Part shown: in pieces, positions 1 through 64,000 of the stretch
Numbering within the stretch: position 1 is the first letter of the stretch
Layout of the letters: every line of letters starts with the position of its first letter
Source: Escherichia phage AV115
Sequence record: OR352945.1
Strand: one strand, 5' to 3'
DNA length: 64,000 bases
Program-made: the position numbers and the translations under genes
The notes under the pieces: generated by a model
The model's database searches: none
What the model was told of the DNA's origin: nothing
What the model saw: only the letters and a program-made list of their open reading frames with translations

Positions 1-70
1 AACGAAAGGCCACCGGGCAAAATTACTTAATGCACATGACGGCCACTTAAAATTGCTTCTTATTTCTAAT

Positions 71-289
71 TCAGACATCTTTAACACTTATAATTTCAAT
101 ATCAGCCCAATGACCGTATCCAGGTATACGGTCTTCGATAGATAAATTTCCGTCATTTTTAGGCATTTTAATTGACGTAACGTATGGTTCTAGACGGTTT
201 TCTGCATAATACGGAAAAACGTCTGTTACACGATAAGTAACTTCGATCATTTCTGTACCCAACAATTTCTGAATTAATTTCTTTAACAT
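71..289 (-). CDS. hypothetical small early protein (72 aa)
   Basis: ORF in minus-strand early block; no recognisable motif. Confidence 0.4.
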   Translation of the reverse strand: MLKKLIQKLLGTEMIEVTYRVTDVFPYYAENRLEPYVTSIKMPKNDGNLSIEDRIPGYGHWADIEIISVKDV

Positions 290-290
290 A

Positions 291-485
291 TTATCCTCGC
301 TTTAAACATTTGATTACAGACAGTTCACCACCCATGCGAACGTCTTCAGTTCCATCGACCCATAGGACGGTGTAGGCTTCTTTAATAGTAGCATTACCTA
401 ATTTAAAAGCAGGTAAAACCTTTGAAATCATACCAGGAATACCTATACCTTTTAACTGGACAGTTTGTGATAAGAATAGTTGCAT
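291..485 (-). CDS. hypothetical protein (64 aa)
   Basis: ORF packed head-to-tail with neighbours. Confidence 0.35.
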   Translation of the reverse strand: MQLFLSQTVQLKGIGIPGMISKVLPAFKLGNATIKEAYTVLWVDGTEDVRMGGELSVIKCLKRG

Positions 486-772
486 TAGAACCTCATCTGA
501 AATCCGTGTGATTTAACATTACCGCCATAAATGTCAGAGGTATTGACTTCACGTGCGGCGCTAGGGTCGATGTTAATATCATGGTTGAGCTTAGTGATTG
601 CTAAGGTGTCACGACCGTTAACAGTACGGAATTCTACCGGGCACACATCATCAGCATAAGCCTTAATGGATTCATGAGTAGGTTGTTTGTCGACAGGAAC
701 GTCTTTACCTGCTTTAGAGAAAACAACTTCACAGAAATTTTTACGGGTATCAAAATAAGTGGTCATAAACAT
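485..772 (-). CDS. hypothetical protein (95 aa)
   Basis: ATG at 770-772 preceded by GAGGAAAA RBS. Confidence 0.5.
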   Translation of the reverse strand: MFMTTYFDTRKNFCEVVFSKAGKDVPVDKQPTHESIKAYADDVCPVEFRTVNGRDTLAITKLNHDINIDPSAAREVNTSDIYGGNVKSHGFQMRF

Positions 773-787
773 AATATTTTCCTCAAA

Positions 788-810
788 GGAGGCCGAAGCC
801 TCCTTTTTTA
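788..810. terminator. intergenic hairpin GGAGGC-CGAA-GCCTCC plus T-tract (possibly bidirectional)
   Basis: Perfect 6-bp stem, tetraloop, TTTTTT on plus side. Confidence 0.4.
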
Positions 811-813
811 AGA

Positions 814-1179
814 TTAGATATCGAATTCGTTAAGAACTACATCAAAGATTGCTTCGAGATGTTCAGGTTTAGCTCGGTTACTCAGGATATGACGAATCCA
901 AGTTTTAACCAGAAGTTTACGATTAACACCGTTCCAGCAAGGATGAGTACCTAAATCACGTTGACGGAAATCATCATCTAATGCAATTTTGAAGTTGGAA
1001 CCTTCCATCATGATTGAAACAGTAATGCCATTTTCAAATCGCATATAAACGTAATTAGGAGTCATATACTGCTCAATTTCACATACTGAACCATTTTTAT
1101 GCTTCCACAAGCAAACCATGTCGATAGAACCAGCGATACCGTTAGAAACATATTTACGTTCGAAGTTGATGTAGTTCAT
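814..1179 (-). CDS. hypothetical protein (121 aa)
   Basis: ORF downstream of early promoter at 1215-1250. Confidence 0.5.
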   Translation of the reverse strand: MNYINFERKYVSNGIAGSIDMVCLWKHKNGSVCEIEQYMTPNYVYMRFENGITVSIMMEGSNFKIALDDDFRQRDLGTHPCWNGVNRKLLVKTWIRHILSNRAKPEHLEAIFDVVLNEFDI

Positions 1180-1214
1180 TTTATTCTCCGGTTGTTTTAT
1201 TGATTAGGTGGTAC

Positions 1215-1250
1215 AAGTCTATAGTAACACATCCTACAGGAGAGTAAACA
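1215..1250 (-). promoter_or_regulatory. T4-type early promoter
   Basis: Minus strand GTTTAC, 17 nt, TGnTACTAT. Confidence 0.5.
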
Positions 1251-1285
1251 TCTTTTTAAACTTTTTCTGCCCTAAACGCACAAAA

Positions 1286-1303
1286 GGGAGACCGAAGTCT
1301 CCC
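1286..1303 (-). terminator. intrinsic terminator hairpin GGGAGAC-UUCG-GUCUCCC
   Basis: 7-bp GC-rich stem with UUCG loop then UUUUG on minus transcript. Confidence 0.6.
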
Positions 1304-1308
1304 TAAAA

Positions 1309-1488
1309 TTATGCAACAACCTTTCCAAAACGAGAAGCATCATCTCGAAGAACTGCACGTGCTCTGCGCATGATCTTCTCAACGGTTTGATTAATACGAG
1401 AGTTCGACCCACGCTTGTATCCAGCGCGTTTAGAGGTACCATCAACTTTCTTTTCAACTGCTTTCTTTGCTTTAGCTTGTTTTGCCAT
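1309..1488 (-). CDS. small lysine-rich basic protein (59 aa, MAKQAKAKKAVEKK...)
   Basis: ATG-initiated frame followed by terminator hairpin at 1286-1303; preferred over overlapping track ORF 1272-1457, which starts at TTG in another frame. Confidence 0.45.
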   Translation of the reverse strand: MAKQAKAKKAVEKKVDGTSKRAGYKRGSNSRINQTVEKIMRRARAVLRDDASRFGKVVA

Positions 1489-1651
1489 TATAAATTCTCT
1501 TTAAATGAAAATGCAGGACTTATTGACATTGCCTGCTCAAGCCCTCAATGGGAACATAGGTTTTGGATATTTAACGACAGGATAACCATAAACCCGTCAT
1601 CATACCTACCATGACTTACACAGCTAACCTTTTGCTGACGCATGATAGCAA

Positions 1652-1900
1652 TTATTTCAAAGTAATAACAAAATGACGTACTGCTTTACGAGCTGCAGAA
1701 GCCAAAGGCTTAGCATATTTCAGTTCATCTTTTGCTTCCAGTTCAGAAGCCAAAGCTGCCTGGACCGGGTTCAGATGTTTGAAATAACGAAGGATTTCAA
1801 GAGCTTCGGCTTCAACATCAATAGATGCGCCATAGTTTTCATGACCATTATTCCATGCGTTTCGTTGCAGTTCAAGAGCGTGTTGTAATTGTTTAATCAT
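1652..1900 (-). CDS. rIII: lysis inhibition accessory protein rIII (82 aa)
   Basis: Length and sequence match recalled T4 rIII; sits next to gene 31. Confidence 0.75.
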   Translation of the reverse strand: MIKQLQHALELQRNAWNNGHENYGASIDVEAEALEILRYFKHLNPVQAALASELEAKDELKYAKPLASAARKAVRHFVITLK

Positions 1901-2024
1901 TTTAAATTCTCAATTCGAGATAATATTTAGTAGCCACGTTCGTCTGAATTTCACCTTCTTTCGACAAGTCTCTCAGTTGTAGGCTACCGCTTAGAAGAGT
2001 GTTCTCTTCATATAGTTATTTATA

Positions 2025-2357
2025 TCACTTATAAAGACACGGAATAGCTTTATAGTGGCATGTTACGAATTTCTGTTTAATTTCTTTAGGTTGTTTAAGT
2101 CCCAAAGCCACAAATGGATGTGGAACATTTCGAATTTGTCCAACTGGTAGTGGAGTCAAATCACCGACTTCAACAAAACCTTCAGGAACATCAGGACCTA
2201 CAGAATGAACTACACATAGTTCAGGAACTTCACCTTGAACACGTTTACCAATCACAAGTCCTGATTCGGTAACTTCTTCATCACCTGCTTGAGCGGGTTC
2301 AGAAACCAGAATGACATATTCACCAACAGCACGAATTGGGAGTTGTACTTCAGACAT
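2025..2357 (-). CDS. 31: co-chaperonin gp31 (GroES analogue for capsid folding)
   Basis: 110 aa, near-identical to recalled T4 gp31 (MSEVQ...[22 protein letters not shown]...). Confidence 0.9.
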
Positions 2358-2414
2358 CTTATTTCCTTGTTGTTTGACGATAGATTAATAATACCATACT
2401 ATTCGTAAAGCATA

Positions 2415-2723
2415 TTACATAAGAAGCAAACGTTCTACCGGAGTACCATCAACCGAAATTACTTTATCAAGGCGGAAAGAACGCCACTGACCTAACTCGG
2501 TATCGAATGCTCGAACTGATTCACGAGGTTCAGAACGAACTTCTGTTGATGGGTTACTATTTTCATATTTGACTTCAAGTTCGTCGCGGGAAGCAAACAT
2601 CGTACGAACATCACCGTTAGCCTTTTCAAATACAACACAATGAACGCCTACAGACAGAATAGTTTTAATACGTTCACGAAGAACCATAGTTTCTTGTTCA
2701 GTTAAAATCATATTATTCACCAC
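2415..2723 (-). CDS. hypothetical protein (102 aa)
   Basis: ORF between cd and gene 31. Confidence 0.45.
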   Translation of the reverse strand: MVNNMILTEQETMVLRERIKTILSVGVHCVVFEKANGDVRTMFASRDELEVKYENSNPSTEVRSEPRESVRAFDTELGQWRSFRLDKVISVDGTPVERLLLM

Positions 2724-3294
2724 AAAAGTTTCGAATTTGTTCCCAATTCAGAGAACGAAGATTATTACGAGAGTACTGAATTACTTCAATACCGGCTTTT
2801 TTTAGAATGTCTGCCCAATTTTCAGGAGATCGGTCATATAATTCTGCATATACAACCTTTTTAATACCTGACTGTGTAATAGCTTTAGTGCAATCAGGAC
2901 ATGGAGAAAGCGTCGTATACAACGTAGCACCTTCAATAGAATTACCTTTACGAGCTGCAAACAAAATTGCATTCAATTCCGCATGGATTTCGTTATTAGC
3001 AGACCATGCACTATGAGCGGCCCGATGTTCTTTAGCCAAAACAAAATTATCCACCCGTCCAAATGCTGTAGTGCCTTCTTTATGCCCAGCAACGATGACC
3101 GGGCTTGGTTTATTCTTCAACCAACCATTTTCGGATGCATGTTCGCAACAGTTTGTACCACCTGAAGGAGAGCCATTATAACCTGTAGAAATAATGCGTC
3201 CATCTTTTTCAATGACGGCGCCAACTTTCCATGAACAACATTTTGATTCTTGAGAAATCAGATAAGCAATCTGAAGATATGTGCTAGCTTTCAT
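2713..3294 (-). CDS. cd: dCMP deaminase
   Basis: 193 aa; cytidine/deoxycytidylate deaminase zinc motifs (CEHA...SPCPDC); T4 cd length. Confidence 0.9.
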   Translation of the reverse strand: MKASTYLQIAYLISQESKCCSWKVGAVIEKDGRIISTGYNGSPSGGTNCCEHASENGWLKNKPSPVIVAGHKEGTTAFGRVDNFVLAKEHRAAHSAWSANNEIHAELNAILFAARKGNSIEGATLYTTLSPCPDCTKAITQSGIKKVVYAELYDRSPENWADILKKAGIEVIQYSRNNLRSLNWEQIRNFCGE

Positions 3295-4286
3295 TATTGA
3301 ACCTTATTAATATAAGTTAACAGCTCTTTAGTTTGTTCCCAACTGATGCACGCATCGGTAATGGAAACGCCATAGGACATATTATCAGAAATTTTTTGAT
3401 TTCCTTCATGTAGGAATGATTCTATCATAATTCCTTTGACCAAATCATTAGCTGCTAAATTTTTACCAATACCAATTTGATTGCTATAATGCCCATCAGC
3501 GTTTGCATGGCTACAGTCAACCATTACATAATGATTCAGACCTACTGCCCTTGCTTTGTTAGAAGCTTCTTGAATATCAGAAGAATGATAGTTCGGGCCG
3601 TTGGTCCCGCCACGCAATACGATATGCGTATTCTGATTACCTTCAGCTTCAACAATGCCTACAGTACCATCGACGTCCATACCCATATACCGATGAGGCC
3701 AGGCGGCACTATACATCGCGTCTGTAGCTACTTTAATAGAACCATTGGTTGCGTTCTTGAAGCCTACGCACATCGGTAGACCTGAAGCAATTTCACGATG
3801 TGTCTGACTTTCAGTCGTACGGGCGCCAATAGCAACCCATGAGAAAATACCAGAAAGATACTTAATCGTGAATGGGTCTAATACTTCAGTTGCTAATGGA
3901 AGTCCCATACGTAGAAGTTTACGACACAATGTTCGTGCAACTATAAGACCGTGGTTCATATCAAAACTTCCGTCAAGATATGGATCATTTACAAGACCTT
4001 TCCAACCTACGGTAGTTCGAGGCTTTTCAAAATAAACGCGCATCACTAACAGAACATTAGGAAGACGAGTTTGAAGTTCAGCCAGACGTTTGCCGTATTC
4101 AACAGCAGCAATAGGGTCATGAATTGAACAAGGACCTACAACAATAAGTTTGCGTGGGTCTTCACCGTTCATAATCGAATTAACTTGTTCGCGATGAGAA
4201 GCCACTTGTGATGCGTAAGCTTCCGACAAAGGAATAATCTCAGCCAGTTCTTTTGGAGAAATAAGTTTTCCGACGACAGGTAACAT
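3294..4286 (-). CDS. 3-deoxy-7-phosphoheptulonate (DAHP) synthase, class I AroF/AroG/AroH-like
   Basis: 330 aa with blocks GPCSIHD, MRVYFEKPRTTVGWKGL, AIGARTTESQTHRE, VGFKN, DCSHAN, ITDACISWE that I recognise from E. coli DAHP synthases; ATG at 4284-4286 with TAAGGA RBS. Confidence 0.85.
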   Translation of the reverse strand: MLPVVGKLISPKELAEIIPLSEAYASQVASHREQVNSIMNGEDPRKLIVVGPCSIHDPIAAVEYGKRLAELQTRLPNVLLVMRVYFEKPRTTVGWKGLVNDPYLDGSFDMNHGLIVARTLCRKLLRMGLPLATEVLDPFTIKYLSGIFSWVAIGARTTESQTHREIASGLPMCVGFKNATNGSIKVATDAMYSAAWPHRYMGMDVDGTVGIVEAEGNQNTHIVLRGGTNGPNYHSSDIQEASNKARAVGLNHYVMVDCSHANADGHYSNQIGIGKNLAANDLVKGIMIESFLHEGNQKISDNMSYGVSITDACISWEQTKELLTYINKVQ

Positions 4287-4406
4287 AACAATCCTTAGGA
4301 GATATAAACAGATTCTGATTCAACAATACCTTTAACCGGATTAGACAGGCTAAGTTGGTAGTGCTCAGATTTATGACCATTCTCGATAGTAATGAGATAG
4401 CTCTCA

Positions 4407-4643
4407 TTATAGTGTTCCATATACTCGAGTTGCTTCAACAAGACCATCACTGCCTAATTTAAGATTAGTAATTTGGTCACCATCTTTAGGATTAACGATT
4501 ATGAGAAAAGAACGTGGAGATTCTTGAATAACTCGTAATGTTGCATCTTGGAAACGTTCAGACACTTTATTGATGAGTGCTTGAGCAAATTCTTTTACTT
4601 TAATCTGAAATTCGTGTACTGTAATTGGGTTTTCACTTAGCAT
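4407..4643 (-). CDS. hypothetical protein (78 aa)
   Basis: ORF only. Confidence 0.4.
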   Translation of the reverse strand: MLSENPITVHEFQIKVKEFAQALINKVSERFQDATLRVIQESPRSFLIIVNPKDGDQITNLKLGSDGLVEATRVYGTL

Positions 4644-4703
4644 TTCTATTTCCTCATTTGTTGGTAGAGTTATAGTATCACAACTCCACCATGTTGTAAA
4701 CCA

Positions 4704-4979
4704 TTAAATTGCTTTGCATTCAATTTTTTGTGTACCGAAATTGATATCACATTGGATAACTAAATCGCCGTCAAGATCAAATACCACTATGACGTGTGCA
4801 GACCCAGGGAGAAGAGTAATAGCAATAGAATCTACTTGGTCTGGGAGCAAAGCATTGAGTACATGAGTTAGTTGAGCATGAACTCTGAGTTCGGCTGCAA
4901 TATCAAGCACTTCAAACATATTATTAGCAATAATCTGACTGAAGACTACCTTTACAATTTCAGAATATTTAGGGAACAT
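4704..4979 (-). CDS. hypothetical protein (91 aa)
   Basis: ORF only. Confidence 0.4.
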   Translation of the reverse strand: MFPKYSEIVKVVFSQIIANNMFEVLDIAAELRVHAQLTHVLNALLPDQVDSIAITLLPGSAHVIVVFDLDGDLVIQCDINFGTQKIECKAI

Positions 4980-4986
4980 AATTACC

Positions 4987-5211
4987 TCAGTGCACAGTAT
5001 TTACTTTAACTCGAACAACAAATCGCTCGGTTGGTTCACCGACGGGAACAAACTCTACATGATATTCACCTTTGTAACGAGTATTCAGATCATTACGAAT
5101 TCCTGCGAGTTTGTTGATTAATGTAGGACTCATATTAAGTCCCACTAGTTTACGAAGCATTTTGTATGCTTCATCTTCGATTTCATGATGTTTATCGTAC
5201 ATAGTTTTCAT
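4987..5211 (-). CDS. hypothetical protein (74 aa)
   Basis: ORF only. Confidence 0.4.
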   Translation of the reverse strand: MKTMYDKHHEIEDEAYKMLRKLVGLNMSPTLINKLAGIRNDLNTRYKGEYHVEFVPVGEPTERFVVRVKVNTVH

Positions 5212-5382
5212 TTAACCATTCAATTGCCTGGTCGACGTTATCAAATATACCGCCGTCCAAACGTTCTTCACGCTCATAGTCCATCACATCAATACCGAAC
5301 TGTCCATTTACTAAAGGCCAGGCTACAAACAAATATTCTTTATGATGTTCGATGGCCTCAATCACTTCATATAATCGTTTCA

Positions 5383-5383
<1 letters not shown>
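5192..5383 (-). CDS. hypothetical protein (63 aa)
   Basis: ORF abutting pseT. Confidence 0.4.
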
Positions 5384-6469
<1,086 letters not shown>

Positions 6470-6470
<1 letters not shown>

Positions 6471-6769
6471 TATTTTATTCCTAAGAAAGTTTCAAGAATA
6501 CGAATGTTATGCTCGCGCCGGTCTTTATTAATTTCAGCAACGTTTTTATTGATTGACGTACTTCTAACGTTTGAAGAAATAAATTTAATCATATGACTTT
6601 TGAGTTGTTGCAAATCCAACCCTTTTTCTTTAGCAGCTTTACGAAGAGCTTTACCTGCTTCATCTAGTGCCTTTGCTGCATCTTTGTCATAATCGACAAG
6701 TGACATTCCACGGCAGATATCAATATACTCATCAGACCGTTTGATGTAATTCTCTAGTAATGTTTTCAT
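6470..6769 (-). CDS. hypothetical protein (99 aa)
   Basis: ORF downstream of early promoter at 6795-6828. Confidence 0.45.
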
Positions 6770-6794
6770 TTAGATTTCCTCAATTATCCATAGG

Positions 6795-6828
6795 AGCATT
6801 ATACTCTGCTCCCGAGAGTTTGTAAACT
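6795..6828 (-). promoter_or_regulatory. T4-type early promoter
   Basis: Minus strand GTTTAC, 18 nt, TATAAT. Confidence 0.55.
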
Positions 6829-7051
6829 ATTTTACTAAAGATTCAATATACTCATGAAGAGCTTTAGTAGCTACTGCCCACTTATTCTGATATTCATTTT
6901 TCAGATTAGCACGAGACTGAACTAACAAGCGGTCATTAGTCGGAGGCAAAGATTCTAATCGTTGAATCTGGCGCCCATAAATCATAGCCGCCATTTCAGA
7001 TTCATAGATAAGCCCTTTAATGTATTCATGCTGTTCTTTAGTCATTGGCAT
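6827..7051 (-). CDS. hypothetical protein (74 aa)
   Basis: ORF only. Confidence 0.4.
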   Translation of the reverse strand: MPMTKEQHEYIKGLIYESEMAAMIYGRQIQRLESLPPTNDRLLVQSRANLKNEYQNKWAVATKALHEYIESLVK

Positions 7052-7332
7052 TTTTCCTCTTTTAAACCACTACGATAATAACATAACATAGTCTTCTGGT
7101 CATGTACATATCTTTTTATGTCGTTTAACCAGATACGAAATTCTTGAGAGTCTTCAAATGGCATTCCAACCCATGGATTACCATCAATAACCTTTACTTG
7201 CCATTTCTGGTTATATTCAGCAATAGATTCAGGCCATGGCGGATGTAAAGTTTCTTTAGGGCTTAAGGGCACATCCTGGGCACATCCAGCCAAAATGCCA
7301 ATAGATAATACAACTGCGGTTAATTTAATCAT
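7042..7332 (-). CDS. putative lipoprotein (96 aa)
   Basis: N-terminal signal with lipobox-like LAGC (MIKLTAVVLSIGILAGCAQ). Confidence 0.5.
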   Translation of the reverse strand: MIKLTAVVLSIGILAGCAQDVPLSPKETLHPPWPESIAEYNQKWQVKVIDGNPWVGMPFEDSQEFRIWLNDIKRYVHDQKTMLCYYRSGLKEEKCQ

Positions 7333-7685
7333 TCTGAGAGCTTCCTGAGGTCTTCTGCAAAGGAATCGAAGGACCTGTTGATTTGTTTTTCGACCAATCC
7401 TGGCTTACTTGCCACCACGTTCTTCTTCTTCGAATCCTGACGGAGCTTTTCATTTTCGGCCTTAAGTTGGTCAACTAAAACACGGTTCTTATAAGTCATT
7501 TCTTCGATTGACTGATATTGAACCTTGAAGTCGTCTAATACTTTAGCATTGTTTTTAGCGGTCTCTTTGACAGAAGCTAATTCAGTATTCAACGAATCAA
7601 CTTTGTTGTTTAAGACCACTATTGTTACCGTAGAAACTAGAGCAAAAGCTGCTACTATAGCATAAATCGGATTTACTTTAAGCAT
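7329..7685 (-). CDS. hypothetical membrane-anchored coiled-coil protein (118 aa)
   Basis: N-terminal hydrophobic segment then charged helical region. Confidence 0.45.
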   Translation of the reverse strand: MLKVNPIYAIVAAFALVSTVTIVVLNNKVDSLNTELASVKETAKNNAKVLDDFKVQYQSIEEMTYKNRVLVDQLKAENEKLRQDSKKKNVVASKPGLVEKQINRSFDSFAEDLRKLSE

Positions 7686-8173
7686 GTTTTAATAATCTCA
7701 ATGATTTCATCTCGGGATAAACCATTAATAAGAACGGTTTTCAAACCATCACACTGGACTTTGTATGATTCAAACAATACACACAACTCTTCTGCTGTAT
7801 GATATGGACTTGAAATTCCAAGGCGGTTGAATTTGTCGGTAAGAGGGTCGCAAATGATGTAGAATTTTATACCTGCGATATGTACGTTTGGTTGACTAAT
7901 ATTAATGAACACATTAGCGTCGTATTTAGTCAAATTGTTTTGAAGAAATTCTACCATGGCATTAACTGCTTCCGGCATCGCTTCGCGTTTCTCTTCAGCG
8001 TATCGGGTGGAATACTCTTTTTGTTTTACTTTCTTTTTAAGATTTTTGGCCAGTGTAACACGTAGGTCAGTAAGATAACCAACTGGACGTCCTTTCTTAA
8101 AGACCCGGATTCCGTCAGTTGTATCTCCAAAAGCGGTTACGACCATATCGTTAGTAATCAATTGCATATTCAT
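7673..8173 (-). CDS. hypothetical protein (166 aa); positional candidate for alc
   Basis: Start moved to ATG 8171-8173 with GAGGAG RBS and early promoter at 8200-8234; identity to alc not verified. Confidence 0.45.
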   Translation of the reverse strand: MNMQLITNDMVVTAFGDTTDGIRVFKKGRPVGYLTDLRVTLAKNLKKKVKQKEYSTRYAEEKREAMPEAVNAMVEFLQNNLTKYDANVFINISQPNVHIAGIKFYIICDPLTDKFNRLGISSPYHTAEELCVLFESYKVQCDGLKTVLINGLSRDEIIEIIKTCLK

Positions 8174-8199
8174 AATTTTCTCCTCTGGTTGTTGATAAA

Positions 8200-8234
8200 A
8201 GCCATAGTAACACCTTCCTTGGTGTTTGTAAACC
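8200..8234 (-). promoter_or_regulatory. T4-type early promoter
   Basis: Minus strand GTTTAC, 17-18 nt, TACTAT. Confidence 0.5.
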
Positions 8235-8235
8235 A

Positions 8236-9369
<1,134 letters not shown>

Positions 9370-9384
9370 TCAGTTAGTTTTTTT

Positions 9385-9417
9385 AAATTGTACCACAATC
9401 CTTGTGGTGTGTAAACT
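9385..9417 (-). promoter_or_regulatory. T4-type early promoter upstream of gene 63
   Basis: Minus strand GTTTAC, 18 nt, TACAAT. Confidence 0.5.
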
Positions 9418-9826
9418 ACTTTTTCTTATGTTGGATATTCCAAGGCGGGTTGAACTTTTTGATAAAAAGTGGTTCTTCAAGGTCCATTGTTGCGATGGTC
9501 ATTGAACCAAGTTCGTTGGTGACTGAAAGGTCAAAACATTGGCGGGCCCAGAATTCAACCTTTTTGCCTTGCATTAAGGCATCCAAAATCATAAGTGATT
9601 TTCTTGAATCTGAAGTCTGGTCTTTTCGATTTATGGCTGTTCGATAATAGTTAATGCGTTTCTTTAAATTCTTGGTTTTACCAATATACACAAGTTCGTC
9701 ATCTATAGCAATAGCATATATAACATTTTTCTTATTAGGGGCATCAATGGTTTTAATTGTTGCATCTTCTAATAGCTCCAATTCTATATATTTAATAAAG
9801 GAATATTCGGCGGCAATATCTTTCAT
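9416..9826 (-). CDS. denA: endonuclease II (GIY-YIG family)
   Basis: 136 aa with GIY-YIG-like VYIGKTKNLKKRINYY; position between gene 63 and nrdB. Confidence 0.85.
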   Translation of the reverse strand: MKDIAAEYSFIKYIELELLEDATIKTIDAPNKKNVIYAIAIDDELVYIGKTKNLKKRINYYRTAINRKDQTSDSRKSLMILDALMQGKKVEFWARQCFDLSVTNELGSMTIATMDLEEPLFIKKFNPPWNIQHKKK

Positions 9827-9834
9827 AATAAAGT

Positions 9835-9848
9835 GGGACCGAAGTCCC
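9835..9848 (-). terminator. intergenic UUCG hairpin between nrdB and denA
   Basis: GGGAC-UUCG-GUCCC on minus transcript; weak U-tract, may be stability element. Confidence 0.35.
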
Positions 9849-9852
9849 GTCC

Positions 9853-10355
9853 TTAGAAATATTTTTTGTATGAATTGATTACATTTTGGTCTACATCATT
9901 ATCAATTTGTGCGACAAGATAAGAACTGATTTCAACTTCCTGAGGAGCTGCTTGAACTAAATCAGAGTTCAGATATTCACGAATCCAAGGATAAGGATGT
10001 TTGGTCGGAGCATCAGTAATTGGACACGGCAAACCACACTGTTTCATACGAGACACAGTCAAGTAATCAACAAAAGCACACATACTCTGTGTATTGATAC
10101 CTGGACATGTACCGTCTTTAAAGAGGTGTGCAGCCCATTCCTTCTCTTGACTATTTACTTCCATAAAAATGTCAACTGCTTCTTGTTCACATTCTTTAGC
10201 AATTTGAACCCACTCATCACCATCAGTACCGGATTGAAGTTGACGGATAATGTACTGAGTACCCTTGAGATGGAGTTGTTCGTCACGAGCAATGAACTTC
10301 ATAATCTTTGCATTGCCTTCCATAATTTCCATATTCTTATGGAAATTAAATGTAC
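9853..10355 (-). CDS. nrdB: ribonucleotide reductase small subunit NrdB, exon 2
   Basis: C-terminal R2 sequence (FNFHKNMEIMEGNAK...); joins exon 1 to give conserved Cys codon TGT. Confidence 0.85.
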
Positions 10356-10947
10356 CGTTATGTTCGATTGAGCTCGCTAATTCTCAACCCGTTCTCTTAT
10401 GAACTGCTGCATATTACTATGCAGACCAGACTATATCACAATCCCGGAGGGATTCTCCCCATTTCGAGTCGCTTGACCCTACGTCCGAAGACTAGTCGTT
10501 GAACCTTGCTTTGCAATTGTCGCCGTGCCATCGTTTATATGTCGATGGTGATAAATCTTTCTTTTCACAATATGGACAATTCAATTGAATTCTATTTGGA
10601 TTTAATTTGCATCTGTCATTATGTTTTAGATAAAACCCAGGACCTTTACCAATGTGACCGCAGAAATCACATGTGATTTCTTTTTGTGCAGGATGGGTTC
10701 CGTTCTTAACCATTTCTAATGTTTTTGCTGATGTTCTTCCATCAGAATCTTTAGGTATAGGCCCGTTAGCATCCATCCAAATTTTTCTATAATTCAATTG
10801 TGCATCCTCTTAAAAGTATAATCATATTTATTTTATAATATACTAATTAAAGGTGCAAGCAAAACCTTGGCTGCTAGTTTTCCTATAAAGGACTTTCCAG
10901 CAATTAAAGGAGTTTTCGATAAACGTTACCGTTTAAAGGCGCATTTT
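10356..10947 (-). mobile_element. group I intron in nrdB (about 592 nt; boundaries approximate)
   Basis: Interrupts conserved R2 sequence; 3-prime end GAACATAACG and core blocks shared with td intron. Confidence 0.8.
10492..10797 (-). CDS. intron-encoded HNH/zinc-finger endonuclease remnant (I-TevIII-like, 101 aa)
   Basis: ORF inside nrdB intron with CxxC...H...C and CxxC...HGDNC motifs; short, so probably truncated. Confidence 0.6.
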   Translation of the reverse strand: MNYRKIWMDANGPIPKDSDGRTSAKTLEMVKNGTHPAQKEITCDFCGHIGKGPGFYLKHNDRCKLNPNRIQLNCPYCEKKDLSPSTYKRWHGDNCKARFND

Positions 10948-11623
10948 ACGCAAAAGATACATAAAAACGAATAGCTTCCAATGCATTGATGACATGCAAA
11001 CAAAGATAAAGAGATTTCATTAGGTCTCGTTTAGCTTCGGTCTCTTGTTTAATAGCTCGGTTTAAACGAAGGTCGGCATCAGGAGATTCTTTAGCTTGTT
11101 CTACAAATTCTTTAGCATTTTCCCAATTACGAGTCTTGACTAGAACATCATCATAATATTTACCTATTGATTCAGCTCGTTTCATGATTGCTTCGTCTAA
11201 TACAATCTCATCAAATACTTTGGATGGATCGGTATAAAGATTTCGCATAATATGAGTATACGAACGAGAGTGAATAGTTTCACTGAATGTCCATGTTGCA
11301 ACCCACGTATCTAATGAAGGGTCGGAAAGCAGTGCCATAAGTACCGCAGATGGGGCCCTGCCTTGGATAGAATCTAATAATGATTGATACTTAAGGTTGT
11401 TTGTAAAGATGTCCTGTTGGAACTGAGGAAGCTTATTGAACTGGGCCGAATCCAGCATCAGGTTTACTTCTTCTGGTCGCCAGAAAAACGACAATTGCTT
11501 TTCAATAAGTTCTTCAAAAACTTTATGTCGCTGAATATCATAACGTGCGAGGCCAAGACCAGAACCAAAGAACATTGGTTCATTCAAAACATCGACTTGT
11601 TGTGTGTTAAAAACTGTACTCAT
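10948..11623 (-). CDS. nrdB: ribonucleotide reductase small subunit NrdB, exon 1
   Basis: N-terminal R2 sequence ending ...RFYVSFA then in-frame stop at exon/intron junction. Confidence 0.85.
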
Positions 11624-11678
11624 TATATTTTCTCACTTAGTTATTAACTCATCCATGAGTAAATTATAATCAAAAGTC

Positions 11679-13943
11679 TTAAAGCTTACAAGCAGAACAA
11701 TCTTCAGCTTTAGGTGTTTCTAATTCATAGTCATCTGTACCTGACCCATCACGAGTGTTATGATAGTAGAGGTTTTTTCCGCCAAAGTACCAGAAGTAAA
11801 GCAGATCGTCAAGCATTACTGACATTGGCACTTTACCTTTCTCAAATACTGCAGGGTCATAGTAAGTATTAGCAGAAGCAGATTGGCACACCCATTTCAA
11901 CATGATAGCAACTTGGGTCAAATAAGGTTTATTACCTTTCTTAGCAAGTTTCCACGCGTAGTCGTAAAGACTCATGTTATGTTCTATATTAGGAACAACC
12001 TGTCGGAAGTTGCCTTCTTTAGATTCTTTAATACTTACAGGTCCACGAGGTGGTTCTATACCATTTGTGCTATTTGAGACTTGACTGCTTGACTCACAAG
12101 GCATGAGTGCAGACAACGTTGAGTTACGAATTCCATGTTCTTTGAGTTCAGCTCGAAGTTCTTCCCAGTCACAGACATAGTTCGGGGCTGCGATTTGGTC
12201 AATCTTTTTATTGTACCAGTCGATAGGTAATTCGCCTCTAGACCATTTAGTGTCTGAATAATACTCACAAGGTCCTTTTTCTTTGGCGAGTTTGATTGAT
12301 GCTTTGATAAGGCCATATTGCAATCTCTCGAACAATTCATGGGTCAAATCGTTAGCGTCTTCATATGAAGCAAAGTTAGAAGCTAACCATGCAGCATAGT
12401 TCGTCACACCAACACCGAGATTTCGACGCTTTTTAGCTTTTAAAGCTTCTGGAACCGGATAATCTTGATAGTCTAACAGGTTATCAAGTGCACGTACTTG
12501 TACTTCAGCAAGTTCATTAATTTTATCTTGGTCTTGCCAATCAAATTTATCTAATACAAAAGCAGATAATGTGCATAAACCAATTTCAGCATCAGGACCA
12601 TTCACATCATTAGTTGGAATAGCGATTTCACAACATAAGTTACTCTGACGAATTGGAGCTTTTTCACGAATAAACGGAGTGTAGTTATTCGTGTTATCAA
12701 CAAACTGTGGATAAATTCGAGCAGTGCCAGAACGTTCAGTCATGAACAATTCAAAGAGTTCTAGTGCTTTGATTCTTTTCTTTCTGATTGTTGGGTCTTT
12801 TTCAGCTTTCTCATAAAGCTCACGGAATTTATCTTGATCTTCAAAGAACGAGTAGTATAGTTCACCTGACATTTCGTGAGGGCTAAATAAAGTAATATAA
12901 TCATTTTTACCAAGGCGTTCCATCATAAGGTCATTAATCTGAATTCCGTAGTCCATATGTCGAATACGGTTTTCATCCACGCCTTTGTTATTTTTCAGAA
13001 CTAATAGGTTCTCTACTTCTAAGTGCCACATCGGATAATACGCTGTAGCAGCACCACCACGAATACCACCTTGAGAACAAGATTTTACTGCAGTTTGGAA
13101 ATGTTTCCAGAATGGAATAACACCTGTATGTCGAACTTCACCCGTACCGATCTTAGAACCTTCTGCACGAAGCATACCAACGTTGATACCGATACCAGCT
13201 CGTTTAGAAATATATTCAATAATTGATGCTGAAGTTTTGTTAATAGATTTTAACGAATCACCTGCTTCAATAACTACACAACTAGAGAACTGGCGAGTTG
13301 GAGTACGAGCACCTGCCATAATTGGGGTTGGCAATGAAACTTGATGAGTAGAAACGGCATCATAAAAACGAATAATATGTTTCAAACGGTCATGAGTTTC
13401 GTCTTGGTGTAAGGCCATGCCAATAGCCATGATAGCAAACTGGGGAGTTTCATAAATCTTCCCAGTTGTTTTATCTTTAACTAGATATTTTTCTTTAAGC
13501 TGCATAGCACCAGCATAAGTCAGGTCAAAGTCTCGTTCATGTTTAATCTGTGAATCGAGATAAATGATTTCTTCTGCTGAATATTGAGACAACAGCTCAG
13601 GGTCATATTTGCCTTCATTAACACAGTAAGAAATATGGTCTATAAAAGCAGGCGGTTCAAACTGCCCATATACATCTTTACGAAGTGCAAACATTAGCCC
13701 TTTGGCGGCGACATACTGATAATCAGGTTCTTCGACAGAAATCAAGTTAGCTGCAACTTTAATACAAATCTTCTGAATATCTTTGGTGCTCATCCCGTCG
13801 ACAAGATGGGTCTTAATTTCTTCATACAATTCGTATGGGTCGATTTGTGTTCCTTCACACTGCCAAGTTAATACTTGAATAATTTTCTGTGCATCAAAAT
13901 TTTGGGATACACCTGAATTTTTCACTACTTTAAAATTATACAT
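11679..13943 (-). CDS. nrdA: ribonucleotide reductase large subunit NrdA
   Basis: 754 aa; class Ia R1 features; T4 length and synteny. Confidence 0.95.
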   Translation of the reverse strand: MYNFKVVKNSGVSQNFDAQKIIQVLTWQCEGTQIDPYELYEEIKTHLVDGMSTKDIQKICIKVAANLISVEEPDYQYVAAKGLMFALRKDVYGQFEPPAFIDHISYCVNEGKYDPELLSQYSAEEIIYLDSQIKHERDFDLTYAGAMQLKEKYLVKDKTTGKIYETPQFAIMAIGMALHQDETHDRLKHIIRFYDAVSTHQVSLPTPIMAGARTPTRQFSSCVVIEAGDSLKSINKTSASIIEYISKRAGIGINVGMLRAEGSKIGTGEVRHTGVIPFWKHFQTAVKSCSQGGIRGGAATAYYPMWHLEVENLLVLKNNKGVDENRIRHMDYGIQINDLMMERLGKNDYITLFSPHEMSGELYYSFFEDQDKFRELYEKAEKDPTIRKKRIKALELFELFMTERSGTARIYPQFVDNTNNYTPFIREKAPIRQSNLCCEIAIPTNDVNGPDAEIGLCTLSAFVLDKFDWQDQDKINELAEVQVRALDNLLDYQDYPVPEALKAKKRRNLGVGVTNYAAWLASNFASYEDANDLTHELFERLQYGLIKASIKLAKEKGPCEYYSDTKWSRGELPIDWYNKKIDQIAAPNYVCDWEELRAELKEHGIRNSTLSALMPCESSSQVSNSTNGIEPPRGPVSIKESKEGNFRQVVPNIEHNMSLYDYAWKLAKKGNKPYLTQVAIMLKWVCQSASANTYYDPAVFEKGKVPMSVMLDDLLYFWYFGGKNLYYHNTRDGSGTDDYELETPKAEDCSACKL

Positions 13944-14583
13944 AATAATTCCATGTTGGATAATTTGATGATTTTAGACGGCGTCTAACCGTTTGGGTGC
14001 TCATAGATAAAATTATTGACGCTTCATTTAATGTATCATATATTACGTCGTTTATAATTACTTTCTTTGCAAATGGATTCTTAGCTCCTATCATAGCGTT
14101 AGAAATAGCTTGCTTAGTTGATTCTTTTAATGGGACTCCTTTAGAAATTTTTGTTTTAATTTTTATATTGTATTGTCCGCGTTTTTTACCTAATAAAGAA
14201 TTTCGTATCTTTTCTTTAGTCTCTTCAGATTTAACATGTCCTAGTTTGGAACGAGATATTTTATCTTTTGTTTTTTGGTCTAATTTTCGCCCTTTAAGCA
14301 AATCAACCATTTTTGCTCTAGCCCATCCAAATTCTTTATTATTTCTAGAACTCATTAAATTAACCGCGGTTGCTAAACCTAAATTGTTCGGATATATTTT
14401 TAATAAAAGAAGATGAGCCAAATAATGTTCTGAATATGTTAATTTAACTAGATTGTATGACTCATTGGTGCCACCTAAACATTTTGGGATTATATGATGC
14501 CATTCACCATCGATATCTTCAAAATTTCTTTCTTTATTTACTAAGTTTTTATATATTTTTAAATAATCCATAGTATAATCCAC
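13936..14583 (-). CDS. free-standing HNH homing endonuclease (215 aa)
   Basis: HHIIPKCLGGTNESYNLVKLTYSEHYLAH motif; 3-prime end overlaps nrdA start by 8 nt. Confidence 0.75.
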   Translation of the reverse strand: MDYTMDYLKIYKNLVNKERNFEDIDGEWHHIIPKCLGGTNESYNLVKLTYSEHYLAHLLLLKIYPNNLGLATAVNLMSSRNNKEFGWARAKMVDLLKGRKLDQKTKDKISRSKLGHVKSEETKEKIRNSLLGKKRGQYNIKIKTKISKGVPLKESTKQAISNAMIGAKNPFAKKVIINDVIYDTLNEASIILSMSTQTVRRRLKSSNYPTWNYYV

Positions 14584-14646
14584 TTTGTAGTATCAACGGG
14601 ATAGTATTTATCCCGTTAATTTATTATACACTTTTAAACTGAAGCG

Positions 14647-14901
14647 TTAATTATCCTCAGCAATAATTTCTTCGTATTCTTTAGGTGTCAAGACCGTGAT
14701 ATTGAAATAAACCAACGGTTCTTTTTCCACACCGTAACCACCACAGAATTCACGATATTCATAAATTCGTTCATGTGAATAACAAATGAATCGTTCACCT
14801 TTAACTATGATTTCACTATTCGGTGAAGGGATATCTAGTTCGGTAGGATTTTTCATTTCAAAAATTGTGGTGCCATATGAATTAATAAAACGTAAAATCA
14901 T
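14647..14901 (-). CDS. hypothetical protein (84 aa)
   Basis: ORF between td exon 2 and the HNH gene. Confidence 0.45.
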   Translation of the reverse strand: MILRFINSYGTTIFEMKNPTELDIPSPNSEIIVKGERFICYSHERIYEYREFCGGYGVEKEPLVYFNITVLTPKEYEEIIAEDN

Positions 14902-14902
14902 T

Positions 14903-15214
14903 TTATACCGCCATTTTAGCTTTGATAGCTGGATGTGATTCGTAATTTTTAAGAACGAAATCAGAATGTGTCATCGTTCCGGTAACCCAGTCCATTTGGA
15001 TTTTTGTAGGCCAATTCTCAAAATTACTAGGCCAATTAATTTCAAGAGAACATAACTCTTTAGGTTCATGACGAAGAACTTCTTTGCATTGTTCTACATG
15101 ATTGCTGTAGATATGCGTGTTGCCGCCTGAGAACACTAAATCACCTGGGATAAGGTTACACATCTTCGCTACAATATGTGTCAAGGCAGCGTACGAGGCG
15201 ATGTTGAACGGTAG
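14903..15214 (-). CDS. td: thymidylate synthase, exon 2
   Basis: Begins LPFNIASYA..., matching recalled T4 td after the intron. Confidence 0.9.
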   Translation of the reverse strand, partial: LPFNIASYAALTHIVAKMCNLIPGDLVFSGGNTHIYSNHVEQCKEVLRHEPKELCSLEINWPSNFENWPTKIQMDWVTGTMTHSDFVLKNYESHPAIKAKMAV

Positions 15215-16230
15215 CATTATGTTCAGATAAGGTCGTTAATCTTATCCCGGAATTATATCCAGCTGCATGTCACCATGCAGAGCAGACTATATCTCCAACT
15301 TGTTAAAGCAAGTTGTCTATCGTTTCGAGTCACTTGACCCTACTCCCTAAAGGGATAGTCGTTAGGCATTTATGTAGAACCAATTCCACTTATCAGATTT
15401 TACACGGTAAGTAACTAATCCTGATGAAATTTCAAAATGTCTAGCCGCATCGGCTGCACATTCAAAAATAATCCCATCGCATGAAATCTTTTTGATGTTA
15501 GCTGGCTTTTTGCCTTTCATCTTTTCAGATAGTTTAGTTTTAGTTTTTTCTGAATGTTTGTGATTAAAGAACGGGTTATTTTCACCTGAACGTTTTCGGC
15601 ACTTTCCACAAGTATCGGCCGAAGATGGTATGCGAACACCGCATTTACAAAACTTGTGGTTTTCTGGATTCCATCGGCCATTTTTACTTCCGTGTTTACC
15701 ATAAAGAGCTTTCCGACCATCAGGACCAAGCTTAAGCATCTTAGCTTTAACAGTTTCAGCTCGTTTCTTAGCAATTTCTTCTTTTAATGGATGATTTGAA
15801 AGCACATCGCCAAAAGACGCATCAGCAATATTATATCCATTAATTTTAGAATTTAGCTCTTTAATCCAAAAATTTTCTCGTTCAATAATCAAATCTTTCT
15901 CATATGGAATTTCTTCCAGTATAGAGCATTCAAAAACATTACCATGTTTATTAAAAGACCTTTGAAATTTTATAGAAGAGTGAACACCGTTTTCAAGGTC
16001 TTTAAAATGTCTCTTCCATCTTTTCTCAAAATCTTTAGCACTTCCAACATACACTTTACCGTTTAAAGTGTTTTTAATCTGATAAATTCCGCTTTTCATA
16101 AACACCTCTTTTTATATAGAAGTATTTATTAAAGGGTAGTCCTACAATTTAGCACGGGATTGTCTACTAGAGAGGTCCCCCGTTTAGATAGATTACAAGT
16201 ATAAGTCACCTTATACCTAGGCCTAAATTA
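15215..16230 (-). mobile_element. group I intron in td (1016 nt)
   Basis: 5-prime end TAATTTAGGCCTAGGTATAAGGTGACTTATAC and 3-prime end GAACATAATG on the minus strand; length equals recalled T4 td intron. Confidence 0.9.
15362..16099 (-). CDS. GIY-YIG homing endonuclease I-TevI
   Basis: 245 aa from ATG 16097-16099; MKSGIYQIKNTLNGKVYVGSAKDFEKRWKRH closely matches recalled I-TevI. Confidence 0.9.
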   Translation of the reverse strand: MKSGIYQIKNTLNGKVYVGSAKDFEKRWKRHFKDLENGVHSSIKFQRSFNKHGNVFECSILEEIPYEKDLIIERENFWIKELNSKINGYNIADASFGDVLSNHPLKEEIAKKRAETVKAKMLKLGPDGRKALYGKHGSKNGRWNPENHKFCKCGVRIPSSADTCGKCRKRSGENNPFFNHKHSEKTKTKLSEKMKGKKPANIKKISCDGIIFECAADAARHFEISSGLVTYRVKSDKWNWFYINA

Positions 16231-16779
16231 ACCTAAGAAAACATCTACACTGCGTTGATACCATTGTAAATCAAGATGACCATTACGCACATTGAACTGA
16301 TAGAACATATGGCAAGGAGGAAGAGCCATTTGATTTATTTCAGCCGGATTCCAGGCAGAAACAATTTGACGACGATCAGTTGGTAATTTTTTAATACGGT
16401 CGATTGTTTCAACTAATTGGTCTACACCACCAAAATCACGCCATTGCTTACCATAAATAGGACCAAGTTCGCCGCTATGATATCCAAGGTCTTTTGCCTG
16501 ATTTTCATAGTTGTCGTCCCAAATAGTTTTACCTTGAATAAGACTACCATGAGTACGAATACGCAAATCATTAACATTGGTAGAACCAGACATGAACCAC
16601 AGTAACTCGGCAATACAAGCTTTCCATGCTAATTTCTTAGTTGTTACTGCAGGAAATCCTTTAGTAAGGTCCCAACGTAATTTAGTTCCGAACAGGGCAA
16701 TAGTGCCGGTACCTGTACGGTCGTCTGTTTCGTAGCCATTTTCTAAGATATCTTTAATCAGGTATTGGTATTGTTTCAT
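16231..16779 (-). CDS. td: thymidylate synthase, exon 1
   Basis: Ends ...SVDVFLG; in-frame TAA is the first three intron nucleotides. Confidence 0.9.
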
Positions 16780-17363
16780 TTATATACGCTCTCAGTAATT
16801 TCGGTGAGTTCATCGATTCTGTAGTAATGAGATTCTACCATAGAACGTTGAAGCATAATATCTTGGACGAAATCTTTATCAAGTTGAACATCGGAATTAA
16901 CACGACATTTCTTAATGATTTTAGTCATCACGATTTCATCGGCATAAGGCAGTGCTTGTTTTAATAGAGCAGGGCCACCAATAATAGATACATCAACATG
17001 TTCAGTAGAAAGTTTAAACGGTACGTCAGTTGCAGGGCTAAACAGGTTAATTTCACCACCCGTTACCAAGGTAATAAATTCTGCTTGGGTGATATAGAAC
17101 CGTGCAAGTTCGTTGGTTTTGGTCCTAGGCAGTTTTCTGGCCATATCAGTGACAACCACATGAGTACGATCCTGGAGTAGACGAGGTAATGATGCAAAAG
17201 TCTTAGCACCCATAACCATTACAGTGTTTTTAGTGCGAGCAACAAAGTTACTCATATCTTGTTTGATATGCTTCCATGGAAGTCCATCACCTAATCCAAA
17301 AGCATATTCCAGTTTATCATCAACTGTTTTAGTCGGAGCGCATGCGAATACTAATTTAAGCAT
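16776..17363 (-). CDS. frd: dihydrofolate reductase
   Basis: 195 aa; matches recalled T4 Frd (GLGDGLPW...VIGGPALL...ALPYADE). Confidence 0.9.
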   Translation of the reverse strand: MLKLVFACAPTKTVDDKLEYAFGLGDGLPWKHIKQDMSNFVARTKNTVMVMGAKTFASLPRLLQDRTHVVVTDMARKLPRTKTNELARFYITQAEFITLVTGGEINLFSPATDVPFKLSTEHVDVSIIGGPALLKQALPYADEIVMTKIIKKCRVNSDVQLDKDFVQDIMLQRSMVESHYYRIDELTEITESVYK

Positions 17364-17366
17364 TTT

Positions 17367-17615
17367 TTATTTCCTCAGATTTTTCTTAACAACTTTCCAA
17401 TCAGCTTTAAACGATTCAACATCAGAGTGGTGAATCCAGAATCCTGCACTTTCACCATCTTCGTAGAGTGGACATCCATCGCATTCTTCGTTCCAACCCA
17501 TTTCACGTAAAGCTTCTTCAGCTTGTTCAAGGAGTTCAGCGTCTTTACCAACGATGTTGAAGTACCATTTACCTCTAACTTCAGAATCTTTGATGCTCTG
17601 GCGTTGCAATCTCAT
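17367..17615 (-). CDS. hypothetical protein (82 aa)
   Basis: Start moved to ATG 17613-17615 with AAGGAG RBS. Confidence 0.5.
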   Translation of the reverse strand: MRLQRQSIKDSEVRGKWYFNIVGKDAELLEQAEEALREMGWNEECDGCPLYEDGESAGFWIHHSDVESFKADWKVVKKNLRK

Positions 17616-17677
17616 TTTATTCTCCTTCACTTTTGATTTGATAGGGCTACTATAACATAACCCTATCTGATTATACA

Positions 17678-18070
17678 CTACTTTTTAAAAGTTTTTTGCA
17701 AAAGTTTGATGATTTCGTCGACGTTGGTTTCATCTACGATACAATGGATTTTTGTTACACCTAAAGTTATACCTTCGTTAGTAGGTTGAGGCTTTACTAA
17801 ATCTACTTCAATAAAGTATTTGAACTCGTCAGGATAAATCTCGAAATAAGTTTCAATTTCACCACCGGCAGAACATACAGTACCGTCTTCCATAGTTACA
17901 CTTACTACGTTTGACGTATCGCTATCATAATCAGGTTCCATTCCGTTTACAACAAAACTAGGCCCATGGAGTTCAATCAATTTTAACATCTTAGCGTTAT
18001 TGTGTGGTGCTTCTTGAACAAAGTCGTCTTTAAATAAAGGGTTAATGATATAAGATTTTCCGATTTCCAT
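17678..18070 (-). CDS. hypothetical protein (130 aa)
   Basis: ATG with GAGGAA RBS; early promoter at 18095-18129. Confidence 0.5.
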   Translation of the reverse strand: MEIGKSYIINPLFKDDFVQEAPHNNAKMLKLIELHGPSFVVNGMEPDYDSDTSNVVSVTMEDGTVCSAGGEIETYFEIYPDEFKYFIEVDLVKPQPTNEGITLGVTKIHCIVDETNVDEIIKLLQKTFKK

Positions 18071-18094
18071 TTTGATTTCCTCATGTTGTTGATA

Positions 18095-18129
18095 GGTCTA
18101 TACTAACACATCCAGGTAAGAAGTAAACA
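18095..18129 (-). promoter_or_regulatory. T4-type early promoter
   Basis: Minus strand GTTTAC, 17 nt, TAGTAT. Confidence 0.5.
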
Positions 18130-18159
18130 ACTTTTTCGGCAATTTACAGATACTCAAAA

Positions 18160-18177
18160 GGGAGACCGAAGTCTCCC
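18160..18177 (-). terminator. intrinsic terminator after gene 32
   Basis: GGGAGAC-UUCG-GUCUCCC then CUUUUG on minus transcript. Confidence 0.6.
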
Positions 18178-18183
18178 AATTTA

Positions 18184-19083
18184 TTATAGACCAGCTAACA
18201 GGTCATCGAGGTCACCATCGTCAGAAGACGAGGAACTCATGAAGTCATCTTCAGTTTTTGCAGAACCAAAGGCTTCCATGTCTTTATCAAAATCGTCAAG
18301 GTCAGAAGCAACTTTATCTGCAACAGAAGCTGCTGCGGCTGCTGCACCACCAAGAGCGGCAGTACCAAGAACTTGATTAAATTTAGTATTCAATTCTTCA
18401 AACGATTTGAACTTATCTTTAGAAGTCATTTCAGAAAGGTCGACCATTTGTTCGAACAATTCTTTCTGGAAAGATTCATCATCAATGTTTGGAATCGCAG
18501 ATTGATTCAGGAATTTAGATTCGTCGTAGTTACTGAAACCAGAAACCTGTTTAACTTTCAGCACAAAGTTAGCACCTTCCCACGGGCAAGTTACATCAAC
18601 AGGAGTTTCACCCATTTCAGTATCGACTGCAATCATTGCATTGATTTTGTCCCAAATCTTTTTACCGAAACGATATTTGAATACTTTACCTTCATTATCT
18701 GGAGCTTGAGGGTCTTTAACAACCAGAATATTAGCCCAATAAGAAGTTTTACGTTTCAGTTGAGAATATTCAGTTTTGTTGGTATTGTACAGGTCATTTT
18801 TACTAATGTACTGACATACAGGACAAGAGTCATAATCGCCGTGTGTAGATGAACAGGTTTCAATATACCATTTACCATTTTTCTTGAACCCGTGGTTAAC
18901 AAGAATTGTAAACGGAAGTGCGTCATCTGTTTTTGCCGGCAGGAAACGAATTACCGCTTGACCATTACCGGATGCATCGAGTTTCAGCTTCCATTCACCT
19001 TTATCTTCTGAAGAGAAACCTTTGTTACCATTCAGTTTAGCCATCTGAGCTGCGAGGTCTGCGGTACTTTTACGTTTAAACAT
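18184..19083 (-). CDS. 32: single-stranded DNA-binding protein gp32
   Basis: 299 aa; near-identical to recalled T4 gp32 including acidic C-terminus. Confidence 0.95.
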
Positions 19084-19150
19084 TTTATTTGCCTTTATTT
19101 AGATTATTAATTAAATTTTACAGTTGGTTGCTACGACACTTATACCTCGT
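19084..19150 (-). promoter_or_regulatory. gene 32 5-prime leader, putative autoregulatory operator
   Basis: Unstructured AU-rich leader before the gene 32 ATG; T4 gp32 autoregulation is established. Confidence 0.4.
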
Positions 19151-19163
19151 AGCTGGTATGATT

Positions 19164-19171
19164 TATTTATA
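19164..19171 (-). promoter_or_regulatory. late promoter (TATAAATA) upstream of gene 32
   Basis: Exact TATAAATA on minus strand about 80 nt upstream of gene 32 start. Confidence 0.55.
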
Positions 19172-19200
19172 AAGTAATTTTAACACACAAGAAATAAAGC

Positions 19201-19854
19201 TTAATACTTACATGATTTGATTGTTTCTATGAACAATTTCTTAGCAGCATTTCTATCGATTTGAAGTATTTTTCGATATGCCTTTAATTTGGTAGAATAA
19301 TTTTGCCAGACTAAGTTATCGGTGAGTTCGTCGTGCTTATCTATAATATTCAAAAACGAGTCCAACAATAAGAAAGTTTCAAATGAAATTATATTGCTTT
19401 GTAGCAATTTAAATATGTAGCTCGACTGAACGTTGTTATTATAATCAAATATCTCTTGAAGCGCACTAACTTCAACTTTCTTACTGAAATAGTAGATGTT
19501 ACGTACGTCTTCAGCAAACGTCTCCTTGGCTTGTTTGAGACGTCCAATATATTCCCTATAGAAAACTAATGCATCAGCGTCTGATATCTCACCAATCCAT
19601 GCGTCTTGGTTAGCAACTAAGTTGCTTATGAATATCAAGGTGAGTTCCTTCAATTTATATTTCTCTGCTAGTTTTTCAAAGAAATATTTATCTCGGCGTT
19701 TTTGATACGCATTATCCGAAACACGCATGCACCAGTTATATTTGATTACGTCATACCGACCACCAAAGTGGTTTTTGCACATCAAGTATAGTTTATATAC
19801 TGATTTTCCATTAATATAACGTTCTCCGTCAGGAGGCATGCGTATTTTAATCAT
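19201..19854 (-). CDS. 59: helicase loader gp59
   Basis: 217 aa; near-identical to recalled T4 gp59. Confidence 0.9.
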   Translation of the reverse strand: MIKIRMPPDGERYINGKSVYKLYLMCKNHFGGRYDVIKYNWCMRVSDNAYQKRRDKYFFEKLAEKYKLKELTLIFISNLVANQDAWIGEISDADALVFYREYIGRLKQAKETFAEDVRNIYYFSKKVEVSALQEIFDYNNNVQSSYIFKLLQSNIISFETFLLLDSFLNIIDKHDELTDNLVWQNYSTKLKAYRKILQIDRNAAKKLFIETIKSCKY

Positions 19855-20530
19855 AGTTCCATCCAGGCCATTTTGAAGATTTAAGTCTATATGTAACTAA
19901 AGACGCAGAAATATTAAAAACATTTGAAACTTCTTTACACGAGGCGTATTTTACACCATCAATAATTATAGGTTTTTGTTTTTTAATAGTTCTTTCTTTA
20001 GAATGCGGCTTTGAATTTGCTATTCTAAGAGCTTCTTTGGTTGAATCAGGCATCGGCTTATTCGTTTTTCGCCCTTTTCGGACTTTACTCAAGGCCAATT
20101 TGTGAGCTTCAGATAGTTTCTTACCCTTATTAGGTGACGGTATTTTTCTTTCTAGTCTTGTTTTAGATACTTTAGCCTTAGTCTCTTCAGATCTAGGTTT
20201 ACCTAATTTAGAAAGTGAAATAGACCTTTTAGCTTCATCACTTTGTTTTTTACCAGGACCACCTTTACCACCGGGAACTAAGTTATAAGTATCATCTCGC
20301 AAAACAAAATCTTCATTAACCAATTCTGCTTCTTTTTTATAGGCGTCCTTGTCATTATCATATTCATAAAGAATTTCGGTATAAAAATTTTTTAGTCCAT
20401 ATTTAGCTTTGGCCGCTAATATAGCGCGGCCTGATCCAATATACCAATCTTTCTCTTTATGTTTTTTGTGTACGCCTATATAAATTTTACCATTTATTTT
20501 ATTGGTAGTTTTATACACAACGTATTTCAT
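19847..20530 (-). CDS. free-standing GIY-YIG homing endonuclease (seg-like, 227 aa)
   Basis: N-terminal VVYKTTNKINGKIYIGVH GIY-YIG motif, basic C-terminal DNA-binding region. Confidence 0.75.
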   Translation of the reverse strand: MKYVVYKTTNKINGKIYIGVHKKHKEKDWYIGSGRAILAAKAKYGLKNFYTEILYEYDNDKDAYKKEAELVNEDFVLRDDTYNLVPGGKGGPGKKQSDEAKRSISLSKLGKPRSEETKAKVSKTRLERKIPSPNKGKKLSEAHKLALSKVRKGRKTNKPMPDSTKEALRIANSKPHSKERTIKKQKPIIIDGVKYASCKEVSNVFNISASLVTYRLKSSKWPGWNYD

Positions 20531-20865
20531 AATAAGAAATCTAGCGTATTAGTTTTTTCACCACGAGCAACTGATGGGCGAAGCATGTTTTCGTCAATTG
20601 CTTCGCTTGTAATTTTTTCAACAATTCCTGTAGGAATAAATTTAGCAAATTGTGTTTCTGGAATAGAATTTTCTTCCAAGAAAGCAGTTGTTGCTTCTAA
20701 ATAAGACATACCAAATTGTTCAACCATGGATTCGATAATGAATCCGTTTTCTTGACGGTCAAGCAATTTAGCGATATCATCTTTATCGTGTTTTACTGCT
20801 AATTCTTGTTCAGATAAACCGGCCTCATCAACCGGTTTAATATCACTTAGTGAAAACTGTGTCAT
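20527..20865 (-). CDS. 33: late transcription co-activator gp33
   Basis: 112 aa; near-identical to recalled T4 gp33. Confidence 0.85.
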   Translation of the reverse strand: MTQFSLSDIKPVDEAGLSEQELAVKHDKDDIAKLLDRQENGFIIESMVEQFGMSYLEATTAFLEENSIPETQFAKFIPTGIVEKITSEAIDENMLRPSVARGEKTNTLDFLL

Positions 20866-21112
20866 AAAGCTCGACTACCTCTTCGTTTTCAGCTTCAAAT
20901 TGGTCACGAGCGTCTTTATGATAAAGAGCTAACAAACGATTAAACATTTTTCCATCGACACCAAGCTCTTCTTTAGCACGAGTACGAATGTCTTTAATCA
21001 GTTCATTATAACCAGAAATTTTAAGTTTGTTATCGGAAGCTTCCTTGACTAGTTTAGCCAGTTCTTCACCATGCACATCTTGATTAAATTCAACTGCTTC
21101 TTTCTTAGCCAT
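20843..21112 (-). CDS. dsbA: dsDNA-binding late transcription protein DsbA
   Basis: 89 aa from internal ATG (MAKKEAVEF...); track ORF has a 6-codon N-terminal extension. Confidence 0.7.
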   Translation of the reverse strand: MAKKEAVEFNQDVHGEELAKLVKEASDNKLKISGYNELIKDIRTRAKEELGVDGKMFNRLLALYHKDARDQFEAENEEVVELYDTVFTK

Positions 21113-21119
21113 GTTTACC

Positions 21120-22037
21120 TCAGAATTCATTAATTACACTTGTCAATTTAGAAAGACCAGATTTTACAAAGTATGAATAAATCTTGCCTTTAGGTTGTGG
21201 TTTATATGAGTTATAATACTCTATAATGGTTGAAGCAATATTATCAGGGATATAATCAAAATCAATGAGAACCAAATTTTCTTGATACCGTTTATATTCT
21301 TCTGCACTTAATAATACTTCAGCTTGAGAGCGGTCATTGGCAATTGCTTCAATAATCGTTGTTTTCATGCTTGGAGTTCGTTCACCATCAACTCTGGTAA
21401 ACCAGAAGTCACCACGAACTCGAACCGATGCAACACCGTCTTTACGGTCACCTTTAAGAATTTTAGTCATGCAATCAATTTCAGCAGAACCGTTCTTAAT
21501 TTTAACCCATTTTTTCTGTGGTGGCGACCACTGTTTAACGTTAGGATATTTGTGTAATTGTGTAAAGTCACCATCTGATGCAACAATACATACTTTATGT
21601 CCAGCTAATGACAAATATTTAGTTAATACACCGATATGGTCATCCGCTTCATACTTGTCAATATCCATTACAACGTATGGCATGTATTTCTTAATCTCAT
21701 CAACAACTTGATGGAGTGCAGTAAAATATCCTTCCCAATCCCACTTTGAAGCTTCACGATCGGTTTTACGATTTTTCTTGTAATAGTAAGCAAAGTCACG
21801 TCGCCAATAACCTGAAGTAGCATTATCCATACACAATACAAATTTTGTATAGCCTTGCTTACGGAACATCACTACGTTTTTACGAATTGAATTCAAGATT
21901 ACATGGCGAACCATCGGAACAGTAATTTTATCGCCGTCTTCAAAGTTGTTTAATGCGGCTGCCAATGCAATGTTACTAAAGTCGGCAAGTGCAATACCTT
22001 CTTTGTAATCTTCATCCAACATCATTTCTAAATCCAT
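21120..22037 (-). CDS. rnh: RNase H (5-prime to 3-prime exonuclease / flap endonuclease)
   Basis: 305 aa; near-identical to recalled T4 RNase H. Confidence 0.9.
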   Translation of the reverse strand: MDLEMMLDEDYKEGIALADFSNIALAAALNNFEDGDKITVPMVRHVILNSIRKNVVMFRKQGYTKFVLCMDNATSGYWRRDFAYYYKKNRKTDREASKWDWEGYFTALHQVVDEIKKYMPYVVMDIDKYEADDHIGVLTKYLSLAGHKVCIVASDGDFTQLHKYPNVKQWSPPQKKWVKIKNGSAEIDCMTKILKGDRKDGVASVRVRGDFWFTRVDGERTPSMKTTIIEAIANDRSQAEVLLSAEEYKRYQENLVLIDFDYIPDNIASTIIEYYNSYKPQPKGKIYSYFVKSGLSKLTSVINEF

Positions 22038-22064
22038 ATGAACCTCTTGTTCAGTTAGTCAACT

Positions 22065-22100
22065 TGTCTATAGTAACACACTCATTTGAAAGCGTAAACT
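22065..22100 (-). promoter_or_regulatory. T4-type early promoter for rnh
   Basis: Minus strand GTTTAC, 18 nt, TACTAT; back-to-back with gene 34 late promoter. Confidence 0.5.
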
Positions 22101-22102
22101 GG

Positions 22103-22110
22103 TATAAATA
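22103..22110 (+). promoter_or_regulatory. late promoter (TATAAATA) for gene 34
   Basis: Exact TATAAATA about 30 nt upstream of gene 34 ATG. Confidence 0.7.
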
Positions 22111-22140
22111 AGTATTATTGAAACAATAAAGGAAAAACGA

Positions 22141-25100
22141 ATGGCCGACATCAAACGTAAGTTCAGAGCCGAAGACGGTCTGGACGCCGGTGGCGACAAG
22201 ATTGTTAACGTAGCATTAGCCGACCGTACAGTAGGTACTGATGGCGTAAACGTTGACTTCCTGGTACAAGAAAACACCGTTCAAGTATATGATTCTACGC
22301 GTGGATATAACAGAGGATTTGTTGTTCTTTATGACAACCGCTTATATCAAGCAATAAATGATATCGTGTCTCCTTCCGGGGCATTTAACCTTTTACAATG
22401 GCGTGCAGTTCGTACTGATGCACAATGGATAACCGTCGCTTCTGGGACTTATCAACTTTCTTCAGGCGAATCGATTTCTGTTAACACTGGTGCCGGCAAT
22501 GATATGGTTTTCACGTTGCCAAATACTCCGGTTGATGGTGATACTGTTGTTTTGGCTGATATTGGTGGAAGAACCGGGACAGTTAAAGTACAGATTAACG
22601 CGTCTGTGCAGAGTATTTTAAACTTTAGAGGTGAACAAGTTCGTACAGTTTTAATGACGCGCCCACGTTCACAACTATTGTTTGTGTTTAGTAATCGTTT
22701 GTGGCAGATGTATATTATCGATTATGGTAAAGAATCAATCACTGTTACACCTGCGACACCATATCAAGCACAAGCAAATGATTTTATCGTTCGTCGTTTT
22801 ACTAGTGCAGCACCAATCAACATTACACTTCCACGTAATGCTAACAATGGTGATATAATCAGCCTAGTCGATTTAGATAGATTAAACCCACTGTATCATA
22901 CAATTGTTAAAACATTTGATGATACAACGTCTATTGGTGAAGTCGGGACTCATATTGCCGAAGGCAGAAATGACTCTGACGCGTTTTTTGTTTTTGATGC
23001 CGCAAATAGTTTATGGCGTATATGGGAAGGCGACCAGAAATCGCGTCTTCGTATTATCCGTGCGGATTCAAATATTCGTCCAAATGAAGAAGTTCTTATT
23101 TTTGGCACAAATAACGCTACAGCCGGAACTATTAATCTTACGCTGCCTTCCGGAATTTTGAGTGGTGACACTGTTAAAATTTCAATGAACTACATGCGTA
23201 AAGGCCAAACAGTAAAAATTAAAGCTGCCGAAGGTGATACAATTGCTTCTTCTGTCGCATTACTTCAGTTCCCTAAACGTTCTGAATATCCACCTGATGC
23301 TCAATGGGTTTCTGTTACTGAACTAGAATTCAATGGCACTACTTCATATGTTCCTGTGTTAGAATTAGCGTATATCGAAGACACTGTTGCTGGTACACGT
23401 TATTGGGTTGTTCAACAAAACGTCCCTACAGTAGAACGTGTTGATGCTGGAACTGATGCTACACGAGCTCGTTTAGGTGTTATTGCTCTTGCTACTCAAG
23501 CGCAAGCAAATGTTGATTTAGAGAATACTCCAGCTAAAGAAGTGGCTATTACTCCGGAAACATTGGCAAATCGTACAGCAACTGAAGCTCGACGTGGTAT
23601 CGCTAAAATTGCTACAACAGCACAAGTTAACCAGAATTCCACAGCATCATTTGTGGACGATACTATTGTTACGCCTAAAAAACTAAATGAGCGTACAGCA
23701 ACTGAAACTCGTCGCGGTCTTGCTGAAATTGCTACTCAGACCGAAACCGATGCTGGTCTTGATGACACAACGATTATTACACCTAAGAAATTGCAGGCAC
23801 GTCAGGGTTCTGAAACACTATCGGGTATAGTTAAATATGTATCAACTACTTCTGCTACTCCTGCTGAAACTCGTGGGGCTGCAGGCACTAACGTTTATAA
23901 TAAAGACACAACTACGTTAACTATTTCGCCTAAAGCTCTCGATCAGTATAAAGCGACTTCTACTCAACAGGGTGCTACTATTCTGGCTCTTGAAAGTGAA
24001 GTAATTGCTGGTCAATCCCAAGCAGGTTATTCTCATGCTGTAGTAACTCCTGAAACACTACATAAGAAAACTTCTACTGATGGACGTATTGGTTTAATTG
24101 AAATTGCTACGCAAGCAGAAACTAATGCTGGGACTGATTATACACGTGCAGTAACGCCTAAGACGTTAAATGATAGGAAAGCTACGGAAGGATTATCCGG
24201 CATAGCCGAACTTGCTACGCAAGTTGAATTTGATACTGGAACTGATGATACTCGTATCTCGACTCCACTGAAAATTAAAACTCATTTTGATTCTTCTGAC
24301 CGTACCAGTGTTAATTCTGATTCCGGACTTATTGAAGAAGGAACCTTGTGGAACCATTATACTCTTGATATTTCTAAAGCAAATGAAACACAACGTGGTA
24401 CACTTCGCGTAGCGACCCAGGCAGAATCTAATGCAGGAACTTTAGATGATGTTCTTATTACTCCTAAAAAGCTTTTAGGGACTAAGTCCACTGAAACGTC
24501 TGAAGGCGTAATTAAGGTTGCTACTCAGGCTGAAACTGTAACAGGAACTTCTGCTAATACTGCTGTATCTCCTAAGAATTTAAAATGGATTGTCCAGAAA
24601 GAACCAACATGGGCTGCTACTACAGCAATTCGCGGATTCGTTAAAACTTCATCCGGTTCTATTACATTCGTTGGTAATGATACAGTCGGTTCTACCCAAG
24701 ATTTAGAACTGTATGAGAAAAATAGCTATGCAGTATCACCATATGAATTAAACCGTGTATTGGCAAATTATTTGCCGTTAAAAGCAAAAGCCGTAGATAG
24801 TAATTTATTGGATGGTCTAGATTCATCTCAGTTCATTCGTAGGGACATCGCCCAGTCAGTTAATGGTTCACTAACCTTAACCCAACAAACGAATCTGAGT
24901 GCCCCTCTTGTATCATCTAGTACTGCTACGTTTGGTGGTTCAGTTTCGGCAAATAGTACATTAACTATTTCTAACTCTGGAACAGCTACTCGTCTGATTT
25001 TTGAAAAAGGACCTCAGTCCGGAACAAATCCTGCTCAAACGATGACTATCAGAGTTTGGGGAAATGAATTTGGTGGTGGTTCAGATACAACACGTTCTAC

Positions 25101-26016
25101 TGTATTTGAAGTTGGTGATGAAACATCTAATCACTTTTATTCTCAACGTAATAAAGCTGGGAATATAACGTTTAGCATTAATGGTACTGTGATGCCAATA
25201 AATGTTAACGCTTCAGGCACGTTAAATGCGAATGGTGTAGCAACATTTGGTCGTTCAGTTACAGCCAATGGTGAATTCATTAGCAAGTCTGCAAATGCTT
25301 TTAGAGCAATAAACGGTGATTATGGATTCTTTATTCGTAATGATGCCTCTAATACCTATTTTTTGCTCACTGCAGCCGGTGATCAGACTGGTGGTTTTAA
25401 TGGATTACGCCCATTATTAATTAATAATCAATCCGGTCAGATTACAATTGGTGAAGGCTTAATCATCGCCAAAGGTGTTACTATAAATTCAGGCGGTTTG
25501 ACTGTTAACTCGAGAATTCGTTCTCAGGGTATTAAAACATCTGATTTATATACTCGTGCGCCAACATCTGATACTGTAGGATTCTGGTCAATCGATATTA
25601 ACGATTCAGCCACTTATAACCAGTTCCCAGGTTATTTTAAAATGGTTGAAAAAACTAATGAAGTGACTGGGCTTCCATACTTAGAACGCGGCGAAGAAGT
25701 TAAATCTCCTGGTACATTGACTCAGTTTGGTAATACACTTGATTCACTTTACCAAGATTGGATTACTTATCCAACAACTCCAGAAGCACGTACCACTCGC
25801 TGGACACGTACATGGCAGAAAACTAAAAATTCTTGGTCAAGTTTTGTTCAGGTATTTGATGGAGGTAACCCTCCTCAACCATCTGATATTGGTGCTTTAC
25901 CATCTGATAATGCTACAATGGGGAATCTTACTATTCGTGATTTCTTAAGGATTGGTAATGTCCGCATTATTCCAGACCCTGTGAATAAATCTGTTAAATT
26001 CGAGTGGATTGAATAA
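22141..26016 (+). CDS. 34: long tail fibre proximal subunit gp34
   Basis: 1291 aa; late promoter upstream; internal repeats ending in ATQAE..AG. Confidence 0.95.
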   Translation: MADIKRKFRAEDGLDAGGDKIVNVALADRTVGTDGVNVDFLVQENTVQVYDSTRGYNRGFVVLYDNRLYQAINDIVSPSGAFNLLQWRAVRTDAQWITVASGTYQLSSGESISVNTGAGNDMVFTLPNTPVDGDTVVLADIGGRTGTVKVQINASVQSILNFRGEQVRTVLMTRPRSQLLFVFSNRLWQMYIIDYGKESITVTPATPYQAQANDFIVRRFTSAAPINITLPRNANNGDIISLVDLDRLNPLYHTIVKTFDDTTSIGEVGTHIAEGRNDSDAFFVFDAANSLWRIWEGDQKSRLRIIRADSNIRPNEEVLIFGTNNATAGTINLTLPSGILSGDTVKISMNYMRKGQTVKIKAAEGDTIASSVALLQFPKRSEYPPDAQWVSVTELEFNGTTSYVPVLELAYIEDTVAGTRYWVVQQNVPTVERVDAGTDATRARLGVIALATQAQANVDLENTPAKEVAITPETLANRTATEARRGIAKIATTAQVNQNSTASFVDDTIVTPKKLNERTATETRRGLAEIATQTETDAGLDDTTIITPKKLQARQGSETLSGIVKYVSTTSATPAETRGAAGTNVYNKDTTTLTISPKALDQYKATSTQQGATILALESEVIAGQSQAGYSHAVVTPETLHKKTSTDGRIGLIEIATQAETNAGTDYTRAVTPKTLNDRKATEGLSGIAELATQVEFDTGTDDTRISTPLKIKTHFDSSDRTSVNSDSGLIEEGTLWNHYTLDISKANETQRGTLRVATQAESNAGTLDDVLITPKKLLGTKSTETSEGVIKVATQAETVTGTSANTAVSPKNLKWIVQKEPTWAATTAIRGFVKTSSGSITFVGNDTVGSTQDLELYEKNSYAVSPYELNRVLANYLPLKAKAVDSNLLDGLDSSQFIRRDIAQSVNGSLTLTQQTNLSAPLVSSSTATFGGSVSANSTLTISNSGTATRLIFEKGPQSGTNPAQTMTIRVWGNEFGGGSDTTRSTVFEVGDETSNHFYSQRNKAGNITFSINGTVMPINVNASGTLNANGVATFGRSVTANGEFISKSANAFRAINGDYGFFIRNDASNTYFLLTAAGDQTGGFNGLRPLLINNQSGQITIGEGLIIAKGVTINSGGLTVNSRIRSQGIKTSDLYTRAPTSDTVGFWSIDINDSATYNQFPGYFKMVEKTNEVTGLPYLERGEEVKSPGTLTQFGNTLDSLYQDWITYPTTPEARTTRWTRTWQKTKNSWSSFVQVFDGGNPPQPSDIGALPSDNATMGNLTIRDFLRIGNVRIIPDPVNKSVKFEWIE
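23460..24600 (+). repeat. tandem degenerate coding repeats within gp34 (about 7 copies of a roughly 40-aa unit)
   Basis: Recurring ...T.E.RRG.A.IAT.A...AG... units in the translated sequence. Confidence 0.5.
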
Positions 26017-26024
26017 GAGGTATT

Positions 26025-27152
26025 ATGGAAAAATTTATGGCTAAGTTTGGACAAGGATACGTCCAAACGCCATTTTTATCGGAAAGCAATTCAGTACGAT
26101 TTAAATTAAGCATAGCGGGCTCTTGCCCGCTATCAACATCTCCTGCTTATATTAAGTTCCAGGATAATCCACTTGGTTCCCAGGTTTTTTCCGTTGGATT
26201 AAACGTTCGTGTAATAAATCCTACAACAGGTGCAGTAGTTGAATCTAAGTCATATAATTTCTCTACTGAAAACGACGCCACGTCAAGTGCATTTGTTACT
26301 TACATGGATACATATGCTTCAAATTTTATATTTGCTCTTGTTACTAACGCTAAAACAAACTTTCCTCCTGAAGTTCTCGCATGGTTTACCAAAGCTGGGA
26401 GTTCTGCTATTCCATTAGCTCAACAAGTTTTAAATATAGTGGACATTTCTTATTCTGCATTTTATATTTCTGGTAAGAACGCTATAGCACTAGAACATAT
26501 TAAGTATAGTAATAAGAAAACTTCAACCGACTATAGTACACCACTTGATGTTGTGTACGACACTATCGATGATATTGGTGCTACCGGCTTCCCTAGTCGT
26601 ACGTACGAATCGACAGACACATTTTTATCTGCTGTTGGAGGTACTAATAACGAAATTAAAAGGATGCCTACAACATCCCTTATTACACCTCTCGCTGGGT
26701 ATAAATTGAAGCCTGGAGATTTCCTTTATATGAAATTCCAACTAATGGCCGATGCTGATTTGTTAGCACAAGGGACGACACGACTCTCTATTCGTTTCTT
26801 TAAATCTCCTTCTACTTCACCTATTTCATTTAAGGATATAAACTTTGATGGGGCTGCAGGTGAATGGAAGATATATGAAGACTACATAGAAATTCCTGCT
26901 GGTGCTGACGGGTTCACGATTTATTGTTATCGTACAGCTCCAGTCGGGCAAGGTGGATTAAGAAACGTTATATTCACTGAAGTATCATGTAATGGAAGCG
27001 TTTCAAAACCTGCTGAGTTTGGTATAAATGGTATTCGTGTAAATTATGTTTCAGAATCTTTAAGTGCCCCAGACATAATGACATTACCTACTCAATCTTC
27101 AACTGATACCGGTAAGGTATTTGGACAAGAATTTAAAGAAGCATCAGAATAA
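26025..27152 (+). CDS. 35: long tail fibre hinge protein gp35
   Basis: 375 aa; matches recalled T4 gp35. Confidence 0.85.
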   Translation: MEKFMAKFGQGYVQTPFLSESNSVRFKLSIAGSCPLSTSPAYIKFQDNPLGSQVFSVGLNVRVINPTTGAVVESKSYNFSTENDATSSAFVTYMDTYASNFIFALVTNAKTNFPPEVLAWFTKAGSSAIPLAQQVLNIVDISYSAFYISGKNAIALEHIKYSNKKTSTDYSTPLDVVYDTIDDIGATGFPSRTYESTDTFLSAVGGTNNEIKRMPTTSLITPLAGYKLKPGDFLYMKFQLMADADLLAQGTTRLSIRFFKSPSTSPISFKDINFDGAAGEWKIYEDYIEIPAGADGFTIYCYRTAPVGQGGLRNVIFTEVSCNGSVSKPAEFGINGIRVNYVSESLSAPDIMTLPTQSSTDTGKVFGQEFKEASE

Positions 27153-27157
27153 ATTTA

Positions 27158-27180
27158 GGGAGACCGAAGTCTCCCATTTT
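27158..27180 (+). terminator. intrinsic terminator after gene 35
   Basis: Same 18-mer palindrome followed by AUUUUU on plus transcript. Confidence 0.55.
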
Positions 27181-27182
27181 TG

Positions 27183-27190
27183 TATAAATA
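27183..27190 (+). promoter_or_regulatory. late promoter (TATAAATA) for gene 36
   Basis: Exact TATAAATA 25 nt upstream of gene 36 ATG, just after gene 35 terminator. Confidence 0.7.
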
Positions 27191-27214
27191 TGGTATACAT
27201 ATAAGGAGACAACT

Positions 27215-27877
27215 ATGGCCGATTTAAAAGCTGGTAGTACAACTGGCGGTGCCGTTATATGGCATCAAGGTAATTTCCCTTTAATGCCAGCAGGTGATGA
27301 CGTCCTGTATAAAACGTTTAAACTCTATTCAGAATATAATAAACCACAAGCTGCTGATAATGATTTCGTTTCTAAAGCTAATGGTGGTACTTACGCTGCA
27401 ACTGTTCGATTTAACGGAGGCGTACATGTTCCTACTGTAGGTAGTAGTCAACAGTGTGGTGTTTATCCAGGTAACGGTGATGCAGCTACTTTTGATATGG
27501 CAAATATTGACATCGTTTCGTGGAATGGTATTGGTTTTAAGTCATCACAAGGTTCAGCAGACCGAACTGTTGTTATTAACGCTCGTAATGGTGATATTAG
27601 TACAAAAGGCGTTGTGACAGCAGTAGGTCAAGTAAGAAGCGATGCGACTTCTCCTATAGCAGCGAATGATCTCACAAGAAAAGATTATGTTGATGGACGA
27701 ATAAATATTGTTACGGATAACGCAAATTCCCGTGTATTGCGTAAAGGCGATACCATGATTGGTACTTTAACAGCACCAAACTTTTTCTCACAGAATCCGG
27801 CGTCTGAGGCTAATCATGTTCCTCGTTTCGACCAGATTGTAATTAAAGATTCTGTTCAAGATTTCGGCTATTATTAA
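27215..27877 (+). CDS. 36: long tail fibre distal connector gp36
   Basis: 220 aa; position and T4 length; TATAAATA late promoter upstream. Confidence 0.85.
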   Translation: MADLKAGSTTGGAVIWHQGNFPLMPAGDDVLYKTFKLYSEYNKPQAADNDFVSKANGGTYAATVRFNGGVHVPTVGSSQQCGVYPGNGDAATFDMANIDIVSWNGIGFKSSQGSADRTVVINARNGDISTKGVVTAVGQVRSDATSPIAANDLTRKDYVDGRINIVTDNANSRVLRKGDTMIGTLTAPNFFSQNPASEANHVPRFDQIVIKDSVQDFGYY

Positions 27878-27885
27878 GAGGACTT

Positions 27886-30800
27886 ATGGCTACATTAAAA
27901 CAGATACAATTTAAAAGAAGCAAAGTAGCAGGAGTTAATCCTACTGCAGCACAATTAGCCGAAGGCGAATTAGCGATAAACTTAAAAGATCGAACTCTTT
28001 TTACTAAAGATGACCTCGGTAATATTATTAGCCTAGGCTTTGCTAAGGGTGGGGATATTAACGGTAATGTAACTCAAACTGGCGATTATTTACAAAACGG
28101 CACGTATAATCTCAATGGAAATCAGTTTGTTTACGCAGGAAAATACATTGAATTTTTACCTAAAACCACTGGAAATGGCGCTTGGGCTAACCAACATTCG
28201 AATAAAGCCCCTATCTTTACAGATTTAAGTTCAACTACTTCTGTTTCAGAATACCATCCACTGATTAAACAACGTTATAAAGATGGAACTTTTTCTGCTG
28301 GTACATTAGTAAACGAAGGTAGTTTTAAATTCCATTATATTGATGAAACCGGGACTTCAAAATACTGGACTTTTAATCGAAACGGTAATTTTCAAGTTGA
28401 TTCCGGAAGTTTATTAGTATCTAATGGATATTTAGTTACTCAAAGTAATATTGAAACTAAAGCTGGTTCTTTAATTGGTCCTAAAGTTATTACCAAAAAT
28501 ATCAATGTGAGTACTAAATCTTGGGACACTAATATTGATACTGCATATGATTTAGTTTCATTACCGACTTGGCACTATACTCCAACCGAAACAGATTTGG
28601 ATACTAATGGTATAAACTACCTTCGTAAATTCCGCGGACATGTTTCTTCTGCTATTTTCCATGAAGTTGCTGATGCTCGTTCAGGTAAACCACAGAATAT
28701 TTCGTATTGGACGGGACGTAATGCTGAAGTTTATCAATGGTCTTATACCACAGACGGGCGTATGTCTGTTGCTAATTCGATAGGTATAGGTCTTGCTGAT
28801 GTTGGTGACCAAGGACGTTATCCATTGGTTTCGTTTGGTAAAGGTATTGCAATTGGTGACAATGATACTGGTATTAAATGGGTTCGTGACGGCGTTATTG
28901 ATTTGATTGCTAACGGTGTTTCGACCGGTACAATAAACAGTACTGGTGTTAATAGTACAAAGAAATTAACAGTTGGGTATAGCCGTGATTCTGGATCTAC
29001 TTGGGATTATCCGAATACCAACCAGGCAATGTTCAGCGCTAGAACAGAAGTTGATGGTAATAATAACGGTGATGGTCAAACTCACATTGGTTATAGTTCT
29101 AATGCTAAGATGTATCATTATTTCCGTGGCGCTGGCCGCATGGCCATCAGCATGGGTGAAGGTCTTATTGTCGAACCAGGAATTCTTGATATTAAAACCG
29201 GTTCAAATTCGTTAAATTTGCGTGCTGATGGTACCATCGCTTCTGTTCAAACGTTAAAACTTAATAATGGATTATATTTTAATGGTGATGGAACTAATGC
29301 TTCTCTAATTTTTAAAGCAGCTTCAGGTATTGATGGTACTAAGCAAATTTTGTGGGAAGGCGGTACTCGTGCAGGTCAGAACAAAAGTTATGTGACCGTG
29401 AAAGCATGGGGTAACTCATTTAATGCTACTGGTGATAAAGCTCGAGAAACCGTATTTGAGGTTTCTGATGGCCAAGGTTATTATTTCTATTCTCAACGCG
29501 TAGCTCCGACCGGTTCTGAAACTACAGGCCCTGTTGTAACTCAGTTCAATGGACAGGTTAATGCTAGAGGAAGCTTAATAACCGACGGAAGTCTTAGAGT
29601 TAACGGATTAAGCACTCTAGTTGGCAACGTTACAATGAATAATGGATTGTTTGTTCAAGGCGGTTCTTCTATTACTGGACAAGTTAAAATTGGTGGAACA
29701 GCTGATGCATTAAGAATTTGGAATGCTGAATACGGTGCTATTTTCCGTCGTTCTGAAGATAAGCTTTATATTATTCCAACTCCGCAGAATGCTGGTGAAT
29801 CAGGTGGTATTTCTAATTTACGTCCGTTCTATATTGCATTAAGTAATGGTAAAGTTTCTATGGATCATGATGTAGATATCGGCGGCGGCAGATTTAAAGT
29901 AGAAGCTGCTGGAACTACGGCTGGTCAACGCATAACAGTAAATATGGCATCAGATGCTATTAGAATAAATGCTCCAACACAAGAGTCTTCTAACTTCATT
30001 CAAGGACGTAAAGCAGATGTTCCGAAATGGTATTTAGGTATTGGCGACGGCGGCAACGTCGTTCGTATGCACAGTTACACATATTCACATGGTATTGCAT
30101 TAAACTCTGATTCTGTCGATATTACTAAACCTCTTAAAGTCGGAAATGCCCAACTAGGAACCGATGGCAATATCACGGGCGGTTCAGGAAACTTTGCTAA
30201 CTTGAATACAACTTTAAACCGTAAAGTGAATTCTGGTTTTATTACTTATGGAGCAACTGCAGGTTGGTACAAGTTTGCAACAGTAACAATGCCTCAAGCT
30301 ACATCAACCGTTTCAATTACAGTCACTGGCGGAAATGGATCTAATTCTGGATCATTTAATCAGTGCGCAATTTCTGAAATTGTTCTTCGTACAGGAAACA
30401 ATACTCCTAAAGGATTAAATGCTGTTCTATATAGAAGAGGACTAAATTCATTTAGAGATATTGCTTGGGTTAATACATCTGGCGATACATATGACATTTA
30501 TGTCAATATGGGAACATATGCTAATCAGTTAATATTCAATTACAGTTCTGTTGATAATGCAACAGTTCAAATAATTGGCGCATTTAGCTCAGCTCAAAGT
30601 CCTGTTGATACATTACCGGAAACAAATGTTAAAGGACAGGTAGCAGATGTATTGACTAACTTAGTTGATTCAGGAAAAACAAAGCGTTTTGTTGCTGAAT
30701 CTGAAATAGCTGTTAATAATCAAACTGGATTACGTATTACGAGTAATGGTGATAAATCTGGTTCAAATTCAGTATTATTTAGAAATGACGGTGGAAGCTT

Positions 30801-31779
30801 CTATATTTTACTGACCGACAAAAACTCTTCAGACGGCGATAATAAAGCAACTGAAGGTGGTTGGAATGGAAAACGACCATTTTCAATTGATATGACTGCT
30901 GGTACTGTTCGTCTTGGCGAAAATACTTCTTTTGGTAAAGATGTTACTATTGATGGAAGCATTAATTCACGAGTTAAAGTTGTCGGACAGTGGAGTGTTA
31001 GCTTTTCTGATATTTCAGATGTGACTCGTGACCGTTCTGCATTTTTAGTGAATACGGGTGGCATTTCCAAGACAAGTCAATCTTATTACCCGCTATTTTC
31101 TGGATACAGTTTTTTAACTGACGCAGGTTATCGCCAATCGTTTGAATTTGGATGGTTAGGTGTTTCTGGTACTTGGCGTCAAGGCATTATTCGCATGCGT
31201 GGTGACAACCCATCGGGGCAACAGGCTCGTTGGACTTTTGATATGGACGGAACATTTTATGCTCCTATACTATCATGCGGATCTGCGAGAGCATTCGGTG
31301 TCAATACAACAAATGGATGGGGTGGTAACTCAATTGCGATAGGTGATAGTGATACTGGTTTTAGACAAGTAGGCGATGGGCTTTTAGAAACATGGGCAAA
31401 CAACGTTAAGGTCGTTCGTTATACTTCAAGTGAAGTTTATTCCGAGAAAAACGTCAACGCTCCTAACGTTTATATTCGTTCTGATATTCGTTTGAAATCT
31501 AATTTCAAGCCTATTGAAAACGCGCTCGAAAAGGTTGAACAACTTGATGGTTTAATCTATGACAAAGCTGAATATATAGGCGGTGAACCTGTCCAAACAG
31601 AAGCGGGTATTGTGGCTCAAACACTGCAAGATGTTTTACCAGAAGCAGTTCGTGAAGTTGAAGATATTAAGGGTAATAAAATACTCACTGTTTCTTCTCA
31701 ATCCCAGATTGCTCTTCTGGTTGAAGCTGTGAAAACACTTTCTTCTCGTGTAAAAGAACTTGAATCTAAACTTATGTAA
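27886..31779 (+). CDS. 37: long tail fibre distal subunit gp37 (T2-type, with C-terminal chaperone-like module)
   Basis: 1297 aa; C-terminal roughly 100 aa resemble intramolecular chaperone domains. Confidence 0.9.
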   Translation: MATLKQIQFKRSKVAGVNPTAAQLAEGELAINLKDRTLFTKDDLGNIISLGFAKGGDINGNVTQTGDYLQNGTYNLNGNQFVYAGKYIEFLPKTTGNGAWANQHSNKAPIFTDLSSTTSVSEYHPLIKQRYKDGTFSAGTLVNEGSFKFHYIDETGTSKYWTFNRNGNFQVDSGSLLVSNGYLVTQSNIETKAGSLIGPKVITKNINVSTKSWDTNIDTAYDLVSLPTWHYTPTETDLDTNGINYLRKFRGHVSSAIFHEVADARSGKPQNISYWTGRNAEVYQWSYTTDGRMSVANSIGIGLADVGDQGRYPLVSFGKGIAIGDNDTGIKWVRDGVIDLIANGVSTGTINSTGVNSTKKLTVGYSRDSGSTWDYPNTNQAMFSARTEVDGNNNGDGQTHIGYSSNAKMYHYFRGAGRMAISMGEGLIVEPGILDIKTGSNSLNLRADGTIASVQTLKLNNGLYFNGDGTNASLIFKAASGIDGTKQILWEGGTRAGQNKSYVTVKAWGNSFNATGDKARETVFEVSDGQGYYFYSQRVAPTGSETTGPVVTQFNGQVNARGSLITDGSLRVNGLSTLVGNVTMNNGLFVQGGSSITGQVKIGGTADALRIWNAEYGAIFRRSEDKLYIIPTPQNAGESGGISNLRPFYIALSNGKVSMDHDVDIGGGRFKVEAAGTTAGQRITVNMASDAIRINAPTQESSNFIQGRKADVPKWYLGIGDGGNVVRMHSYTYSHGIALNSDSVDITKPLKVGNAQLGTDGNITGGSGNFANLNTTLNRKVNSGFITYGATAGWYKFATVTMPQATSTVSITVTGGNGSNSGSFNQCAISEIVLRTGNNTPKGLNAVLYRRGLNSFRDIAWVNTSGDTYDIYVNMGTYANQLIFNYSSVDNATVQIIGAFSSAQSPVDTLPETNVKGQVADVLTNLVDSGKTKRFVAESEIAVNNQTGLRITSNGDKSGSNSVLFRNDGGSFYILLTDKNSSDGDNKATEGGWNGKRPFSIDMTAGTVRLGENTSFGKDVTIDGSINSRVKVVGQWSVSFSDISDVTRDRSAFLVNTGGISKTSQSYYPLFSGYSFLTDAGYRQSFEFGWLGVSGTWRQGIIRMRGDNPSGQQARWTFDMDGTFYAPILSCGSARAFGVNTTNGWGGNSIAIGDSDTGFRQVGDGLLETWANNVKVVRYTSSEVYSEKNVNAPNVYIRSDIRLKSNFKPIENALEKVEQLDGLIYDKAEYIGGEPVQTEAGIVAQTLQDVLPEAVREVEDIKGNKILTVSSQSQIALLVEAVKTLSSRVKELESKLM

Positions 31780-31780
31780 A

Positions 31781-31798
31781 AGAGGGCTTCGGCCCTCT
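31781..31798 (+). terminator. intergenic UUCG hairpin between genes 37 and 38
   Basis: AGAGGGC-UUCG-GCCCUCU on plus transcript directly before gene 38 RBS. Confidence 0.4.
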
Positions 31799-31809
31799 AA
31801 GGATTTTTA

Positions 31810-32601
31810 ATGGCAATTGTAGGTGTTCCTGGCTGGATTGGTGAATCTGCCGTGAATGAAACTGGACAACGTTGGATGGATGCTGCAATGAAAGCAGTTC
31901 GTGTTTCAGTTCCTGGTTGGATGAGTTCAATGGCTGGGCAATCTAAAGAGATTCATTATAGCATTGGTGCTAGCAATTCTTACAATAAAGACACACTAAT
32001 AAACTGGATAAAAGCCCAAGGAAGCACTCCTGTTGTTATTACTATTACAGGAAATATTGTTTCTCAATCTACCGGTGTTCCATGCTTAGATTTTCCTAGC
32101 TCATTAACTAATGCATATGTTACCTTAAATATTAATAGTGGTGTTCATGTATTAGGTCGGGGAGGAAATGGCGGAAGTAACTCTGCTGGCGGAGCAGGAG
32201 GAACTGCAATAAATAACGGAATTGGAACTCGTTTAAGAATAAACAATAATGGTATTATTGGTGGCGGCGGAGGTGGCGGCGCTGGTGCTAGATACCATCC
32301 TTTCCCTCAAATGGATATGATATTTGGTGGCGGCGGAGGTCGTCCATTTGGCGCAGCTGGCGCAGCAGGAGGTGGCGCAGCGGCAGCATCCGCTGGTACA
32401 ATTTCTGCTCCTGGTAAAGGTACTGTTTCTGGGGTTCACTATGGAGGAAATGGTGGAGATTTGGGAGCTGCTGGCAAATCTTCATATATTCAAGGTGGTA
32501 CTGGAGGAACTGTTCACTCGGGTGGTGCAGCAGGTAAAGCTGTTACTGGTAATGCTCCAACTTGGACTAAAGTTGGTACAATATACGGTTCAAGAGTATA
32601 A
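31810..32601 (+). CDS. 38: tail fibre adhesin gp38 (T2-type, glycine-rich)
   Basis: 263 aa; MAIVGVPGWIGESAVNETGQRWM N-terminus and poly-Gly islands typical of T2-like gp38. Confidence 0.85.
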   Translation: MAIVGVPGWIGESAVNETGQRWMDAAMKAVRVSVPGWMSSMAGQSKEIHYSIGASNSYNKDTLINWIKAQGSTPVVITITGNIVSQSTGVPCLDFPSSLTNAYVTLNINSGVHVLGRGGNGGSNSAGGAGGTAINNGIGTRLRINNNGIIGGGGGGGAGARYHPFPQMDMIFGGGGGRPFGAAGAAGGGAAAASAGTISAPGKGTVSGVHYGGNGGDLGAAGKSSYIQGGTGGTVHSGGAAGKAVTGNAPTWTKVGTIYGSRV

Positions 32602-32606
32602 TTTTG

Positions 32607-32614
32607 AATAAATA
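32607..32614 (+). promoter_or_regulatory. possible late promoter variant (AATAAATA) for holin t
   Basis: One-mismatch late box 18 nt upstream of t start. Confidence 0.3.
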
Positions 32615-32632
32615 TCCTTAAAAGGAGGTATT

Positions 32633-33292
32633 ATGGCAACACCAAAAGTGGCATTTTCACCTAGTGATATTCTATTTGGGTTGCTAGATCGTATTTTCAA
32701 AGATAACGCTACTGGAAAGGTTTTAATGTCCCGAGTAGCGGTAATTATTCTTTTGTTCCTAATGGCACTAATATGGTACAAAGGAAGTATTTTGCTGGAT
32801 TATTATGTAAGAGCTAAGTATGATACTTATACTGAAATAATCCAAAAAGAACGAGCTTTACGTTTTGAATCTGCGGCTCTAGAACAACTGCAAATAGTTC
32901 ATATCTCATCTGGTGCAGATTTTAGTGCTGTGTATTCTTTCAGACCTAAAAACTTAAATTATTTTGTCGACCTTATAGCTTATGAAGGCAAACTACCTAG
33001 CACAATTTCTGAAAAGTCCCTTGGCGGATTCCCGGTGGATAAAACGGCCAATGAATATATAATTCATTTAAGTGGCCGTCATTTCTTATCTAAATCAGAA
33101 TTTGCATTTTTGCCTACAAAATCTAAGACTGCCGAACTTTCTTATATGTATAGTTGTCCATACTTTAATTTGGATAACATCTATGCTGGAACTGTGACGA
33201 TGTATTGGTATAAGGGGAGTAATATACTTGAGGAAGATCGCTTAGCGGCTATATGCAACCAAGCGATCCGAATACTAGGAAGGGCTAAATAA
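32633..33292 (+). CDS. t: holin T
   Basis: 219 aa; near-identical to recalled T4 holin; one N-terminal TM segment. Confidence 0.9.
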   Translation: MATPKVAFSPSDILFGLLDRIFKDNATGKVLMSRVAVIILLFLMALIWYKGSILLDYYVRAKYDTYTEIIQKERALRFESAALEQLQIVHISSGADFSAVYSFRPKNLNYFVDLIAYEGKLPSTISEKSLGGFPVDKTANEYIIHLSGRHFLSKSEFAFLPTKSKTAELSYMYSCPYFNLDNIYAGTVTMYWYKGSNILEEDRLAAICNQAIRILGRAK

Positions 33293-33565
33293 TTAGTTGT
33301 TAGAATACATCGCTAAATGACGATAAATATTTTCAAAACCTTCATTGAATTCACTAATCAGTGTTTTCTTTTCTTCGGCAGTTAAATTTGTAATTAGTTT
33401 TCTGAACGAATTCTGATTTAACTGCCGACCATCTTTTTTAATTCCAATCTCATTCAAGAATCCGATGAAACTTGCTCGGTCTTCAACAATATCTTCCCTA
33501 GAGAATTTAATCAAAATAGAAGCAATAGTAATAATTTCACGTACGATTTCAATGTCTTTATTCAT
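33293..33565 (-). CDS. asiA: anti-sigma70 factor AsiA
   Basis: 90 aa; near-identical to recalled T4 AsiA. Confidence 0.9.
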   Translation of the reverse strand: MNKDIEIVREIITIASILIKFSREDIVEDRASFIGFLNEIGIKKDGRQLNQNSFRKLITNLTAEEKKTLISEFNEGFENIYRHLAMYSNN

Positions 33566-33611
33566 AACGTTTTATTCATTCCACTTAGTTGATATGGATA
33601 TAGTACCATTA

Positions 33612-33773
33612 TCAGTGTTGATTGTAAACGGCTTTTTCTACGCTTTTAACGTAATTGGTGTAGTCTTCCTGTTCGTACGAGTGTAAGGCCAAGAACGGAA
33701 CTAATAGTTCATTATAGACTAAAGCCTCACGCTCACGTTCGGCCTCTACTACGTTCTGAAGATTATGACTCAT
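33612..33773 (-). CDS. hypothetical protein (53 aa)
   Basis: Start moved to ATG 33771-33773 with AAGGA RBS. Confidence 0.4.
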   Translation of the reverse strand: MSHNLQNVVEAEREREALVYNELLVPFLALHSYEQEDYTNYVKSVEKAVYNQH

Positions 33774-34062
33774 ATTGTTCCTTATAACTATCAATATAGT
33801 CCTGTATGTCGAAGAACGATATTTCATATTCTAGGGCATTAAGAGCCTGTTCTTCGGTGTAGTCAGAACCAAATACAATAGTGATTTCACCTGGTTTAGA
33901 ATGACTGAAATCAACACTAAACTCAATTCTAGAGCAGACTTCATCTTCCATATCTATGATAACACTACGATACACTTCTCGGTTAACCTGATAAAGCTCT
34001 GCAAGTTCTTCACAACGAATAACAAGTTCAGTGGCAGGATTTTCTTTGATTTTAGTAAGCAT
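33763..34062 (-). CDS. hypothetical protein (99 aa)
   Basis: Internal ATG at 34060-34062 chosen; upstream part of track ORF overlaps neighbour. Confidence 0.4.
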   Translation of the reverse strand: MLTKIKENPATELVIRCEELAELYQVNREVYRSVIIDMEDEVCSRIEFSVDFSHSKPGEITIVFGSDYTEEQALNALEYEISFFDIQDYIDSYKEQYES

Positions 34063-34145
34063 AGTCTTTACCCTTATGTTTTTGTTTACGTTTAGATTGA
34101 AGTTCTGATTTCTTTTTGTCCTTATGGACGGAAGCCTTATTGAAA

Positions 34146-34364
34146 TCATGTTTTGCTACAAGATTGTTCATAATGCTTTATAACCTCGTTTAAACATTTA
34201 TCGGTAAAAGAAAACTTTTTAGCCACAGAACATTCGATAATGTGCTCTTTCAAATCTTTAGAGTCGGTATATCCCATCTCAGTAATAAAGTGGCGAATTA
34301 AAGCTTTATTCTTATCATTAACAGAATTAAAATAATCTGCTTTAGAATCAATTATTCTCATCAT
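34146..34364 (-). CDS. hypothetical protein (72 aa)
   Basis: ORF in asiA-motA interval. Confidence 0.4.
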   Translation of the reverse strand: MMRIIDSKADYFNSVNDKNKALIRHFITEMGYTDSKDLKEHIIECSVAKKFSFTDKCLNEVIKHYEQSCSKT

Positions 34365-34629
34365 CTAATTTCCTTAATTGATATTGCAACGAGCTAATAA
34401 TTTCTTCGTTCATTTTAATATACATGTCACGCAAGAAAGGTTTTAACCCATCACGAATAATTGCTAACGTATCACCTTTACATAAATTAACCAAATAAGG
34501 ATGGTCTAAAGCGTCCCAACCAGGCTGATTAGCATACATACCATAGTTTTCTTCCATCATATGATTAAGACGTTTGATATCTTGGATACGTGATTCAATA
34601 GCATCTTTCTGGAGTTGTTTAATATTCAT
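34348..34629 (-). CDS. hypothetical protein (93 aa)
   Basis: ORF in asiA-motA interval. Confidence 0.45.
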   Translation of the reverse strand: MNIKQLQKDAIESRIQDIKRLNHMMEENYGMYANQPGWDALDHPYLVNLCKGDTLAIIRDGLKPFLRDMYIKMNEEIISSLQYQLRKLDDENN

Positions 34630-35090
34630 TAATAAAGGTCCTCTGAATAAAGTTCTTTCTCACTTCCACCACGTTCAATACGTACCTGTCCAGCATACGT
34701 TGCAATAATCATTGCTTCTTCACGCGTCCAGTAATTAGAGTATTGGTCAATAAAGCCTTGGTCGTCACCACAAACTTGTTGCGAGACTAATTGAGGACCA
34801 ACTATATCAAGTACTTCAGCCATATCTTTAGAGTAATGACGAACTCCAGGAATAACTAGAGTTCCACCACTCTTCAATTTAAACCTATTAGCCGCACATA
34901 CTATAACACGTTGAACTTTTTGGTCATTATTCCAATAGCACGTTTGCCAACAGATTTCAGGAACTTCATTCATTATATCATCAGCAGAATAATTATAACC
35001 GTAGGACTGGAATTTTTCTGCTAGACTTTCAGGAGTCTCACGAGACAAGGCCAAATCTAATAGCTCTAAACGTTCTTTAAATGATTTCAT
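34629..35090 (-). CDS. hypothetical protein (153 aa)
   Basis: ORF in asiA-motA interval. Confidence 0.45.
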
Positions 35091-35416
35091 TTAAACCATT
35101 CCTTAATACGTTGCCAAATAGATTTTTGTGCTTGTTTATTTACACCAATCGAACGAATAATCGGTTGTGACTGCTGATATTCTTTATAATCTTCTTTATA
35201 GATTTCGTAAGCTGCATCAACAAATGAACTGATCGCTGCCATGTAGTTTTTACGAAGGCCAAATGAAGCGTCATTATTTTCACGAATAACCGTATATTGG
35301 CCTGCTTTAATCTTTACAATTGTCCCTAAATAAGCCCCGTGGTACCAAATATCCCATCCTTCCTGAGTAGGTTCTGCACATTTACGAAGTTCGTTAATAA
35401 TATTCAGCTTATTCAT
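35087..35416 (-). CDS. hypothetical protein (109 aa)
   Basis: ORF immediately downstream of motA. Confidence 0.45.
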
Positions 35417-35426
35417 TATATATTCC

Positions 35427-36059
35427 TCACAGTACGTTAGTTACAAGGGTAATGATTTCTTTGGACACATTAGGGAAGTCAATGTAAGTATATTTACCAC
35501 CGATCTTAATCTTAACATCATTTTCAAGAGAAGTAAACAGCTTTGATTCAGTTTCTGACATGTTGTATGCAAAGATTCTAAGAGCGCCATCTCGTCGAAT
35601 TTCAATTTGGCGAATGCCTAGAACTCGTTTAGCGAATCGAACTTCCAAGTTACTACGGTTTTCACCAATTTCTTTAACTTCAACTTTATCTTTAATATTT
35701 TCAAAAACAAAGTTTGCTAATTCATGCATTTCAGGAGTAACTCCACGTGCTTTTCTAGTGTTACGTTTCTGAAGAAGTTCTGGAGCATTTTCTTGGGCAA
35801 AGAGGTCTGCAGCTTTTTGGATAATATCCATTGCTTCGCCTGTTGCTATAAGTCCATCACCAGATTTTTCGACTAAACCTTTCTTAATCAATACACCAAT
35901 GTTAGAGTTAACAACCGATGCATTGTATTCCGCTTCCAGGGCTTCACGGACATTGGCAGCAGTGGTGAAGTTGTTCTTAATGATATAAACCATTATTGCA
36001 GCAGTTTTTTCATTCAGAGCGTTTTCAGAAGCTTTGATGATGTAAGTAACTTTAGACAT
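35427..36059 (-). CDS. motA: middle transcription activator MotA
   Basis: 210 aa; N-terminal half near-identical to recalled T4 MotA. Confidence 0.85.
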   Translation of the reverse strand: MSKVTYIIKASENALNEKTAAIMVYIIKNNFTTAANVREALEAEYNASVVNSNIGVLIKKGLVEKSGDGLIATGEAMDIIQKAADLFAQENAPELLQKRNTRKARGVTPEMHELANFVFENIKDKVEVKEIGENRSNLEVRFAKRVLGIRQIEIRRDGALRIFAYNMSETESKLFTSLENDVKIKIGGKYTYIDFPNVSKEIITLVTNVL

Positions 36060-36094
36060 TTTATTTCTCCAATTTGGTTGTTTTGTTTTGATAG

Positions 36095-36128
36095 GTCTAT
36101 AATATCATGTTTGAAGCATATGTAAACT
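36095..36128 (-). promoter_or_regulatory. T4-type early promoter for motA
   Basis: Minus strand GTTTAC, 17 nt, TATTAT. Confidence 0.55.
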
Positions 36129-36152
36129 GTTTTGTGAGAAAAATGCACAAAA

Positions 36153-36168
36153 GGGAGCCGAAGCTCCC
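36153..36168 (-). terminator. UUCG hairpin downstream of gene 52
   Basis: GGGAGC-UUCG-GCUCCC on minus transcript. Confidence 0.45.
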
Positions 36169-36244
36169 TAATCATGTTTGTCCAACCAATACAGCCAAAT
36201 CACTAGTGCAGCTATTGCGCCGAGAAATCCTAAGGCTATGGCAC

Positions 36245-37570
36245 TCAAAGTGCCTCCAAGTCTTTAGTGTACTCTGTCACAACATCAGTAGACTTCCAAT
36301 ACTCATTTTCTTCTTTCTTAGCTTTAGCTTCTTCTGCTAGTTTACGTGCTTCATCGGAAGTGATATGGAAGATGTTAAGACCTACCAGTTTATCGACATG
36401 TTCTTTATACATTTCGATTTGTGCGAGCTCTTCAGTCAAAGCTTTACGAGTCTTGCCCTGAATCACAATTTCGCCGTTGATAACTTTTTTGATGAAGTGT
36501 GCCTTAGCAAAAGCCAGTTTAAATGCTTTTTCAGATTCAAGGATTTTGTTGTCAATACGTTTCTGAACGTAAGTCTTACGGACTTCAACAAAATCTTTGA
36601 TTAAGTCCACTACGTTATCGTAGACAGCTAATTTACCCTTTTCATTAATCACTGTGATGTTTTGTGAACGACGTTCGATGAGACTAAAATCTTTCATGAT
36701 TTTTTCATGACGTAGCTCTTCATCATCAGGAAGCGAGTACTCTTTACGGAACTTCACCTTAAACCCAAAGCCGTGTTCACCGCAATCATCTTCCCATGAG
36801 ATTAGACCTTTGTCTTCCAACGGGTCAAGAACCTTACTCACATACGTTTCACGGTCGAATTTATATGGGATTTCAGTTATCTGCATTTGAGTGCGAGATG
36901 TGAACTTATATGTTCCGCGAATCTCATAACGCCCATCAACTTCATGTACTTCACCACGGAATTCCGGGAATTCAACTTTTGGCTTAGTGACATTTTTACC
37001 TTGAAGAGCTTGTAATACAGCCTTTTTGACTGATTTAAAACTATGAGGCAGAATATTTGTTGCGTAACCGGTTGCAATACCAGAGACGCCATTCAAAAGA
37101 ACTGTCGGAATAATAGGAAGATAGAATTTTGGCGGAATGTGTTCTTTATCTTCATGAGCTGGAGCATATTCAGTATCTTTATATACGTTATAGAAATTTT
37201 TACTTACACGAGCAAAAATATAACGAGATGCTGCAGCTTTTTGGACTGTTCTAGAACCAAAGTTGCCTTGGCCATCTAACAGTGGATAGTTGTTGTTCCA
37301 TGTGTTAGCCATTAATGCACCTGCATCTTGTGCGGAAGATTCACCATGGTGATAACCTAAATCTGCAACACCGCCTGCAATTGACGCAAGTTTATGAAAT
37401 TTTTCTTTATTACCACGAGCCAAATCTAACGCACGATGAACCACAAAACGTTGAACCGGCTTAAATCCATCAATCATGTTTGGGATTGCACGGTTTTCAA
37501 CGGTGTACATCGCATATGCTAAGGCTTCGTTATCAATAATACTTTTTAGATTACGAGAATTCAATTGCAT
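36245..37570 (-). CDS. 52: DNA topoisomerase II medium subunit gp52
   Basis: 441 aa; GyrA-like N-terminal region with catalytic-Tyr context. Confidence 0.9.
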   Translation of the reverse strand: MQLNSRNLKSIIDNEALAYAMYTVENRAIPNMIDGFKPVQRFVVHRALDLARGNKEKFHKLASIAGGVADLGYHHGESSAQDAGALMANTWNNNYPLLDGQGNFGSRTVQKAAASRYIFARVSKNFYNVYKDTEYAPAHEDKEHIPPKFYLPIIPTVLLNGVSGIATGYATNILPHSFKSVKKAVLQALQGKNVTKPKVEFPEFRGEVHEVDGRYEIRGTYKFTSRTQMQITEIPYKFDRETYVSKVLDPLEDKGLISWEDDCGEHGFGFKVKFRKEYSLPDDEELRHEKIMKDFSLIERRSQNITVINEKGKLAVYDNVVDLIKDFVEVRKTYVQKRIDNKILESEKAFKLAFAKAHFIKKVINGEIVIQGKTRKALTEELAQIEMYKEHVDKLVGLNIFHITSDEARKLAEEAKAKKEENEYWKSTDVVTEYTKDLEAL

Positions 37571-37574
37571 ATTT

Positions 37575-37715
37575 TCACCATATTAATGAACGAATATCCA
37601 TTATAACATCTGAAATGAAAAGCACTACTTGGATTAGTCCAAACATCACACCATAGTACAGAACCGTAAGCAACAACAAGAGCCCGAAGGCTCCTGCTAA
37701 GATTTTCTTAATCAT
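37575..37715 (-). CDS. small hydrophobic peptide (46 aa)
   Basis: ATG 37713-37715 overlaps upstream stop (TAATG); predicted single TM helix. Confidence 0.3.
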   Translation of the reverse strand: MIKKILAGAFGLLLLLTVLYYGVMFGLIQVVLFISDVIMDIRSLIW

Positions 37716-37861
37716 TACTCGCCTTTTAACACGTTAAGAAGAGCTAAGACCGCTAAGGTACCTTGTGATACGGCCTGTTGAAATACTGTTGTTTCGCCTG
37801 TAACTAAAGTGCTAACGAATAAAAATGTCCAACACAGCAATGCAACAATCCATGCTATCAT
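37715..37861 (-). CDS. small hydrophobic peptide (48 aa)
   Basis: ATG 37859-37861 with GAGGT RBS; predicted TM helix. Confidence 0.35.
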   Translation of the reverse strand: MIAWIVALLCWTFLFVSTLVTGETTVFQQAVSQGTLAVLALLNVLKGE

Positions 37862-37913
37862 TTTAATTACCTCAAAAATAAATTAAAGGCCTATTAAGCT
37901 AGGCCTATATAAA

Positions 37914-38360
37914 TTAGTAACTCTGCAGAATGAATTTGAAATTATCTGCCAGAAGACGGTTCATTTCAGTGAGTGTTTGATATTCTGATGTATGGTTGCG
38001 AGTGAATGCCAGAGCCAATTGTCCTTTACCGTAACCAGTAGTCAGGGGTTTCATGTTCTTAGCTGCAACAAAGATTACATCATATTCAATATTGTTAGTG
38101 CCCATAGTACGGCCTAGTTGCGAACGGCCTTGACGAATATGAGAAAGAATTGCATCCAACCCTTGTTTAGAACGTTGACGTCCTACAAAGAATCGTGCTG
38201 CTACTTGTCGCCAATCAGATGAACCTTTAACAAAGAAGTAAAAACCTTCACGAGAACGAAACTCTTTAGAAACTTCGGAACCATATTCACCATTACGAAC
38301 TACTGCAACAACTTCACCACCAACTGCCAGAAGGTCTTTACGAGTTAAATATTTGGACAT
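37914..38360 (-). CDS. ndd: nucleoid disruption protein Ndd
   Basis: 148 aa; C-terminal half near-identical to recalled T4 Ndd. Confidence 0.85.
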
Positions 38361-38436
38361 ACTAATTTCCTCAATTGATTAATGTTTTTGTAATCCATGA
38401 GAGCATTATACTCTGCTCTCAAGAGTTTGTACAATT

Positions 38437-38637
38437 TTATTCGGTTATATCAGAACGTTCAAAAAGCTCTTCAACAGTTAAACATTCAGTGTCATCTTCA
38501 ATAAAGAATCGAGTCCAACACGTTGGGGCGATGCAGTTGTGAGTTTGTCCGGCTATAGAAGCTACACGAATAAGTTGCTGACCATTATTCAGGACAAATT
38601 TTTCACCAATTTCAACATCTTTAAAAAGCTTAGCCAT
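38437..38637 (-). CDS. hypothetical protein (66 aa)
   Basis: ORF downstream of early promoter at 38660-38696. Confidence 0.4.
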   Translation of the reverse strand: MAKLFKDVEIGEKFVLNNGQQLIRVASIAGQTHNCIAPTCWTRFFIEDDTECLTVEELFERSDITE

Positions 38638-38659
38638 TTTGTGTTCCTCATGTTTCAGT

Positions 38660-38696
38660 AGGACTACTATACCATAATCCTACCGTGATGTAAACA
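38660..38696 (-). promoter_or_regulatory. T4-type early promoter
   Basis: Minus strand GTTTAC, 18 nt, TATAGT. Confidence 0.5.
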
Positions 38697-38887
38697 ATTA
38701 AATTACATTAAAATATGTTAAAGCCAACCATGTTCCAGTGAACGAACATGCAATGTAAAAACCAGTATCACAAATTGTTCTTAGTACAATAAGAAGTGCA
38801 TTTTTCATAAGTACCTCAATGCAATTGAAAATATTATACAAATCATAGGGATACTAAGCAACCATATTCCGATCCACATTTTAGAGC

Positions 38888-39151
38888 TCATATCTCAACT
38901 TCCGCGAGTTCCATATATCCTTTGTTGATAACCTCTTTAAGGTCTTTAGAAAGAATAACACCAAAATGGTCGTTCATATGTCCATTAACTAAACGAGTTA
39001 TTTCGGCTTCAGATGACATATAAGGCACGTCTGAGTCCCAATGAGATAGTCCCAAATGGGTATAAATCATCCCTTCGTCATCTGCAGTGTTGTACATTGA
39101 AACAAATTCGCCTGTTACTTTATGTTTTGCGTAGAAAAATTTAAATTTCAT
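38888..39151 (-). CDS. hypothetical protein (87 aa)
   Basis: ORF downstream of early promoter at 39172-39208. Confidence 0.4.
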   Translation of the reverse strand: MKFKFFYAKHKVTGEFVSMYNTADDEGMIYTHLGLSHWDSDVPYMSSEAEITRLVNGHMNDHFGVILSKDLKEVINKGYMELAEVEI

Positions 39152-39171
39152 GATGTTATCCTCTTTTAGAT

Positions 39172-39208
39172 AGGACTACTATATCATAGTCCTACTTAGT
39201 TGTAAACA
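39172..39208 (-). promoter_or_regulatory. T4-type early promoter
   Basis: Minus strand GTTTAC, 18 nt, TATAGT. Confidence 0.5.
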
Positions 39209-39219
39209 CTTTTATGAAA

Positions 39220-39840
39220 TTAAAGATGAAGATACCACCCGTTGTAGTTGCTCTTGCGGACGATTTTCTTTAGGTCTTCATGGTCTCCCACGAACTTTAT
39301 AGAATAAGAGAAGACGTCAGGTGAGGTTTCTTTGACATCTAATATAATAATGCAATCTGCGACTCGATGATTCAAGAAGGGCCCTATATTGATTCCATTA
39401 CCACCCGGATAATCACCACTGTATCCTGTGGTAACCGAAATCCATTTAGAATCTATCTGGTGCGTCTTGACTTCGACACGCAACCCGCAGTATTTAGGAT
39501 GAGCTAAAACGTCCCATGCATACGTGTACGGGTCTTCTACGTCTTCATTACCTTTATTAACATATCCGTCTAGCCAATTTGCTACTACATACTCTGCAAA
39601 GACTGCAACCTTACAACGTCGAACAACGTCTTCTTTTATTTGACCTGGATCTTGTTTCAACGAGTACCGAGCAGTATCAGCGATCTTAACCTTCATTTCG
39701 CTAGTCAAAAACTCATTCGACAGGATAAATGTCGGAAGACTCTTCAGCCTCAACAGCCCCAAGTTCGTCTTTACCATAGATACCTCTGATGTGTAGTTCG
39801 CCAAAATAAATGCGGTCACCTTCTTCAAGATATTCTGCAT
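39220..39840 (-). CDS. hypothetical protein (start uncertain, 158-206 aa); positional candidate for denB
   Basis: Long ORF between ndd cluster and rIIB; N-terminal part overlaps next ORF. Confidence 0.4.
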   Translation of the reverse strand: MQNILKKVTAFILANYTSEVSMVKTNLGLLRLKSLPTFILSNEFLTSEMKVKIADTARYSLKQDPGQIKEDVVRRCKVAVFAEYVVANWLDGYVNKGNEDVEDPYTYAWDVLAHPKYCGLRVEVKTHQIDSKWISVTTGYSGDYPGGNGINIGPFLNHRVADCIIILDVKETSPDVFSYSIKFVGDHEDLKKIVRKSNYNGWYLHL

Positions 39841-40000
39841 CTACCGGCGGAATTTCATTAACAACTTCGTCGCATTCTAACCAGCCGTAGTGTGCATCGC
39901 CCGGGTGTTTTACCAATTTAGCACAATAAACTGATTTACACTTATGATGACCACGAAGATTAGCAATTTTGGATTCTGATACGTCAAATGGATGAATCAT
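39713..40000 (-). CDS. hypothetical protein (95 aa)
   Basis: ORF just downstream of rIIB. Confidence 0.35.
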   Translation of the reverse strand: MIHPFDVSESKIANLRGHHKCKSVYCAKLVKHPGDAHYGWLECDEVVNEIPPVDAEYLEEGDRIYFGELHIRGIYGKDELGAVEAEESSDIYPVE

Positions 40001-40021
40001 AATTACCCCTAAAGAAAAAAA

Positions 40022-40035
40022 GGGACCGAAGTCCC
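40022..40035 (-). terminator. terminator hairpin after rIIB
   Basis: GGGAC-UUCG-GUCCC then U-rich tract on minus transcript. Confidence 0.5.
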
Positions 40036-40041
40036 CAATTA

Positions 40042-40968
40042 TTATTCTGCAAATAATTCAGTAACGTCTGAAATTACTTCATAACGACAAGTACGCATCT
40101 TAGCATCACCATAGTCAACTGGGATGGATACAACATCACGTGGATGAACTTTAACTTTCACAACTTTATCTGAGCTTGAACCAAAGTGGCGAATATAAGA
40201 TTTAGCACAAACGTGGAGACCGCGAGAACAGGTTTGAGTATCATCGTCGTTAACTCGAGTACGAGGCATTGAAACAACTTTACCTGGGGAGTTATCAAAT
40301 GTACCACTATAGCAGTCTAAATAGTCCTTACGAACTACTTTCCACGCATAGAAATGACCATCTTCAGTGATTTCAATATCGTTTGCAACCAAGAAGTCGA
40401 ATAAACGTTGTACAGCTTTTTCACTCGGGTTTTCTAACAGGTTTTCAAGGAATGGCAGATAGAATTTAAAGTCTTCACCTTTTTCCATGGAATCAATAAT
40501 ACGGTTAACCAGCCCTGAACGAATCTCTATACCTTGATAAAATAAACTACCACCTTCAATAGTAACATTACCATCAACAAACTTAGTAATAGCTTTCTTG
40601 ATGTTAATAAGTTCGACAGCTTTACTAAGGTTTCCTGCGACCAAATTAGCTTTAATTTCTTCAAAATTTGCATGACTTGATGGGGTCGCATTGTATGCTA
40701 CGCGTCCTTCAATGATTGAAATAAATTTAGATGACGCATTCCATACGATTTCTGGACGATGACCTGTAATAATAGGTTCATCATTTTTCGGAACTTCTTC
40801 AACTTTAGAAGTCTCATCTTCGTCTTTAAAATTCTTAACAATCTTACGAAGAGTGTCAGTGGAAATATTGAAGTAATCAGCAATTTCCCGACGGGTCCAT
40901 TGACCTGATTCAACCAGTCTGTAAGCTTCTAACTGTTCTTCTTTAGACAAGCATTTAATATTGTACAT
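40042..40968 (-). CDS. rIIB: rapid-lysis / RexAB-exclusion protector rIIB
   Basis: 308 aa; C-terminal two thirds near-identical to recalled T4 rIIB. Confidence 0.9.
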   Translation of the reverse strand: MYNIKCLSKEEQLEAYRLVESGQWTRREIADYFNISTDTLRKIVKNFKDEDETSKVEEVPKNDEPIITGHRPEIVWNASSKFISIIEGRVAYNATPSSHANFEEIKANLVAGNLSKAVELINIKKAITKFVDGNVTIEGGSLFYQGIEIRSGLVNRIIDSMEKGEDFKFYLPFLENLLENPSEKAVQRLFDFLVANDIEITEDGHFYAWKVVRKDYLDCYSGTFDNSPGKVVSMPRTRVNDDDTQTCSRGLHVCAKSYIRHFGSSSDKVVKVKVHPRDVVSIPVDYGDAKMRTCRYEVISDVTELFAE

Positions 40969-40977
40969 AATGTTTCC

Positions 40978-43191
40978 TTATTTGGCTGCTTCCACAGCCT
41001 TCATGAATTTAACGATTTGAGCGACCTGTTCTTTTGAAAGAGTACCACGTCGTCCCATGTATTCTGACACAATATGATAATTGGTTTCGAATTCAATAAC
41101 CATTTTATCATCATTATCGTAAGCATTATCTTTAAGCTTATCGAAAATTTTAGCACACAATTCTAACTTCTTATTCAGGTCTGTATTAGTAGCACCTGCG
41201 AATCGATTCCATCCCCAACGATTATTTACTGTTGAGAGTTTTGCAAAATCTTTACTGATTTCTTTGTTCTTAGAGCTAAAATACTTACTAAGGAAGTTAA
41301 GCTCTTCATTACGAGTAATATGATTCAAATAAGGCTGTGCTCTACGACTTGGTGATACATACTCATCATAATCCACTTTATCAATTAGCATAATATAGTC
41401 ATTAATTGATTTTTCGAACAAGCATTCTACTTCACCAAGTTTACGAACTTTCTTAGCAATCTGTGGACGGACTACAGTGAACTCTTTAATACCTGACAAA
41501 TCGGCAATACGAGTCAAGAAATTAGAATCATAGTTCAACCAACCTTTATCTGCGTCAAGACATTCAGCGTTAGAACGATTACGAATTACAACATAACCTT
41601 GAATCTCGTCAGCTTTACCGGCCGGAATAAAGAGATCTTCTGATACCCAAACATCGTTTTCATTCTTAAAGAATCGATGAGCACTTGGCGATTTAGGACG
41701 AGGCTCATTAGTCCGTTTCTTGACTTCAATCCATGGCTTAACGATTTGTAAAAGCTCTGAAGTCTTGTACATGTTAATGTTGTCGCCATCAAAGATAACT
41801 TTAAGGCGTTCCAAAAGTTTCATTGCATCTTCGTCTGTAGGGTCAACGAATAGTATGCTTTTACCAAAACCGCGCGGAACTTTACCAGTTAATTTAACAT
41901 CGTCTTTAGACATTTCAATTGAATTAAGAGCTCGCATTAATGGAACGCGTCCCTTAACGTCGTCAATAACAATTTCAACATTTTTAATGTTAATGCCAAT
42001 CAGACTGTTAATTGAAATAGTCGCCGATGAGCTACCACTTTCACGAATACGACGAAGACGAGGGGATTCAGCTATATCGTATACTACGCCAAGATTACAC
42101 CACTCAGGCCCCATTTTAAAACGTTTGTACAACTCAGAATAAGTTAGTTGTTCTTTAGAGTATTTCAGTGATTCAATATTAGACCCGGCCTTTTCCATGT
42201 ATTTACGAGCGGTATAGCCAAGAGAATCAATTTCACGGAACACATGACGTGGGTATTTACAATCAATCCATTTCTTAGAATCTTCAGCGAACAATTTAGC
42301 ATCAATTTCTGCAACGCGTTTATGGATATTTGCTACTGTACGTTTATCAAATGACAATGCTTCACGAGACGGGGCTACATCTAGTTCACCCATAGGGAAT
42401 TTAATATAAGCTGTAGTGCATCGCGTCATCATCCATGTTTGTTCTTTAATAACACTTCCGATTGGATATACAATACCACCATAAACAGCCATGATATTAC
42501 CACGTTCACCCCATGGAGCTTCCTTGGCTAAATAAACATCATCGAATTCCGGGAAGTATTTGATATCTTTAACACCACGAACTTCTGCAATATCGCCGAG
42601 AGGACGCATAACATAAGCAATTTCGGATGCGAACTTTTCAAAATCTTCTGGGTTAACAGGCACAACTACTTCAACGCCGGTCCGGTCATCAGGACCCATC
42701 TTATCTACGAAGGTCGGCTTAATCTGGGGACCCGTGTCATCTTGGTAGATTACGTAACCACGAACTTCACCGTTGTGATAAGACGTAAGGTTAAACGTAT
42801 CGGTATATGCTAATGGAGCTTTAGAGCCGAGTCCGAATCCACCAATGAAATCGTTACTCGATGTTTTAGTTGAAGCAAAATATGAGTTATAAATTCCTGG
42901 CTCTTTGTCATTACCTCGAATGGTGAAATCACTCATACCCGGTCCAAAATCACGAACTACAAAACGTGGGTCTAAACGACCTGGAGCCTGAACAATAAAC
43001 TTATCAGTGCAACCATTAAGAATTTGCCCATCAATACAGTTTGTGATTAATTCACGTACACAAGCCAATTCTTTGTTTGTATAAAGGTCATTAGACAAAA
43101 TCTTATAAACTTTGCTATTGCCTTGAATAGTAAATGCTGTGCTCTTACCGCCTGAACCAATAATCGTTTCTTTAGCCGTTTCGATAATCAT
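40978..43191 (-). CDS. rIIA: rIIA protein
   Basis: 737 aa; T4 rIIA length and synteny with rIIB. Confidence 0.9.
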   Translation of the reverse strand: MIIETAKETIIGSGGKSTAFTIQGNSKVYKILSNDLYTNKELACVRELITNCIDGQILNGCTDKFIVQAPGRLDPRFVVRDFGPGMSDFTIRGNDKEPGIYNSYFASTKTSSNDFIGGFGLGSKAPLAYTDTFNLTSYHNGEVRGYVIYQDDTGPQIKPTFVDKMGPDDRTGVEVVVPVNPEDFEKFASEIAYVMRPLGDIAEVRGVKDIKYFPEFDDVYLAKEAPWGERGNIMAVYGGIVYPIGSVIKEQTWMMTRCTTAYIKFPMGELDVAPSREALSFDKRTVANIHKRVAEIDAKLFAEDSKKWIDCKYPRHVFREIDSLGYTARKYMEKAGSNIESLKYSKEQLTYSELYKRFKMGPEWCNLGVVYDIAESPRLRRIRESGSSSATISINSLIGINIKNVEIVIDDVKGRVPLMRALNSIEMSKDDVKLTGKVPRGFGKSILFVDPTDEDAMKLLERLKVIFDGDNINMYKTSELLQIVKPWIEVKKRTNEPRPKSPSAHRFFKNENDVWVSEDLFIPAGKADEIQGYVVIRNRSNAECLDADKGWLNYDSNFLTRIADLSGIKEFTVVRPQIAKKVRKLGEVECLFEKSINDYIMLIDKVDYDEYVSPSRRAQPYLNHITRNEELNFLSKYFSSKNKEISKDFAKLSTVNNRWGWNRFAGATNTDLNKKLELCAKIFDKLKDNAYDNDDKMVIEFETNYHIVSEYMGRRGTLSKEQVAQIVKFMKAVEAAK

Positions 43192-43203
43192 GTTTTTCTC
43201 TCA

Positions 43204-43434
43204 TCACAAGTTACGTTTAAAAATTTCTGCCACTTCGAGAAGTTCTTCTTTAGTAGCTGTGTCGGTTTGTATTTTATATCGAATTTCCTTAAAGCGTTCT
43301 TTAAAGGCTTCAGCTGATTCGATATCAAAAAATCTTTGGATAAGCCGGAATTCCCGGAGCACTGCTTTATCAAAAAGTTCCAAGTCCACGTTATATGTTC
43401 TCATAATATTCTCTTCAGTAGATTCCTGAGGCAC
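43204..43434 (-). CDS. rIIA.1-like small protein
   Basis: 76-aa ORF immediately upstream of rIIA. Confidence 0.5.
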   Translation of the reverse strand: MPQESTEENIMRTYNVDLELFDKAVLREFRLIQRFFDIESAEAFKERFKEIRYKIQTDTATKEELLEVAEIFKRNL

Positions 43435-43496
43435 TATTACTAAAGACCATATAATCTATCATCTTATGTGTAATAGTGCCTCAGGCGATTCAGGAT

Positions 43497-44597
43497 TTAC
43501 GCTGTGAAGATTTTATCCCACATCGCAACAACTGCATCTCGATTATACTTCTTCCATACTGCTTCAGCACGTTTAACTCGAGCTTCGTATGTGTCAGTGA
43601 ATTCTAATACAGCTTTTGTGTAAAGCGCAACTACTTCTTTCTTAGGAGTAGAGGAATCAATTTCTACACGCACAGTATCTGGGTCGTATTCAAATGTCGC
43701 ATGAGGATAATCCTTAAAAACTAACTGGATTACAGGGACACCTTTAGAGATGGCTTCAATAGAACTATTCTCTACCGTACCTGTGTCAGGACACGTATTA
43801 ATAAGTGCTTTAGCTGTTTTAAGACGTTCCATGATTTCACTATGTGGAGCATCAATAATAACAGGATACTTAGCCGGTGGTGCCCATTTACTAGGACAGT
43901 ATCCTGCACCATTTTCGCCTAGTGCTTTAATCGCTTCAAGAGCAACATCAGTGCGACGCATTTTAGTGTCATAACGTTGGGCACTAATAATCAAATCAGT
44001 TGCTGGGAGAACTTCTGGCTTTTCGGTCAAACAAATAACCGGGTAGTCATCATGTTCAAATAATGGATTTTCACGCCAGTAATCATAATCAATGCTATCA
44101 GTAAGAGCTGAAGTCATATGGCAATATTTACGTTCAAATTCACGGAATGCTTTAGTAGGAGCATAGCTCTTACCACCGTATTTGTGGGTAAGAATAGTTT
44201 GTTTCCAAATTTCTACAATACCGCGAGATACAGGCTCAAATGGAGTTGCCATAAAATTTCTATGAACACTGGATAAACCGGCATCTTTAATTGCGTTAAC
44301 AGTTAGTTTAGTCGGTTCCATAGTAACAACAAAATCGTATTCATGGATGCCGGCTAGTTCAACAATCTTACGAGCCATAGTATAACTCATACCTAGACTG
44401 AATTTAGTCAGATGACCAACAGGATGATGATTAACTTTCCAGTCACCAAACGTGTCATTATCAAAGCCGATATAATCAATATCAGCACCGATGGACACAA
44501 GATATTTCAACACATTTAAATGTACTGCTTCAAGGCCACCTTGTACACGGTCAGGATTAAATGGGACTGCACGAGATGGGATAAACATAACTTTCAT
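43497..44597 (-). CDS. putative GT-B fold glycosyltransferase (366 aa)
   Basis: N-terminal MKVMFIPSRAVPFNPDRVQGGLEAV and C-terminal GTVENSSIEAISKGVPVIQ resemble GT4-type motifs; no T4 counterpart recalled at this locus. Confidence 0.6.
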   Translation of the reverse strand: MKVMFIPSRAVPFNPDRVQGGLEAVHLNVLKYLVSIGADIDYIGFDNDTFGDWKVNHHPVGHLTKFSLGMSYTMARKIVELAGIHEYDFVVTMEPTKLTVNAIKDAGLSSVHRNFMATPFEPVSRGIVEIWKQTILTHKYGGKSYAPTKAFREFERKYCHMTSALTDSIDYDYWRENPLFEHDDYPVICLTEKPEVLPATDLIISAQRYDTKMRRTDVALEAIKALGENGAGYCPSKWAPPAKYPVIIDAPHSEIMERLKTAKALINTCPDTGTVENSSIEAISKGVPVIQLVFKDYPHATFEYDPDTVRVEIDSSTPKKEVVALYTKAVLEFTDTYEARVKRAEAVWKKYNRDAVVAMWDKIFTA

Positions 44598-44624
44598 AAT
44601 TAAGCCTTATTAAAATTAAAATGA

Positions 44625-44640
44625 AGCTCCCGAAGGAGCT
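44625..44640 (-). terminator. UUCG hairpin between HNH gene and glycosyltransferase gene
   Basis: AGCUCC-UUCG-GGAGCU on minus transcript. Confidence 0.35.
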
Positions 44641-45437
44641 TAGGACATCCAACACATTTTATAACCTTTGCAGGTTCTGTTAGGATTATTTAATGCTTTC
44701 AATATATTAGAAGACCCTATATCTAAATACTCCCTTAATTCATAAAGATAGTTAAAATCAATAGTTTCACCTGTTTTTACACTTGTGATTCTTATAGGCC
44801 TTCTTTCATATTTAGATTTATACAACTCTCTAGTCTTAGCTTTAGTTTCTTCTGACCTAGGAGTGTATGGTTTAAATCCTTTTGTTTTAAATGTTTCCAT
44901 TCTTGATTTAGTTATTTTATCCTGGTGTTCTTTTGTTTTTACAGGTGCTTTTCGCCCATTCTCCCAAGATAACTTGTTGGCCTGTATTATTTTATCTATT
45001 GCTTCTTGCGTATGAGTTTTACCATAAAATGGATTTAATTCGCCTATACGTTGTGAAGCAATATGTGACATTAATTCTCTTGTTGCTTTAGTATGTTTTT
45101 TACCTTTAAATGGATTGCCATTTTTAGCAATCCATTCTTTCATAAATCTAGAGTGCTCTTTAGAGAATTCTTGTTTAAGCCAATCATAATCTCTAGAATT
45201 TCTAGCTCCCATGTAAAAAGCTCTAATAGCCATAAGCATAGAACGGTTCTTATGAATTTTATAAAGCAATAAATGGGCGATAAAATGCTCTCTAGGGGTC
45301 ATTTTAACTAGATTTGATTTAGCATTACTCCCACCCATAGATTTAGGCAAAATATGGTGAGTTTCAGTATAATTAGGAATAGTGCTGCGGTTTTTAGCCG
45401 CAGCGATAAGTTTATCATAAATTTTACGATAATTCAT
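44640..45437 (-). CDS. HNH homing endonuclease (mobA-like position, 265 aa)
   Basis: THHILPKSMGGSNAKSNLVKMTPREHFIAH motif and NPFYG/NPFKG repeats; ATG overlaps gene 39 stop as TAATG. Confidence 0.75.
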   Translation of the reverse strand: MNYRKIYDKLIAAAKNRSTIPNYTETHHILPKSMGGSNAKSNLVKMTPREHFIAHLLLYKIHKNRSMLMAIRAFYMGARNSRDYDWLKQEFSKEHSRFMKEWIAKNGNPFKGKKHTKATRELMSHIASQRIGELNPFYGKTHTQEAIDKIIQANKLSWENGRKAPVKTKEHQDKITKSRMETFKTKGFKPYTPRSEETKAKTRELYKSKYERRPIRITSVKTGETIDFNYLYELREYLDIGSSNILKALNNPNRTCKGYKMCWMS

Positions 45438-47260
45438 TATCCTAGCATCCAATCTTTACGGAGTTCAGGGTCGTTACCCATGAGCATTTCAAATAGTTCT
45501 TTCCAATTTTCAGGAAGTTTAACTACGTCGTACACAGGGTTTTGAATCATTTCTTTATATTCATCCCGCTGAAGTGAGCCCAATCCCTTGATGTATCGAA
45601 TACTATGCTTAGGCAGTGTATCTTTAACTTCTTCATACTCAGCTACAGTATAAAACCATTTTTGAGTTTTGCCAATTTGTGCAATAATTACAGGCGTTTT
45701 AACAAAGCGAATACGTCCTTGTTCAAACAATTCAGGCCAATTACTAAAGAAAGCAAGCAAAGCCGGATAAATACTTCCAAGGCCGTCATGATCGGCATCG
45801 GTCATAATTGCAATATTACGGTAGTTCGTATTCTCTGCCTTTTCACCAAGAATAAGACCGGTGATAGCACAGATATCAAAGAGCTCTTTGTTCTTCATCA
45901 TATCAGCATATGACATACCCCAGCTATTCATCACCTTACCACGTAATGGGAATCCGCCGTGTAGTTCACGGTCACGAACATCAATGAGATAACCAATTGC
46001 AGAATCACCTTCTGTTAAGAACAATGTCGTATCTGCATCTTTACCGCATTGGTTAGCTTTAATATGCTTATGAACCTTAGCTTTAGTTGCCTTTTTAGCT
46101 GCTTTAGTTTCTGCAGCCTTTTCTGCTGCCAATTTACGAGCTAATGCGGCTTCAATTATAGGCATTAAAACTGCTTCAGAATTCAAAATATTTTTTGCCA
46201 ATTTTTTTGTATCTAATTTAATATGCGTCCGAATTTCGCCATAAGGACTTGTTAAACGCTCTTTGGTTTGGGAATCAAAACGAAGGTTCTTCATTCCACG
46301 AACGAACATTAAGAGAGTGAGACATTCCTTGATGCGCGCTTTAGTCACGTCGATTTTATATTTGCGTTTAATAGCCGGAATTAATTCTTCGCAAATGTCG
46401 TCCATCACACATTCAATGTGATGACCACCGTTTTTGGTATGGATGTTATTCACATAAGTTAAATGACGGAAGCCATCTGGTGACCGTCCAATGGCAATAG
46501 AGCATCCGTCTTGTTCTTGAATGATGGTCTCTTCATCAAATTGTTTAGCAAACTTCTTAAAGTTACCTTGAATCTTTTTGCCATTAAATTTAAATTCAAT
46601 ACCAGGATAAACGACCGCCAATGTTTGGAGCCGGTCTATAGTAATATCTTGGTATATTTTTTCAAATTGATTCATTTCAAAATGTGAGAAATCAGGAATA
46701 AACTCGACCTTAGTACCGTTGTTTTTAGACGGCTTAGATTTCCAAGAAATATTATCAGCGTTATTAGAACAATTAACGGTCAATTCATTTTTACCATCTG
46801 AAGTAGTGCCAACAAAAGAGACAGAAAAAATATTTGTTAATGAAGAACCGACACCGTTTTGTCCACCCGTAACACGTTCTTTGTCGTCACCAAAGTTGCC
46901 ACCGGCTTTTGTACGTGTCCACGCCGCAACTGGTCCTGGAATTTCTTCTCCTTCAGGAGTAATAACTGTTTCTTGAGGAATACCTCGACCATTATCTTCA
47001 ACAGTCACTTTATTAGAATTTAAATCAATACTAACGGAAATTTTATTAGCATATTTGAAATTGGTTCGAATAGCTTCGTCTACTGAGTTGTCAATAATTT
47101 CATCAATTAATTTGAGAACACCTGCAACATATTTAACCTTTTTAAATTCACCGAATAGGAAACGTTCTTGTTCTTCATTGGCAACACTTCCAATATACAT
47201 GCCAGGACGCTTCAAACAATGCTCTTTATCAGATAGCATTTCAATTTTATTATCAATCAT
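45437..47260 (-). CDS. 39: DNA topoisomerase II large subunit gp39, unsplit 39+60 form
   Basis: 607 aa from ATG 47258-47260; GyrB-like ATPase and Toprim regions in one ORF. Confidence 0.9.
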   Translation of the reverse strand: MIDNKIEMLSDKEHCLKRPGMYIGSVANEEQERFLFGEFKKVKYVAGVLKLIDEIIDNSVDEAIRTNFKYANKISVSIDLNSNKVTVEDNGRGIPQETVITPEGEEIPGPVAAWTRTKAGGNFGDDKERVTGGQNGVGSSLTNIFSVSFVGTTSDGKNELTVNCSNNADNISWKSKPSKNNGTKVEFIPDFSHFEMNQFEKIYQDITIDRLQTLAVVYPGIEFKFNGKKIQGNFKKFAKQFDEETIIQEQDGCSIAIGRSPDGFRHLTYVNNIHTKNGGHHIECVMDDICEELIPAIKRKYKIDVTKARIKECLTLLMFVRGMKNLRFDSQTKERLTSPYGEIRTHIKLDTKKLAKNILNSEAVLMPIIEAALARKLAAEKAAETKAAKKATKAKVHKHIKANQCGKDADTTLFLTEGDSAIGYLIDVRDRELHGGFPLRGKVMNSWGMSYADMMKNKELFDICAITGLILGEKAENTNYRNIAIMTDADHDGLGSIYPALLAFFSNWPELFEQGRIRFVKTPVIIAQIGKTQKWFYTVAEYEEVKDTLPKHSIRYIKGLGSLQRDEYKEMIQNPVYDVVKLPENWKELFEMLMGNDPELRKDWMLG

Positions 47261-47936
47261 TAGATTTTCTCTCAAATTGCATGACTATATTTTTGTATGA
47301 ACCTTCCGGAAATCCACGTTTAATGCTTTCTTTAGCAAATTTCCCAACCTTTGGTTTATCCAATTCTAACCATAATTTATATAAAGCAGATTCATATTCC
47401 CATACAGGACTTTTACGATTTTTAAGCCCACACTTTATAAGCGCTTCCTTTGTATGTTTCTTATTATAAAATGGATTGTTTTTGCCACTCATTGCTTTAG
47501 AATGTTCCGGGCGCTTAATTCCATACATCGGATTAAGATCGCCTTTCTTGATAACGGATTGTAGTTCAATAGTTTCTTCAGAGTGATTGTGTCCATAAAA
47601 TGGATTTAACTCTTTTGAAACATCCATACCAAAGCACCCATCGACTGTGGCATAAGACATGTTGAAAAATTTTTCAGATTTAACCACATTATGCAATTTC
47701 TGGTAATACAACTCACAAAACGTCGCTTCTTCCCGTGTATCAAATTCGCCAATAATACATGAATCAAATAAATGAGGATTATCTTTTATCTCTTTATCAT
47801 AAATTTGTTTATATTTTTTCGACTTTACCGTACCATGATAGTGATTGTTTGTATGTTTATCAAGATAAGTAGACCCTATATAAAACGGTGGCAACTTATC
47901 GCCTGTGTATATTGTTAAGTATGTTATGTATTTCAT
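47253..47936 (-). CDS. GIY-YIG-like homing endonuclease (seg-like, 227 aa)
   Basis: N-terminal YITYLTIYTGDKLPPFYIGST and repeated NPFYG/NPMYG/NPFYN motifs; overlaps gene 39 start. Confidence 0.65.
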   Translation of the reverse strand: MKYITYLTIYTGDKLPPFYIGSTYLDKHTNNHYHGTVKSKKYKQIYDKEIKDNPHLFDSCIIGEFDTREEATFCELYYQKLHNVVKSEKFFNMSYATVDGCFGMDVSKELNPFYGHNHSEETIELQSVIKKGDLNPMYGIKRPEHSKAMSGKNNPFYNKKHTKEALIKCGLKNRKSPVWEYESALYKLWLELDKPKVGKFAKESIKRGFPEGSYKNIVMQFERKSND

Positions 47937-47970
47937 AAAGGTATTCTATCATCCGAAATCTAAAGCAAAA

Positions 47971-47984
47971 AGGGCCGAAGCCCT
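47971..47984 (-). terminator. UUCG hairpin
   Basis: AGGGC-UUCG-GCCCU then U-rich tract on minus transcript. Confidence 0.45.
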
Positions 47985-48406
47985 TATTTAAATTTAATTT
48001 TCTGAAGTGCATCAATTGCAGCCAAACGCCCTTGTTCACTTTTAACTGTAACGACCACATCGCCTGATACGATCACCGAACCATCAACAAATTCTATAGA
48101 GCCTTTTTTGAAATCGACAGCTGTATCTGGTTCCGGAACTTCTTCAAAGAATTTAAATTCTGCACCATAAAGCAGAATATCACCTTGCATACTAATGATT
48201 GTACGTCCAGGTCCATCGGTTTCAGCGGCAATAATCGAAACGCCGTAACCAATCATCTCTTCCACAATAAAATCTTTGGACAATAAAGTAGTATGCAGAT
48301 TAGTATTAAGACGTTTACCAGTCGTATTAAGAATTCTCAAGAAATTATCTTCTTGTCCTTTGATAATACGATATTTCTTACCAACTTCAAAACCTTTAAA
48401 AGCCAT
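47984..48406 (-). CDS. hypothetical protein (140 aa)
   Basis: ORF followed by hairpin at 47971-47984. Confidence 0.45.
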   Translation of the reverse strand: MAFKGFEVGKKYRIIKGQEDNFLRILNTTGKRLNTNLHTTLLSKDFIVEEMIGYGVSIIAAETDGPGRTIISMQGDILLYGAEFKFFEEVPEPDTAVDFKKGSIEFVDGSVIVSGDVVVTVKSEQGRLAAIDALQKIKFK

Positions 48407-48408
48407 AA

Positions 48409-48588
48409 TTAACCCTTCTTAAGTAAGTCGTAAAAACCACCGTTCACATGTTTAGGAGCAGAAACCCGACGAGTAGACAGACGATGACATTCAGGGCAAA
48501 CATCGTTTTCTCGTTCAGAAATTCTTTTAATTTTTTCATATTCATGACCACAATCTTCAGATTGACATTTATAGTCGTATAACGGCAT
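48409..48588 (-). CDS. FmdB-like zinc-ribbon protein (59 aa)
   Basis: Hand-translated: [18 protein letters not shown]...CPECH; ATG overlaps upstream stop (TAATG); below track size cut-off. Confidence 0.5.
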   Translation of the reverse strand: MPLYDYKCQSEDCGHEYEKIKRISERENDVCPECHRLSTRRVSAPKHVNGGFYDLLKKG

Positions 48589-49019
48589 TATTGTTCCTTA
48601 AAGTGAGCTTTCAACATTTGATACAAAGACCATGCCTGGTCGTTATTTTCGATAGTAATCGTCATCACCGGAAATTCAGACAATTCATCAAGTTCACCAG
48701 AATCTTGCTCTTCGGACGCTTGATATGGATTTCCAACTTCGTCAAAGAATTCTGCTTCATTCGTGGAGAGCCAGATAAAGTTTTCATCAAGGATATCACC
48801 GCCTGTTGCGTATCCAACCGTGCCGGTAGATGTCACAATTTTAGTAGGACGACCAAGATGGTCAACATCTAATACTTTAAATGGTTCCATGCCAAGACGT
48901 CGTGCATAAATCCCATTATCAGTGTGGTCTTTAATAAACTCTTCTTGGACACGTTTATCTTTAAATTGATACCACGAGTTAACGCAGAATTTATTAGCCA
49001 TTAGTAAGTTTCCTTCCAA
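48588..49019 (-). CDS. hypothetical protein (143 aa)
   Basis: ORF only. Confidence 0.45.
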
Positions 49020-49273
49020 TAAGTTGTACCATTTTCAGTGATTTCACGGAAGATACCATAGATAGGCATTTCATCGCCTAGTTTTTCGTAAACGTAAACC
49101 ACTTCAGTGTAGCATAAAAATTCAGTCCAGTTTTTCTGTACAACAACTAAATCAGGATTAAACAGAACATCTTCAAACTCATCGATGTTTGAATCAGTAG
49201 TTACGTTTTTAATGATTTGACGTTTCATAATATTCTCCTCTTGTTTTGATAGGTCTATAGTATCATAGACCAT
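49001..49273 (-). CDS. hypothetical protein (90 aa)
   Basis: ORF only. Confidence 0.4.
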
Positions 49274-49285
49274 AGTTGTTGTACA

Positions 49286-49810
49286 TCATTTTAGCAAAAT
49301 AAAATCAACTTGTTCTGCCAATGAACGTCTAAACATTAATTGACAACTTCCGAGGATGAAATCAGGTGCTTCATAGACCGCGATGTAGTATCCTTTAGCT
49401 TTCAAGAGTTCAACATCCACCTGGTCATCAAACCATGCATAAACCGCGTCAACACTTTCAAATCCAAAATAGAACCCTTGAGCCCAATCTTCACTCAATT
49501 CAAATGTGTTCTCAATTCTATAATATCTTAAGATATTTTGTTCAAGGAGTTTGTCTTCATTTATTGTAGGACGATTAGGGACATTATAGTTGTCGCCGTG
49601 ATGGTAGAAGTTACCCGAGATTATTCCATGCTTATCAAGGAACTCCCATGTTTCTTCAGAGTTGTCGGTGCCCGACCAACCGTATGGCGAACGAGGTTCT
49701 TTATTCCAAGAGGTTTCCCAAATTCTGACGGCTTTACCGTCTTCGATAGCAATTCCTGGTAATGATTCACGTTGAGTACAAAAACTACGTTCTACGCGGT
49801 AAACTAACAT
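49286..49810 (-). CDS. hypothetical protein (174 aa)
   Basis: ORF downstream of early promoter at 49832-49866. Confidence 0.45.
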   Translation of the reverse strand: MLVYRVERSFCTQRESLPGIAIEDGKAVRIWETSWNKEPRSPYGWSGTDNSEETWEFLDKHGIISGNFYHHGDNYNVPNRPTINEDKLLEQNILRYYRIENTFELSEDWAQGFYFGFESVDAVYAWFDDQVDVELLKAKGYYIAVYEAPDFILGSCQLMFRRSLAEQVDFILLK

Positions 49811-49831
49811 ATTATTCTCCTCTGGTTGATA

Positions 49832-49866
49832 TGGTTATAATATCAAAACCAGAGGAGAAGTAAACA
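49832..49866 (-). promoter_or_regulatory. T4-type early promoter
   Basis: Minus strand GTTTAC, 17 nt, TATTAT. Confidence 0.5.
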
Positions 49867-49869
49867 ACT

Positions 49870-50289
49870 TTATGCAAAAGATGCTGGACAATATTTTTTG
49901 ATTTGGAACTCAGGAACTACCATGAACTGTCCAGCAAAAACAATGTTATAAAGCTTGACGCCATCTTCAACCCATTGGTCCGAAATAAAACCAGCAACTT
50001 GATTCGTTGTCCATGGAGACCCATCAGTTGCGGCAGCAATAGTAAATTCATGGTCTTTTACAACTAAAACTGACCTGCACAGTTTCCATTTGAACGCTTT
50101 TTCTTCTGGTTCAATGAACTGGCTTGAGACGTAACCAATGTTACCATTAACATCTCGAACTTTAACTTCGTTACGTCCAAAAACCGGATCACTCACAGAA
50201 AGAACTTCAACCAACTTCCCGGCAACTTTAGAGCGAGAAGCAACAGATACATATACGTAATCACCTGTAGAGAGATTCACAATATTCAT
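49870..50289 (-). CDS. hypothetical protein, tandem paralogue A (139 aa)
   Basis: Shares SxASRSKxAG, EVKVR, FKWxLC and GFISDQWVEDGxKLYNIVF blocks with the next ORF. Confidence 0.5.
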   Translation of the reverse strand: MNIVNLSTGDYVYVSVASRSKVAGKLVEVLSVSDPVFGRNEVKVRDVNGNIGYVSSQFIEPEEKAFKWKLCRSVLVVKDHEFTIAAATDGSPWTTNQVAGFISDQWVEDGVKLYNIVFAGQFMVVPEFQIKKYCPASFA

Positions 50290-50298
50290 AATAATTCC

Positions 50299-50754
50299 TT
50301 AAGCTTTACGAGGAGACACATAGCGAGTGATTTCAGATTCTTTAACAACTCGGAAGTCACCTAAGAATACAATATTGTATAACTTTTCACCATCTTCAAC
50401 CCATTGGTCGCTAATGAAGCCACACATAGTATCAGTTTTGCTTGGATAACCGTATTCATCGATGAAGTCAAATTCTTTATCAGTCTGGAATTCAACACCT
50501 TTACACAAGGCCCATTTGAACTGTACATTAGGTTCAGTAGAAGCAGATGGAGCGCTCACACGAGTTTCCAGGAATTTAGGACTTACGTAAGCGTACTGAG
50601 TATCCTGACGTCCAAAACTAGGAATGATTCGAACTTTAACTTCTTTAATACGTCCCATGCCATTTGTGCGAAGTCCGACAACTTCAACCAGACGACCTGC
50701 AGCTTTAGAACGAGAAGCTGTCGATACACGTTTAATTTCACCAATATTAATCAT
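50299..50754 (-). CDS. hypothetical protein, tandem paralogue B (151 aa)
   Basis: Start moved to ATG 50752-50754 (GAGAGA RBS) because early promoter at 50780-50815 covers the track start. Confidence 0.5.
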   Translation of the reverse strand: MINIGEIKRVSTASRSKAAGRLVEVVGLRTNGMGRIKEVKVRIIPSFGRQDTQYAYVSPKFLETRVSAPSASTEPNVQFKWALCKGVEFQTDKEFDFIDEYGYPSKTDTMCGFISDQWVEDGEKLYNIVFLGDFRVVKESEITRYVSPRKA

Positions 50755-50779
50755 ATTTTTTCTCTCTTTGTTTAAGTTG

Positions 50780-50815
50780 AATTCATTATACTCCAACCAT
50801 CCTTGGTTGTAAACT
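50780..50815 (-). promoter_or_regulatory. T4-type early promoter
   Basis: Minus strand GTTTAC, 18 nt, TATAAT. Confidence 0.55.
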
Positions 50816-50819
50816 GGTT

Positions 50820-51497
50820 TTATCGCTGTTTTACACTTAACGGGTCAGGATTCTCAGGGACATCTTCAAGGCCAAGCGCATAACGCTGAGCATATTTTAA
50901 CATCAAAATATCTTTAGCACAATCATGAATACTATCATGGGCAACGAATCCTTTTAGCGTACCCATCGGTAATGGACACATACTTAATCCTCGTGTCAAC
51001 GAGTAAGCTTCGATTGCTGTACGAATATCGCGTTGTGCCCAGAATTTAACCGGTTCTAATTTATCGGTATCAATCTCTGGTTCAAGAACACCTTCATCAC
51101 GATAGAGGTCACGAATCAAATCGACCAATATCGGGAAGTCAAAGCTCATACCACGGCACCACATCTGTGATTTCCATTGGTCAACTTTATTAGCTCGGCA
51201 ATAGTCTAAAAAGATTTTAATGCCTTCAAGCGTAGTGACATCGTCTTCAGACGGGGCCAAGTTTTTACGTGCTTCAGCTGATTGTTCTTTCCACCATTTC
51301 ATAGTGGATTTAGCGAAAACTCGCTTCCCTTTCTGAGAAGCTAAATTAAATTTAATTCGCTTACCTCGTTGAACAAGTTCTTCAAATGATTCAACAACTT
51401 CAGGGTCGGAATTATATGCAATAACCGCAAGGTCAATAACAGCCGCTTTTGATGTATTGCCGAATGTTTCAAAATCTATAATAACATCAGTGCTCAT
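50820..51497 (-). CDS. dexA: exonuclease A (DnaQ-like)
   Basis: 225 aa; N-terminal DFETFG exonuclease motif; T4 length and position before dda. Confidence 0.85.
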   Translation of the reverse strand: MSTDVIIDFETFGNTSKAAVIDLAVIAYNSDPEVVESFEELVQRGKRIKFNLASQKGKRVFAKSTMKWWKEQSAEARKNLAPSEDDVTTLEGIKIFLDYCRANKVDQWKSQMWCRGMSFDFPILVDLIRDLYRDEGVLEPEIDTDKLEPVKFWAQRDIRTAIEAYSLTRGLSMCPLPMGTLKGFVAHDSIHDCAKDILMLKYAQRYALGLEDVPENPDPLSVKQR

Positions 51498-51506
51498 AAT
51501 TTTCTC

Positions 51507-52820
51507 TCAAATAAAATGGACGTCAAACCGACCACGAGTCGTGCCGACATACAATAACTGTTTAGCTAATTCTGAATCAGCATAATGGATACACGGTGTA
51601 TAAACAAAGGCCGTGTCAACAGACATACCCTGGGCCTTATGGAAGGTTGATACTGGTAGTGCCTTCACCTTAGTGAACATACGTTTAGCATCCCAGAATT
51701 CGCTCCATGGAGCTTTACCGCCTTTATTCCAGAATTTGTATGTTTCTGCGGTCTTAGCCAAAAACAAATTGAATTTATAAAGCTCTTCTTCAGAAGAAAT
51801 AACCTTTATATCTTCGCGGATGTATTCTTCATCATCCCCATATGTTTCTACTGTAAGATTCCAGTATCGTATCATATATTCGCCCGAAACACCACGTGCT
51901 TTAACGAATGTAGACGTTTCTACAGCATCTCGAATACGAACGAATTGCCCGTTATTGAAAAGCATTTCAGTCATATTTTTGCCATCTAGCTTGTATGTCT
52001 TAGTAAATGGCTCTTGTAGAACAATGACTTCATCTTTAATAAATGGCTTTTCTGTTTCAAGAAGTTTTCGGCGAATAATTGAATTTAACTTGTCCACCGA
52101 CTTATTTGTGAATGCCATCATTCGATTTTCGAAAAGGTCTTCAGGAGTTTTAACGACGTTAAAATAGTTCATCATATACGATTTAAGGTCTGTATATCCA
52201 TGAACACCGTGCCCATCAACTACTTTATCGTAAATCCATTTGCCATTACGAATATCAGTCGCAACATCAATAATTGGTGCATTGCTACGTTTAACTTCTG
52301 TAAGGTTGCATTGCACGAAGTCTTTGTGAGTGAAGAAAGGACTTAGATACGCAGTTGATTCGCCTGGGTCTACCGGTCGAATCTGGCATCGGTCACCAAT
52401 TCCAATTACTGTACACCATTTAGGGATACTAGCTAACATTATTTTAAACAGAGAACGGTCGCACATTGACGCTTCATCAAATAACAGTACACGACACAAG
52501 GCTAAGTCGGGAACCTTTTTCTGTTCAAACAATACGTTTTCTTCGTATGTAGTTGGGTTGATTTTAAGAATGCTATGAATAGTCGATGCTTCTTGACCAG
52601 CAAGTTTGCTTAGAACCTTTTTAGCGGCATGTGTTGGTGCTGCTAAAATAATACCTGATTCTCCAGAAGAAATAAGAGCTTCAACGATAAATCTAGTAAG
52701 GGTTGTTTTACCTGTACCGGCAGGCCCATTAATAGTTACGTGATGTTTCTTTTCTTTAATAGCTTTCATAACAACGTTGAAGGCGTTTTTCTGGCCTTCA
52801 GTCAAATCATCAAATGTCAT
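51507..52820 (-). CDS. dda: Dda DNA helicase (SF1B)
   Basis: 437 aa; near-identical to recalled T4 Dda including GPAGTGKTT Walker A. Confidence 0.9.
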   Translation of the reverse strand: MTFDDLTEGQKNAFNVVMKAIKEKKHHVTINGPAGTGKTTLTRFIVEALISSGESGIILAAPTHAAKKVLSKLAGQEASTIHSILKINPTTYEENVLFEQKKVPDLALCRVLLFDEASMCDRSLFKIMLASIPKWCTVIGIGDRCQIRPVDPGESTAYLSPFFTHKDFVQCNLTEVKRSNAPIIDVATDIRNGKWIYDKVVDGHGVHGYTDLKSYMMNYFNVVKTPEDLFENRMMAFTNKSVDKLNSIIRRKLLETEKPFIKDEVIVLQEPFTKTYKLDGKNMTEMLFNNGQFVRIRDAVETSTFVKARGVSGEYMIRYWNLTVETYGDDEEYIREDIKVISSEEELYKFNLFLAKTAETYKFWNKGGKAPWSEFWDAKRMFTKVKALPVSTFHKAQGMSVDTAFVYTPCIHYADSELAKQLLYVGTTRGRFDVHFI

Positions 52821-53128
52821 CGTAAAGTCCCTGCAATTGGAATACTAACAATACGGCCTGTGTCCAGGATTCGTTGATACAATCTTTGTGTCTCCGCATC
52901 TAGTTTAACGTGTTTCATTTCAAGCTTATTAAACCAGAACTTACGCGGAGTTTCGACCATTCTTAGAACTCCCATTTTTAAATCTGTTTTATACTGTGTT
53001 TTCAAAGTATCGAAAACTTTATCTGCAATATCCTTTCTAAAAAATACTGCAGGACGATGCTCATCAAGTGGAACCGGGACAGTAAATCCTTCCATATCTC
53101 GATAAACTATTGCATATACATAAACCAT
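52817..53128 (-). CDS. hypothetical protein (103 aa)
   Basis: ORF overlapping dda start by 4 nt. Confidence 0.45.
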   Translation of the reverse strand: MVYVYAIVYRDMEGFTVPVPLDEHRPAVFFRKDIADKVFDTLKTQYKTDLKMGVLRMVETPRKFWFNKLEMKHVKLDAETQRLYQRILDTGRIVSIPIAGTLR

Positions 53129-53130
53129 AA

Positions 53131-53436
53131 TTAACCTTTAATCAGTTGGAATAATGATGCGCTAAGTGGTAAGCCACGTTTCAATTTTAATTTACCAATG
53201 AAACCAATCTTTTCAAAACGTTGCAGACCTTGGATAACTTTATCATATGTATCGAAAAGCGATTCAGCGTCAGTTAATTTAGTTTTAGTTTTCCAGTCAG
53301 AGCCTTTAAGAAGAACGTTGAGTTTAGTAAGTTCATGGCCTTCTGCTTGATGTGAGCCATTAATGCGTGCTTTCAAAGCAACAATTCTAAGTTTAGACTC
53401 ATTAGATAAAGGTTGATTTTTCATCATGTTCGCCAT
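53131..53436 (-). CDS. hypothetical protein (101 aa)
   Basis: ORF only. Confidence 0.4.
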   Translation of the reverse strand: MANMMKNQPLSNESKLRIVALKARINGSHQAEGHELTKLNVLLKGSDWKTKTKLTDAESLFDTYDKVIQGLQRFEKIGFIGKLKLKRGLPLSASLFQLIKG

Positions 53437-53606
53437 ATGCTTAACACGGTTTTCACGTTTTGCTCGGATTTTTAAAATAGTACCATAAACCTTTTTAATT
53501 TGGGCCCATTTCTTCTCGTCGAGATTAAGTTTCTCTACTTTACGAGCAGAAGGATTAGCGATACGTCTTGCAATAGCATCACGTTTCTCAATAAGTTCTT
53601 CTAATG

Positions 53607-53876
53607 TTAAATCAGAACGAGCCGTGTTATATTTTTCTTAACTGGGATAACATTACCTTTAATGTAGCCTATATCATTATTAAAACGTTCTAAGGATAAT
53701 TTCTCACCTTCAACAGAGTTATTAAAAGATTCACCTGAGTAAGCGCAGACCTTTTGATCAAGAATGTTTTTAAGGTAATTAAAGTCTAAGTTAAAATCCT
53801 TAGAGCGTCTCTTCGCAGAAGCTCTGGTGTGGTCAAGACGACGATTGATTTTGTTAATTTTATTATTTGATAACAT
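53607..53876 (-). CDS. hypothetical protein (89 aa), possible HNH-like fold
   Basis: Motif SLERFNNDIGYIKGNVIPV resembles a degenerate HNH element. Confidence 0.35.
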   Translation of the reverse strand: MLSNNKINKINRRLDHTRASAKRRSKDFNLDFNYLKNILDQKVCAYSGESFNNSVEGEKLSLERFNNDIGYIKGNVIPVKKNITRLVLI

Positions 53877-54029
53877 AATATTTTCCTCTGTCTTACGGAC
53901 GTTAAGGTCATTTAGCTGATAAGCTTATAATATCATGCCCTCAGGTAGTGTACACTCTTTTTTCGTAAAATGCTTTAATTTTTTATGTGTTATAATGGTT
54001 CTGAGTTCCATCCGGTTATTCCAATTCAG

Positions 54030-54638
54030 TCAGTAACTGACAATAGACAGATTCCAGATTGTATAACGTCCATCTTGAATAATAGAATCTACACGCAGTG
54101 TAGTCCCTATAGGGAGCATAAATTCACATTCGTCAGATATAAGTCTAGCATTAGACCGTCTTGTCGCTTCAGGGAAAGCTCCATTGAACTCACAAGATGG
54201 CGCAGCCAGAATCATGTTAAGCATATGTTCACGGAAGTTGAAAGCAAATGGTGCATCTTTGATGCAGAACATATTAAATGTTCCGTAAAAATTATACGAA
54301 GCAAAGTTACGTGCTACACCGAACACTGGGCTGAAGCTCATTACTCTGTCAAATTTAATAATACTACCAATGCCTTTATCATCGAGTGTGGCCATAGTTT
54401 TCTTAGAGATTCCACGATACATTGTCTCAGGAACAGAAGACGTCCAATTTCTACGAACGATTGAACTTAACTCCTGTTGAATACAGTCTGGCTTGTTTTC
54501 CATACACTGCCAAAGGATGCTTTGTTCATTATCGTTGAATTGACTATCAATTTCGTACTGCAATACATCTTGATATTCGGGGTTTTGAGCACGACGAACC
54601 ATTTCTTCAATTTCACACTCGTTATACGGCATAAACAT
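54030..54638 (-). CDS. ADP-ribosyltransferase (ModA/ModB family)
   Basis: R-S-EXE triad context: YRG, SFS, ECEF; 202 aa. Confidence 0.75.
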   Translation of the reverse strand: MFMPYNECEIEEMVRRAQNPEYQDVLQYEIDSQFNDNEQSILWQCMENKPDCIQQELSSIVRRNWTSSVPETMYRGISKKTMATLDDKGIGSIIKFDRVMSFSPVFGVARNFASYNFYGTFNMFCIKDAPFAFNFREHMLNMILAAPSCEFNGAFPEATRRSNARLISDECEFMLPIGTTLRVDSIIQDGRYTIWNLSIVSY

Positions 54639-54695
54639 TTAGGTTTCTCCTGTGGTTGATAAAGGTATAATATCATCATCGGAAGAGTTTGTACA

Positions 54696-55277
54696 CTAAA
54701 AATTCAACATTTTCAAATGAATGATTTTGTATAATCGAGATAAAGGGTCATATTCTAACTCTTCAATTTTCACAATCTCAAATCTAGAGATACCTGAAAC
54801 CATGTACTCTTGTTCAGATTCAATCATATCTAGGACATCAACACGCGTTTCTTCCATAACATGCTTAGGGTTCTTTCCGGCGAGTACAATGTTAACCATG
54901 TTTTGGTAGTAATCAAAAATGAATGGAGCATTCCTGAGACTAAGAATAGTGTACGTCTGATACTCCCAACTCCCAGAGAATTGACGAGCTGTACTGAAAT
55001 CAGTTGTGAACGATGTTACTCGTCCAGGAGACCAATGGCATCCAACAGAAAGAAGTGAAAGACGTTCTACTTCTTCTGGAGTTACACCACGGTAGAGTTC
55101 TACCGGTACTGTAGAAGTCATATGCTTACGAACAAGATGGTCTAATTCATAGTGGAAATCCGGGTCTTCCTTAGAATCAGTGCAAGCCCAGAGAATGTTT
55201 TGTTCTTGGCGGGTGAATTTGCTATCAATCAGATTTGTTAGGTATTCGCGTTCTTGAAGTTCAGATTGACATGTCAT
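54696..55277 (-). CDS. ADP-ribosyltransferase (ModA/ModB family), tandem paralogue
   Basis: R-S-EXE triad context: YRG, TSFT, SEQEY; 193 aa. Confidence 0.75.
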   Translation of the reverse strand: MTCQSELQEREYLTNLIDSKFTRQEQNILWACTDSKEDPDFHYELDHLVRKHMTSTVPVELYRGVTPEEVERLSLLSVGCHWSPGRVTSFTTDFSTARQFSGSWEYQTYTILSLRNAPFIFDYYQNMVNIVLAGKNPKHVMEETRVDVLDMIESEQEYMVSGISRFEIVKIEELEYDPLSRLYKIIHLKMLNF

Positions 55278-55302
55278 GATAGACCTCCGTTTAAAGATAA
55301 GC

Positions 55303-55334
55303 CTATCATAACACGAGAGGAGGGAATGTAAACT
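55303..55334 (-). promoter_or_regulatory. T4-type early promoter upstream of modB-like gene
   Basis: Minus strand GTTTAC, 17 nt, TATGAT. Confidence 0.5.
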
Positions 55335-55493
55335 ACTTTTTAAGCTTTCCTACTAAAGGACCATCAGGACCAGGTTGTTCTAACATGAATAAGGATGCTT
55401 TAAAAAGCAATGTCAACCCTTTCACCATTCGATACCATGTCTCAAAGTCTTTTTCCTTGATTTCTAGTAAGAATTTCTCTTTCAATTTATCTT

Positions 55494-55682
55494 TCATTTC
55501 CAAGGACTCCATGGTGGAGGGTCGTCATAATAAGAGGCAAGGTCTTTCAGGGCTTCAACAGGTAAACTAAAGCCATGTCGTTGTATAATACTATCTAGTT
55601 CATCAACAAGTTCACTACGATGCACTTTAGGAGCCTCAACTTCAGGCTCGTCAAACATACTCATAAGGTCCATATTATTCAC
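55494..55682 (-). CDS. hypothetical acidic protein (62 aa)
   Basis: ORF only. Confidence 0.35.
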   Translation of the reverse strand: MNNMDLMSMFDEPEVEAPKVHRSELVDELDSIIQRHGFSLPVEALKDLASYYDDPPPWSPWK

Positions 55683-56139
55683 CTAAATAAAAACTAGGCT
55701 GCTCGGAGAATGTTTCTAGCGCTACACCTTTTGTCTTAAAAAATTTCCAAATAGCTCGTTGCAAATGGATTAAATCTGCTAATGATGTAATAAAGTATTT
55801 TTTGGCAAAATACTTATGGTCTCGCTTTTCAAACAAGTCTAAACGCTTTTCAGGATTCACATAAACTGCATTTTCCGTAGATTCATAACCTAAGTCCTTT
55901 ATGCCTTCTTCAAGACTAAACGGAGAATTTTTAGAACGAGTAATAGCTCCAACTCGCTCTACACGAATTTTGTAACCTTTAGGAATCTGCAATTTGCAGA
56001 ATTCTTCTACGATATATTGCGGATTATTTAGACTTTTGTTAATGAGAATAGCTATTTCTAGTGGAGTCTTATCTTCTACTGGTATATGTTTAAACGACTT
56101 GGCTTCAAGCAAATACATTTTAAATAACATAGCATCCAT
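55675..56139 (-). CDS. hypothetical protein (154 aa)
   Basis: ORF in modB-soc interval. Confidence 0.45.
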   Translation of the reverse strand: MDAMLFKMYLLEAKSFKHIPVEDKTPLEIAILINKSLNNPQYIVEEFCKLQIPKGYKIRVERVGAITRSKNSPFSLEEGIKDLGYESTENAVYVNPEKRLDLFEKRDHKYFAKKYFITSLADLIHLQRAIWKFFKTKGVALETFSEQPSFYLGE

Positions 56140-56345
56140 TATAATTTCCTCGGTGGTTCACCCATATAAAGTTTTACGATACGTTCGCCTTCATCTTCGA
56201 CGAGCTTCTCTTCGTGTTTCTGGAATTCTTTAGCCATATTCTCTTCAAGAACATCCAGCCAATCTTCCGGACCGACACCATCGTCCCAGCTTTTAAACCA
56301 TCTTACCACTCTGTTCATTCGCAGCTCCCTGAGCTTGAACCACAA
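56139..56345 (-). CDS. hypothetical protein (68 aa)
   Basis: ORF only. Confidence 0.35.
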   Translation of the reverse strand: MWFKLRELRMNRVVRWFKSWDDGVGPEDWLDVLEENMAKEFQKHEEKLVEDEGERIVKLYMGEPPRKL

Positions 56346-56638
56346 TCAGAATAACTTGACCCAGAATCACCAGACCAAGACGGTACGTATGAATGATTAT
56401 AACTTGAAGAGCTTGAAGCATTAACCTGTTTTGTTTTTGGACGAACAACTTCTTCCATCATCCCGTCACAGATATATTCCCAACTTTTTTCGTGTGTATC
56501 AGGAATAGGCATCATACCTTCGCCTGGTTTAACAGCAAATAACTTCTTCAGCGTCGTAAGCATTAATTGTTCCTCGAACAAAACGAACACCACCATCGCC
56601 CAAACGGATTTCGGCATTAAATTTGACGTCTTCACCAT
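56315..56638 (-). CDS. hypothetical protein with Ser/Gly/Cys-rich C-terminal tail (start uncertain)
   Basis: C-terminus NASSSSSYNHSYVPSWSGDSGSSYSDCGSSSGSCE; upstream part overlaps neighbour. Confidence 0.35.
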   Translation of the reverse strand: MVKTSNLMPKSVWAMVVFVLFEEQLMLTTLKKLFAVKPGEGMMPIPDTHEKSWEYICDGMMEEVVRPKTKQVNASSSSSYNHSYVPSWSGDSGSSYSDCGSSSGSCE

Positions 56639-56756
56639 CCATCATGAATGAGTGTACGACTACATCATCGTAATATCCAAGACCGTATTTCAACGAAACT
56701 TCTTGAGCAATCAAAGCACCTAATGTGTTATTAGGTTTAATCCAACGATTTAACAT
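56529..56756 (-). CDS. hypothetical protein (75 aa)
   Basis: Start moved to ATG 56754-56756 with GAGGAG RBS, downstream of early promoter at 56780-56815. Confidence 0.4.
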   Translation of the reverse strand: MLNRWIKPNNTLGALIAQEVSLKYGLGYYDDVVVHSFMMDGEDVKFNAEIRLGDGGVRFVRGTINAYDAEEVICC

Positions 56757-56779
56757 ATTGTTCTCCTCTTGAGTAAGTA

Positions 56780-56815
56780 AGAATATCTTAACACAGTTTT
56801 TAGTGGTTGTAAACT
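56780..56815 (-). promoter_or_regulatory. T4-type early promoter
   Basis: Minus strand GTTTAC, 18 nt, TAAGAT. Confidence 0.4.
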
Positions 56816-56830
56816 GTAGAAACAAAAAAA

Positions 56831-56850
56831 AGGAATCCCGAAGGATTCCT
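56831..56850 (-). terminator. terminator hairpin after soc
   Basis: AGGAAUCC-UUCG-GGAUUCCU then U-tract on minus transcript. Confidence 0.55.
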
Positions 56851-56858
56851 TAAATTAT

Positions 56859-57095
56859 TTAACCACTTACTGATGTAGGGGTAAACATTGCAGCGTTCTT
56901 AGTTTTCCAAGTTGCTGCATCAGAAACGACATCAGAATAAGCTGCCTTTTCTGACGGAAAGATTTGGTAATGAGAATCTGCAATCCGATGTTCGTTTGAA
57001 TAAATCTCAAACGGTACAGAAACTTCCATACCTTTGACTTCTTTGCCTTCACCAGCCGGACGTGTAAAGGTTTTGATATTAACGTAACCACCCAT
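56859..57095 (-). CDS. soc: small outer capsid protein Soc
   Basis: 78 aa; GYVNIKTF...HYQ.FPSEKAAYS matches recalled T4 Soc; AAGGAG RBS; late promoter upstream. Confidence 0.8.
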   Translation of the reverse strand: MGGYVNIKTFTRPAGEGKEVKGMEVSVPFEIYSNEHRIADSHYQIFPSEKAAYSDVVSDAATWKTKNAAMFTPTSVSG

Positions 57096-57126
57096 AATTA
57101 ACTCCTTTGTTGTTTAATTACAGGTG

Positions 57127-57134
57127 TATTTATA
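57127..57134 (-). promoter_or_regulatory. late promoter (TATAAATA) for soc
   Basis: Exact TATAAATA on minus strand about 30 nt upstream of soc ATG. Confidence 0.65.
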
Positions 57135-57140
57135 ACTTAA

Positions 57141-57662
57141 TCAGTAACCATTATCCTGACGTTCAAAGTTGTGTTGGTTTTTCAAGTAGTAAAGTTTAAA
57201 GATTTCTTCAGCGGAAAGACCCAAACCTTGGAACATATTCAGAACAAAGTGGAGAATATCAATCATCTCGAATTTAATTTCAAGCTGGTCTTCAGGAGAC
57301 AGTTCATCGATACGACGATTACGATATTCAGCATGTTGTGCTTTCCATGGCTTCCACACAGAGCTGGCAGCTTTTTCACCGTTGGACATACCACCGAGTG
57401 AAGTCAGCAGTTCACGGAATTCATCATCAATATAATCTTTCTGATTACGCAGCCAATCAACAACATCACCGGCAGTAGCCAATTCATCAGGATGTTTGTT
57501 ATGTTCAGGCTTGTCATTTGCCAGACGAACCTGTAAAGATTTCTGCATATCAAGCATTACCTGCAGTGGGTCTTTATCTTCGTGAATCAGAGCATTAAAA
57601 TAAGCTTCTTCTGCTTTATCAACACCAGAAATAAGTTGTGAACATTCGTTAAAGTGTGCCAT
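57141..57662 (-). CDS. 56: dCTP pyrophosphatase gp56 (MazG-like)
   Basis: 173 aa from ATG 57660-57662 (MAHFNEC...), AAAGGA RBS; matches recalled T4 gp56 N-terminus. Confidence 0.85.
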   Translation of the reverse strand: MAHFNECSQLISGVDKAEEAYFNALIHEDKDPLQVMLDMQKSLQVRLANDKPEHNKHPDELATAGDVVDWLRNQKDYIDDEFRELLTSLGGMSNGEKAASSVWKPWKAQHAEYRNRRIDELSPEDQLEIKFEMIDILHFVLNMFQGLGLSAEEIFKLYYLKNQHNFERQDNGY

Positions 57663-57751
57663 TATTTTTCCTTTCAATTCAGTATAAGAGAGTTAATTCT
57701 AACATTAATTTTATAAAGCGTAATAAATAATAAGGTAACTAAGGAGATATT

Positions 57752-57949
57752 ATGTTTAAACTTCCATCGTTAATCAACGCTATTAAAGGCAATAAAAAGA
57801 AAACTGCTATCGCTGCAATAGTTGTAGGTGGCATTATTTCATGGAACTTCGGGATTGCACCATTGTTAGTTGCCAATGGTATTATAGTTCCTTCTGTTCC
57901 ATTGGATACTGTAGTTGATTTGGCCTTTGCTATTATAGGGCTTGTTTAA
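57752..57949 (+). CDS. small hydrophobic protein (65 aa) on plus strand
   Basis: AAGGAGAT RBS 6 nt before ATG; two predicted TM segments; sits between minus-strand genes 56 and 61. Confidence 0.4.
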   Translation: MFKLPSLINAIKGNKKKTAIAAIVVGGIISWNFGIAPLLVANGIIVPSVPLDTVVDLAFAIIGLV

Positions 57950-58968
57950 ATCTTCGAATAACGAGATAATCTCATTTTAGCATGCAACCCACTTGAAATA
58001 TTCTGTTTCATATATTCTAAAATTTCTTGTGGTGTTGCATTTTCTTTCATTACCATATCATTCACATCCTTTGAACTCCATGGAGCTCGGTCCCAGAACA
58101 TGACACGTTCGCCTGCATCAACTAATCGCTTCATACGAGCTATAGTATCCGGATGCCTAGGTTCATTATCCATTACCCATACCCGGCGTTCTTTAAATGG
58201 TACCACATCTAAATCTATTGAGCCGCCTGTAATAGCGATTGCATTGGGTATGAATAAACTATCAATAGGACCTTCCATTACCCAGACGTCCCCTTCCTTA
58301 ACACGTTCAACACCATAAATTTTTGTTGCAGACTCAAACGCTTTAATAGTGATATATTTCTGAGGAGCATCTTTACGAAGTGCACGTCCTTGGAATGACT
58401 CGGCCTTCCCATCTTTATTAAAAATAGGAATCACTAAACGCGGTTCAGGAATCTCTTTCTTATACGTACCTGGTTGAATCTTGTTGACCAATTTAGGCCA
58501 TTCTAATGTGAACCATAATCTGTTCCATGATTCTTTAGGAATGCATCGAGACTTAACATATTTCACAATAGGATGCTCTTCAGGCAACTTGTCCAGACGA
58601 GAACAAGACGGCAAAGAATTTATAGTCTTTTTCTCTGGCTCCGGCTTAGCTTCAGGAACCTTTTCAATCTTTGGTTCCATTCTAGCTTTTTCTTTACGAA
58701 CTTCCATTAGATATTCGCGATAAAGCTCTTCATCATACTCTTTTAAGTATCCGGAAATTGTATTGTGGTATTGACAGTTATAGCAATGTACATTACCAGG
58801 AGTACCACCGTAATACCATCCACGAGCTTTCATTGCATCTGTCTGAGAATCGCCACAAACTGGACAACGAAACGTTAATTTAAATGTGCTTGAATTATTG
58901 ATTTGTCTAAAACGAGGGAGGTGAGAAAACGCACGATAAGCAAATTCATTATCTATCCATTCAGCCAT
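57946..58968 (-). CDS. 61: DNA primase gp61
   Basis: 340 aa; zinc-ribbon CPVCGDS...CYNC and Toprim region; near-identical to recalled T4 gp61. Confidence 0.9.
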   Translation of the reverse strand: MAEWIDNEFAYRAFSHLPRFRQINNSSTFKLTFRCPVCGDSQTDAMKARGWYYGGTPGNVHCYNCQYHNTISGYLKEYDEELYREYLMEVRKEKARMEPKIEKVPEAKPEPEKKTINSLPSCSRLDKLPEEHPIVKYVKSRCIPKESWNRLWFTLEWPKLVNKIQPGTYKKEIPEPRLVIPIFNKDGKAESFQGRALRKDAPQKYITIKAFESATKIYGVERVKEGDVWVMEGPIDSLFIPNAIAITGGSIDLDVVPFKERRVWVMDNEPRHPDTIARMKRLVDAGERVMFWDRAPWSSKDVNDMVMKENATPQEILEYMKQNISSGLHAKMRLSRYSKI

Positions 58969-59007
58969 AGTATTCTCCAGAGGCCTTAAATTAATAAGGC
59001 CATCTTA

Positions 59008-59502
59008 TCACAACTTATTAATATTTACTTTAATTCGCTTTCTTTTCTTGGAAGGAATTTGGTCTGGACCTTTATTTACGACTGCACCTGTAGTTGTTCC
59101 TGATGCAATAGCTTGAGGGCTGCCACCTGAATCGCCAGCAACCATATCCTCAAATAAAGGGAGCTCTTTAAATATTTCTTTCTGTTGTTCTTCCGTAATG
59201 TTATAGCGTGAAGCTACAGCACTCCAGGCAGACATCATTGAGGCCATTCCATTAAGACCCGGAACAGTGCTCATCATTCGCTTCATTGAACGAACTGAAG
59301 CATGAAAAGGTGTATACGCCGCTTTCTCTTCAGGAGTGGAAGGGCGTTTAAGAACACTTCCACGTTCATCGATGATTTTGGCTTCATATGCTTTCCATTC
59401 GGTAAAAGGTTTTTGCATTAGTCGAATAAACTTATATGCGTAAACAGAATCTATTGCAGTGTTAATAATACCCATAGGTACCTCCTGAGTATATTTAATC
59501 AA
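59008..59502 (-). CDS. hypothetical protein (164 aa)
   Basis: ORF in gene 61-41 interval. Confidence 0.45.
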   Translation of the reverse strand: MIKYTQEVPMGIINTAIDSVYAYKFIRLMQKPFTEWKAYEAKIIDERGSVLKRPSTPEEKAAYTPFHASVRSMKRMMSTVPGLNGMASMMSAWSAVASRYNITEEQQKEIFKELPLFEDMVAGDSGGSPQAIASGTTTGAVVNKGPDQIPSKKRKRIKVNINKL

Positions 59503-59692
59503 TTACAAAGATTGCTTTGTCACCATTTATATCTGTGACTTCATATGTAGTGCCTTCATACTGTGGAATATTCCAAATTACACCGTCATTAGCTTTTACG
59601 CTAATATGGCATTGGTGTTTTGAAACAACTTCATAATCTTCAAAACTTGTAAAAACACTAATTTTAGAACCAGTGCAAATTGCAGTAGTCAT
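59495..59692 (-). CDS. hypothetical protein (65 aa)
   Basis: ORF only. Confidence 0.4.
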   Translation of the reverse strand: MTTAICTGSKISVFTSFEDYEVVSKHQCHISVKANDGVIWNIPQYEGTTYEVTDINGDKAIFVID

Positions 59693-59693
59693 T

Positions 59694-60353
59694 TTAACCT
59701 CGATTCATAAATGCATTAAATATTTGGTCATCAACAGAAATTTCTAATTCGACTTCAATTGTTTCAGCCTTTTCTTCAGGTGGTAATTCGTATCCACACA
59801 CTACAATTTTTTCATCGATATCAAAATATACAGAAGCAATACGATTAATGTTATTTTCAGTTAAGTCTAAATCAACATCAACATCTTTTTGACCTACACT
59901 TAAAGGATAACTAATGCGGGTTATTTTATTATCTTTAACAAAGAGTCCGCCAACGTACTCTGTACTACGTTTGAAGTTTACACGTTTCCGAATTGAAAGA
60001 TATGATACATCTTTACCGTGAGCTCGGCTCATAGGACATAATGAATAGCTAGAATAAGAGATGTCAAATCCTACACCTTCAATATGAGCCAACGTGTCAT
60101 GATTAAACCAATTATAATCATATGCCAAATCCATTATATTGTAATATGTGAAAGGCACAGGATTAACATCATATGTTGTACCTTTAAAATCTGCCCAGGC
60201 AACGATTTCGTTATCTTTAACAATTACAAAAATTACACCAATATGGTATCCGTTATTATTTTCATTCGGCGTTATATTATAACATTGTGCATTAGGAAAT
60301 TTACCATATTTAAATGGCGCATTTTTGTGCATATAATAAATCATATTATTCAC
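59694..60353 (-). CDS. hypothetical protein (219 aa)
   Basis: ORF only. Confidence 0.45.
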   Translation of the reverse strand: MNNMIYYMHKNAPFKYGKFPNAQCYNITPNENNNGYHIGVIFVIVKDNEIVAWADFKGTTYDVNPVPFTYYNIMDLAYDYNWFNHDTLAHIEGVGFDISYSSYSLCPMSRAHGKDVSYLSIRKRVNFKRSTEYVGGLFVKDNKITRISYPLSVGQKDVDVDLDLTENNINRIASVYFDIDEKIVVCGYELPPEEKAETIEVELEISVDDQIFNAFMNRG

Positions 60354-60639
60354 CTGTGATTTCGGTTACGATATCTTTGTTATCGAAATTAGGGTCACAA
60401 TACAAAACATAGTTGTACTGCATGATACCGCCAGACTTAAGTTGTTCAACAACTTTATTAACCATATTAGGACGGTCTCGTTTAGTGATGTTCATGATAT
60501 CAGAGAAGATTTGTTGTTCAACATCTTCTTGATTTGCAGTCATTGACCACTCACAGAGGTCTTTATCATAACCTGCCGTAACTGGAGCCGGTGCACATGA
60601 TACTGCAAGTAAGATTGCTGCCAATGATAACTTTTTCAT
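60346..60639 (-). CDS. sp: periplasmic spackle protein Sp (superinfection exclusion, lysozyme inhibitor)
   Basis: 97 aa with signal peptide; AGYDKDLCEWSMTA...GGIMQYNYVLYCD matches recalled T4 Sp. Confidence 0.8.
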   Translation of the reverse strand: MKKLSLAAILLAVSCAPAPVTAGYDKDLCEWSMTANQEDVEQQIFSDIMNITKRDRPNMVNKVVEQLKSGGIMQYNYVLYCDPNFDNKDIVTEITGE

Positions 60640-60664
60640 TTTAACTCCTTAGTTGATTTGATAG

Positions 60665-60699
60665 GACTACTATACTATAGTCCATCTATAATGTAAACA
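60665..60699 (-). promoter_or_regulatory. T4-type early promoter upstream of sp
   Basis: Minus strand GTTTAC, 15-18 nt, TAGTAT or TATAGT. Confidence 0.45.
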
Positions 60700-60702
60700 A
60701 GT

Positions 60703-60951
60703 TTATTCTTTTTCGCGAATAATAATTACTTGTTGAGGCTGCTGAGCAGATTTCTTTTCGGCAACGATAGACCAAATTAAAGTTCCAATCCAACCAATCA
60801 TCGTCCAGTTAAAGAGTAAAGATACAAAGAAGATTGCTGTTGTGCTTTTTGTGCCACGAATAAGTGCTATTACCCAAGGCAACATGTAAATGATGATTGA
60901 ACCAATACCTGCGATTAAAACTGCTACTGAACTAGCTACGAATAATTCCAT
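60703..60951 (-). CDS. small inner-membrane protein (82 aa, two TM helices)
   Basis: Hydrophobic segments; early promoter at 60975-61010. Confidence 0.45.
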   Translation of the reverse strand: MELFVASSVAVLIAGIGSIIIYMLPWVIALIRGTKSTTAIFFVSLLFNWTMIGWIGTLIWSIVAEKKSAQQPQQVIIIREKE

Positions 60952-60974
60952 GTTAATTTCCTCTTGATTTGTTA

Positions 60975-61010
60975 TGTTTATAGTATCTTGTTTTAACTTT
61001 GGTGTAAACC
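60975..61010 (-). promoter_or_regulatory. T4-type early promoter
   Basis: Minus strand GTTTAC, 18 nt, TACTAT. Confidence 0.5.
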
Positions 61011-61012
61011 AA

Positions 61013-61381
61013 TTAATTAAATTTGTTTAAACGTTCAATACACTGGACGTAGTTATTCGCGATTTGTTTCTGGGTAGGCTCTTTACCAGTTGTTTCAACA
61101 TAGCGAATGAATGCGATTTCAGTAGCCTGTAAGCAATGTTCTTTAACGCGCTGTTCTTTTGACATAGCTACAGTATCAGAATCACGATAACGTTGAGCAT
61201 GGGCATCAGCTTGAATCATTCGATTACCTACAGTAACCGGGTCTTCCACTTCAACTTTAGGTTGGTCGTACTGTTTAACATTCGGATTGTAAATCAATTG
61301 GCCGACGTTATTAGGGATAAAGCCATGGGCACCACATCCGGTTAATCCAAATACCATTGCTAAAGCGATTAATTTTTTCAT
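61013..61381 (-). CDS. putative lipoprotein (122 aa)
   Basis: Signal peptide with LTGC lipobox (MKKLIALAMVFGLTGCGAHG). Confidence 0.45.
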   Translation of the reverse strand: MKKLIALAMVFGLTGCGAHGFIPNNVGQLIYNPNVKQYDQPKVEVEDPVTVGNRMIQADAHAQRYRDSDTVAMSKEQRVKEHCLQATEIAFIRYVETTGKEPTQKQIANNYVQCIERLNKFN

Positions 61382-61404
61382 TTCAATTTCCTCTGTAGTT
61401 GATA

Positions 61405-61440
61405 GAAAGATAGTAACACAGTATGTGGTGCTTGTAAACA
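61405..61440 (-). promoter_or_regulatory. T4-type early promoter
   Basis: Minus strand GTTTAC, 18 nt, TACTAT. Confidence 0.5.
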
Positions 61441-61452
61441 GTTATTTTAAAA

Positions 61453-61641
61453 TTATCGAAAATCTGCTTCGAAAACTTTCTCGTCATTAACAAATGCTTT
61501 AACTAATGCTTTGTTCACTTCAGCAAGTTGTACCGTAACCCACTCGATTTCTTCGCGATCACCTGATAACATGATATCTTTAGTGAACATCTCACCGCTT
61601 TTAAACCAACCGATAAAAGTAACTTTAGTTAATTTGCTCAT
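61453..61641 (-). CDS. dmd: Dmd antitoxin (discriminator of mRNA degradation)
   Basis: 62 aa from ATG 61639-61641 (GAGGAAAT RBS); VTFIGWFKSGEMFTK...AEVNKALVKAF matches recalled T4 Dmd. Confidence 0.8.
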   Translation of the reverse strand: MSKLTKVTFIGWFKSGEMFTKDIMLSGDREEIEWVTVQLAEVNKALVKAFVNDEKVFEADFR

Positions 61642-61955
61642 ATTTCCTCGCAAAATGCCCATTCAGCGTGATAAACTGTAGCGCCTTTAGTATCATTCAT
61701 TTGAACTACATCTACCGGAGAAATTACTCGATAGAGACGTGGTTCACCTCCATAAGAGCGTGCTGCTCGTCCTGCATAAATCTTTGCTAAACCGATATCT
61801 TCAGTAAAGAATACACGATCCAAGTTTTTCTTACGTCCAGTTTCAGACAGAACTCCTGTTTCTTCAGGAGGACAAAGCATGTTTTCGATGTTAGCTGAAC
61901 TACTTGAACCGTGATAAAAAATCTTAAATTCTGCTTTACAATCGATGGTTTTCAT
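61638..61955 (-). CDS. hypothetical protein (105 aa)
   Basis: Stop overlaps dmd start; early promoter at 61978-62011. Confidence 0.4.
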   Translation of the reverse strand: MKTIDCKAEFKIFYHGSSSSANIENMLCPPEETGVLSETGRKKNLDRVFFTEDIGLAKIYAGRAARSYGGEPRLYRVISPVDVVQMNDTKGATVYHAEWAFCEEI

Positions 61956-61977
61956 TTTGTTCTCCAGTAGTTGATAG

Positions 61978-62011
61978 GTCTATAATAACACAACTACTGG
62001 AGAAGTAAACT
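61978..62011 (-). promoter_or_regulatory. T4-type early promoter
   Basis: Minus strand GTTTAC, 17 nt, TATTAT. Confidence 0.5.
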
Positions 62012-62385
62012 TAAAAACGTAATTTAGATATATCTGCGTTGATTTCGTTTTGGTTTGCGTCGTATGCAATTAAACGAACCGCTTTAGATGGGTCATTCAA
62101 TGCATAGAAATGATGGAACATTGCTCGAACGATATCACCATTTACGAGTTCTACCTGGATAGGAGAACCTTTTTCGAGTTGGAAATGTTCATAAGCTTTG
62201 ATGGTTCGTAGATAATCAAGTTTTTGATTTCCGGCTCCAACTATTTGTACGATACGTTTGCCCATGTTTTCCATACGAGATACAATAGTTTTAGGAGCAA
62301 GAATAACGTAGGTTGCCAGCGGAGAAACTACTTCAACAGTTGTGTTTTCGGTGATTGCAGTAAAAATTGCTTGAGACATATTCAT
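62011..62385 (-). CDS. hypothetical protein (124 aa)
   Basis: ORF downstream of early promoter at 62410-62445. Confidence 0.45.
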   Translation of the reverse strand: MNMSQAIFTAITENTTVEVVSPLATYVILAPKTIVSRMENMGKRIVQIVGAGNQKLDYLRTIKAYEHFQLEKGSPIQVELVNGDIVRAMFHHFYALNDPSKAVRLIAYDANQNEINADISKLRF

Positions 62386-62409
62386 AATGTTTTCCTCTTG
62401 GTTGGTGTA

Positions 62410-62445
62410 AGTACATCATATCATGCCTAGAGGAAGATGTAAACC
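62410..62445 (-). promoter_or_regulatory. T4-type early promoter
   Basis: Minus strand GTTTAC, 18 nt, TATGAT. Confidence 0.5.
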
Positions 62446-62450
62446 CCGAA

Positions 62451-62468
62451 AGGAGACCGAAGTCTCCT
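62451..62468. terminator. palindromic hairpin after gene 41 (A/T tracts on both sides)
   Basis: AGGAGAC-CGAA-GTCTCCT flanked by AAA and TTTTT. Confidence 0.45.
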
Positions 62469-62473
62469 TTTTA

Positions 62474-63916
62474 TTAAAATTTTAACTCGTTGGCTAAGCT
62501 ATCTAGGTCAGCACGTGTTGCTTTGGCTTTACCTACGCGTTCCGTACGATTCACCTCTGCCTGACGCATCTGAGCACCTGCGTTTTCATTTACTGTGTTA
62601 GGTGTGTTCATGCCTTCTTGCTCAATCTCAACCCATTTCTGATTGCCTTTACGTACACCCATCAGGAATTTATTCCACTTATTCTTATCACCATATCGTG
62701 ATTTGATTTGTTTGATAAGTTGTTGTTCAGCTTGTGCAAGTTCTTCGGTTTCAATTACGGCCAACATGAAATCTGCCGTTGCTGGTAAACCTGCTGATTC
62801 TGCAATATCACTCATGTTCATGTCTGAAGCATCCCATGCTGCACGTCCTACTTGAGCTGCAGTCCATAGAACTGTTTCAGATTCTACTGCTAATGCACGA
62901 AGTTCTTCTGCGATAGCTTTAACTAATGTGTAGCTATTTTCAGTGTAAACTCTGATACGACAAGACCCACAAATACCTAAGTAATCAACCATGATTACAG
63001 ATGGCACAAAGTTCTTCTTGAGTTTCAATTCATTAAGCAATGCACGGAATGTATTAGCATTAGCTCCGCCAGTAGGATACTGTTTAACTACTAAACGTCC
63101 TAATGTGGATTTTGAACGCCATTTTTCCATCTTGGCTTTATATTCAGCATAAGATACGTTACCATCATCAATATCATCGAGCGATACGTCAAGCATGTTT
63201 GCATCTATACGCTTAGCACAAACTTCTTCAGCCATTTCCATAGAAATATAAAGAACATTATGACCTGTTTGAAGATAATCTGCAGCAAGTGAACAAAGGC
63301 CTAAAGATTTACCAACGTTAACACCGGCCATTAAAACATTCAGTGTACCGGTTTCAGCACCACCTTTAGTGATTTTATTCAAAATGTTTAATTTGAACGG
63401 GACCTTACGTGCTTTGTTCAGATAAGAAAGCCAGCGTGCTTCATAGTCTTCCATCCAGTCATGTCCAACATAACTATCGAACGAAATTGAAAGTGCTTGA
63501 CGCATAATATCAGGAATAGCTCCTACGTCAGGCATTTTCTTGTTACGTTGTTCTGGAGGTAGTTCAGCATTAGACTGAATCTCAATGATTTTGGATGTAG
63601 CATTATACATCGCTTTTTGCTGGACATATTTCTCAGTTTCTTTAACCAACCATTCATGGTCTTCAGGAGTATCAGCCAATTTTTCAATTAGGTCCGAAGT
63701 TCCTTTATATTCGGCTTCAGTTAAAGAACTGTTATCTAAAGCCACCTTTAATGCATTGATAGATGGCATTGCATTATATTCGTTAACGTGGCTCTTTATA
63801 ATTTTAAAGACATTTTTTGCCGGTCCACGCTCAAAATACTCAGAATCCATATAAGGCCAGACCTTAGAAAAATAAGCCTGGTCATATACTAGATGAGACA
63901 AAATAATTTCTACCAC
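62474..63916 (-). CDS. 41: replicative DNA helicase gp41 (DnaB-like)
   Basis: 480 aa; GTG start with AAGGAG RBS; Walker A GVNVGKS; near-identical to recalled T4 gp41. Confidence 0.95.
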   Translation of the reverse strand: MVEIILSHLVYDQAYFSKVWPYMDSEYFERGPAKNVFKIIKSHVNEYNAMPSINALKVALDNSSLTEAEYKGTSDLIEKLADTPEDHEWLVKETEKYVQQKAMYNATSKIIEIQSNAELPPEQRNKKMPDVGAIPDIMRQALSISFDSYVGHDWMEDYEARWLSYLNKARKVPFKLNILNKITKGGAETGTLNVLMAGVNVGKSLGLCSLAADYLQTGHNVLYISMEMAEEVCAKRIDANMLDVSLDDIDDGNVSYAEYKAKMEKWRSKSTLGRLVVKQYPTGGANANTFRALLNELKLKKNFVPSVIMVDYLGICGSCRIRVYTENSYTLVKAIAEELRALAVESETVLWTAAQVGRAAWDASDMNMSDIAESAGLPATADFMLAVIETEELAQAEQQLIKQIKSRYGDKNKWNKFLMGVRKGNQKWVEIEQEGMNTPNTVNENAGAQMRQAEVNRTERVGKAKATRADLDSLANELKF

Positions 63917-63925
63917 GATAACTCC

Positions 63926-64000
63926 TTAAAAGAATTTAAATTTTTTCTTGGTTCGTTCATTAAAAGCTTGTTGTACTTGCATTGTAACACATTTTTCAAC
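63926..64000 (-). CDS. 3-prime end of upstream gene (partial, runs off window); possibly gene 40
   Basis: Open frame ending ...NERTKKKFKFF stop, just before gene 41 RBS. Confidence 0.3.
   Translation of the reverse strand, partial: VEKCVTMQVQQAFNERTKKKFKFF

Follow-up and report, generated by a model that had tools for sequence, protein, structure and literature searches.

A Candidate Mob-Type HNH Homing Endonuclease Gene on a Sharply Bordered Cassette Upstream of nrdA in a Minority of Mosigvirus Phages

Results

The window analyzed here, a 64,000-nucleotide stretch of Escherichia phage AV115 (OR352945.1), carries on its minus strand an HNH homing endonuclease gene (13936..14571) located between an 84-aa nrdA.2 homologue (14647..14901, minus strand; DUF5496, PF17600 at E 8e-12) and nrdA (11679..13943, minus strand; 754 aa in the ORF list and GenBank), which is the downstream and probable target gene. 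The upstream neighbor bears the name nrdA.2 in the annotations of mar005P1, PhAPEC2, and ATK47. The initial annotation had described a 215-aa ORF with an HNH signature whose end overlaps nrdA by 8 nt, and this is what we find: the ORF spans 13936..14583, the quoted motif WHHIIPKCLGGTNESYNLVKLTYSEHYLAH is present in it, and its last 8 nt (13936-13943) lie within the 754-aa nrdA ORF. The placement of the gene between td and nrdA holds in part, in that it is upstream of nrdA but is separated from td exon 2 by the nrdA.2 homologue.

The 215-aa reading of the ORF list begins at a GTG at 14583. The in-frame ATG at 14571, which gives a protein of 211 aa, is probably the real start, since GenBank records use it and since M1 is invariant in the family alignment, where the N-terminal consensus reads M-N/D-Y-x-K-I-Y. 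A CDS for the gene is annotated in GenBank for AV109, WFL6982, SSE1, a20, and NRG-P0074, and over the ORF the window matches Mosigvirus phage AV109 at 100% identity. The match to PHROG 655 ("homing endonuclease", E 2e-45) and the 251 homologues of the protein at E<=1e-5 argue against a chance ORF.

Alignment with HNH-less Mosigvirus genomes places the gene within a 681-bp mobile cassette (13914..14594, minus strand), which comprises the HNH gene, a 23-nt leader, and a rewritten nrdA 5' end, and which stands in place of a 56-nt segment of the "empty" allele. The borders mapped in this way are sharp and are identical in all carriers examined. The cassette overwrites the nrdA Shine-Dalgarno and codons 1-7 with a new start of 10 codons (MYNFKVVKNS, 13914..13943, minus strand; MQV(T/N)KSS in the HNH-less relatives), and nrdA is 2265 nt long in HNH+ genomes versus 2256 nt in HNH- genomes. 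The new start overlaps the HNH stop within ATGTATAA, and its length is T4-like, with 13 residues before SQxF, as in T4 NrdA. All 11 HNH carriers have this 30-nt rewritten start and none of 218 others does, the latter aligning only from nt 31 on. A donor or "scar" allele, in which the rewritten start would occur without the HNH gene, is found neither among the 229 matching phage records nor as an exact match in IMG/VR viral contigs.

At the left border of the insertion is a conserved hairpin (AACGGGATAAATACTATCCCGTT; 14595..14617, minus strand), upstream of which a consensus scan finds a promoter-like site (TTAACG, 16-nt spacer, TATAAT; 14623..14650, minus strand). Both elements are also present in the empty allele, and the latter, a putative promoter, is the sole candidate to serve the HNH gene and nrdA. 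A late promoter inside the cassette was considered and rejected, as no late-promoter TATAAATA is found within it. We also considered RNA structure that would hide the HNH or nrdA start; nothing significant is seen around the nrdA start (z -1.2 and +0.8), and these values provide no support for regulated translation or coupling through RNA structure. Only the upstream hairpin, common to the empty allele, folds strongly.

The N-terminal part of the protein carries an HNH (beta-beta-alpha-metal) catalytic core (residues 23-53; 14413..14505, minus strand), whose columns E23, H25, H26, N40, E48, H49, and H53 show little or no variation in an alignment of 46 homologues, with H25, H26, N40, E48, H49, and H53 being invariant. 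The catalytic residues of the domain are all intact. Single-sequence Pfam HNH models remain below threshold (HNH_5, E 0.036), T4 MobE passes PF01844 (24.6 bits, cut-off 21.4), and a single-sequence PDB search is uninformative. In a comparison to the PDB, E values of 6e-4 to 2e-3 link the family profile to the HNH motifs of Cas8f-HNH, a group II intron maturase, and McrA (E 6e-4 for the last), and the pattern E-x-HH-[IV]-IP...GG...N...L...H is part of the profile that aligns to the HNH motifs of solved nucleases. The AF2 model (pLDDT 85) suggests a beta-beta-alpha core, with strands at residues 23-26 and 41-44 and then a helix at 46-59. On the basis of its conserved His, Asn, and metal-ligand motif, the protein is assigned to the HNH (beta-beta-alpha-metal) superfamily.

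The core is followed by NUMOD3 helical repeats that form a linker and DNA-binding module (approximately residues 95-134; 14170..14289, minus strand; PF07460 at 25.4 bits, cut-off 20.4), and by a C-terminal helix-turn-helix DNA-binding domain of the I-TevI type (residues 160-209; 13945..14094, minus strand). For the C-terminal domain, PF20987 gives 24.9 bits, a marginal value just below the 27-bit cut-off. The I-TevI DNA-binding domain 1i3j is hit by the family profile (E 2.5e-3) and is also the best PDB match in a Foldseek search with the AF2 model (E 8e-3, probability 1.0, 31% identity), with I-HmuI second. The protein has an I-TevI-type DNA-binding module made up of NUMOD3 and the helix-turn-helix; this likeness to I-TevI does not imply the same target.

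The records of WFL6982 and WFK annotate the gene as a group I intron-encoded endonuclease, an assignment that we reject in view of the lack of intron RNA and of a GIY-YIG match. TIGR01453 gives 31 bits against a cut-off of 56 and matches the C-terminal DNA-binding part only, Pfam finds no GIY-YIG domain in the protein, and Rfam gives no group I intron signal in 13900-14650. Such signals are confined to td (15263-15493) and nrdB (10407-10644), and the HNH gene is therefore free-standing. A group I intron or intein context is likewise rejected, as Rfam has no matches at the locus and nrdA is an uninterrupted 754-aa ORF.

The cassette occurs in 11 phage records, always at the nrdA.2/nrdA site. 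These carriers are 11 of ~151 Mosigvirus (RB69-like) genomes; among records of the genus lacking the HNH gene, the slot is empty in ~116 and is occupied by nrdA.1 in 24. In Tequatrovirus, 490/504 records have the order nrdA.2-nrdA.1-nrdA and no HNH gene, and T4 and T2 have nrdA.1 at the slot and mobE downstream of nrdA. The proposal that this is a mobile insertion placed differently from mobE is borne out by these data, as T4 and T2 have no HNH gene at the slot and there are 11 carriers versus ~140 genomes without the gene within the genus. Rather than being fixed in T4 and all relatives, the slot is polymorphic, and the Mob-type HNH element at nrdA.2/nrdA is limited to a minority of Mosigvirus phages. 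In a search of 5.8 billion proteins, the close relatives form one 90% cluster, with the next-best match being <=50% identical, and the sole metagenomic contig with a 98% variant of the gene has the same genomic context.

The same nrdA.2/nrdA interval holds a GIY-YIG gene in Tequatrovirus phage N2 (ON645936), where it too displaces nrdA.1, although it is on the opposite strand and belongs to an unrelated nuclease family. The N2 protein is 45% identical to an I-TevI-like ORF, and its similarity to the HNH protein is marginal and C-terminal. The presence of this unrelated gene shows that homing endonuclease genes have settled in the nrdA.1 slot more than once. In the literature we found no account of an HNH element here, and the site just upstream of nrdA is previously undescribed for a Mob-type HNH gene.

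On average, pairs of carriers differ by 0.82% in the cassette and by 3.0-3.1% in the flanking 600-700 bp on each side. The carrier backgrounds are mosaic and nearer to HNH-less phages than to one another; the SSE1 flanks, for example, are closest to the HNH-less phage ST0 (2.67%), and the content of td intron, nrdB intron, and seg genes varies among carriers. Substitutions in the HNH gene are mostly synonymous, and no copy examined has a disrupted ORF. The low divergence of the cassette together with the mosaic flanks points to recent horizontal spread. The low divergence could in principle also reflect one recent origin followed by recombination in the flanks, with no endonuclease-driven homing. 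Over 12.6 kb, the fixed differences between carriers and non-carriers consist only of the junction blocks and two single sites, in a comparison of just 5 HNH+ and 4 HNH- genomes. Apparent fixed differences at 14206-14478 are an alignment artefact, since the 56 nt of the empty allele were distributed over the gap opposite the cassette.

Discussion

We consider it likely that the gene encodes a free-standing Mob-type HNH homing endonuclease carried on the 681-bp cassette, which spreads by homing initiated by a nick or break and is plausibly aimed at the nrdA start. Such an aim is suggested by the junction blocks as the only consistent carrier/non-carrier differences, by the perfect linkage of the rewritten nrdA start to the HNH gene, and by T4 mobE, which lies directly upstream of nrdB, overlaps its start, and nicks nrdB at nt 122-126. 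The HNH gene, which appears to have no promoter of its own, would depend for transcription on the promoter-like site normally used by nrdA. During mixed infection, the C-terminal module of the enzyme would bind a genome lacking the HNH gene, the enzyme would nick or cut this genome in or close to the region where nrdA translation starts, and recombinational repair on the HNH+ template would then copy the cassette into the recipient. The carrier is proposed to be immune to the enzyme because the cassette has replaced the target sequence, and nrdA translation in carriers would probably be coupled to, or reinitiate after, the HNH ORF. The exclusion of nearby nrdA or td alleles in mixed infection, which the initial annotation had raised, may reasonably be expected by analogy with T4 MobE (PMC2790892).

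As for the target, it is possible, if somewhat doubtful, that the nrdA translation-initiation region is itself the recognition site and that the cassette protects its carrier with a substitute start (codons 1-10, no Shine-Dalgarno, and the overlap within ATGTATAA). If true, expression of the RNR large subunit would be translationally dependent on a selfish gene, which would amount to an addiction-like lock that hinders clean loss of the element, and a free-standing Mob-type enzyme would display the coincidence of target and insertion site that is typical of introns. For this class, a junction target would be unusual, since most free-standing T4 endonucleases that have been characterized cleave at a distance of hundreds to thousands of bp from the gene that encodes them (PMC2988022).

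The same habit of cutting at a distance would fit an active enzyme whose cleavage site lies elsewhere, whether deeper in nrdA, in td, or in nrdB, with the rewritten nrdA start being co-converted donor sequence. MobE nicks nrdB at nt 122-126, inside the gene (PMC2790892), and the T4-like length of the new nrdA start is consistent with import from another lineage. A distant target would, however, leave the carriers unprotected, because no other consistent carrier/non-carrier polymorphism is seen within ~6 kb on each side in our small sample, and carriers with an intron-less td or nrdB (WFL6982, SSE1, and L019) match non-carriers at the fixed sites of the homing-site regions. Some homing endonucleases tolerate or cut their own genome. 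On the basis of these data, we regard a distant cleavage site as unlikely. The specific case of td as the target, to which the I-TevI-like DNA-binding domain might point, is unlikely as well, as the carriers WFL6982, SSE1, and L019, with their intron-less td, have no protective fixed differences.

It is quite improbable that the gene is an inactive or domesticated remnant of one acquisition, transmitted by vertical descent and ordinary recombination and maybe retained only for nrdA translation. Its rarity among Mosigvirus genomes, the single protein cluster with no close relatives elsewhere, the occurrence of every copy at one site, and the overlapping-ORF arrangement in place of the nrdA Shine-Dalgarno would all be in keeping with such a history. 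Against it, the catalytic residues are all intact, the substitutions are mostly synonymous, and the cassette is ~fourfold less diverged than its immediate flanks, in backgrounds nearer to HNH-less phages than to each other, so that recent lateral spread fits better than old vertical descent.

With the homing endonuclease reading that we favor, the locus extends the set of homing endonucleases known around T-even td-nrdA-nrdB by a sixth, non-orthologous Mob-type HNH element, whose borders mark a new insertion site to the base pair. Natural alleles of all three kinds (empty, nrdA.1, and HNH) occur in otherwise ~95-98% identical cultivable coliphages, several of which come from one collection (AV109 to AV118). 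They lend themselves to studies of how nicking HNH enzymes promote homing and of whether a selfish element is stabilized when it overwrites the start codon region of a host gene. The element is nevertheless an ordinary kind of selfish gene, and the general picture is unchanged.

Comparison with Known Systems

The protein is homologous to all five of T4 MobA-MobE (33-45% identity, E 6e-26 to 3e-16) and orthologous to none of them. With MobA, MobB, MobC, and MobD, it shares the HNH domain, at 35-45% identity over the first 70-140 residues (E 1e-17 to 3e-16), whereas these proteins are encoded at other loci and have other C-terminal domains. The resemblance noted earlier to the window's second HNH gene (44640-45437) is confirmed at 34% identity over 149 aa (E 6e-21). 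That gene also belongs to PHROG 655 and, like T4 mobA, adjoins topoisomerase gene 39.

Among structurally characterized enzymes, the C-terminal ~65 residues resemble the NUMOD3 and helix-turn-helix of the I-TevI DNA-binding domain (PDB 1I3J/1T2T) at 31% identity. The I-TevI nuclease, however, is GIY-YIG rather than HNH, and the HNH protein, unlike I-TevI, is not intron-encoded. I-HmuI, the HNH nicking endonuclease of Bacillus phage SPO1 (PDB 1U3E), differs in being intron-encoded, and the similarity to it is weak.

T4 MobE offers the most extensive parallel. The T4T annotation agrees with the initial annotation in placing mobE between nrdA and nrdB, where it is immediately upstream of nrdB and overlaps its start. 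Both proteins belong to PHROG 655 and combine an N-terminal HNH domain with NUMOD3 (33% identity over 178 aa, E 6e-26), and both genes are situated in the aerobic RNR cluster, directly upstream of an RNR subunit gene whose start they overlap. Neither gene appears to have its own promoter (PMC2790892 for mobE), and both are polymorphic among relatives. We nonetheless reject the HNH gene as a mobE orthologue, given its position upstream of nrdA and the 33% identity to MobE. The genes in the mobE position of Mosigvirus LF82-1, Moonvirus KM16, and Tequatrovirus ELT1 are 33-37% identical to the HNH protein, and in the window nrdA and nrdB are separated by just 55 bp, which contain no ORF. The two elements thus differ in site, with mobE at nrdA/nrdB and the HNH gene at nrdA.2/nrdA, and in the C-terminus, which in MobE gives only weak zinc-finger-like matches and here is an I-TevI-type helix-turn-helix. 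Nicking and homing are demonstrated for MobE and are predicted for the HNH protein, and of the two only the HNH cassette is described as rewriting the first codons of its downstream gene.

Results

On the coding strand, the gene order in this region is frd, td exon 1, the I-TevI-like intron ORF, td exon 2, a nrdA.2 homologue (DUF5496; 14647–14901, minus strand), the HNH gene, nrdA (11679–13943, minus strand, 754 aa), and, after a 55 bp gap, nrdB exon 1. The initial annotation had placed the HNH gene between td and nrdA; it does lie directly upstream of nrdA, but nrdA.2 intervenes, so td is not its direct neighbor. The ORF (13936–14583, minus strand; 215 aa counted from a GTG) contains the HNH-like motif originally noted, WHHIIPKCLGGTNESYNLVKLTYSEHYLAH, and its final 8 nt cover the nrdA ATG, as had been described. 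Translation probably begins at the ATG at 14571 instead, which would give 211 aa, since five GenBank records annotate it and an invariant Met, followed by N/D-Y-x-K-I-Y, occurs there in the family alignment. The gene is free-standing, as proposed: the group I intron signals detected by Rfam are confined to the introns of td and nrdB, with none within 13900–14650. The records that carry the ORF label it “homing endonuclease”, “HNH homing endonuclease”, or “group I intron endonuclease”, the last of which is wrong.

The protein matches PHROG 655, “homing endonuclease” (E 2e-45), which also takes in T4 MobE, the HNH gene at 44640–45437 of the window, and the mobE-position gene of LF82-1. BLASTP against T4 MobA–MobE reveals homology to all five at 33–45% identity: MobE is 33% identical over 178 aa (E 6e-26), and MobA–D are 35–45% identical to the first 70–140 residues (E 1e-17 to 3e-16). 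On the basis of this membership and these identities, we assign the protein as a Mob-family paralogue that is orthologous to none of the T4 Mob proteins. It forms a single 90% cluster in a collection of 5.8 billion proteins, the next relative being at most 50% identical. Residues H25, H26, P29, G34, N40, E48, H49, and H53 are invariant across 46 aligned homologues, and the profile of this alignment matches, in the PDB, the HNH motifs of McrA, Cas8f-HNH, and a group II intron maturase (E 6e-4 to 2e-3) and the I-TevI DNA-binding domain (E 2.5e-3). As a single sequence, the protein scores below threshold with Pfam HNH models, passes for NUMOD3, and falls slightly short for the I-TevI DNA-binding domain. 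The AlphaFold2 model (mean pLDDT 85) has a beta-beta-alpha core at residues 23–59 and helical repeats; at its C-terminus are a small sheet and a helix-turn-helix.

The suspected resemblance to the second HNH gene (44640–45437, minus strand; 265 aa from ATG; PHROG 655 E 1e-55) holds at 34% identity. That gene directly follows the fused gene for the topoisomerase large subunit (39/60; 45437–47275, minus strand), abutting or overlapping its stop. T4 mobA lies between genes 39 and 60, and the second HNH gene looks like a mobA-like element next to an unsplit topoisomerase gene.

The ORF is 100% identical in the Mosigvirus (RB69-like) coliphages AV109, AV114, AV116, and AV118 and 98.6–99.1% identical in seven further records; beyond these 11, no phage record matches at megablast sensitivity. 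The flanks are matched by ∼155 records (≥90% identity), and only these 11 span the gene. Within Mosigvirus, the slot has three main states: “empty” (an 87 bp spacer) in 116 records, occupied by nrdA.1 (DUF4326) in 24, some of which have a small ORF in addition, and occupied by the HNH gene in 11. The T4T interval reads td, nrdA.2, nrdA.1, nrdA, mobE, nrdB, in keeping with the initial annotation, which put mobE between nrdA and nrdB, and nrdA.2-nrdA.1-nrdA is uninterrupted in 490 of 504 Tequatrovirus-level matches, T2 included. The HNH gene, missing from T4 and T2, is therefore clearly not fixed among relatives; the initial suggestion of a differently placed mobile insertion is supported.

Cassette borders were mapped by alignment to HNH-less genomes. 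The left border directly follows a conserved hairpin (14595–14617), and the right border (13914/13913) falls within nrdA. The 681 bp cassette (13914–14594) replaces 56 nt, TGGAGT...GAGGAATATATGCAAGTAACTAAGAGCAGT, containing the nrdA Shine–Dalgarno sequence and codons 1–7, with the HNH gene and a new nrdA start, ATGTATAATTTTAAAGTAGTGAAAAATTCA. The NrdA N-terminus is consequently MYNFKVVKNSGVSQNF in carriers versus MQV(T/N)KSSGVSQNF in HNH-less relatives (754 versus 751 aa); T4 NrdA, MQLINVIKSSGVSQSF, has an N-terminus equal in length to that of carriers. The rewritten 30 nt start is confined to the HNH-carrying records (11/11), and in the remaining 218 records matching this query the alignment begins at nt 31. 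The new ATG sits in the final codons of the HNH ORF (ATGTATAA) with no strong Shine–Dalgarno sequence before it, and this overlapping layout leads us to infer that nrdA is translationally coupled to the HNH ORF. RNA folding gave no structure backing such coupling, and no late promoter (TATAAATA) occurs within the cassette. This rewriting of the downstream gene's start is the one mildly unusual feature of the insertion.

A promoter-like site (TTAACG-16 nt-TATAAT, 14623–14650) overlaps the nrdA.2 stop and precedes the hairpin. Both elements lie between nrdA.2 and nrdA in the empty and HNH alleles. The nrdA.1 allele of phage mar005P1 (L003, 2064–2369), compared with window 14595–14660, has neither; the three alleles therefore differ in regulatory DNA upstream of nrdA besides gene content.

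Pairwise comparison of five distinct carriers gives a mean divergence of 0.82% for the cassette, against 3.0% for the left flank (620 bp) and 3.1% for the right (700 bp). Outside the cassette, SSE1 is nearest to the HNH-less phage ST0 (2.67%), the other carriers being at 3.2–6.7%. Carriers also vary in whether they have the td intron, the nrdB intron (whose I-TevIII-like ORF is full-length in some and truncated in others), and a seg-like gene before gene 59. Given this divergence contrast and these mosaic backgrounds, the cassette looks younger than the surrounding DNA and appears to have entered different backgrounds. Substitutions inside the HNH gene are mostly synonymous, and all copies examined are intact. 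Recent lateral spread by recombination fits better than old vertical descent.

The region holds other mobile elements. The td intron (15218–16227, minus strand) encodes a full-length I-TevI-like GIY-YIG endonuclease (15362–16105) whose GIY-YIG, zinc finger, NUMOD3, and I-TevI DNA-binding domains each pass the Pfam threshold; among HNH carriers, the intron is present in AV109, a20, and NRG-P0074 and absent from WFL6982, SSE1, and a Logan contig (L019). A group I intron (10407–10797, minus strand; 35.9 bits with Rfam Intron_gpI, less than the gathering score) interrupts nrdB, exon 1 of which is at 10946–11623. The endonuclease ORF of this intron is short, annotated at 101 aa in AV109, against 269 aa in WFL6982, a20, and NRG-P0074, a difference that points to truncation of an I-TevIII-like gene, as is the case in T4; SSE1 lacks the intron. 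The Seg-like GIY-YIG homing endonuclease gene (∼19848–20531, minus strand), upstream of gene 59 (helicase loader), is found in AV109 and SSE1 and missing from a20, NRG-P0074, WFL6982, and the HNH-less comparators; it is a further independently assorting element within the same 12 kb. AV111, an HNH-less Mosigvirus (L002, OR352941; 2153–4287), has its nrdA annotated as a truncated CDS of 475 aa, with a gene labeled “homing endonuclease” after it, so that nrdA itself appears to be interrupted by another mobile element, an arrangement that recalls the mobE-split nrdA of phage Aeh1.

Discussion

By its homology with T4 MobE, the HNH protein most likely nicks or cuts DNA at a specific site, which would trigger recombinational repair with the carrier genome as template. 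T4 MobE is promoterless, nicks T2 nrdB at nt 122–126, and drives co-conversion (PMC2790892); in the T4T annotation, mobE lies directly upstream of nrdB and overlaps its start. Over 12.6 kb, consistent differences between carriers and non-carriers, in a small sample of five versus four, are limited to the two junction blocks and single sites at 12393 and 9470. As other consistent differences are nearly absent, self-protection is most simply explained by a target overlapping the sequence that the cassette replaced, the nrdA start region, which is common to the empty and nrdA.1 alleles; insertion would then protect the carrier. This placement is uncertain, given the sample size and since the cleavage site of characterized free-standing T4 enzymes is usually remote from the enzyme's own gene (PMC2988022). 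Co-conversion is predicted to lead to marker exclusion of td and nrdA alleles nearby, in line with the initial proposal.

A literature search found no paper describing this element, which is previously uncharacterized and belongs to a well-known sort of homing endonuclease. The nrd genes are a well-known homing endonuclease hotspot, with mobE, the nrdA-splitting mobE of Aeh1, I-TevIII, and Hef as examples (PMC2988022, PMC3045599). True mobE-position genes occur in Mosigvirus LF82-1, Moonvirus KM16, and Tequatrovirus ELT1, but share just 33–37% identity with the HNH protein. In Tequatrovirus phage N2 (L018, ON645936; 1748–2479), whose td intron is about 248 nt without an ORF, the same nrdA.2/nrdA slot holds a 243-aa GIY-YIG endonuclease gene, which is on the opposite strand, replaces nrdA.1, and is unrelated to the HNH gene; its product is 45% identical to the I-TevI-like ORF of the window. 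The nrdA.2/nrdA slot is therefore a recurrent landing site.

Follow-up and report, generated by a model that had tools for sequence, protein, structure and literature searches.

The region studied here is very probably the td gene of a Mosigvirus-type T4-like phage, interrupted by a group I intron that carries the gene for the homing endonuclease I-TevI and that would operate by a T4-like mechanism. It lies in a 64,000-nt stretch of DNA from Escherichia phage AV115 (sequence record OR352945.1), referred to below as the window. For T4, splicing, the activity of the endonuclease and its late expression are established (PMC2988022, PMC8565351, PMC5009752); they are attributed to the window intron on the strength of its near-identity to the T4 element.

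Escherichia phage AV116, a Mosigvirus, shares the td region at 99.9% identity, and AV109 carries an intron that matches at 100%; with such matches, chance is no concern for the observation itself. The intron is also 99.7% identical to that of G2469. The surroundings of td are those found in AV116: frd lies upstream, and downstream come a small DUF5496 ORF, a free-standing homing endonuclease and nrdA.

Exon–intron structure of td

The gene is encoded on the minus strand and consists of the following parts:

16231–16779, minus strand: td (thymidylate synthase) exon 1, 549 nt, 183 codons, C-terminal DVFLG (from the ORF list and the sequence)
16228–16230, minus strand: in-frame UAA stop, intron nt 1–3 (from the sequence)
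15215–16230, minus strand: group I intron, U1 to terminal G, 1016 nt (from the sequence and relatives)
14903–15214, minus strand: td exon 2, 103 codons plus stop, N-terminal LPFNIASYA; its first three nucleotides, CUA, form P10 with intron nt 6–8

Exon 1 ends with the codons GAT GTT TTC TTA GGT (DVFLG, minus-strand reading). The intron starts with UAAUUUAGGCCUAGGU and ends with AACAUAAUG, its last bases being AUAAUG, which places at the 3′ splice site (15215) the terminal G characteristic of group I introns. Exon 2 opens at 15214 with CTA CCG TTC AAC and has its stop at 14903. In silico splicing produces the ligated junction ...UUCUUAGGU|CUACCGUUC... (GGU|CUA) and an 861-nt coding sequence for a full-length thymidylate synthase of 286 aa. 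Once the intron is removed, the ThyA/Td domain is uninterrupted and complete: the spliced protein matches the Pfam profile PF00303 (Thymidylat_synt) over positions 1–266 of 266, with 322.7 bits and E = 1.9e-96.

The spliced td aligns with the intronless td of Mosigvirus ST0 without gaps (846 of 861 nt identical; 98.4% nucleotide identity for exon 1). Because the bases flanking both boundaries differ (T at intron nt 1 and C at exon 2 nt 1; T at the end of exon 1 and G at the end of the intron) and the ST0 alignment is gapless, the junction is fixed and cannot slide. The original prediction, which had ended exon 1 at DVFLG, assigned TAA to intron nt 1–3 and resumed exon 2 at LPFNIASYA, proved right to the base, and the intron length of exactly 1016 nt (16230 to 15215) given there was borne out; the suggested alignment with T4 td DNA was run and brought up no alternative splice sites. 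That T4 has an intron of the same length is correct for the original record, M12742, and for T6, but the intron in the T4 genome record is 1017 nt long. UAA occupies nt 1–3 in 18 of 18 T4-site td introns, retrieved with a search pattern that itself demanded TAA, and an in-frame UAA has been described at the start of the T4 td intron (PMC8565351).

The T4 td intron (AF158101 / NC_000866; original record M12742) lies in the same gene and at the same insertion site after DVFLG, with the same GGU|CUA junction and UAA at nt 1–3. Like the window intron, it comprises helices P1–P9.2 with P7.1/P7.2, an ORF in P6a and the same ribosome-binding-site (RBS) hairpin. The nucleotide identity between the window and T4 is distributed as follows:

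Exon 1: 79%
Intron overall: 90%
Intron 5′ of the ORF: 123/132 nt
I-TevI ORF: 649/738 nt (88%)
Intron 3′ of the ORF stop: 145/147 nt
Exon 2: about 70%

The spliced Td is 82% identical to T4 Td at the amino acid level. The host being a Mosigvirus, its exons are far more diverged from T4 than the intron is. The one base that the window intron lacks in comparison with the T4 genome record falls in a non-core stretch, GGAC(U)U, after P6a.

The ribozyme core

The secondary structure, comprising helices P1, P2, P3, P4, P5, P6, P6a, P7, P7.1, P7.2, P8, P9, P9.1, P9.2 and P10, was drawn by hand from published work on T4, from the way Rfam aligns the ORF-less relatives and by inspection. The core is encoded in two halves:

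16139–16215, minus strand: 5′ half, with the P2 hairpin, the P3 5′ strand (16192–16187), the P4/P5 hairpins and the 5′ strands of P6 and P6a (P6a 16146–16139); helices assigned by hand
15215–15380, minus strand: 3′ half, with the P6a 3′ strand (15380–15373), P6, the P7 5′ strand (15360–15355), P7.1, P7.2, the P3 3′ strand (15321–15316), P8, the P7 3′ strand (15290–15285), P9, P9.1, P9.2 and the terminal G (15215); identified by Rfam Intron_gpI (36 bits), T4 identity and covariation

The P3–P9 core has the P3/P7 pseudoknot topology of group I introns (RF00028) and is of the IA type with P7.1/P7.2. In the window intron, 80 of the 80 assigned pairs are standard, although such pair counts lean toward the drawing, given how it was made. 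The catalytic core is thus not disrupted, and identification of the element as the td group I intron is supported. The 3′ strand of P6a is formed by the last ORF codons (GUUCUACA, 15380–15373), the arrangement described for T4 (PMC2988022).

Covariation was analyzed in an alignment of 13 distinct td introns from which the ORF had been cut out; these are close kin, with a mean column identity of 94%. Paired cells amount to 99.1% in the drawn register and to 31–43% when the 3′ partners are slid by 1–3 columns. Ten pairs show two-sided changes, compared with 0–1 in the slid controls and a mean of 3.3 in shuffles, and they are located in P6a, P7.2, P8, P9.2 and P10. P3, P4, P5, P6, P7 and P9.1 are invariant and the same as in T4. 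Two local variants of the drawing were discarded: a U-A pair in P7.1 clashed with P7 and was dropped, so that P7.1 was kept at 3 bp, and the P7.2 register GAGU/ACUC was rejected in favor of GGGUC/GACUC, which is backed by a U-A to C-G covariation. The few core differences from T4, namely a P7.1 tetraloop of UUUA instead of UUUG, one P9.2 pair that is A-U in the window and G.U in T4, and A54>G in J4/5, where G is common to HP3.2 and others, are harmless.

The Rfam check proposed with the original prediction gave a divided answer. At the gathering threshold of the Intron_gpI model (50 bits), no match was found in the whole window; a permissive scan recovered only the 3′ half of the window intron, at 36.1–36.2 bits, below that threshold. 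The natural ORF-less relatives, in contrast, score above 50 bits (77.1 for GRNsp7 and 70.3 for HP3.2) with the same helices, and their Rfam alignment gives a P1–P9 layout that agrees with the drawing in P1–P6. The likely reason why the window intron is missed is the ORF of about 750 nt in the P6a loop, too long an insertion for the model to bridge. We read the sub-threshold score as a limit of the model for ORF-bearing introns, not as a failure of the feature, and reject the lack of a gathering-level match as an argument against the intron, in view of the permissive match to the 3′ half and the passing scores of the ORF-less relatives. From the near-identity to T4, we infer that the window intron would self-splice in a guanosine-dependent manner.

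The I-TevI gene, its target site and its expression

Three features on the minus strand relate to the endonuclease:

15362–16099, minus strand: I-TevI orthologue ORF, 245 codons plus stop, with GIY-YIG nuclease, linker with zinc finger and DNA-binding domain
16253–16257, minus strand: CAACG, the I-TevI cleavage motif (CNNNG), at exon positions −27 to −23 (read from the sequence)
16098–16129, minus strand: hairpin hiding the I-TevI Shine-Dalgarno sequence (GAGG) and AUG, 12-bp stem and 8-nt loop (predicted fold)

The ORF runs from an ATG at 16099 to a stop at 15364–15362. (The program-made ORF list gave 247 aa, starting from a GTG upstream of the I-TevI ATG.) It was originally described as a 245-aa ORF near-identical to I-TevI; it is indeed a full-length I-TevI of 245 aa, but with 218 of 245 residues identical to T4 (89%), "near-identical" was somewhat generous. 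The 27 substitutions avoid the conserved motifs. The GIY-YIG domain matches PF01541 with 61.8 bits against a cut-off of 22.6 and PDB entries 1mk0/1ln0 with E of about 2e-57, and it retains every one of the catalytic residues Y6, Y17, R27, H31, H40, E75 and N90. The I-TevI zinc finger, NUMOD3 and I-TevI DNA-binding domain families are also matched above their Pfam cut-offs (PF22635, 63.4 bits; PF07460, 24.7 bits; PF20987, 108.1 bits), residues 130–245 match PDB 1i3j (E = 5e-66) and 1t2t is matched as well. The linker with its Cys4 zinc finger, in which C151, C153, C164 and C167 are retained, is followed by the C-terminal domain with a minor-groove helix and a helix-turn-helix.

Among the substitutions are C39V, T95S and Q158P, at positions that were singled out when the cleavage preference of I-TevI was subjected to directed evolution (PMC5009752); the same paper notes that T95S occurs naturally in homologues from td introns, for which CAACG is still the predicted site. 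The cognate homing site is found in the intronless td of ST0, where CAACG lies at −27 to −23 from GGT|CTG, in keeping with the cleavage distance of 23/25 nt and the CAACG motif reported for I-TevI (PMC2988022, PMC5009752). By its near-identity to the T4 enzyme, this I-TevI would be expected to cleave site-specifically and to promote homing.

The predicted 32-nt RBS hairpin has a folding energy of −16.2 kcal/mol (z = −6.4); in shape and energy it matches the T4 hairpin, from which its sequence differs in the loop and by one A-U to G.U change. Its 5′ arm lies within a late-promoter/operator-like stretch, AAUAAAUA, that is unchanged relative to T4. The hairpin, late promoter and operator have been described for T4, and the variants of phage TuIa are marked in the I-TevI hairpin figure of that review of T4 mobile elements (PMC2988022). 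A scan for sigma-70 promoters and terminators, which is not pertinent to T4 late promoters, returned sites no commoner than in shuffles.

Relatives and mobility of the intron

Phages AV109, AV116, G2469 and TH12, together with TuIa (AY262157), show essentially no intron difference from the window, and the 60 nt across the 5′ splice site are identical in 11 public genomes. The TuIa td intron is identical at 1014 of 1016 positions, and the exon −4 A, the guide and the CUA that opens exon 2 also agree with the window, but TuIa exon 1 is more diverged (164/189 nt), so that the same intron is found in another td background. Other relatives have a shortened intron: ORF-deleted introns were found in G28 (intron length 445 nt), Escherichia phage HP3.2 (320 nt) and Salmonella phage GRNsp7 (254 nt). 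The last two share the core and the splice sites with the window intron but have lost I-TevI, whereas the window retains the full ORF. Elsewhere in the window, the nrdB intron contains a truncated endonuclease ORF.

An uninterrupted td junction is present in about 147 phage records and the intron in about 200. When IMG/VR viral contigs were scanned for the I-TevI protein, 10 loci emerged, only 3 of them T4-site td introns and the rest distant GIY-YIG genes; the td intron diversity was drawn instead from the annotated phage collection. In Mosigvirus G2285, the exons are 94% identical to those of the window, yet the ORF is of the T4 type (87%) and the start of exon 2 is Tequatrovirus-like. Conversely, in Tequatrovirus RPN226, exon 2 is only 72% identical, yet the ORF is of the window type (99%). 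Intron and exon histories are discordant across Mosigvirus and Tequatrovirus, as homing predicts; this supports homing indirectly and agrees with what has been described for the td intron in T-even phages (PMC2988022).

The phage td gene is non-essential in thyA+ hosts. With td dispensable, the element might be a decaying relic in which the ribozyme splices inefficiently or I-TevI is inactive, and the ORF losses in G28, HP3.2 and GRNsp7, the shortened nrdB endonuclease and the 27 I-TevI substitutions relative to T4 could be taken as signs of such decay. We find this very hard to credit. All core pairs are intact and the 147-nt 3′ core after the ORF is as in T4 at all but two positions; the ORF has its full length and still encodes all of the catalytic and zinc-binding residues; the substitutions spare the conserved motifs, T95S being a known natural variant of the active type (PMC5009752); and the identical intron is retained in several independently isolated phages.

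Pairing of the exons with the guide sequence

Recognition of the 5′ splice site involves two adjoining segments:

16231–16237, minus strand: P1 exon strand CUUAGGU (−7 to −1), pairing with intron nt 9–15, with U−1 in a U.G pair at the 5′ splice site
16216–16225, minus strand: internal guide sequence, nt 6–8 UAG (P10 strand) and nt 9–15 GCCUAGG (P1 strand)

In the window, P1 consists of seven standard pairs, and across the 13 sequences every P1 cell (100%) is paired; the U−1.G9 pair at the 5′ splice site, expected of a group I P1 and guide, is found in 13 of 13 td introns. The register drawn here matches that of T4, in which −7 pairs with +15 (PMC8565351). The T4 guide is GAG (nt 6–8) followed by GCCUGAG, and that of the window UAG followed by GCCUAGG. 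The window therefore differs from T4 by G>A at exon −4, GA>AG at intron nt 13/14 and G>U at intron nt 6, with the following effects on P1:

Pair −4 : U12: G.U in T4, A-U in the window
Pair −5 : nt 13: U.G in T4, U-A in the window
Pair −6 : nt 14: U-A in T4, U.G in the window

The original prediction suggested that the exon 1 end and the guide differ from T4 in a compensatory way. The differences are real, and pairing is kept or improved, but none of them is two-sided. In P1, variation among the 13 td introns is one-sided: three pairs vary while their partners U12, U−5 and U−6 are invariant. With 0 two-sided changes in 7 pairs and with mixed haplotypes, a strict compensatory change in P1 is rejected. 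Exon −4 A occurs with guide AG in the window, AV116, TH12, Lv5cm and RPN226 and with guide GG in LF82-4 and HMGUkp2, and exon −4 G occurs with guide GA in T4, T6, U5 and others, with GG in one IMG/VR contig and a Proteus phage, and with AG in HP3.2. Exon and guide states thus assort freely.

The third position of P10 (intron nt 6 : exon 2 +3) is A-U in the window and an A.G mismatch in T4. Across the 13 introns it is G.U in 4, U-A in 4, A-U in 1 and unpaired in 4 (paired in 9 of 13); T4 itself is among the unpaired cases, as are two introns whose 5′ part is of the window type. Covariation of intron nt 6 with exon 2 +3 is suggestive, but weak. In a T4 reporter assay, a mismatch at this position gave the highest activity (PMC8565351). 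Because the position is unpaired in 4 of 13 introns and the T4 mismatch is the most active state, we read no selection into the nt 6 change.

These differences raise the question of adaptive co-evolution, that is, of selection having changed exon −4, nt 13/14 and nt 6 jointly and retuned P1 and P10 for Mosigvirus exons. At positions −4 to −6, the window has two Watson-Crick pairs and one wobble, compared with one and two in T4; its P10 has three pairs, compared with two plus the A.G mismatch; and the two substitutions nearest the junction that distinguish the window from ST0, G>A at exon −4 and at exon 2 +3, both turn a G.U into an A-U pair, opposite U12 and U6, respectively. Mutagenesis in T4, in which the Watson-Crick states would be −4A, −5C and −6U, showed that these positions modulate the splicing readout (PMC8565351). 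Even so, joint selection seems unlikely to us. Since U12, U−5 and U−6 are invariant, each P1 change is pairing-neutral on its own; the free assortment of exon and guide states and the behavior of the P10 third position, both in the alignment and in the T4 assay, also speak against it.

A further point against co-evolution is that exon −4 would be inherited with the intron through co-conversion, whether selected or not. This position sits between the I-TevI cut site (−23/−25) and the intron and would therefore be copied from the donor at homing. Judged from linkage rather than from a reconstructed event, the simplest reading of exon −4 A is that it marks the donor, having come along in the obligatory co-conversion tract, rather than that it arose as a compensatory mutation, and co-conversion probably explains the association of exon −4 with the intron lineage without selection. 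The P1/P10 differences from T4 are pair-preserving single-sided transitions, that is, drift.

A related possibility is that the TuIa-type intron lineage is a functionally retuned T4 td element, in both P1/P10 kinetics and I-TevI target range. A steadier P1 and a 3-bp P10 might then alter splicing kinetics, and C39V, T95S and Q158P might broaden the target range, aiding homing across Mosigvirus and Tequatrovirus. Such retuning appears quite improbable and is not required: CAACG remains the predicted cleavage motif, and T95S has already been reported in natural homologues (PMC5009752).

Model of splicing and homing

By analogy with T4, the td pre-mRNA would fold into helices P1–P10, and the guide (intron nt 9–15) would pair with the last seven exon nucleotides to present the U.G pair at the 5′ splice site. 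Exogenous guanosine would attack at this site, and the freed 3′-OH of exon 1 would then attack just past the terminal G (15215), where the short P10 would hold exon 2. Ligation of GGU to CUA would restore the 286-aa thymidylate synthase. Ribosomes on unspliced RNA would halt at the UAA at nt 1–3 and so be kept out of the ribozyme core. Late synthesis of I-TevI would depend on transcripts that start inside the hairpin that otherwise masks its ribosome-binding site. The enzyme would bind around the insertion site of an intronless td and cut at CAACG, 23/25 nt upstream, and repair off the intron-bearing copy would spread the intron together with the adjoining exon bases.

Implications

Databases and the literature already contain the element, including this very sequence variant (TuIa, AY262157); the TuIa-type variant was sequenced as early as 2004. 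The importance of the element beyond correct annotation is small, and it is nothing new in kind. In many public records, td is entered as two separate "thymidylate synthase" CDSs, or the exon/intron boundaries are called undeterminable; the exact boundaries given here would permit a proper joined td CDS. The comparative data illustrate three known points about this intron family: P1 drifts by switching between G.U and A-U pairs, group I introns with an ORF elude the Rfam model, and the td intron moves among T-even genera independently of its host gene.

Exon substitutions facing the td guide sequence

We compared the td exons of the window with the intronless allele of the Mosigvirus ST0. The two differences nearest to the insertion point are G-to-A changes at exon position -4 (16234) and at position +3 of exon 2 (15212), both of which are silent and lie in leucine codons; the next closest differences are found only at -115 and +15. 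In the internal guide sequence of the window intron, U12 faces exon position -4 and U6 faces exon 2 position +3.

The I-TevI orthologue encoded in the intron (15362-16099, minus strand) carries the substitutions C39V, T95S and Q158P. Directed evolution of T4 I-TevI yielded C39R, T95S and Q158R among the changes that alter cleavage preference (PMC5009752). The window variant is altered at the same three positions, 39, 95 and 158, with T95S identical in both; T95S has already been recorded in natural homologues (PMC5009752).

td introns in related phages and their annotation

Three phages, G28, HP3.2 and GRNsp7, contain natural td introns of 445, 320 and 254 nt, respectively, in which the I-TevI ORF is largely or wholly gone and the core is retained. 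In the GRNsp7 intron, a short new hairpin (CAGC AGUA GCUG) takes the place of P6a.

The td gene of Aeromonas phage Aes508 is interrupted elsewhere than at the T4 site (intron in locus L020, about 1757-2890). This intron follows ...WSQR, 21 nt 5' of the T4 insertion point and near the I-TevI cut, and has its own endonuclease ORF and a guide sequence unlike that of the T4-site td intron; it too opens with an in-frame TAA.

In many deposited genomes, td is divided into two CDSs, each labelled 'thymidylate synthase', or its exon/intron boundaries are declared undeterminable; examples among the public genomes matching the window are MK327933, MK327934 and OR352946. The annotated exon 2 CDS usually starts at an AUG made by the last three bases of the intron.

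A second group I intron and a free-standing endonuclease

The nrdB gene of the window is also split by a group I intron, the second one besides that in td.

Features of the nrdB and nrdA regions of the window
9853-10332, minus strand: nrdB exon 2 ORF
10333-10948, minus strand: nrdB group I intron (Rfam match 10407-10644)
10492-10797: nrdB intron ORF, 101 codons, listed with a TTG start
10946-11623, minus strand: nrdB exon 1 ORF
13936-14583, minus strand: free-standing homing endonuclease ORF, 215 aa, flanked by a DUF5496 ORF and nrdA

The Intron_gpI match within the nrdB intron scores 35.9 bits, under the Rfam gathering score. The intron ORF encodes an endonuclease of the I-TevIII type that carries an internal deletion: its residues 21-101 align to the PHROG profile, which is 269 positions long, at positions 189-269. 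The defective I-TevIII of T4 is truncated differently.

The free-standing ORF contains an HNH-like motif, EWHHIIPKCLGG, and a NUMOD3 motif, and matches phrog_655 'homing endonuclease' with E = 7e-46; its match to the I-TevI-type DNA-binding domain falls just under threshold. The Mosigvirus AV116, which closely matches the window around td, likewise carries this ORF, whereas intronless ST0 lacks it, its small DUF5496 ORF being followed 88 nt later by nrdA.

Follow-up and report, generated by a model that had tools for sequence, protein, structure and literature searches.

A putative Seg-type GIY-YIG homing endonuclease gene inserted between genes 33 and 59 of the Mosigvirus phage AV115

Background

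Seven seg loci are known from phage T4, and intronless homing with marker exclusion has been demonstrated experimentally for T4 SegF and SegG. T4 segG (gene 32.1) is located between genes 32 and 59 (PMC2988022, Table 1), and several T4 seg and mob genes are known to be promoter-less cassettes (PMC2988022). RB69 was reported to be without homing endonuclease genes (PMC2993671).

Here, we describe an ORF, designated the Seg ORF, that separates gene 33 from gene 59 in an RB69-like phage, and which we regard with a probability of about 0.8 as a free-standing Seg-type GIY-YIG homing endonuclease gene, carried as a promoter-less cassette in Mosigvirus. It reveals no new mechanism; it is an ordinary example, already annotated in GenBank, and would not surprise a specialist. 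Several Mosigvirus records label the gene "putative Seg-like homing DNA endonuclease" or "homing endonuclease", and a literature search found no paper describing or naming it, or any other homing endonuclease between genes 33 and 59.

Results and discussion

Locus and neighbouring genes

The window, that is, the whole stretch of 64,000 nucleotides analyzed, derives from Escherichia phage AV115 (sequence record OR352945.1), a Mosigvirus, i.e., an RB69-like T-even phage, and 161 related records matched it. The 2.2 kb surrounding the Seg ORF shared 99.6% identity with Escherichia phage AV118. Genes of this locus are arranged on the minus strand in the order rnh, dsbA, gene 33, Seg ORF, gene 59, and gene 32, followed by gene 34, which is divergent and lies on the plus strand; apart from seg insertions, this order is the same as that in T4. 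The features are as follows:

21120-22037, minus strand: rnh
20843-21130, minus strand: dsbA
20527-20865, minus strand: gene 33 (gp33, late-transcription coactivator), the upstream neighbour; Pfam Trans_coact, 3.5e-26
19847-20530, minus strand: Seg ORF (Seg-type GIY-YIG homing endonuclease, as predicted), 227 aa plus stop codon, with the N-terminus MKYVVYKTTNKINGKIYIGVH
19201-19854, minus strand: gene 59 (gp59, helicase loader), the downstream neighbour; T4_Gp59_N, 1.9e-49, and T4_Gp59_C, 7.8e-44
18184-19083, minus strand: gene 32

An earlier note on this DNA had described a 227-aa ORF at 19847-20530 that overlaps the start of gene 59 by 8 nt. The ORF was present on the minus strand with the N-terminal peptide as given, and the overlap (ATGATTAA, 19847-19854) was seen directly in the sequence, the TAA stop of the Seg ORF falling within codons 2-3 of gene 59. 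At the other end, the ATG of the Seg ORF and the stop codon of gene 33 share 4 nt, ATGA (20527-20530, read from the sequence).

Predicted protein and its domains

The assignment of the ORF to the seg-like endonucleases of the GIY-YIG type, also made in the earlier note, was borne out by profile and BLASTP searches, whose matches far exceed what chance would give. The PHROGs family phrog_314, "homing endonuclease", matched the predicted protein at 1.9e-56; NCBIfam TIGR01453 (I-TevI-like GIY-YIG endonucleases) scored 74.2 bits versus a curated cutoff of 56.05, residues 4-224 being aligned with profile positions 3-210 of 215; and in a BLASTP comparison that took in all nine T4 GIY-YIG proteins the nearest was SegD (39.5% identity over residues 1-171, 2.9e-37). 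Three parts could be distinguished in the protein:

20261-20530, minus strand: GIY-YIG catalytic domain, approximately residues 1-90 (alignments, AlphaFold, and Foldseek)
20006-20254, minus strand: Lys/Arg-rich helical linker with NUMOD3-like repeats, approximately residues 93-175 (weak Pfam NUMOD3 match and predicted helices)
19853-19984, minus strand: C-terminal I-TevI-type helix-turn-helix DNA-binding domain, residues 183-226 (Pfam, PDB 1i3j, and Foldseek)

At the N-terminus, the Pfam SegE_GIY-YIG match (residues 5-81) was sub-threshold, with a score of 22.4 versus the gathering score of 25, and the NUMOD3 match in the linker was weak as well (E 0.0027, below cutoff). The C-terminal domain was matched by Pfam I-TevI_DNA-bd (PF20987; residues 183-226, 3.3e-12, 46.5 bits versus a cutoff of 27) and, by sequence, by the I-TevI DNA-binding domain in PDB 1i3j (5e-4). 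The lysine richness pointed out earlier amounted to 18.5% K overall, with 23 K (31 K+R) in residues 90-190.

Residues Y6 (in VVY), Y17 (in YIG), E67, and N83 were invariant in an alignment of 44 sequences. In a second alignment, comprising 12 sequences including T4 SegA, SegB, SegD, and SegE as well as I-TevI, Y6, Y17, and N83 were invariant and E67 was nearly so, and the Seg protein kept all residues that are invariant among these four T4 proteins and I-TevI. No clearly aligned counterpart was found in the Seg protein for the catalytic Arg27 of I-TevI, the conserved Arg after YIG, the segment being a gap versus I-TevI in the 12-sequence alignment. The four T4 Seg proteins are likewise without an aligned Arg27 counterpart there and, since active T4 Seg enzymes share this deviation, it is no argument for inactivity.

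The AlphaFold model, built with 44 homologues, had a mean pLDDT of 84.8, with values of 86-94 over residues 1-80, 94-96 over residues 191-220, and lower ones in the linker, where helices were predicted at H98-107, H115-128, H141-153, and H162-173; the alpha/beta fold of GIY-YIG domains was present in the model. The top Foldseek match was the I-TevI DNA-binding domain 1i3j, and others were I-HmuI and the I-TevI catalytic domain 1mk0/1ln0 (prob 0.98-1.00, target-normalised TM 0.60-0.65, E 1e-2 to 7e-2), the modest E-values being due to each match spanning one domain of a multidomain model.

Linker length differs among the homologues, whose total length is 197-231 aa. Two Seg copies from metagenomic T4-like contigs (L049, 2501..3196, and L052, 2501..3100) are 88% identical where aligned and differ by a linker block of about 32 residues (231 aa versus 199 aa), which suggests that linker length, and hence the spacing of binding versus cleavage sites, evolves fast.

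Comparison with T4 Seg proteins and I-TevI

Next after SegD among the T4 proteins were SegC, SegB, SegE, and SegA, with 39-48% identity in the N-terminal domain (3e-26 to 1e-15); the N-domains of SegC, SegB, and SegE were 43-48% identical to that of the Seg protein. What SegD, SegC, SegB, SegE, and SegA have in common with it is an N-terminal motif block, Y-x-TN-x-N-x-K-x-Y-x-G-x-H...D-x-Y-x-GSG...K-x-G...E...YN...GG. Like T4 segA-E, the gene stands free between conserved genes and is carried by some relatives but not by others. The slot differs, however, from that of segD, which occupies 23/24 and for whose product the target is given as unknown (PMC2988022, Table 1), whereas the slot here is 33/59. 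A further difference is that the I-TevI-type C-terminal helix-turn-helix shows little or no alignment to the C-termini of T4 SegA, SegB, SegD, and SegE.

With I-TevI, the Seg protein shared 27% identity along its full length (7e-9) and the three-part layout of GIY-YIG domain, extended linker, and C-terminal helix-turn-helix; the best structural matches of both Seg domains were the I-TevI domains. Unlike I-TevI, it is encoded by a free-standing gene and not by an intron, although it is predicted to work like I-TevI, and it is without the I-TevI zinc finger (CKCG...CSKC, a gap in the 12-sequence alignment), NUMOD3-like helices being found instead. The Seg ORF appears to be closest to the T4 SegA-E subgroup, combined with a full-length I-TevI architecture, and its identity as a Seg-type GIY-YIG homing endonuclease gene is considered quite probable.

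Intron endonuclease or relocated segG

Two other identities can be weighed against this one. TIGR01453 bears the family name "group I intron endonuclease", and the GenBank labels "intron endonuclease, group I" (348Ecol098PP) and "putative group I intron endonuclease" (WFbE185) point in the same direction, to an endonuclease encoded within an intron. The ORF, however, lies between two complete genes and overlaps both, no gene being interrupted, and at the empty site two separate genes simply share 4 nt. Rfam at gathering threshold over 12000-23000 of the window returned no family, group I intron included. With complete overlapping neighbours and no Rfam match, a group I intron location is ruled out by the anatomy, and an intron-encoded endonuclease is given next to no credence.

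The other candidate is an orthologue of T4 segG moved by one gene through local rearrangement. Both are free-standing genes of the GIY-YIG class adjoining gene 59 in the same replication-gene cluster, rnh-dsbA-33-59-32; segG is a promoter-less cassette within an existing operon too (PMC2988022), and by analogy the two would be expected to act alike, through marker exclusion with co-conversion. Yet the pairwise similarity was not significant (BLASTP E = 3.7 for T4 SegG versus the Seg protein in a direct comparison, and no SegG match when all nine T4 GIY-YIG proteins were compared), the Seg ORF lies on the opposite side of gene 59, and the gene order of the locus is otherwise identical to that of T4. 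In the phage studied here, the 59/32 interval of 117 nt contained no ORF of at least 40 aa. Synteny comparison showed that both slots may be filled at once by two unrelated genes: in Dhakavirus IME540 (L003), 59/32 is occupied by a SegG orthologue (58% identity) and 33/59 by a Seg homologue (56%), and the metagenomic locus L050 has a SegG-like gene and a Seg homologue in the same respective positions. SegG orthology was rejected on the E-value, the slot, and this coexistence, and a relocated segG is exceedingly improbable. The earlier note had placed T4 segG at 32/59, which agrees with the T4 locus and PMC2988022, and had supposed that the present gene fills a different slot in the same cluster; this proved to be so, the ORF being at 33/59 and not an orthologous segG at the same relative position as in T4.

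Anatomy of the insertion and expression signals

Where the insert is absent, as in T4 and in the Mosigvirus phages NBG1, RB69, JS09, and nine others, the stop of gene 33 and the start of gene 59 overlap as ATGA. The insert is 676 bp long and lies exactly at this overlap, both junctions being identical in 11 of 11 aligned Seg+ loci, and a clean ATGA empty site was found in all 12 aligned Seg- loci, RB69 included. The following elements were located at its ends:

20521-20530, minus strand: left boundary repeat ATGAAATACG (ATGA-AATACG), in which the Seg start replaces the gene 59 start in the ATGA overlap
19841-19854, minus strand: right boundary repeat ATGATTAAAATACG, with the true gene 59 start
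19859-19864, minus strand: GGATGG, a weak Shine-Dalgarno-like element for gene 59, provided by the 3' end of the Seg ORF (read from the sequence)

The left and right boundary repeats constitute an imperfect direct repeat around the insert. In other lineages, the opening 8-10 nt of the Seg ORF are those that begin the cognate gene 59, mostly ATGATTAAR, and in one locus (L053) the starts of the Seg ORF and gene 59 are both ATGATTCGTC. Because the Seg ATG occupies the old overlap, and a gene 59 start is re-created at the 3' end of the insert, the Seg ORF has, as judged from the sequence, captured the start codon of gene 59 together with its former initiation context and translational coupling to gene 33. 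In phage 55, a ribosome binding site is annotated at the position equivalent to GGATGG, and we infer that GGATGG may act as the ribosome-binding element of gene 59.

Gene 59 is annotated in shortened form in RB69 (L048, AY303349.1, locus 1702..2229; 528 nt) and in JS09 (L042, 1702..2340; 639 nt). These look like start-site annotation errors rather than biology, since in both phages the aligned DNA has the complete 654-nt ORF, overlapping gene 33 by ATGA.

The T4 late-promoter motif TATAAATA was absent in and just upstream of the Seg ORF, the nearest copy being at 19164-19171, upstream of gene 32 and within the 59/32 interval, and sigma-70-like matches (22 versus 15 +/- 3.9 expected) were not clearly above chance; a dedicated Seg promoter was rejected on these grounds. 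By eye, no convincing MotA-box middle promoter was seen in the 3' end of gene 33. Folding for an RNA hairpin that might sequester the Seg start codon gave a weak fold only (z = -1.28), and no Seg-specific terminator was found. The Seg ORF looks like the promoter-less cassettes of T4, presumably lying within an rnh-dsbA-33-59 transcription unit.

Distribution among Mosigvirus and other T4-like phages

A Seg gene with at least 95% protein identity was carried by 28 of the 154-161 Mosigvirus-like records, always at the 33/59 junction, and these 28 records represent 25 distinct phages after merging of RefSeq/GenBank duplicates. Presence varied among close relatives: within the species Mosigvirus JS09, SSE1 is Seg+ while JS09 and ST0 are Seg-, and in the AV collection AV109, AV114, AV116, and AV118 are Seg+ while AV111 and AV113 are Seg-, the recorded source of AV116 and AV118 being pig waste, Denmark.

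A search of a large protein database recovered a discrete subfamily of 16 proteins (P0001-P0016) with 46-97% identity, mostly over the full query length, beyond which matches dropped to about E-32. Genomic context was examined for members from Dhakavirus, a Serratia phage, and metagenomic T4-like phages. In all seven other lineages examined (IME540, L015, P0002, P0006, P0010 of Serratia phage LC53, P0012, and P0008), and in 8 of 8 subfamily members inspected at 46-58% identity, the gene occupies the 33/59 slot with the same 4-nt start overlap. The slot was empty in 20 of the first 26 T4-like loci (L001-L026). Between genera, Seg identity (51-66%, closest pair 88%) tracks that of gp33 (53-67%, 87%) and of RNase H; therefore, on these sequences, the association of the Seg gene with the 33/59 slot is judged to be old. 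Recent transfer of the gene between genera found no support, as Seg identities follow those of the flanking genes. Beside the seven T4 seg loci, 33/59 is a further occupied slot.

Intactness and selection

Ten of 11 Mosigvirus Seg copies were intact. The exception, in AV116 (L030, locus 2348..3032), carries one additional C near codon 103, a frameshift whereby the protein is truncated at residue 107, with a stop at codon 108; the gene is thus dispensable. In the GenBank annotation of AV116, only the downstream piece of 138 aa appears, as a "hypothetical protein". Mean pairwise dN/dS among intact Seg copies was 0.11, in the range of the values for gene 33 (0.11) and gene 32 (0.10), and the Seg protein is therefore maintained by purifying selection.

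Gene 59 polymorphism linked to the Seg gene

As a scan of IMG/VR with gp59 gave only one close Mosigvirus locus, the population analysis rested on 23 GenBank loci, 11 Seg+ and 12 Seg-, aligned over about 4 kb; 669 columns were polymorphic, the insert itself being left aside. No more than seven of these were associated with the Seg gene at p<0.01, and all fell within one short stretch, 53-91 nt into gene 59:

19763-19801, minus strand: Seg-associated gene 59 SNP cluster, a candidate co-conversion tract or target/immunity site

The Seg+ genomes read TAT...AAAAACCACTTTGGTGGT (KNHFGG) at this cluster and eight of the 12 Seg- genomes read TAC...AAACAACATTTTAATGGT (KQHFNG); the other four Seg- genomes (G2285, mobillu, LF82-41, and LF82-3) had a Seg+-like cluster at 19763-19773. 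Among these 23 loci, no Seg association was detected deeper in gene 59 or on the gene 33 side, where the last 40 nt of gene 33 are almost invariant in Seg+ and Seg- phages.

In the larger set of records, identity over the first 155 nt of gene 59 fell in a 90-95% band, read as a diverged gene 59 allele in an approximate classification, in none of 28 Seg+ versus about 92 of 126 Seg- records (Fisher p = 8e-14, uncorrected for phylogeny and from non-independent samples). About 34 Seg- records had the Seg+-like gene 59 allele. Across genera, residues 27-32 of gp59, which vary within Mosigvirus, showed no consistent Seg+/Seg- pattern, and the SNP association is therefore restricted to Mosigvirus. 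On sequence grounds, the pattern is compatible alike with a short co-conversion tract, a target-site or immunity polymorphism, or plain tight linkage.

Proposed mode of spread and its alternative

When a Seg+ phage and a Seg-less Mosigvirus infect the same cell, the genome of the latter would be bound close to or at its 33/59 junction by the C-terminal helix-turn-helix together with the NUMOD3-like linker, and the tethered GIY-YIG domain would cut both strands nearby. The target might be the junction itself, which is split by the insert in Seg+ genomes, or a site in gene 59 no more than ~100 nt from its start. Recombinational repair would then copy the Seg gene into the recipient, along with adjoining 5' sequence of gene 59, up to ~100 nt in length. 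The donor could be immune by either of two routes: a recognition sequence spanning the junction would be split by the insert, or the gene 59 allele of Seg+ phages would be refractory to cleavage. Overall, this would amount to intronless homing with marker exclusion. Protein identity and architecture, precise insertion, a clean empty site, patchy presence, locus fidelity, capture of the start codon, purifying selection, and linked markers were counted in its favour, and ongoing homing by the Seg gene seems somewhat better than an even bet.

The alternative is that the gene is resident and passed on vertically and has ceased to home, its patchiness reflecting loss and ordinary recombination; variants of it include a decaying relic, a protein engaged in DNA binding or regulation near genes 33/59, and exclusion without self-propagation. 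Such a history would account for Seg divergence between genera being congruent with that of the flanking genes, for the frameshifted AV116 copy, and for the roughly 34 Seg- records with the Seg+-like gene 59 allele, which are expected under loss by recombination; purifying selection, moreover, means a useful protein but not necessarily homing. A decaying relic, on the other hand, is inconsistent with the dN/dS of 0.11 and the 10 of 11 intact copies, and the conserved catalytic residues are all retained. Presence and absence within species at an identical junction, with a short tract on the adjacent side only, is the signature of active T4 Seg genes. An immobile resident gene is considered unlikely. 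The cross-genus congruence of the Seg gene and its flanks, taken alone, fits long vertical residence with repeated loss and active spread equally well.

Returning to homing as the preferred reading, a wider picture may be put forward tentatively, with slightly less than even confidence: an unnamed Seg lineage may have been tied to the 33/59 junction across several Tevenvirinae genera since before their divergence, through a cycle of homing and loss, with its start codon taken from gene 59 and its target at the junction or no more than ~100 nt into gene 59, biasing inheritance of the 5' end of that essential gene among co-infecting Mosigvirus phages. If this were true, about 27% of the Seg-less phages would by now have a gene 59 allele resistant to cleavage. 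Seg+ and Seg- isolates circulate side by side, and with the short SNP tract they provide a natural setting in which a new GIY-YIG target could be mapped along with its co-conversion tract; in phage-therapy cocktails containing Mosigvirus, biased marker transfer around gene 59 would be predicted in mixed infections.

Other endonuclease genes in the window

Three homing endonuclease genes were recognized in the window: besides the Seg gene, td contains an orthologue of I-TevI, and an HNH gene lies upstream of nrdA; RB69-type phages are accordingly not free of such genes, despite the report for RB69 (PMC2993671). The thymidylate synthase gene td is split on the minus strand into exon 1 (16228-16779) and exon 2 (14903-15217), and an ORF at 15362-16105 between the exons is 89% identical to T4 I-TevI, a true orthologue. 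Its position between the split exons implies, from the sequence, a putative T4-like td group I intron with a homing endonuclease in a Mosigvirus, although Rfam at gathering threshold returned no group I intron there.

The HNH ORF (13936-14583, minus strand; 215 aa, motif EWHHIIPKCLGG) overlaps the start of nrdA by 8 nt and has a NUMOD3-like linker followed by a C-terminal I-TevI-type helix-turn-helix. Its C-terminal half and residues 100-226 of the Seg protein share 37% identity, so that an HNH and a GIY-YIG endonuclease of one genome have a DNA-binding module in common. At 47541-47684 on the minus strand, tblastn gave a weak match (37% over 51 aa, E 2e-4) to the C-terminal region of T4 SegC, which could represent a piece of a further endonuclease or else a motif of the NUMOD type.

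Follow-up and report, generated by a model that had tools for sequence, protein, structure and literature searches.

A conserved divergent control region, probably with an early promoter for rnh and a late promoter for gene 34, in the rnh/gene 34 gap of Escherichia phage AV115

The gap between rnh and gene 34 in Escherichia phage AV115 is very probably a conserved divergent control region, with an early promoter for rnh on one strand and a late promoter for gene 34 on the other, and not an origin of replication. We analysed a stretch of 64,000 nucleotides of this phage (OR352945.1), referred to here as the window. A preliminary description, made from the sequence alone, had placed the two promoters back to back in a gap of roughly 100 bp, the early promoter ending 3 nt from the late box, and had proposed that this A+T-rich region might also serve replication initiation, with reference to an origin in the gene 34 area of T4. 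The compact divergent arrangement is borne out, as the gap measures 103 nt (22038–22140) and all of the promoter elements lie within 22065–22110. The proposed origin activity of the gap fares badly, and the predicted homologue of the T4 origin is found elsewhere, inside gene 34.

The window derives from a Mosigvirus, with 99–100% identity to APCEc01, JS09 and SA79RD, while T4-like Tequatrovirus genomes are ~77% identical to it. T4 gene order is kept locally around rnh and gene 34 (Table 1). The rnh product, 76% identical to its T4 counterpart, matches the Pfam families RNaseH_C (E = 6e-60) and 5_3_exonuc_N, and rnh is the first gene of a leftward unit, rnh-dsbA-33-(seg-like ORF)-59-32. On the other strand gene 34, the product of which is 83% identical to T4 gp34 over its full length, is followed by genes 35 and 36, the rightward tail-fibre unit comprising genes 34–38. 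Locally, Pfam confirmed RNase H, DsbA, gp33, gp59 and gp36. Several phage regulators of transcription were also found, namely MotA, AsiA and gp33 (Pfam Trans_coact), while genes 55 and 45 were not recognised among the ORFs examined. The ORF list holds no minus-strand gene upstream of rnh, and the leftward unit therefore needs a promoter in the gap.

Table 1. Features of the AV115 window bearing on the rnh/gene 34 boundary. Positions are those of the window; promoter elements and starts are predicted from sequence.
Feature	Position	Strand	Description	Basis
Gene 32	18184..19083	-		
Gene 59	19201..19854	-		
Extra (seg-like) ORF	19847..20530	-		
Gene 33	20527..20865	-		
dsbA	20843..21130	-		
rnh	21120..22037	-	T4-type RNase H / 5'-3' exonuclease, 305 aa	ORF list
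PmdsbA homologue	21213..21237	-	TGCTTCA-12 nt-TATTAT, inside rnh 3' end	Middle-promoter pattern match
Possible small hairpin	22039..22053	-	UGAAC-AAGAG-GUUCA in rnh 5' UTR, 1 nt before AUG	
Predicted rnh transcript start	22063	-	7 nt downstream of -10; 5' UTR ~25 nt	
rnh -10	22075..22070	-	TACTAT; plus strand reads ATAGTA	
rnh extended -10	22078..22076	-	TGn (TGT), precedes TACTAT; part of GTGTTACTAT	
MotA-box core position of rnh promoter	22093..22090	-	GCTT at -30..-27, directly after GTTTAC	
rnh -35 hexamer	22099..22094	-	GTTTAC at -36..-31; plus strand reads GTAAAC	
Gene 34 late box	22103-22110	+	TATAAATA at -13..-6; 30 nt before gene 34 ATG, facing gene 34	
Gene 34	22141..26016	+	Long-tail-fibre proximal subunit, 1291 aa	ORF list
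T4 oriG unwinding-element homologue	24271..24290	-	Core GTTTTAATTTT at 24281..24271, conserved	
P34i homologue	24349..24383	-	MotA box TTTGCTTTA at 24383..24375, 13-nt spacer, TATAAT at 24361..24356	
AsiA	33293..33565		AsiA, E = 2e-32	Pfam
MotA	35427..36059		MotA_activ, E = 1e-39, and MotCF	Pfam

Read in the rnh sense, the gap runs ...ACT TATTTATA CCA GTTTAC GCTTTCAAATGAGTGTGT TACTAT AGACAAGTTGACTAACTGAACAAGAGGTTCAT ATG, and here the positions of GTTTAC, of the MotA-box core and of the late box (-13..-6) are numbered as defined for RB69 (PMC1524935). The two hexamers of the rnh promoter are separated by 18 nt; taking TTTACG as the -35 shortens the spacer to 17 nt. The -10 region, GAGTGTGT-TACTAT, has T at -12, A at -11 and T at -7 with a GT-rich stretch upstream, and it fits the early motif quoted as TGTG(A/G)TA(C/T)(A/T)AT; its GTGTTACTAT tail is common to the rnh site and three other early-class sites in the window. 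Further upstream, the zone of a possible UP element (-40..-60; 22103–22123) is A or T in 19 of its 21 bases (90%), and the least stable 40-mer of the gap lies there. Placing the start 7 nt downstream of the -10, the rule used in Table 1, reproduces the published T4 starts at 150,727 (Pe148.6) and 153,011 (P34i). A generic sigma-70 scan passed over the rnh site because it scores only 8/12 against TTGACA/TATAAT; by its sequence the site is thus a T4-class early promoter and not a textbook E. coli promoter. GTTTAC also occurs inside gene 34 (22251..22223), but the -10 there, TACGGT, is poor, and this match is regarded as a chance occurrence.

The class to which the rnh site belongs is strongly enriched in the window. 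Compared with 100 dinucleotide-preserving shuffles of the window, searched with class-specific patterns, GTTTAC-N18-TAnnAT occurs 12 times against 0.25 expected (~48-fold; maximum of 2 in the 100 shuffles), and all 12 occurrences are on the minus strand, the strand of the early genes. The looser pattern GTTTAC-N17..19-TAnnnT was likewise observed 23 times against 2.9 expected. The late box TATAAATA is slightly depleted (5 observed, 7.5 expected), and every one of the five copies is intergenic and faces the next ORF (gene 32, gene 34, gene 36 and two small ORFs). That an early site and a late box, each facing its own gene, should share a single gap of 103 nt cannot reasonably be put down to coincidence.

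The late box is separated from the -35 hexamer of the early promoter by exactly 3 nt (TGG, 22100–22102), just as had been described, so that its bases correspond to -40..-47 of the early promoter and fall within the early UP-element zone. From the position of the box, the gene 34 transcript is predicted to start at ~22116–22117, upstream of a Shine-Dalgarno sequence, AAGGA, at 22129–22133. The same A+T-rich bases may thus be shared by the early and the late promoter, at different times. Our literature search found no experimental mapping of the T4 gene 34 late promoter, and a review of late transcription does not include gene 34. The promoter is reportedly among the T4 late-promoter lists of Miller et al. 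2003. A recent dRNA-seq preprint gives 150 T4 start sites (bioRxiv 10.1101/2024.04.04.588121).

The corresponding region of T4 (AF158101) is built in the same way, with GTTTAC-18 nt-TATAAT, AAG and then the identical TATAAATA on the gene 34 strand, in a gap of 104 nt rather than 103 nt and with the same 3-nt spacing. The two phages differ at the -10 (TACTAT in the window, the weaker of the two, vs TATAAT in T4), at -30..-27 (GCTT vs TTTA) and in the 3 nt before the late box (TGG vs AAG). The T4 rnh promoter is known as Pe148.6, its unit extending from 150,727 to 146,948 (Patterson-West et al., 2018; PMC6024815), and 150,727 is exactly 7 nt downstream of the T4 -10 as we read it. Pe148.6 RNA was detected by primer extension 1 min after infection, and the product was also obtained in vitro from T4 DNA (PMC6024815). 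The early promoter proposed for AV115 therefore has a mapped homologue.

A second counterpart comes from RB69, the type Mosigvirus, for which the promoters Pe:149309, Pm:149298 and Pl:149286 were predicted (Nolan et al., 2006; PMC1524935), all three of them inside the RB69 rnh/34 gap (149233–149352, 120 nt). The core TTTACGCTTTC ... GTTACTAT is identical in RB69 and the window, while the -35 reads ATTTAC in RB69 and GTTTAC in the window, and the late box stands 15 nt rather than 3 nt from it. The RB69 rnh site was assigned to both the early and the middle class, and a late promoter was placed on the other strand; these assignments are predictions only. In GenBank, OL960576, which is 99.7% identical to AV115 in this region, is annotated with an early and a late promoter at the positions described here.

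To place these arrangements in a wider setting, we compared the rnh/34 gaps of 17 Straboviridae-type phages from GenBank, 14 of them in 12 named genera and the other three in lineages without a genus: ST2 (RB69-like), Ac42 and PSTCR6. A late box of the form (T/A/C)ATAAATA was present on the gene 34 strand in 17 of the 17 gaps, an rnh promoter was recognisable in most, and the rnh -10 read TACTAT or TATAAT in 14. The distance between late box and rnh promoter varies, being 3 nt in the window and T4, 0 in LC53 (Winklervirus), 7 nt in QL01 (Dhakavirus) and 15 nt in RB69 and ST2. Since it varies among genera, the 3-nt spacing is not a conserved functional coupling; judging from these comparisons it is a product of the short gap, with no required coupling. 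Karamvirus, Gelderlandvirus, Jiaodavirus and Marfavirus resemble the window in having divergent rnh and gene 34 promoters in a short gap (67–85 nt), but their rnh promoter is, unlike that of the window, of the MotA-box type (TGCTTCA, TGCTTTA or TGCTAT), and the late box overlaps the rnh -10 on the opposite strand (TATTTATAAT). In several genera this overlap of rnh -10 and gene 34 late box is base for base. The MotA-lacking controls, RB49 and K41P2, were uninformative: the RB49 record is unannotated, and in K41P2 (Slopekvirus) the gene upstream of rnh is annotated as a late sigma factor and not as gene 34.

The survey also bears on how the rnh promoter itself is recognised. T4, JB75 and QL01 have the early hexamer GTTTAC with no MotA-like core; Merci, Marfa and VR20 have canonical MotA boxes (TGCTTCA or TGCTTTA) 12–13 nt from the -10; CkP1, CW742, STP4a, KLB31 and Q7622 have TGCTAT, TGCTAC or TGCTGC in the place of the MotA box; and the window, RB69, ST2 and LC53 have an early-like hexamer followed directly by GCTTTC. 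The MotA box is defined as (a/t)(a/t)(a/t)TGCTT(t/c)A, 12 +/- 1 bp upstream of the -10, and the window string TTA-CGCTTTC matches TGCTTyA at 5 of 7 positions with a spacer of 12 nt; the rnh site does not match the strict middle-promoter pattern. Across these phages, the promoter slot of rnh may drift between an early form (T4, Dhakavirus), a hybrid form (Mosigvirus, Winklervirus) and a MotA form (Jiaodavirus, Marfavirus, Gaprivervirus, Karamvirus and others).

It is quite possible, though short of probable, that the rnh promoter of AV115 works in a dual mode, first as an early (sigma-70) and then as a MotA/AsiA middle promoter with a single -10. In the early mode, region 4 of sigma-70 on GTTTAC would serve the -10 first; in the middle mode, once AsiA has remodelled sigma-70, MotA on the abutting box with its GCTT core would serve the same -10, which would keep expression of rnh through gene 32 going after region 4 has been remodelled. 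Among the RB69 predictions, comprising 58 Pe and 32 Pm (PMC1524935), the two classes coincide at three sites, and the rnh site alone is solid in both, with scores of 18.9 and 16.8. In T4, Pe148.6 RNA drops at 5 min in a motA amber infection, an effect that the authors left unexplained; they saw no recognizable Pm sequence at Pe148.6 (PMC6024815). MotA can act on boxes that depart from the consensus, one example being the ACTT centre of P46 (PMC2988021); a similar ACTT centre is present in T4 Pe148.6, which retains TACTTTA 14 nt from its -10. If true, the dual mode would be a candidate explanation for the MotA dependence of the T4 promoter. Against the dual mode stand the imperfect box of the window and the enrichment of the relaxed pattern GCTT-N13..15-TAnnnT, which is only weak (58 observed, 36 expected).

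A stronger version, in which rnh is a middle gene, its promoter used mainly by MotA and AsiA and GTTTAC secondary, appears unlikely. It would account for the placing of GCTT at the canonical 12-nt spacing, for the fall of Pe148.6 RNA in the motA mutant and, given the tolerance of MotA, for an imperfect box; canonical or near-canonical boxes do occur at the same place in Jiaodavirus, Marfa, Gaprivervirus, Karamvirus, Gelderlandvirus and Kanagawavirus, and the score of RB69 Pm:149298 is mid-range for its class. Yet the AV115 site carries the full early signature (GTTTAC, TGn, GTGTTACTAT) that is common to the window's other early promoters, and its T4 homologue is already active at 1 min, too soon for MotA to act. 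A middle promoter usually depends on an excellent -10 (PMC2988021), and TACTAT falls short of this, while the box itself departs from the consensus at two of seven positions. We therefore retain the early promoter as the primary reading of the rnh site.

T4 does have an origin in the gene 34 area, but that origin lies well away from the gap. The T4 record puts oriG, or ori(34), at 152,947, or 2,138 nt into gene 34, and its primer RNA is on the minus strand, antisense to the gene. The promoter that drives T4 oriG is P34i, a middle promoter starting at 153,011 (Hinton's Table 1; PMC2988021), and deletion analysis delimited the origin to ~100 bp holding P34i and a downstream unwinding element (PMC3016281). 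As we read it, T4 P34i consists of TTTGCTTCA, 13 nt and TATAAT, followed ~60 nt later by GGTTTTAATTTTTAA. By alignment with T4, the window has a homologue of this promoter that matches the strict middle-promoter pattern (TGCTTTA-13 nt-TATAAT). Its transcript is predicted to start at 24349, which is 2208 nt into gene 34, and to run antisense to that gene; T4 and the window have in common the minus strand, a transcript directed toward rnh, the 13-nt spacer and TATAAT. The core of the unwinding element is conserved as well, and the point at which the T4 rep_origin is annotated corresponds to ~24285 in the window. When six genera are aligned, no variation is seen at 8 of the 12 third codon positions inside the P34i promoter, as against 8 of 73 over the 220 nt that flank it (Fisher p = 9e-5), so the constraint on P34i exceeds that imposed by encoding gp34. 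Compared with T4, the window has an unwinding stretch of lower A+T content (19th percentile for its least stable 40-mer, vs 1.6% in T4), and for this reason origin activity at the window's P34i is likely but not assured.

Aligned with T4, the gap pairs with the T4 rnh/34 gap and not with oriG; on this comparison the gap is not the ori(34) homologue, which is instead predicted at ~24271–24383 inside gene 34. The possibility that the gap, or its A+T-rich part, is nevertheless an origin in its own right, at which a promoter transcript would form an R-loop and prime the leading strand, is highly improbable. Some observations speak for it. The gap is only mildly A+T-rich, at 30.1% G+C against 37.6% for the window and with 8.7% of all 103-nt segments of the window at least as A+T-rich, but the 40-mer at 22095–22134 is among the 0.6% least stable in the window, the T4 gap being similar (0.1%). 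The gap is, in addition, where transcription diverges and where cumulative GC skew reaches its minimum, a feature noted near oriE, oriF and oriG (Kreuzer and Brister review). An early promoter is believed to be required for T4 oriE, and a late one possibly for oriC (PMC3016281), so that in principle an origin could use a promoter of another mode than the middle one.

Several observations nonetheless argue against an origin in the gap. The conserved oriG element is 2.2 kb away, inside coding sequence, and is of the middle rather than the early or late mode, and none of oriA to oriG in the Kreuzer and Brister review is at the rnh/34 boundary. The T4 origin model calls for a promoter with a downstream unwinding element (PMC3016281), whereas the unstable stretch of the gap is upstream of the early promoter, which is the wrong geometry for that model; the 100 nt transcribed from the rnh start rank only at the 9th percentile of instability. 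The unstable stretch would be crossed by the late transcript alone, and late transcription follows replication. Searches for repeats and tandem repeats in and near the gap returned short two-copy chance matches only, with no iterons and no tandem array. Also highly improbable is that the plus-strand box is, instead of or in addition to a gp55 late promoter, a sigma-70 extended -10 (TGgTATAAA) giving some early transcription of gene 34, since the TG one base upstream of TATAAA (22100–22108; 5/6 match to a -10) is missing from T4 (AAG) and JB75 (AGG) and shows no conservation in other phages, no -35 match stands at a suitable distance, the sigma-70 scan did not list this site, and the conserved unit is the full 8-mer TATAAATA in front of a late structural gene.

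The 5' UTR of rnh may contain a small hairpin, with the Shine-Dalgarno sequence GAGG (22043–22046) in and adjoining its loop. The arms are kept in 13 phages, with changes on both sides of the stem to UGAAU/AUUCA in STP4a and Marfa and to UAAAC/GUUUA in Ac42. In folding of the rnh 5' UTR, the hairpin was not the minimum-energy structure and the z-score was 0. An Rfam search of 21900–24600 at a permissive threshold gave no match, and an IMG/VR search with RNase H returned 21 loci, most of them distant and showing no obvious counterpart of the conserved rnh leader upstream.

Taking the gap as a divergent control region, we propose that it separates a leftward replication and late-transcription unit (rnh-dsbA-33-59-32) from the rightward tail-fibre unit (34–38). 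Within the first minute of infection, unmodified host sigma-70 polymerase would bind the UP zone, GTTTAC, TGT and TACTAT, and early transcription would proceed leftward from ~22063 through rnh, dsbA, 33, 59 and 32. The PmdsbA homologue (21237..21213), the T4 counterpart of which is listed in Hinton's Table 1 (PMC2988021) and was assayed by others (PMC6024815), would add to leftward transcription together with other middle promoters, and MotA on the hybrid box may contribute. After replication, polymerase carrying gp55 and gp33 and activated by the gp45 clamp would open TATAAATA, and late transcription would proceed rightward from ~22116 into genes 34–35. The footprints of the two polymerases would overlap, the late box being inside the early UP zone, but as the promoters would be used at different times they need not compete. 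Both the start sites and the timing in AV115 are extrapolated from T4.

The promoter reading is thus supported, but it was already known: the early promoter has been mapped in T4, the arrangement was predicted for RB69 in 2006, and it is annotated in OL960576. The GCTT at -30..-27 of the rnh promoter adds one modest new point. For AV115 itself, the finding amounts to a correct annotation of where the rnh-dsbA-33-59-32 and tail-fibre units start. For the wider family, the conservation of synonymous sites at P34i across six genera argues that the function of oriG, or at least its antisense promoter, is widely retained, and the switching of the rnh slot among early, hybrid and MotA forms from genus to genus offers a natural series for the evolution of sigma appropriation.

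The leader of rnh ends in a short inverted repeat, UGAAC-loop-GUUCA, whose loop contains the rnh Shine-Dalgarno sequence, GAG(G). The repeat is also present at the same place in comparison loci from other T4-like phages (L001, L006-L009, L031-L036 and L040), and it is unchanged in 10 of the 13 phages compared. In the others it reads UGAAU/AUUCA (STP4a and Marfa) or UAAAC/GUUUA (Ac42); change has therefore occurred on both sides without the pairing ever being broken. The stem is weak, and minimum-energy fold prediction gives a different structure. The upstream sequence ACTAAyTGAAC is strongly conserved as well.

Features in and around the rnh/gene 34 region
Feature	Position	Strand	Remarks
5-bp inverted repeat UGAAC-loop-GUUCA	22039-22053	-	end of rnh 5' UTR
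Second GTTTACGC... match	22223-22251	-	antisense, within start of gene 34
P34i, middle promoter	24349-24386	-	antisense, inside gene 34; also in L001, L042-L045
Extra ORF, 227 aa	19847-20530	-	between genes 59 and 33, overlapping each at one end

The rnh/34 boundary is also a local minimum of cumulative GC skew (window 21800-22100), and both GC and AT skew reverse sign there, a reversal that tracks the switch of coding strand. In the genera of STP4a, CkP1, CW742, Merci and Marfa (rnh/34 gaps L009, L031, L032, L033 and L034), where the gap is down to 67-85 nt, the -10 of rnh (TATAAT) shares bases with the gene 34 late box TATAAATA of the other strand (TATTTATAAT). In the Merci annotation gene 34 starts directly adjoining rnh; its start codon looks to have been mis-called. 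A second early-type match, within the start of gene 34, emerged from the repeat search as a 13-nt near-repeat of the rnh promoter's TGAAAGCGTAAAC; its -10 is poor (TACGGT), and as a second promoter it is probably a chance match.

Deeper inside gene 34, the MotA box and -10 of P34i are retained across six genera although the gp34 amino acids differ there. For example, where LE is replaced by SK the MotA box changes from TGCTTCA to TGCTTTA, either of which fits the consensus. RB69 carries an identical P34i sequence (record position 151,593), and this promoter is not among the middle promoters listed for RB69 in 2006 (Nolan et al., 2006; PMC1524935).

The extra ORF looks like a Seg-like homing endonuclease, because in Pfam it matches a DNA-binding domain of the I-TevI type (E=3e-12) and, weakly, SegE GIY-YIG. 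The otherwise near-identical phage APCEc01 lacks this ORF, and its genes 59 and 33 abut. SegG of T4 is located elsewhere, between genes 32 and 59.

Across the whole window, strict middle-promoter matches (12/13) and strict early matches (12/12) are far above expectation, unlike TATAAATA, which is slightly under-represented (5 observed versus 7.5 expected) and occurs in none of the ORFs of at least 90 aa. This depletion and absence fit with stray late promoters being selected against.
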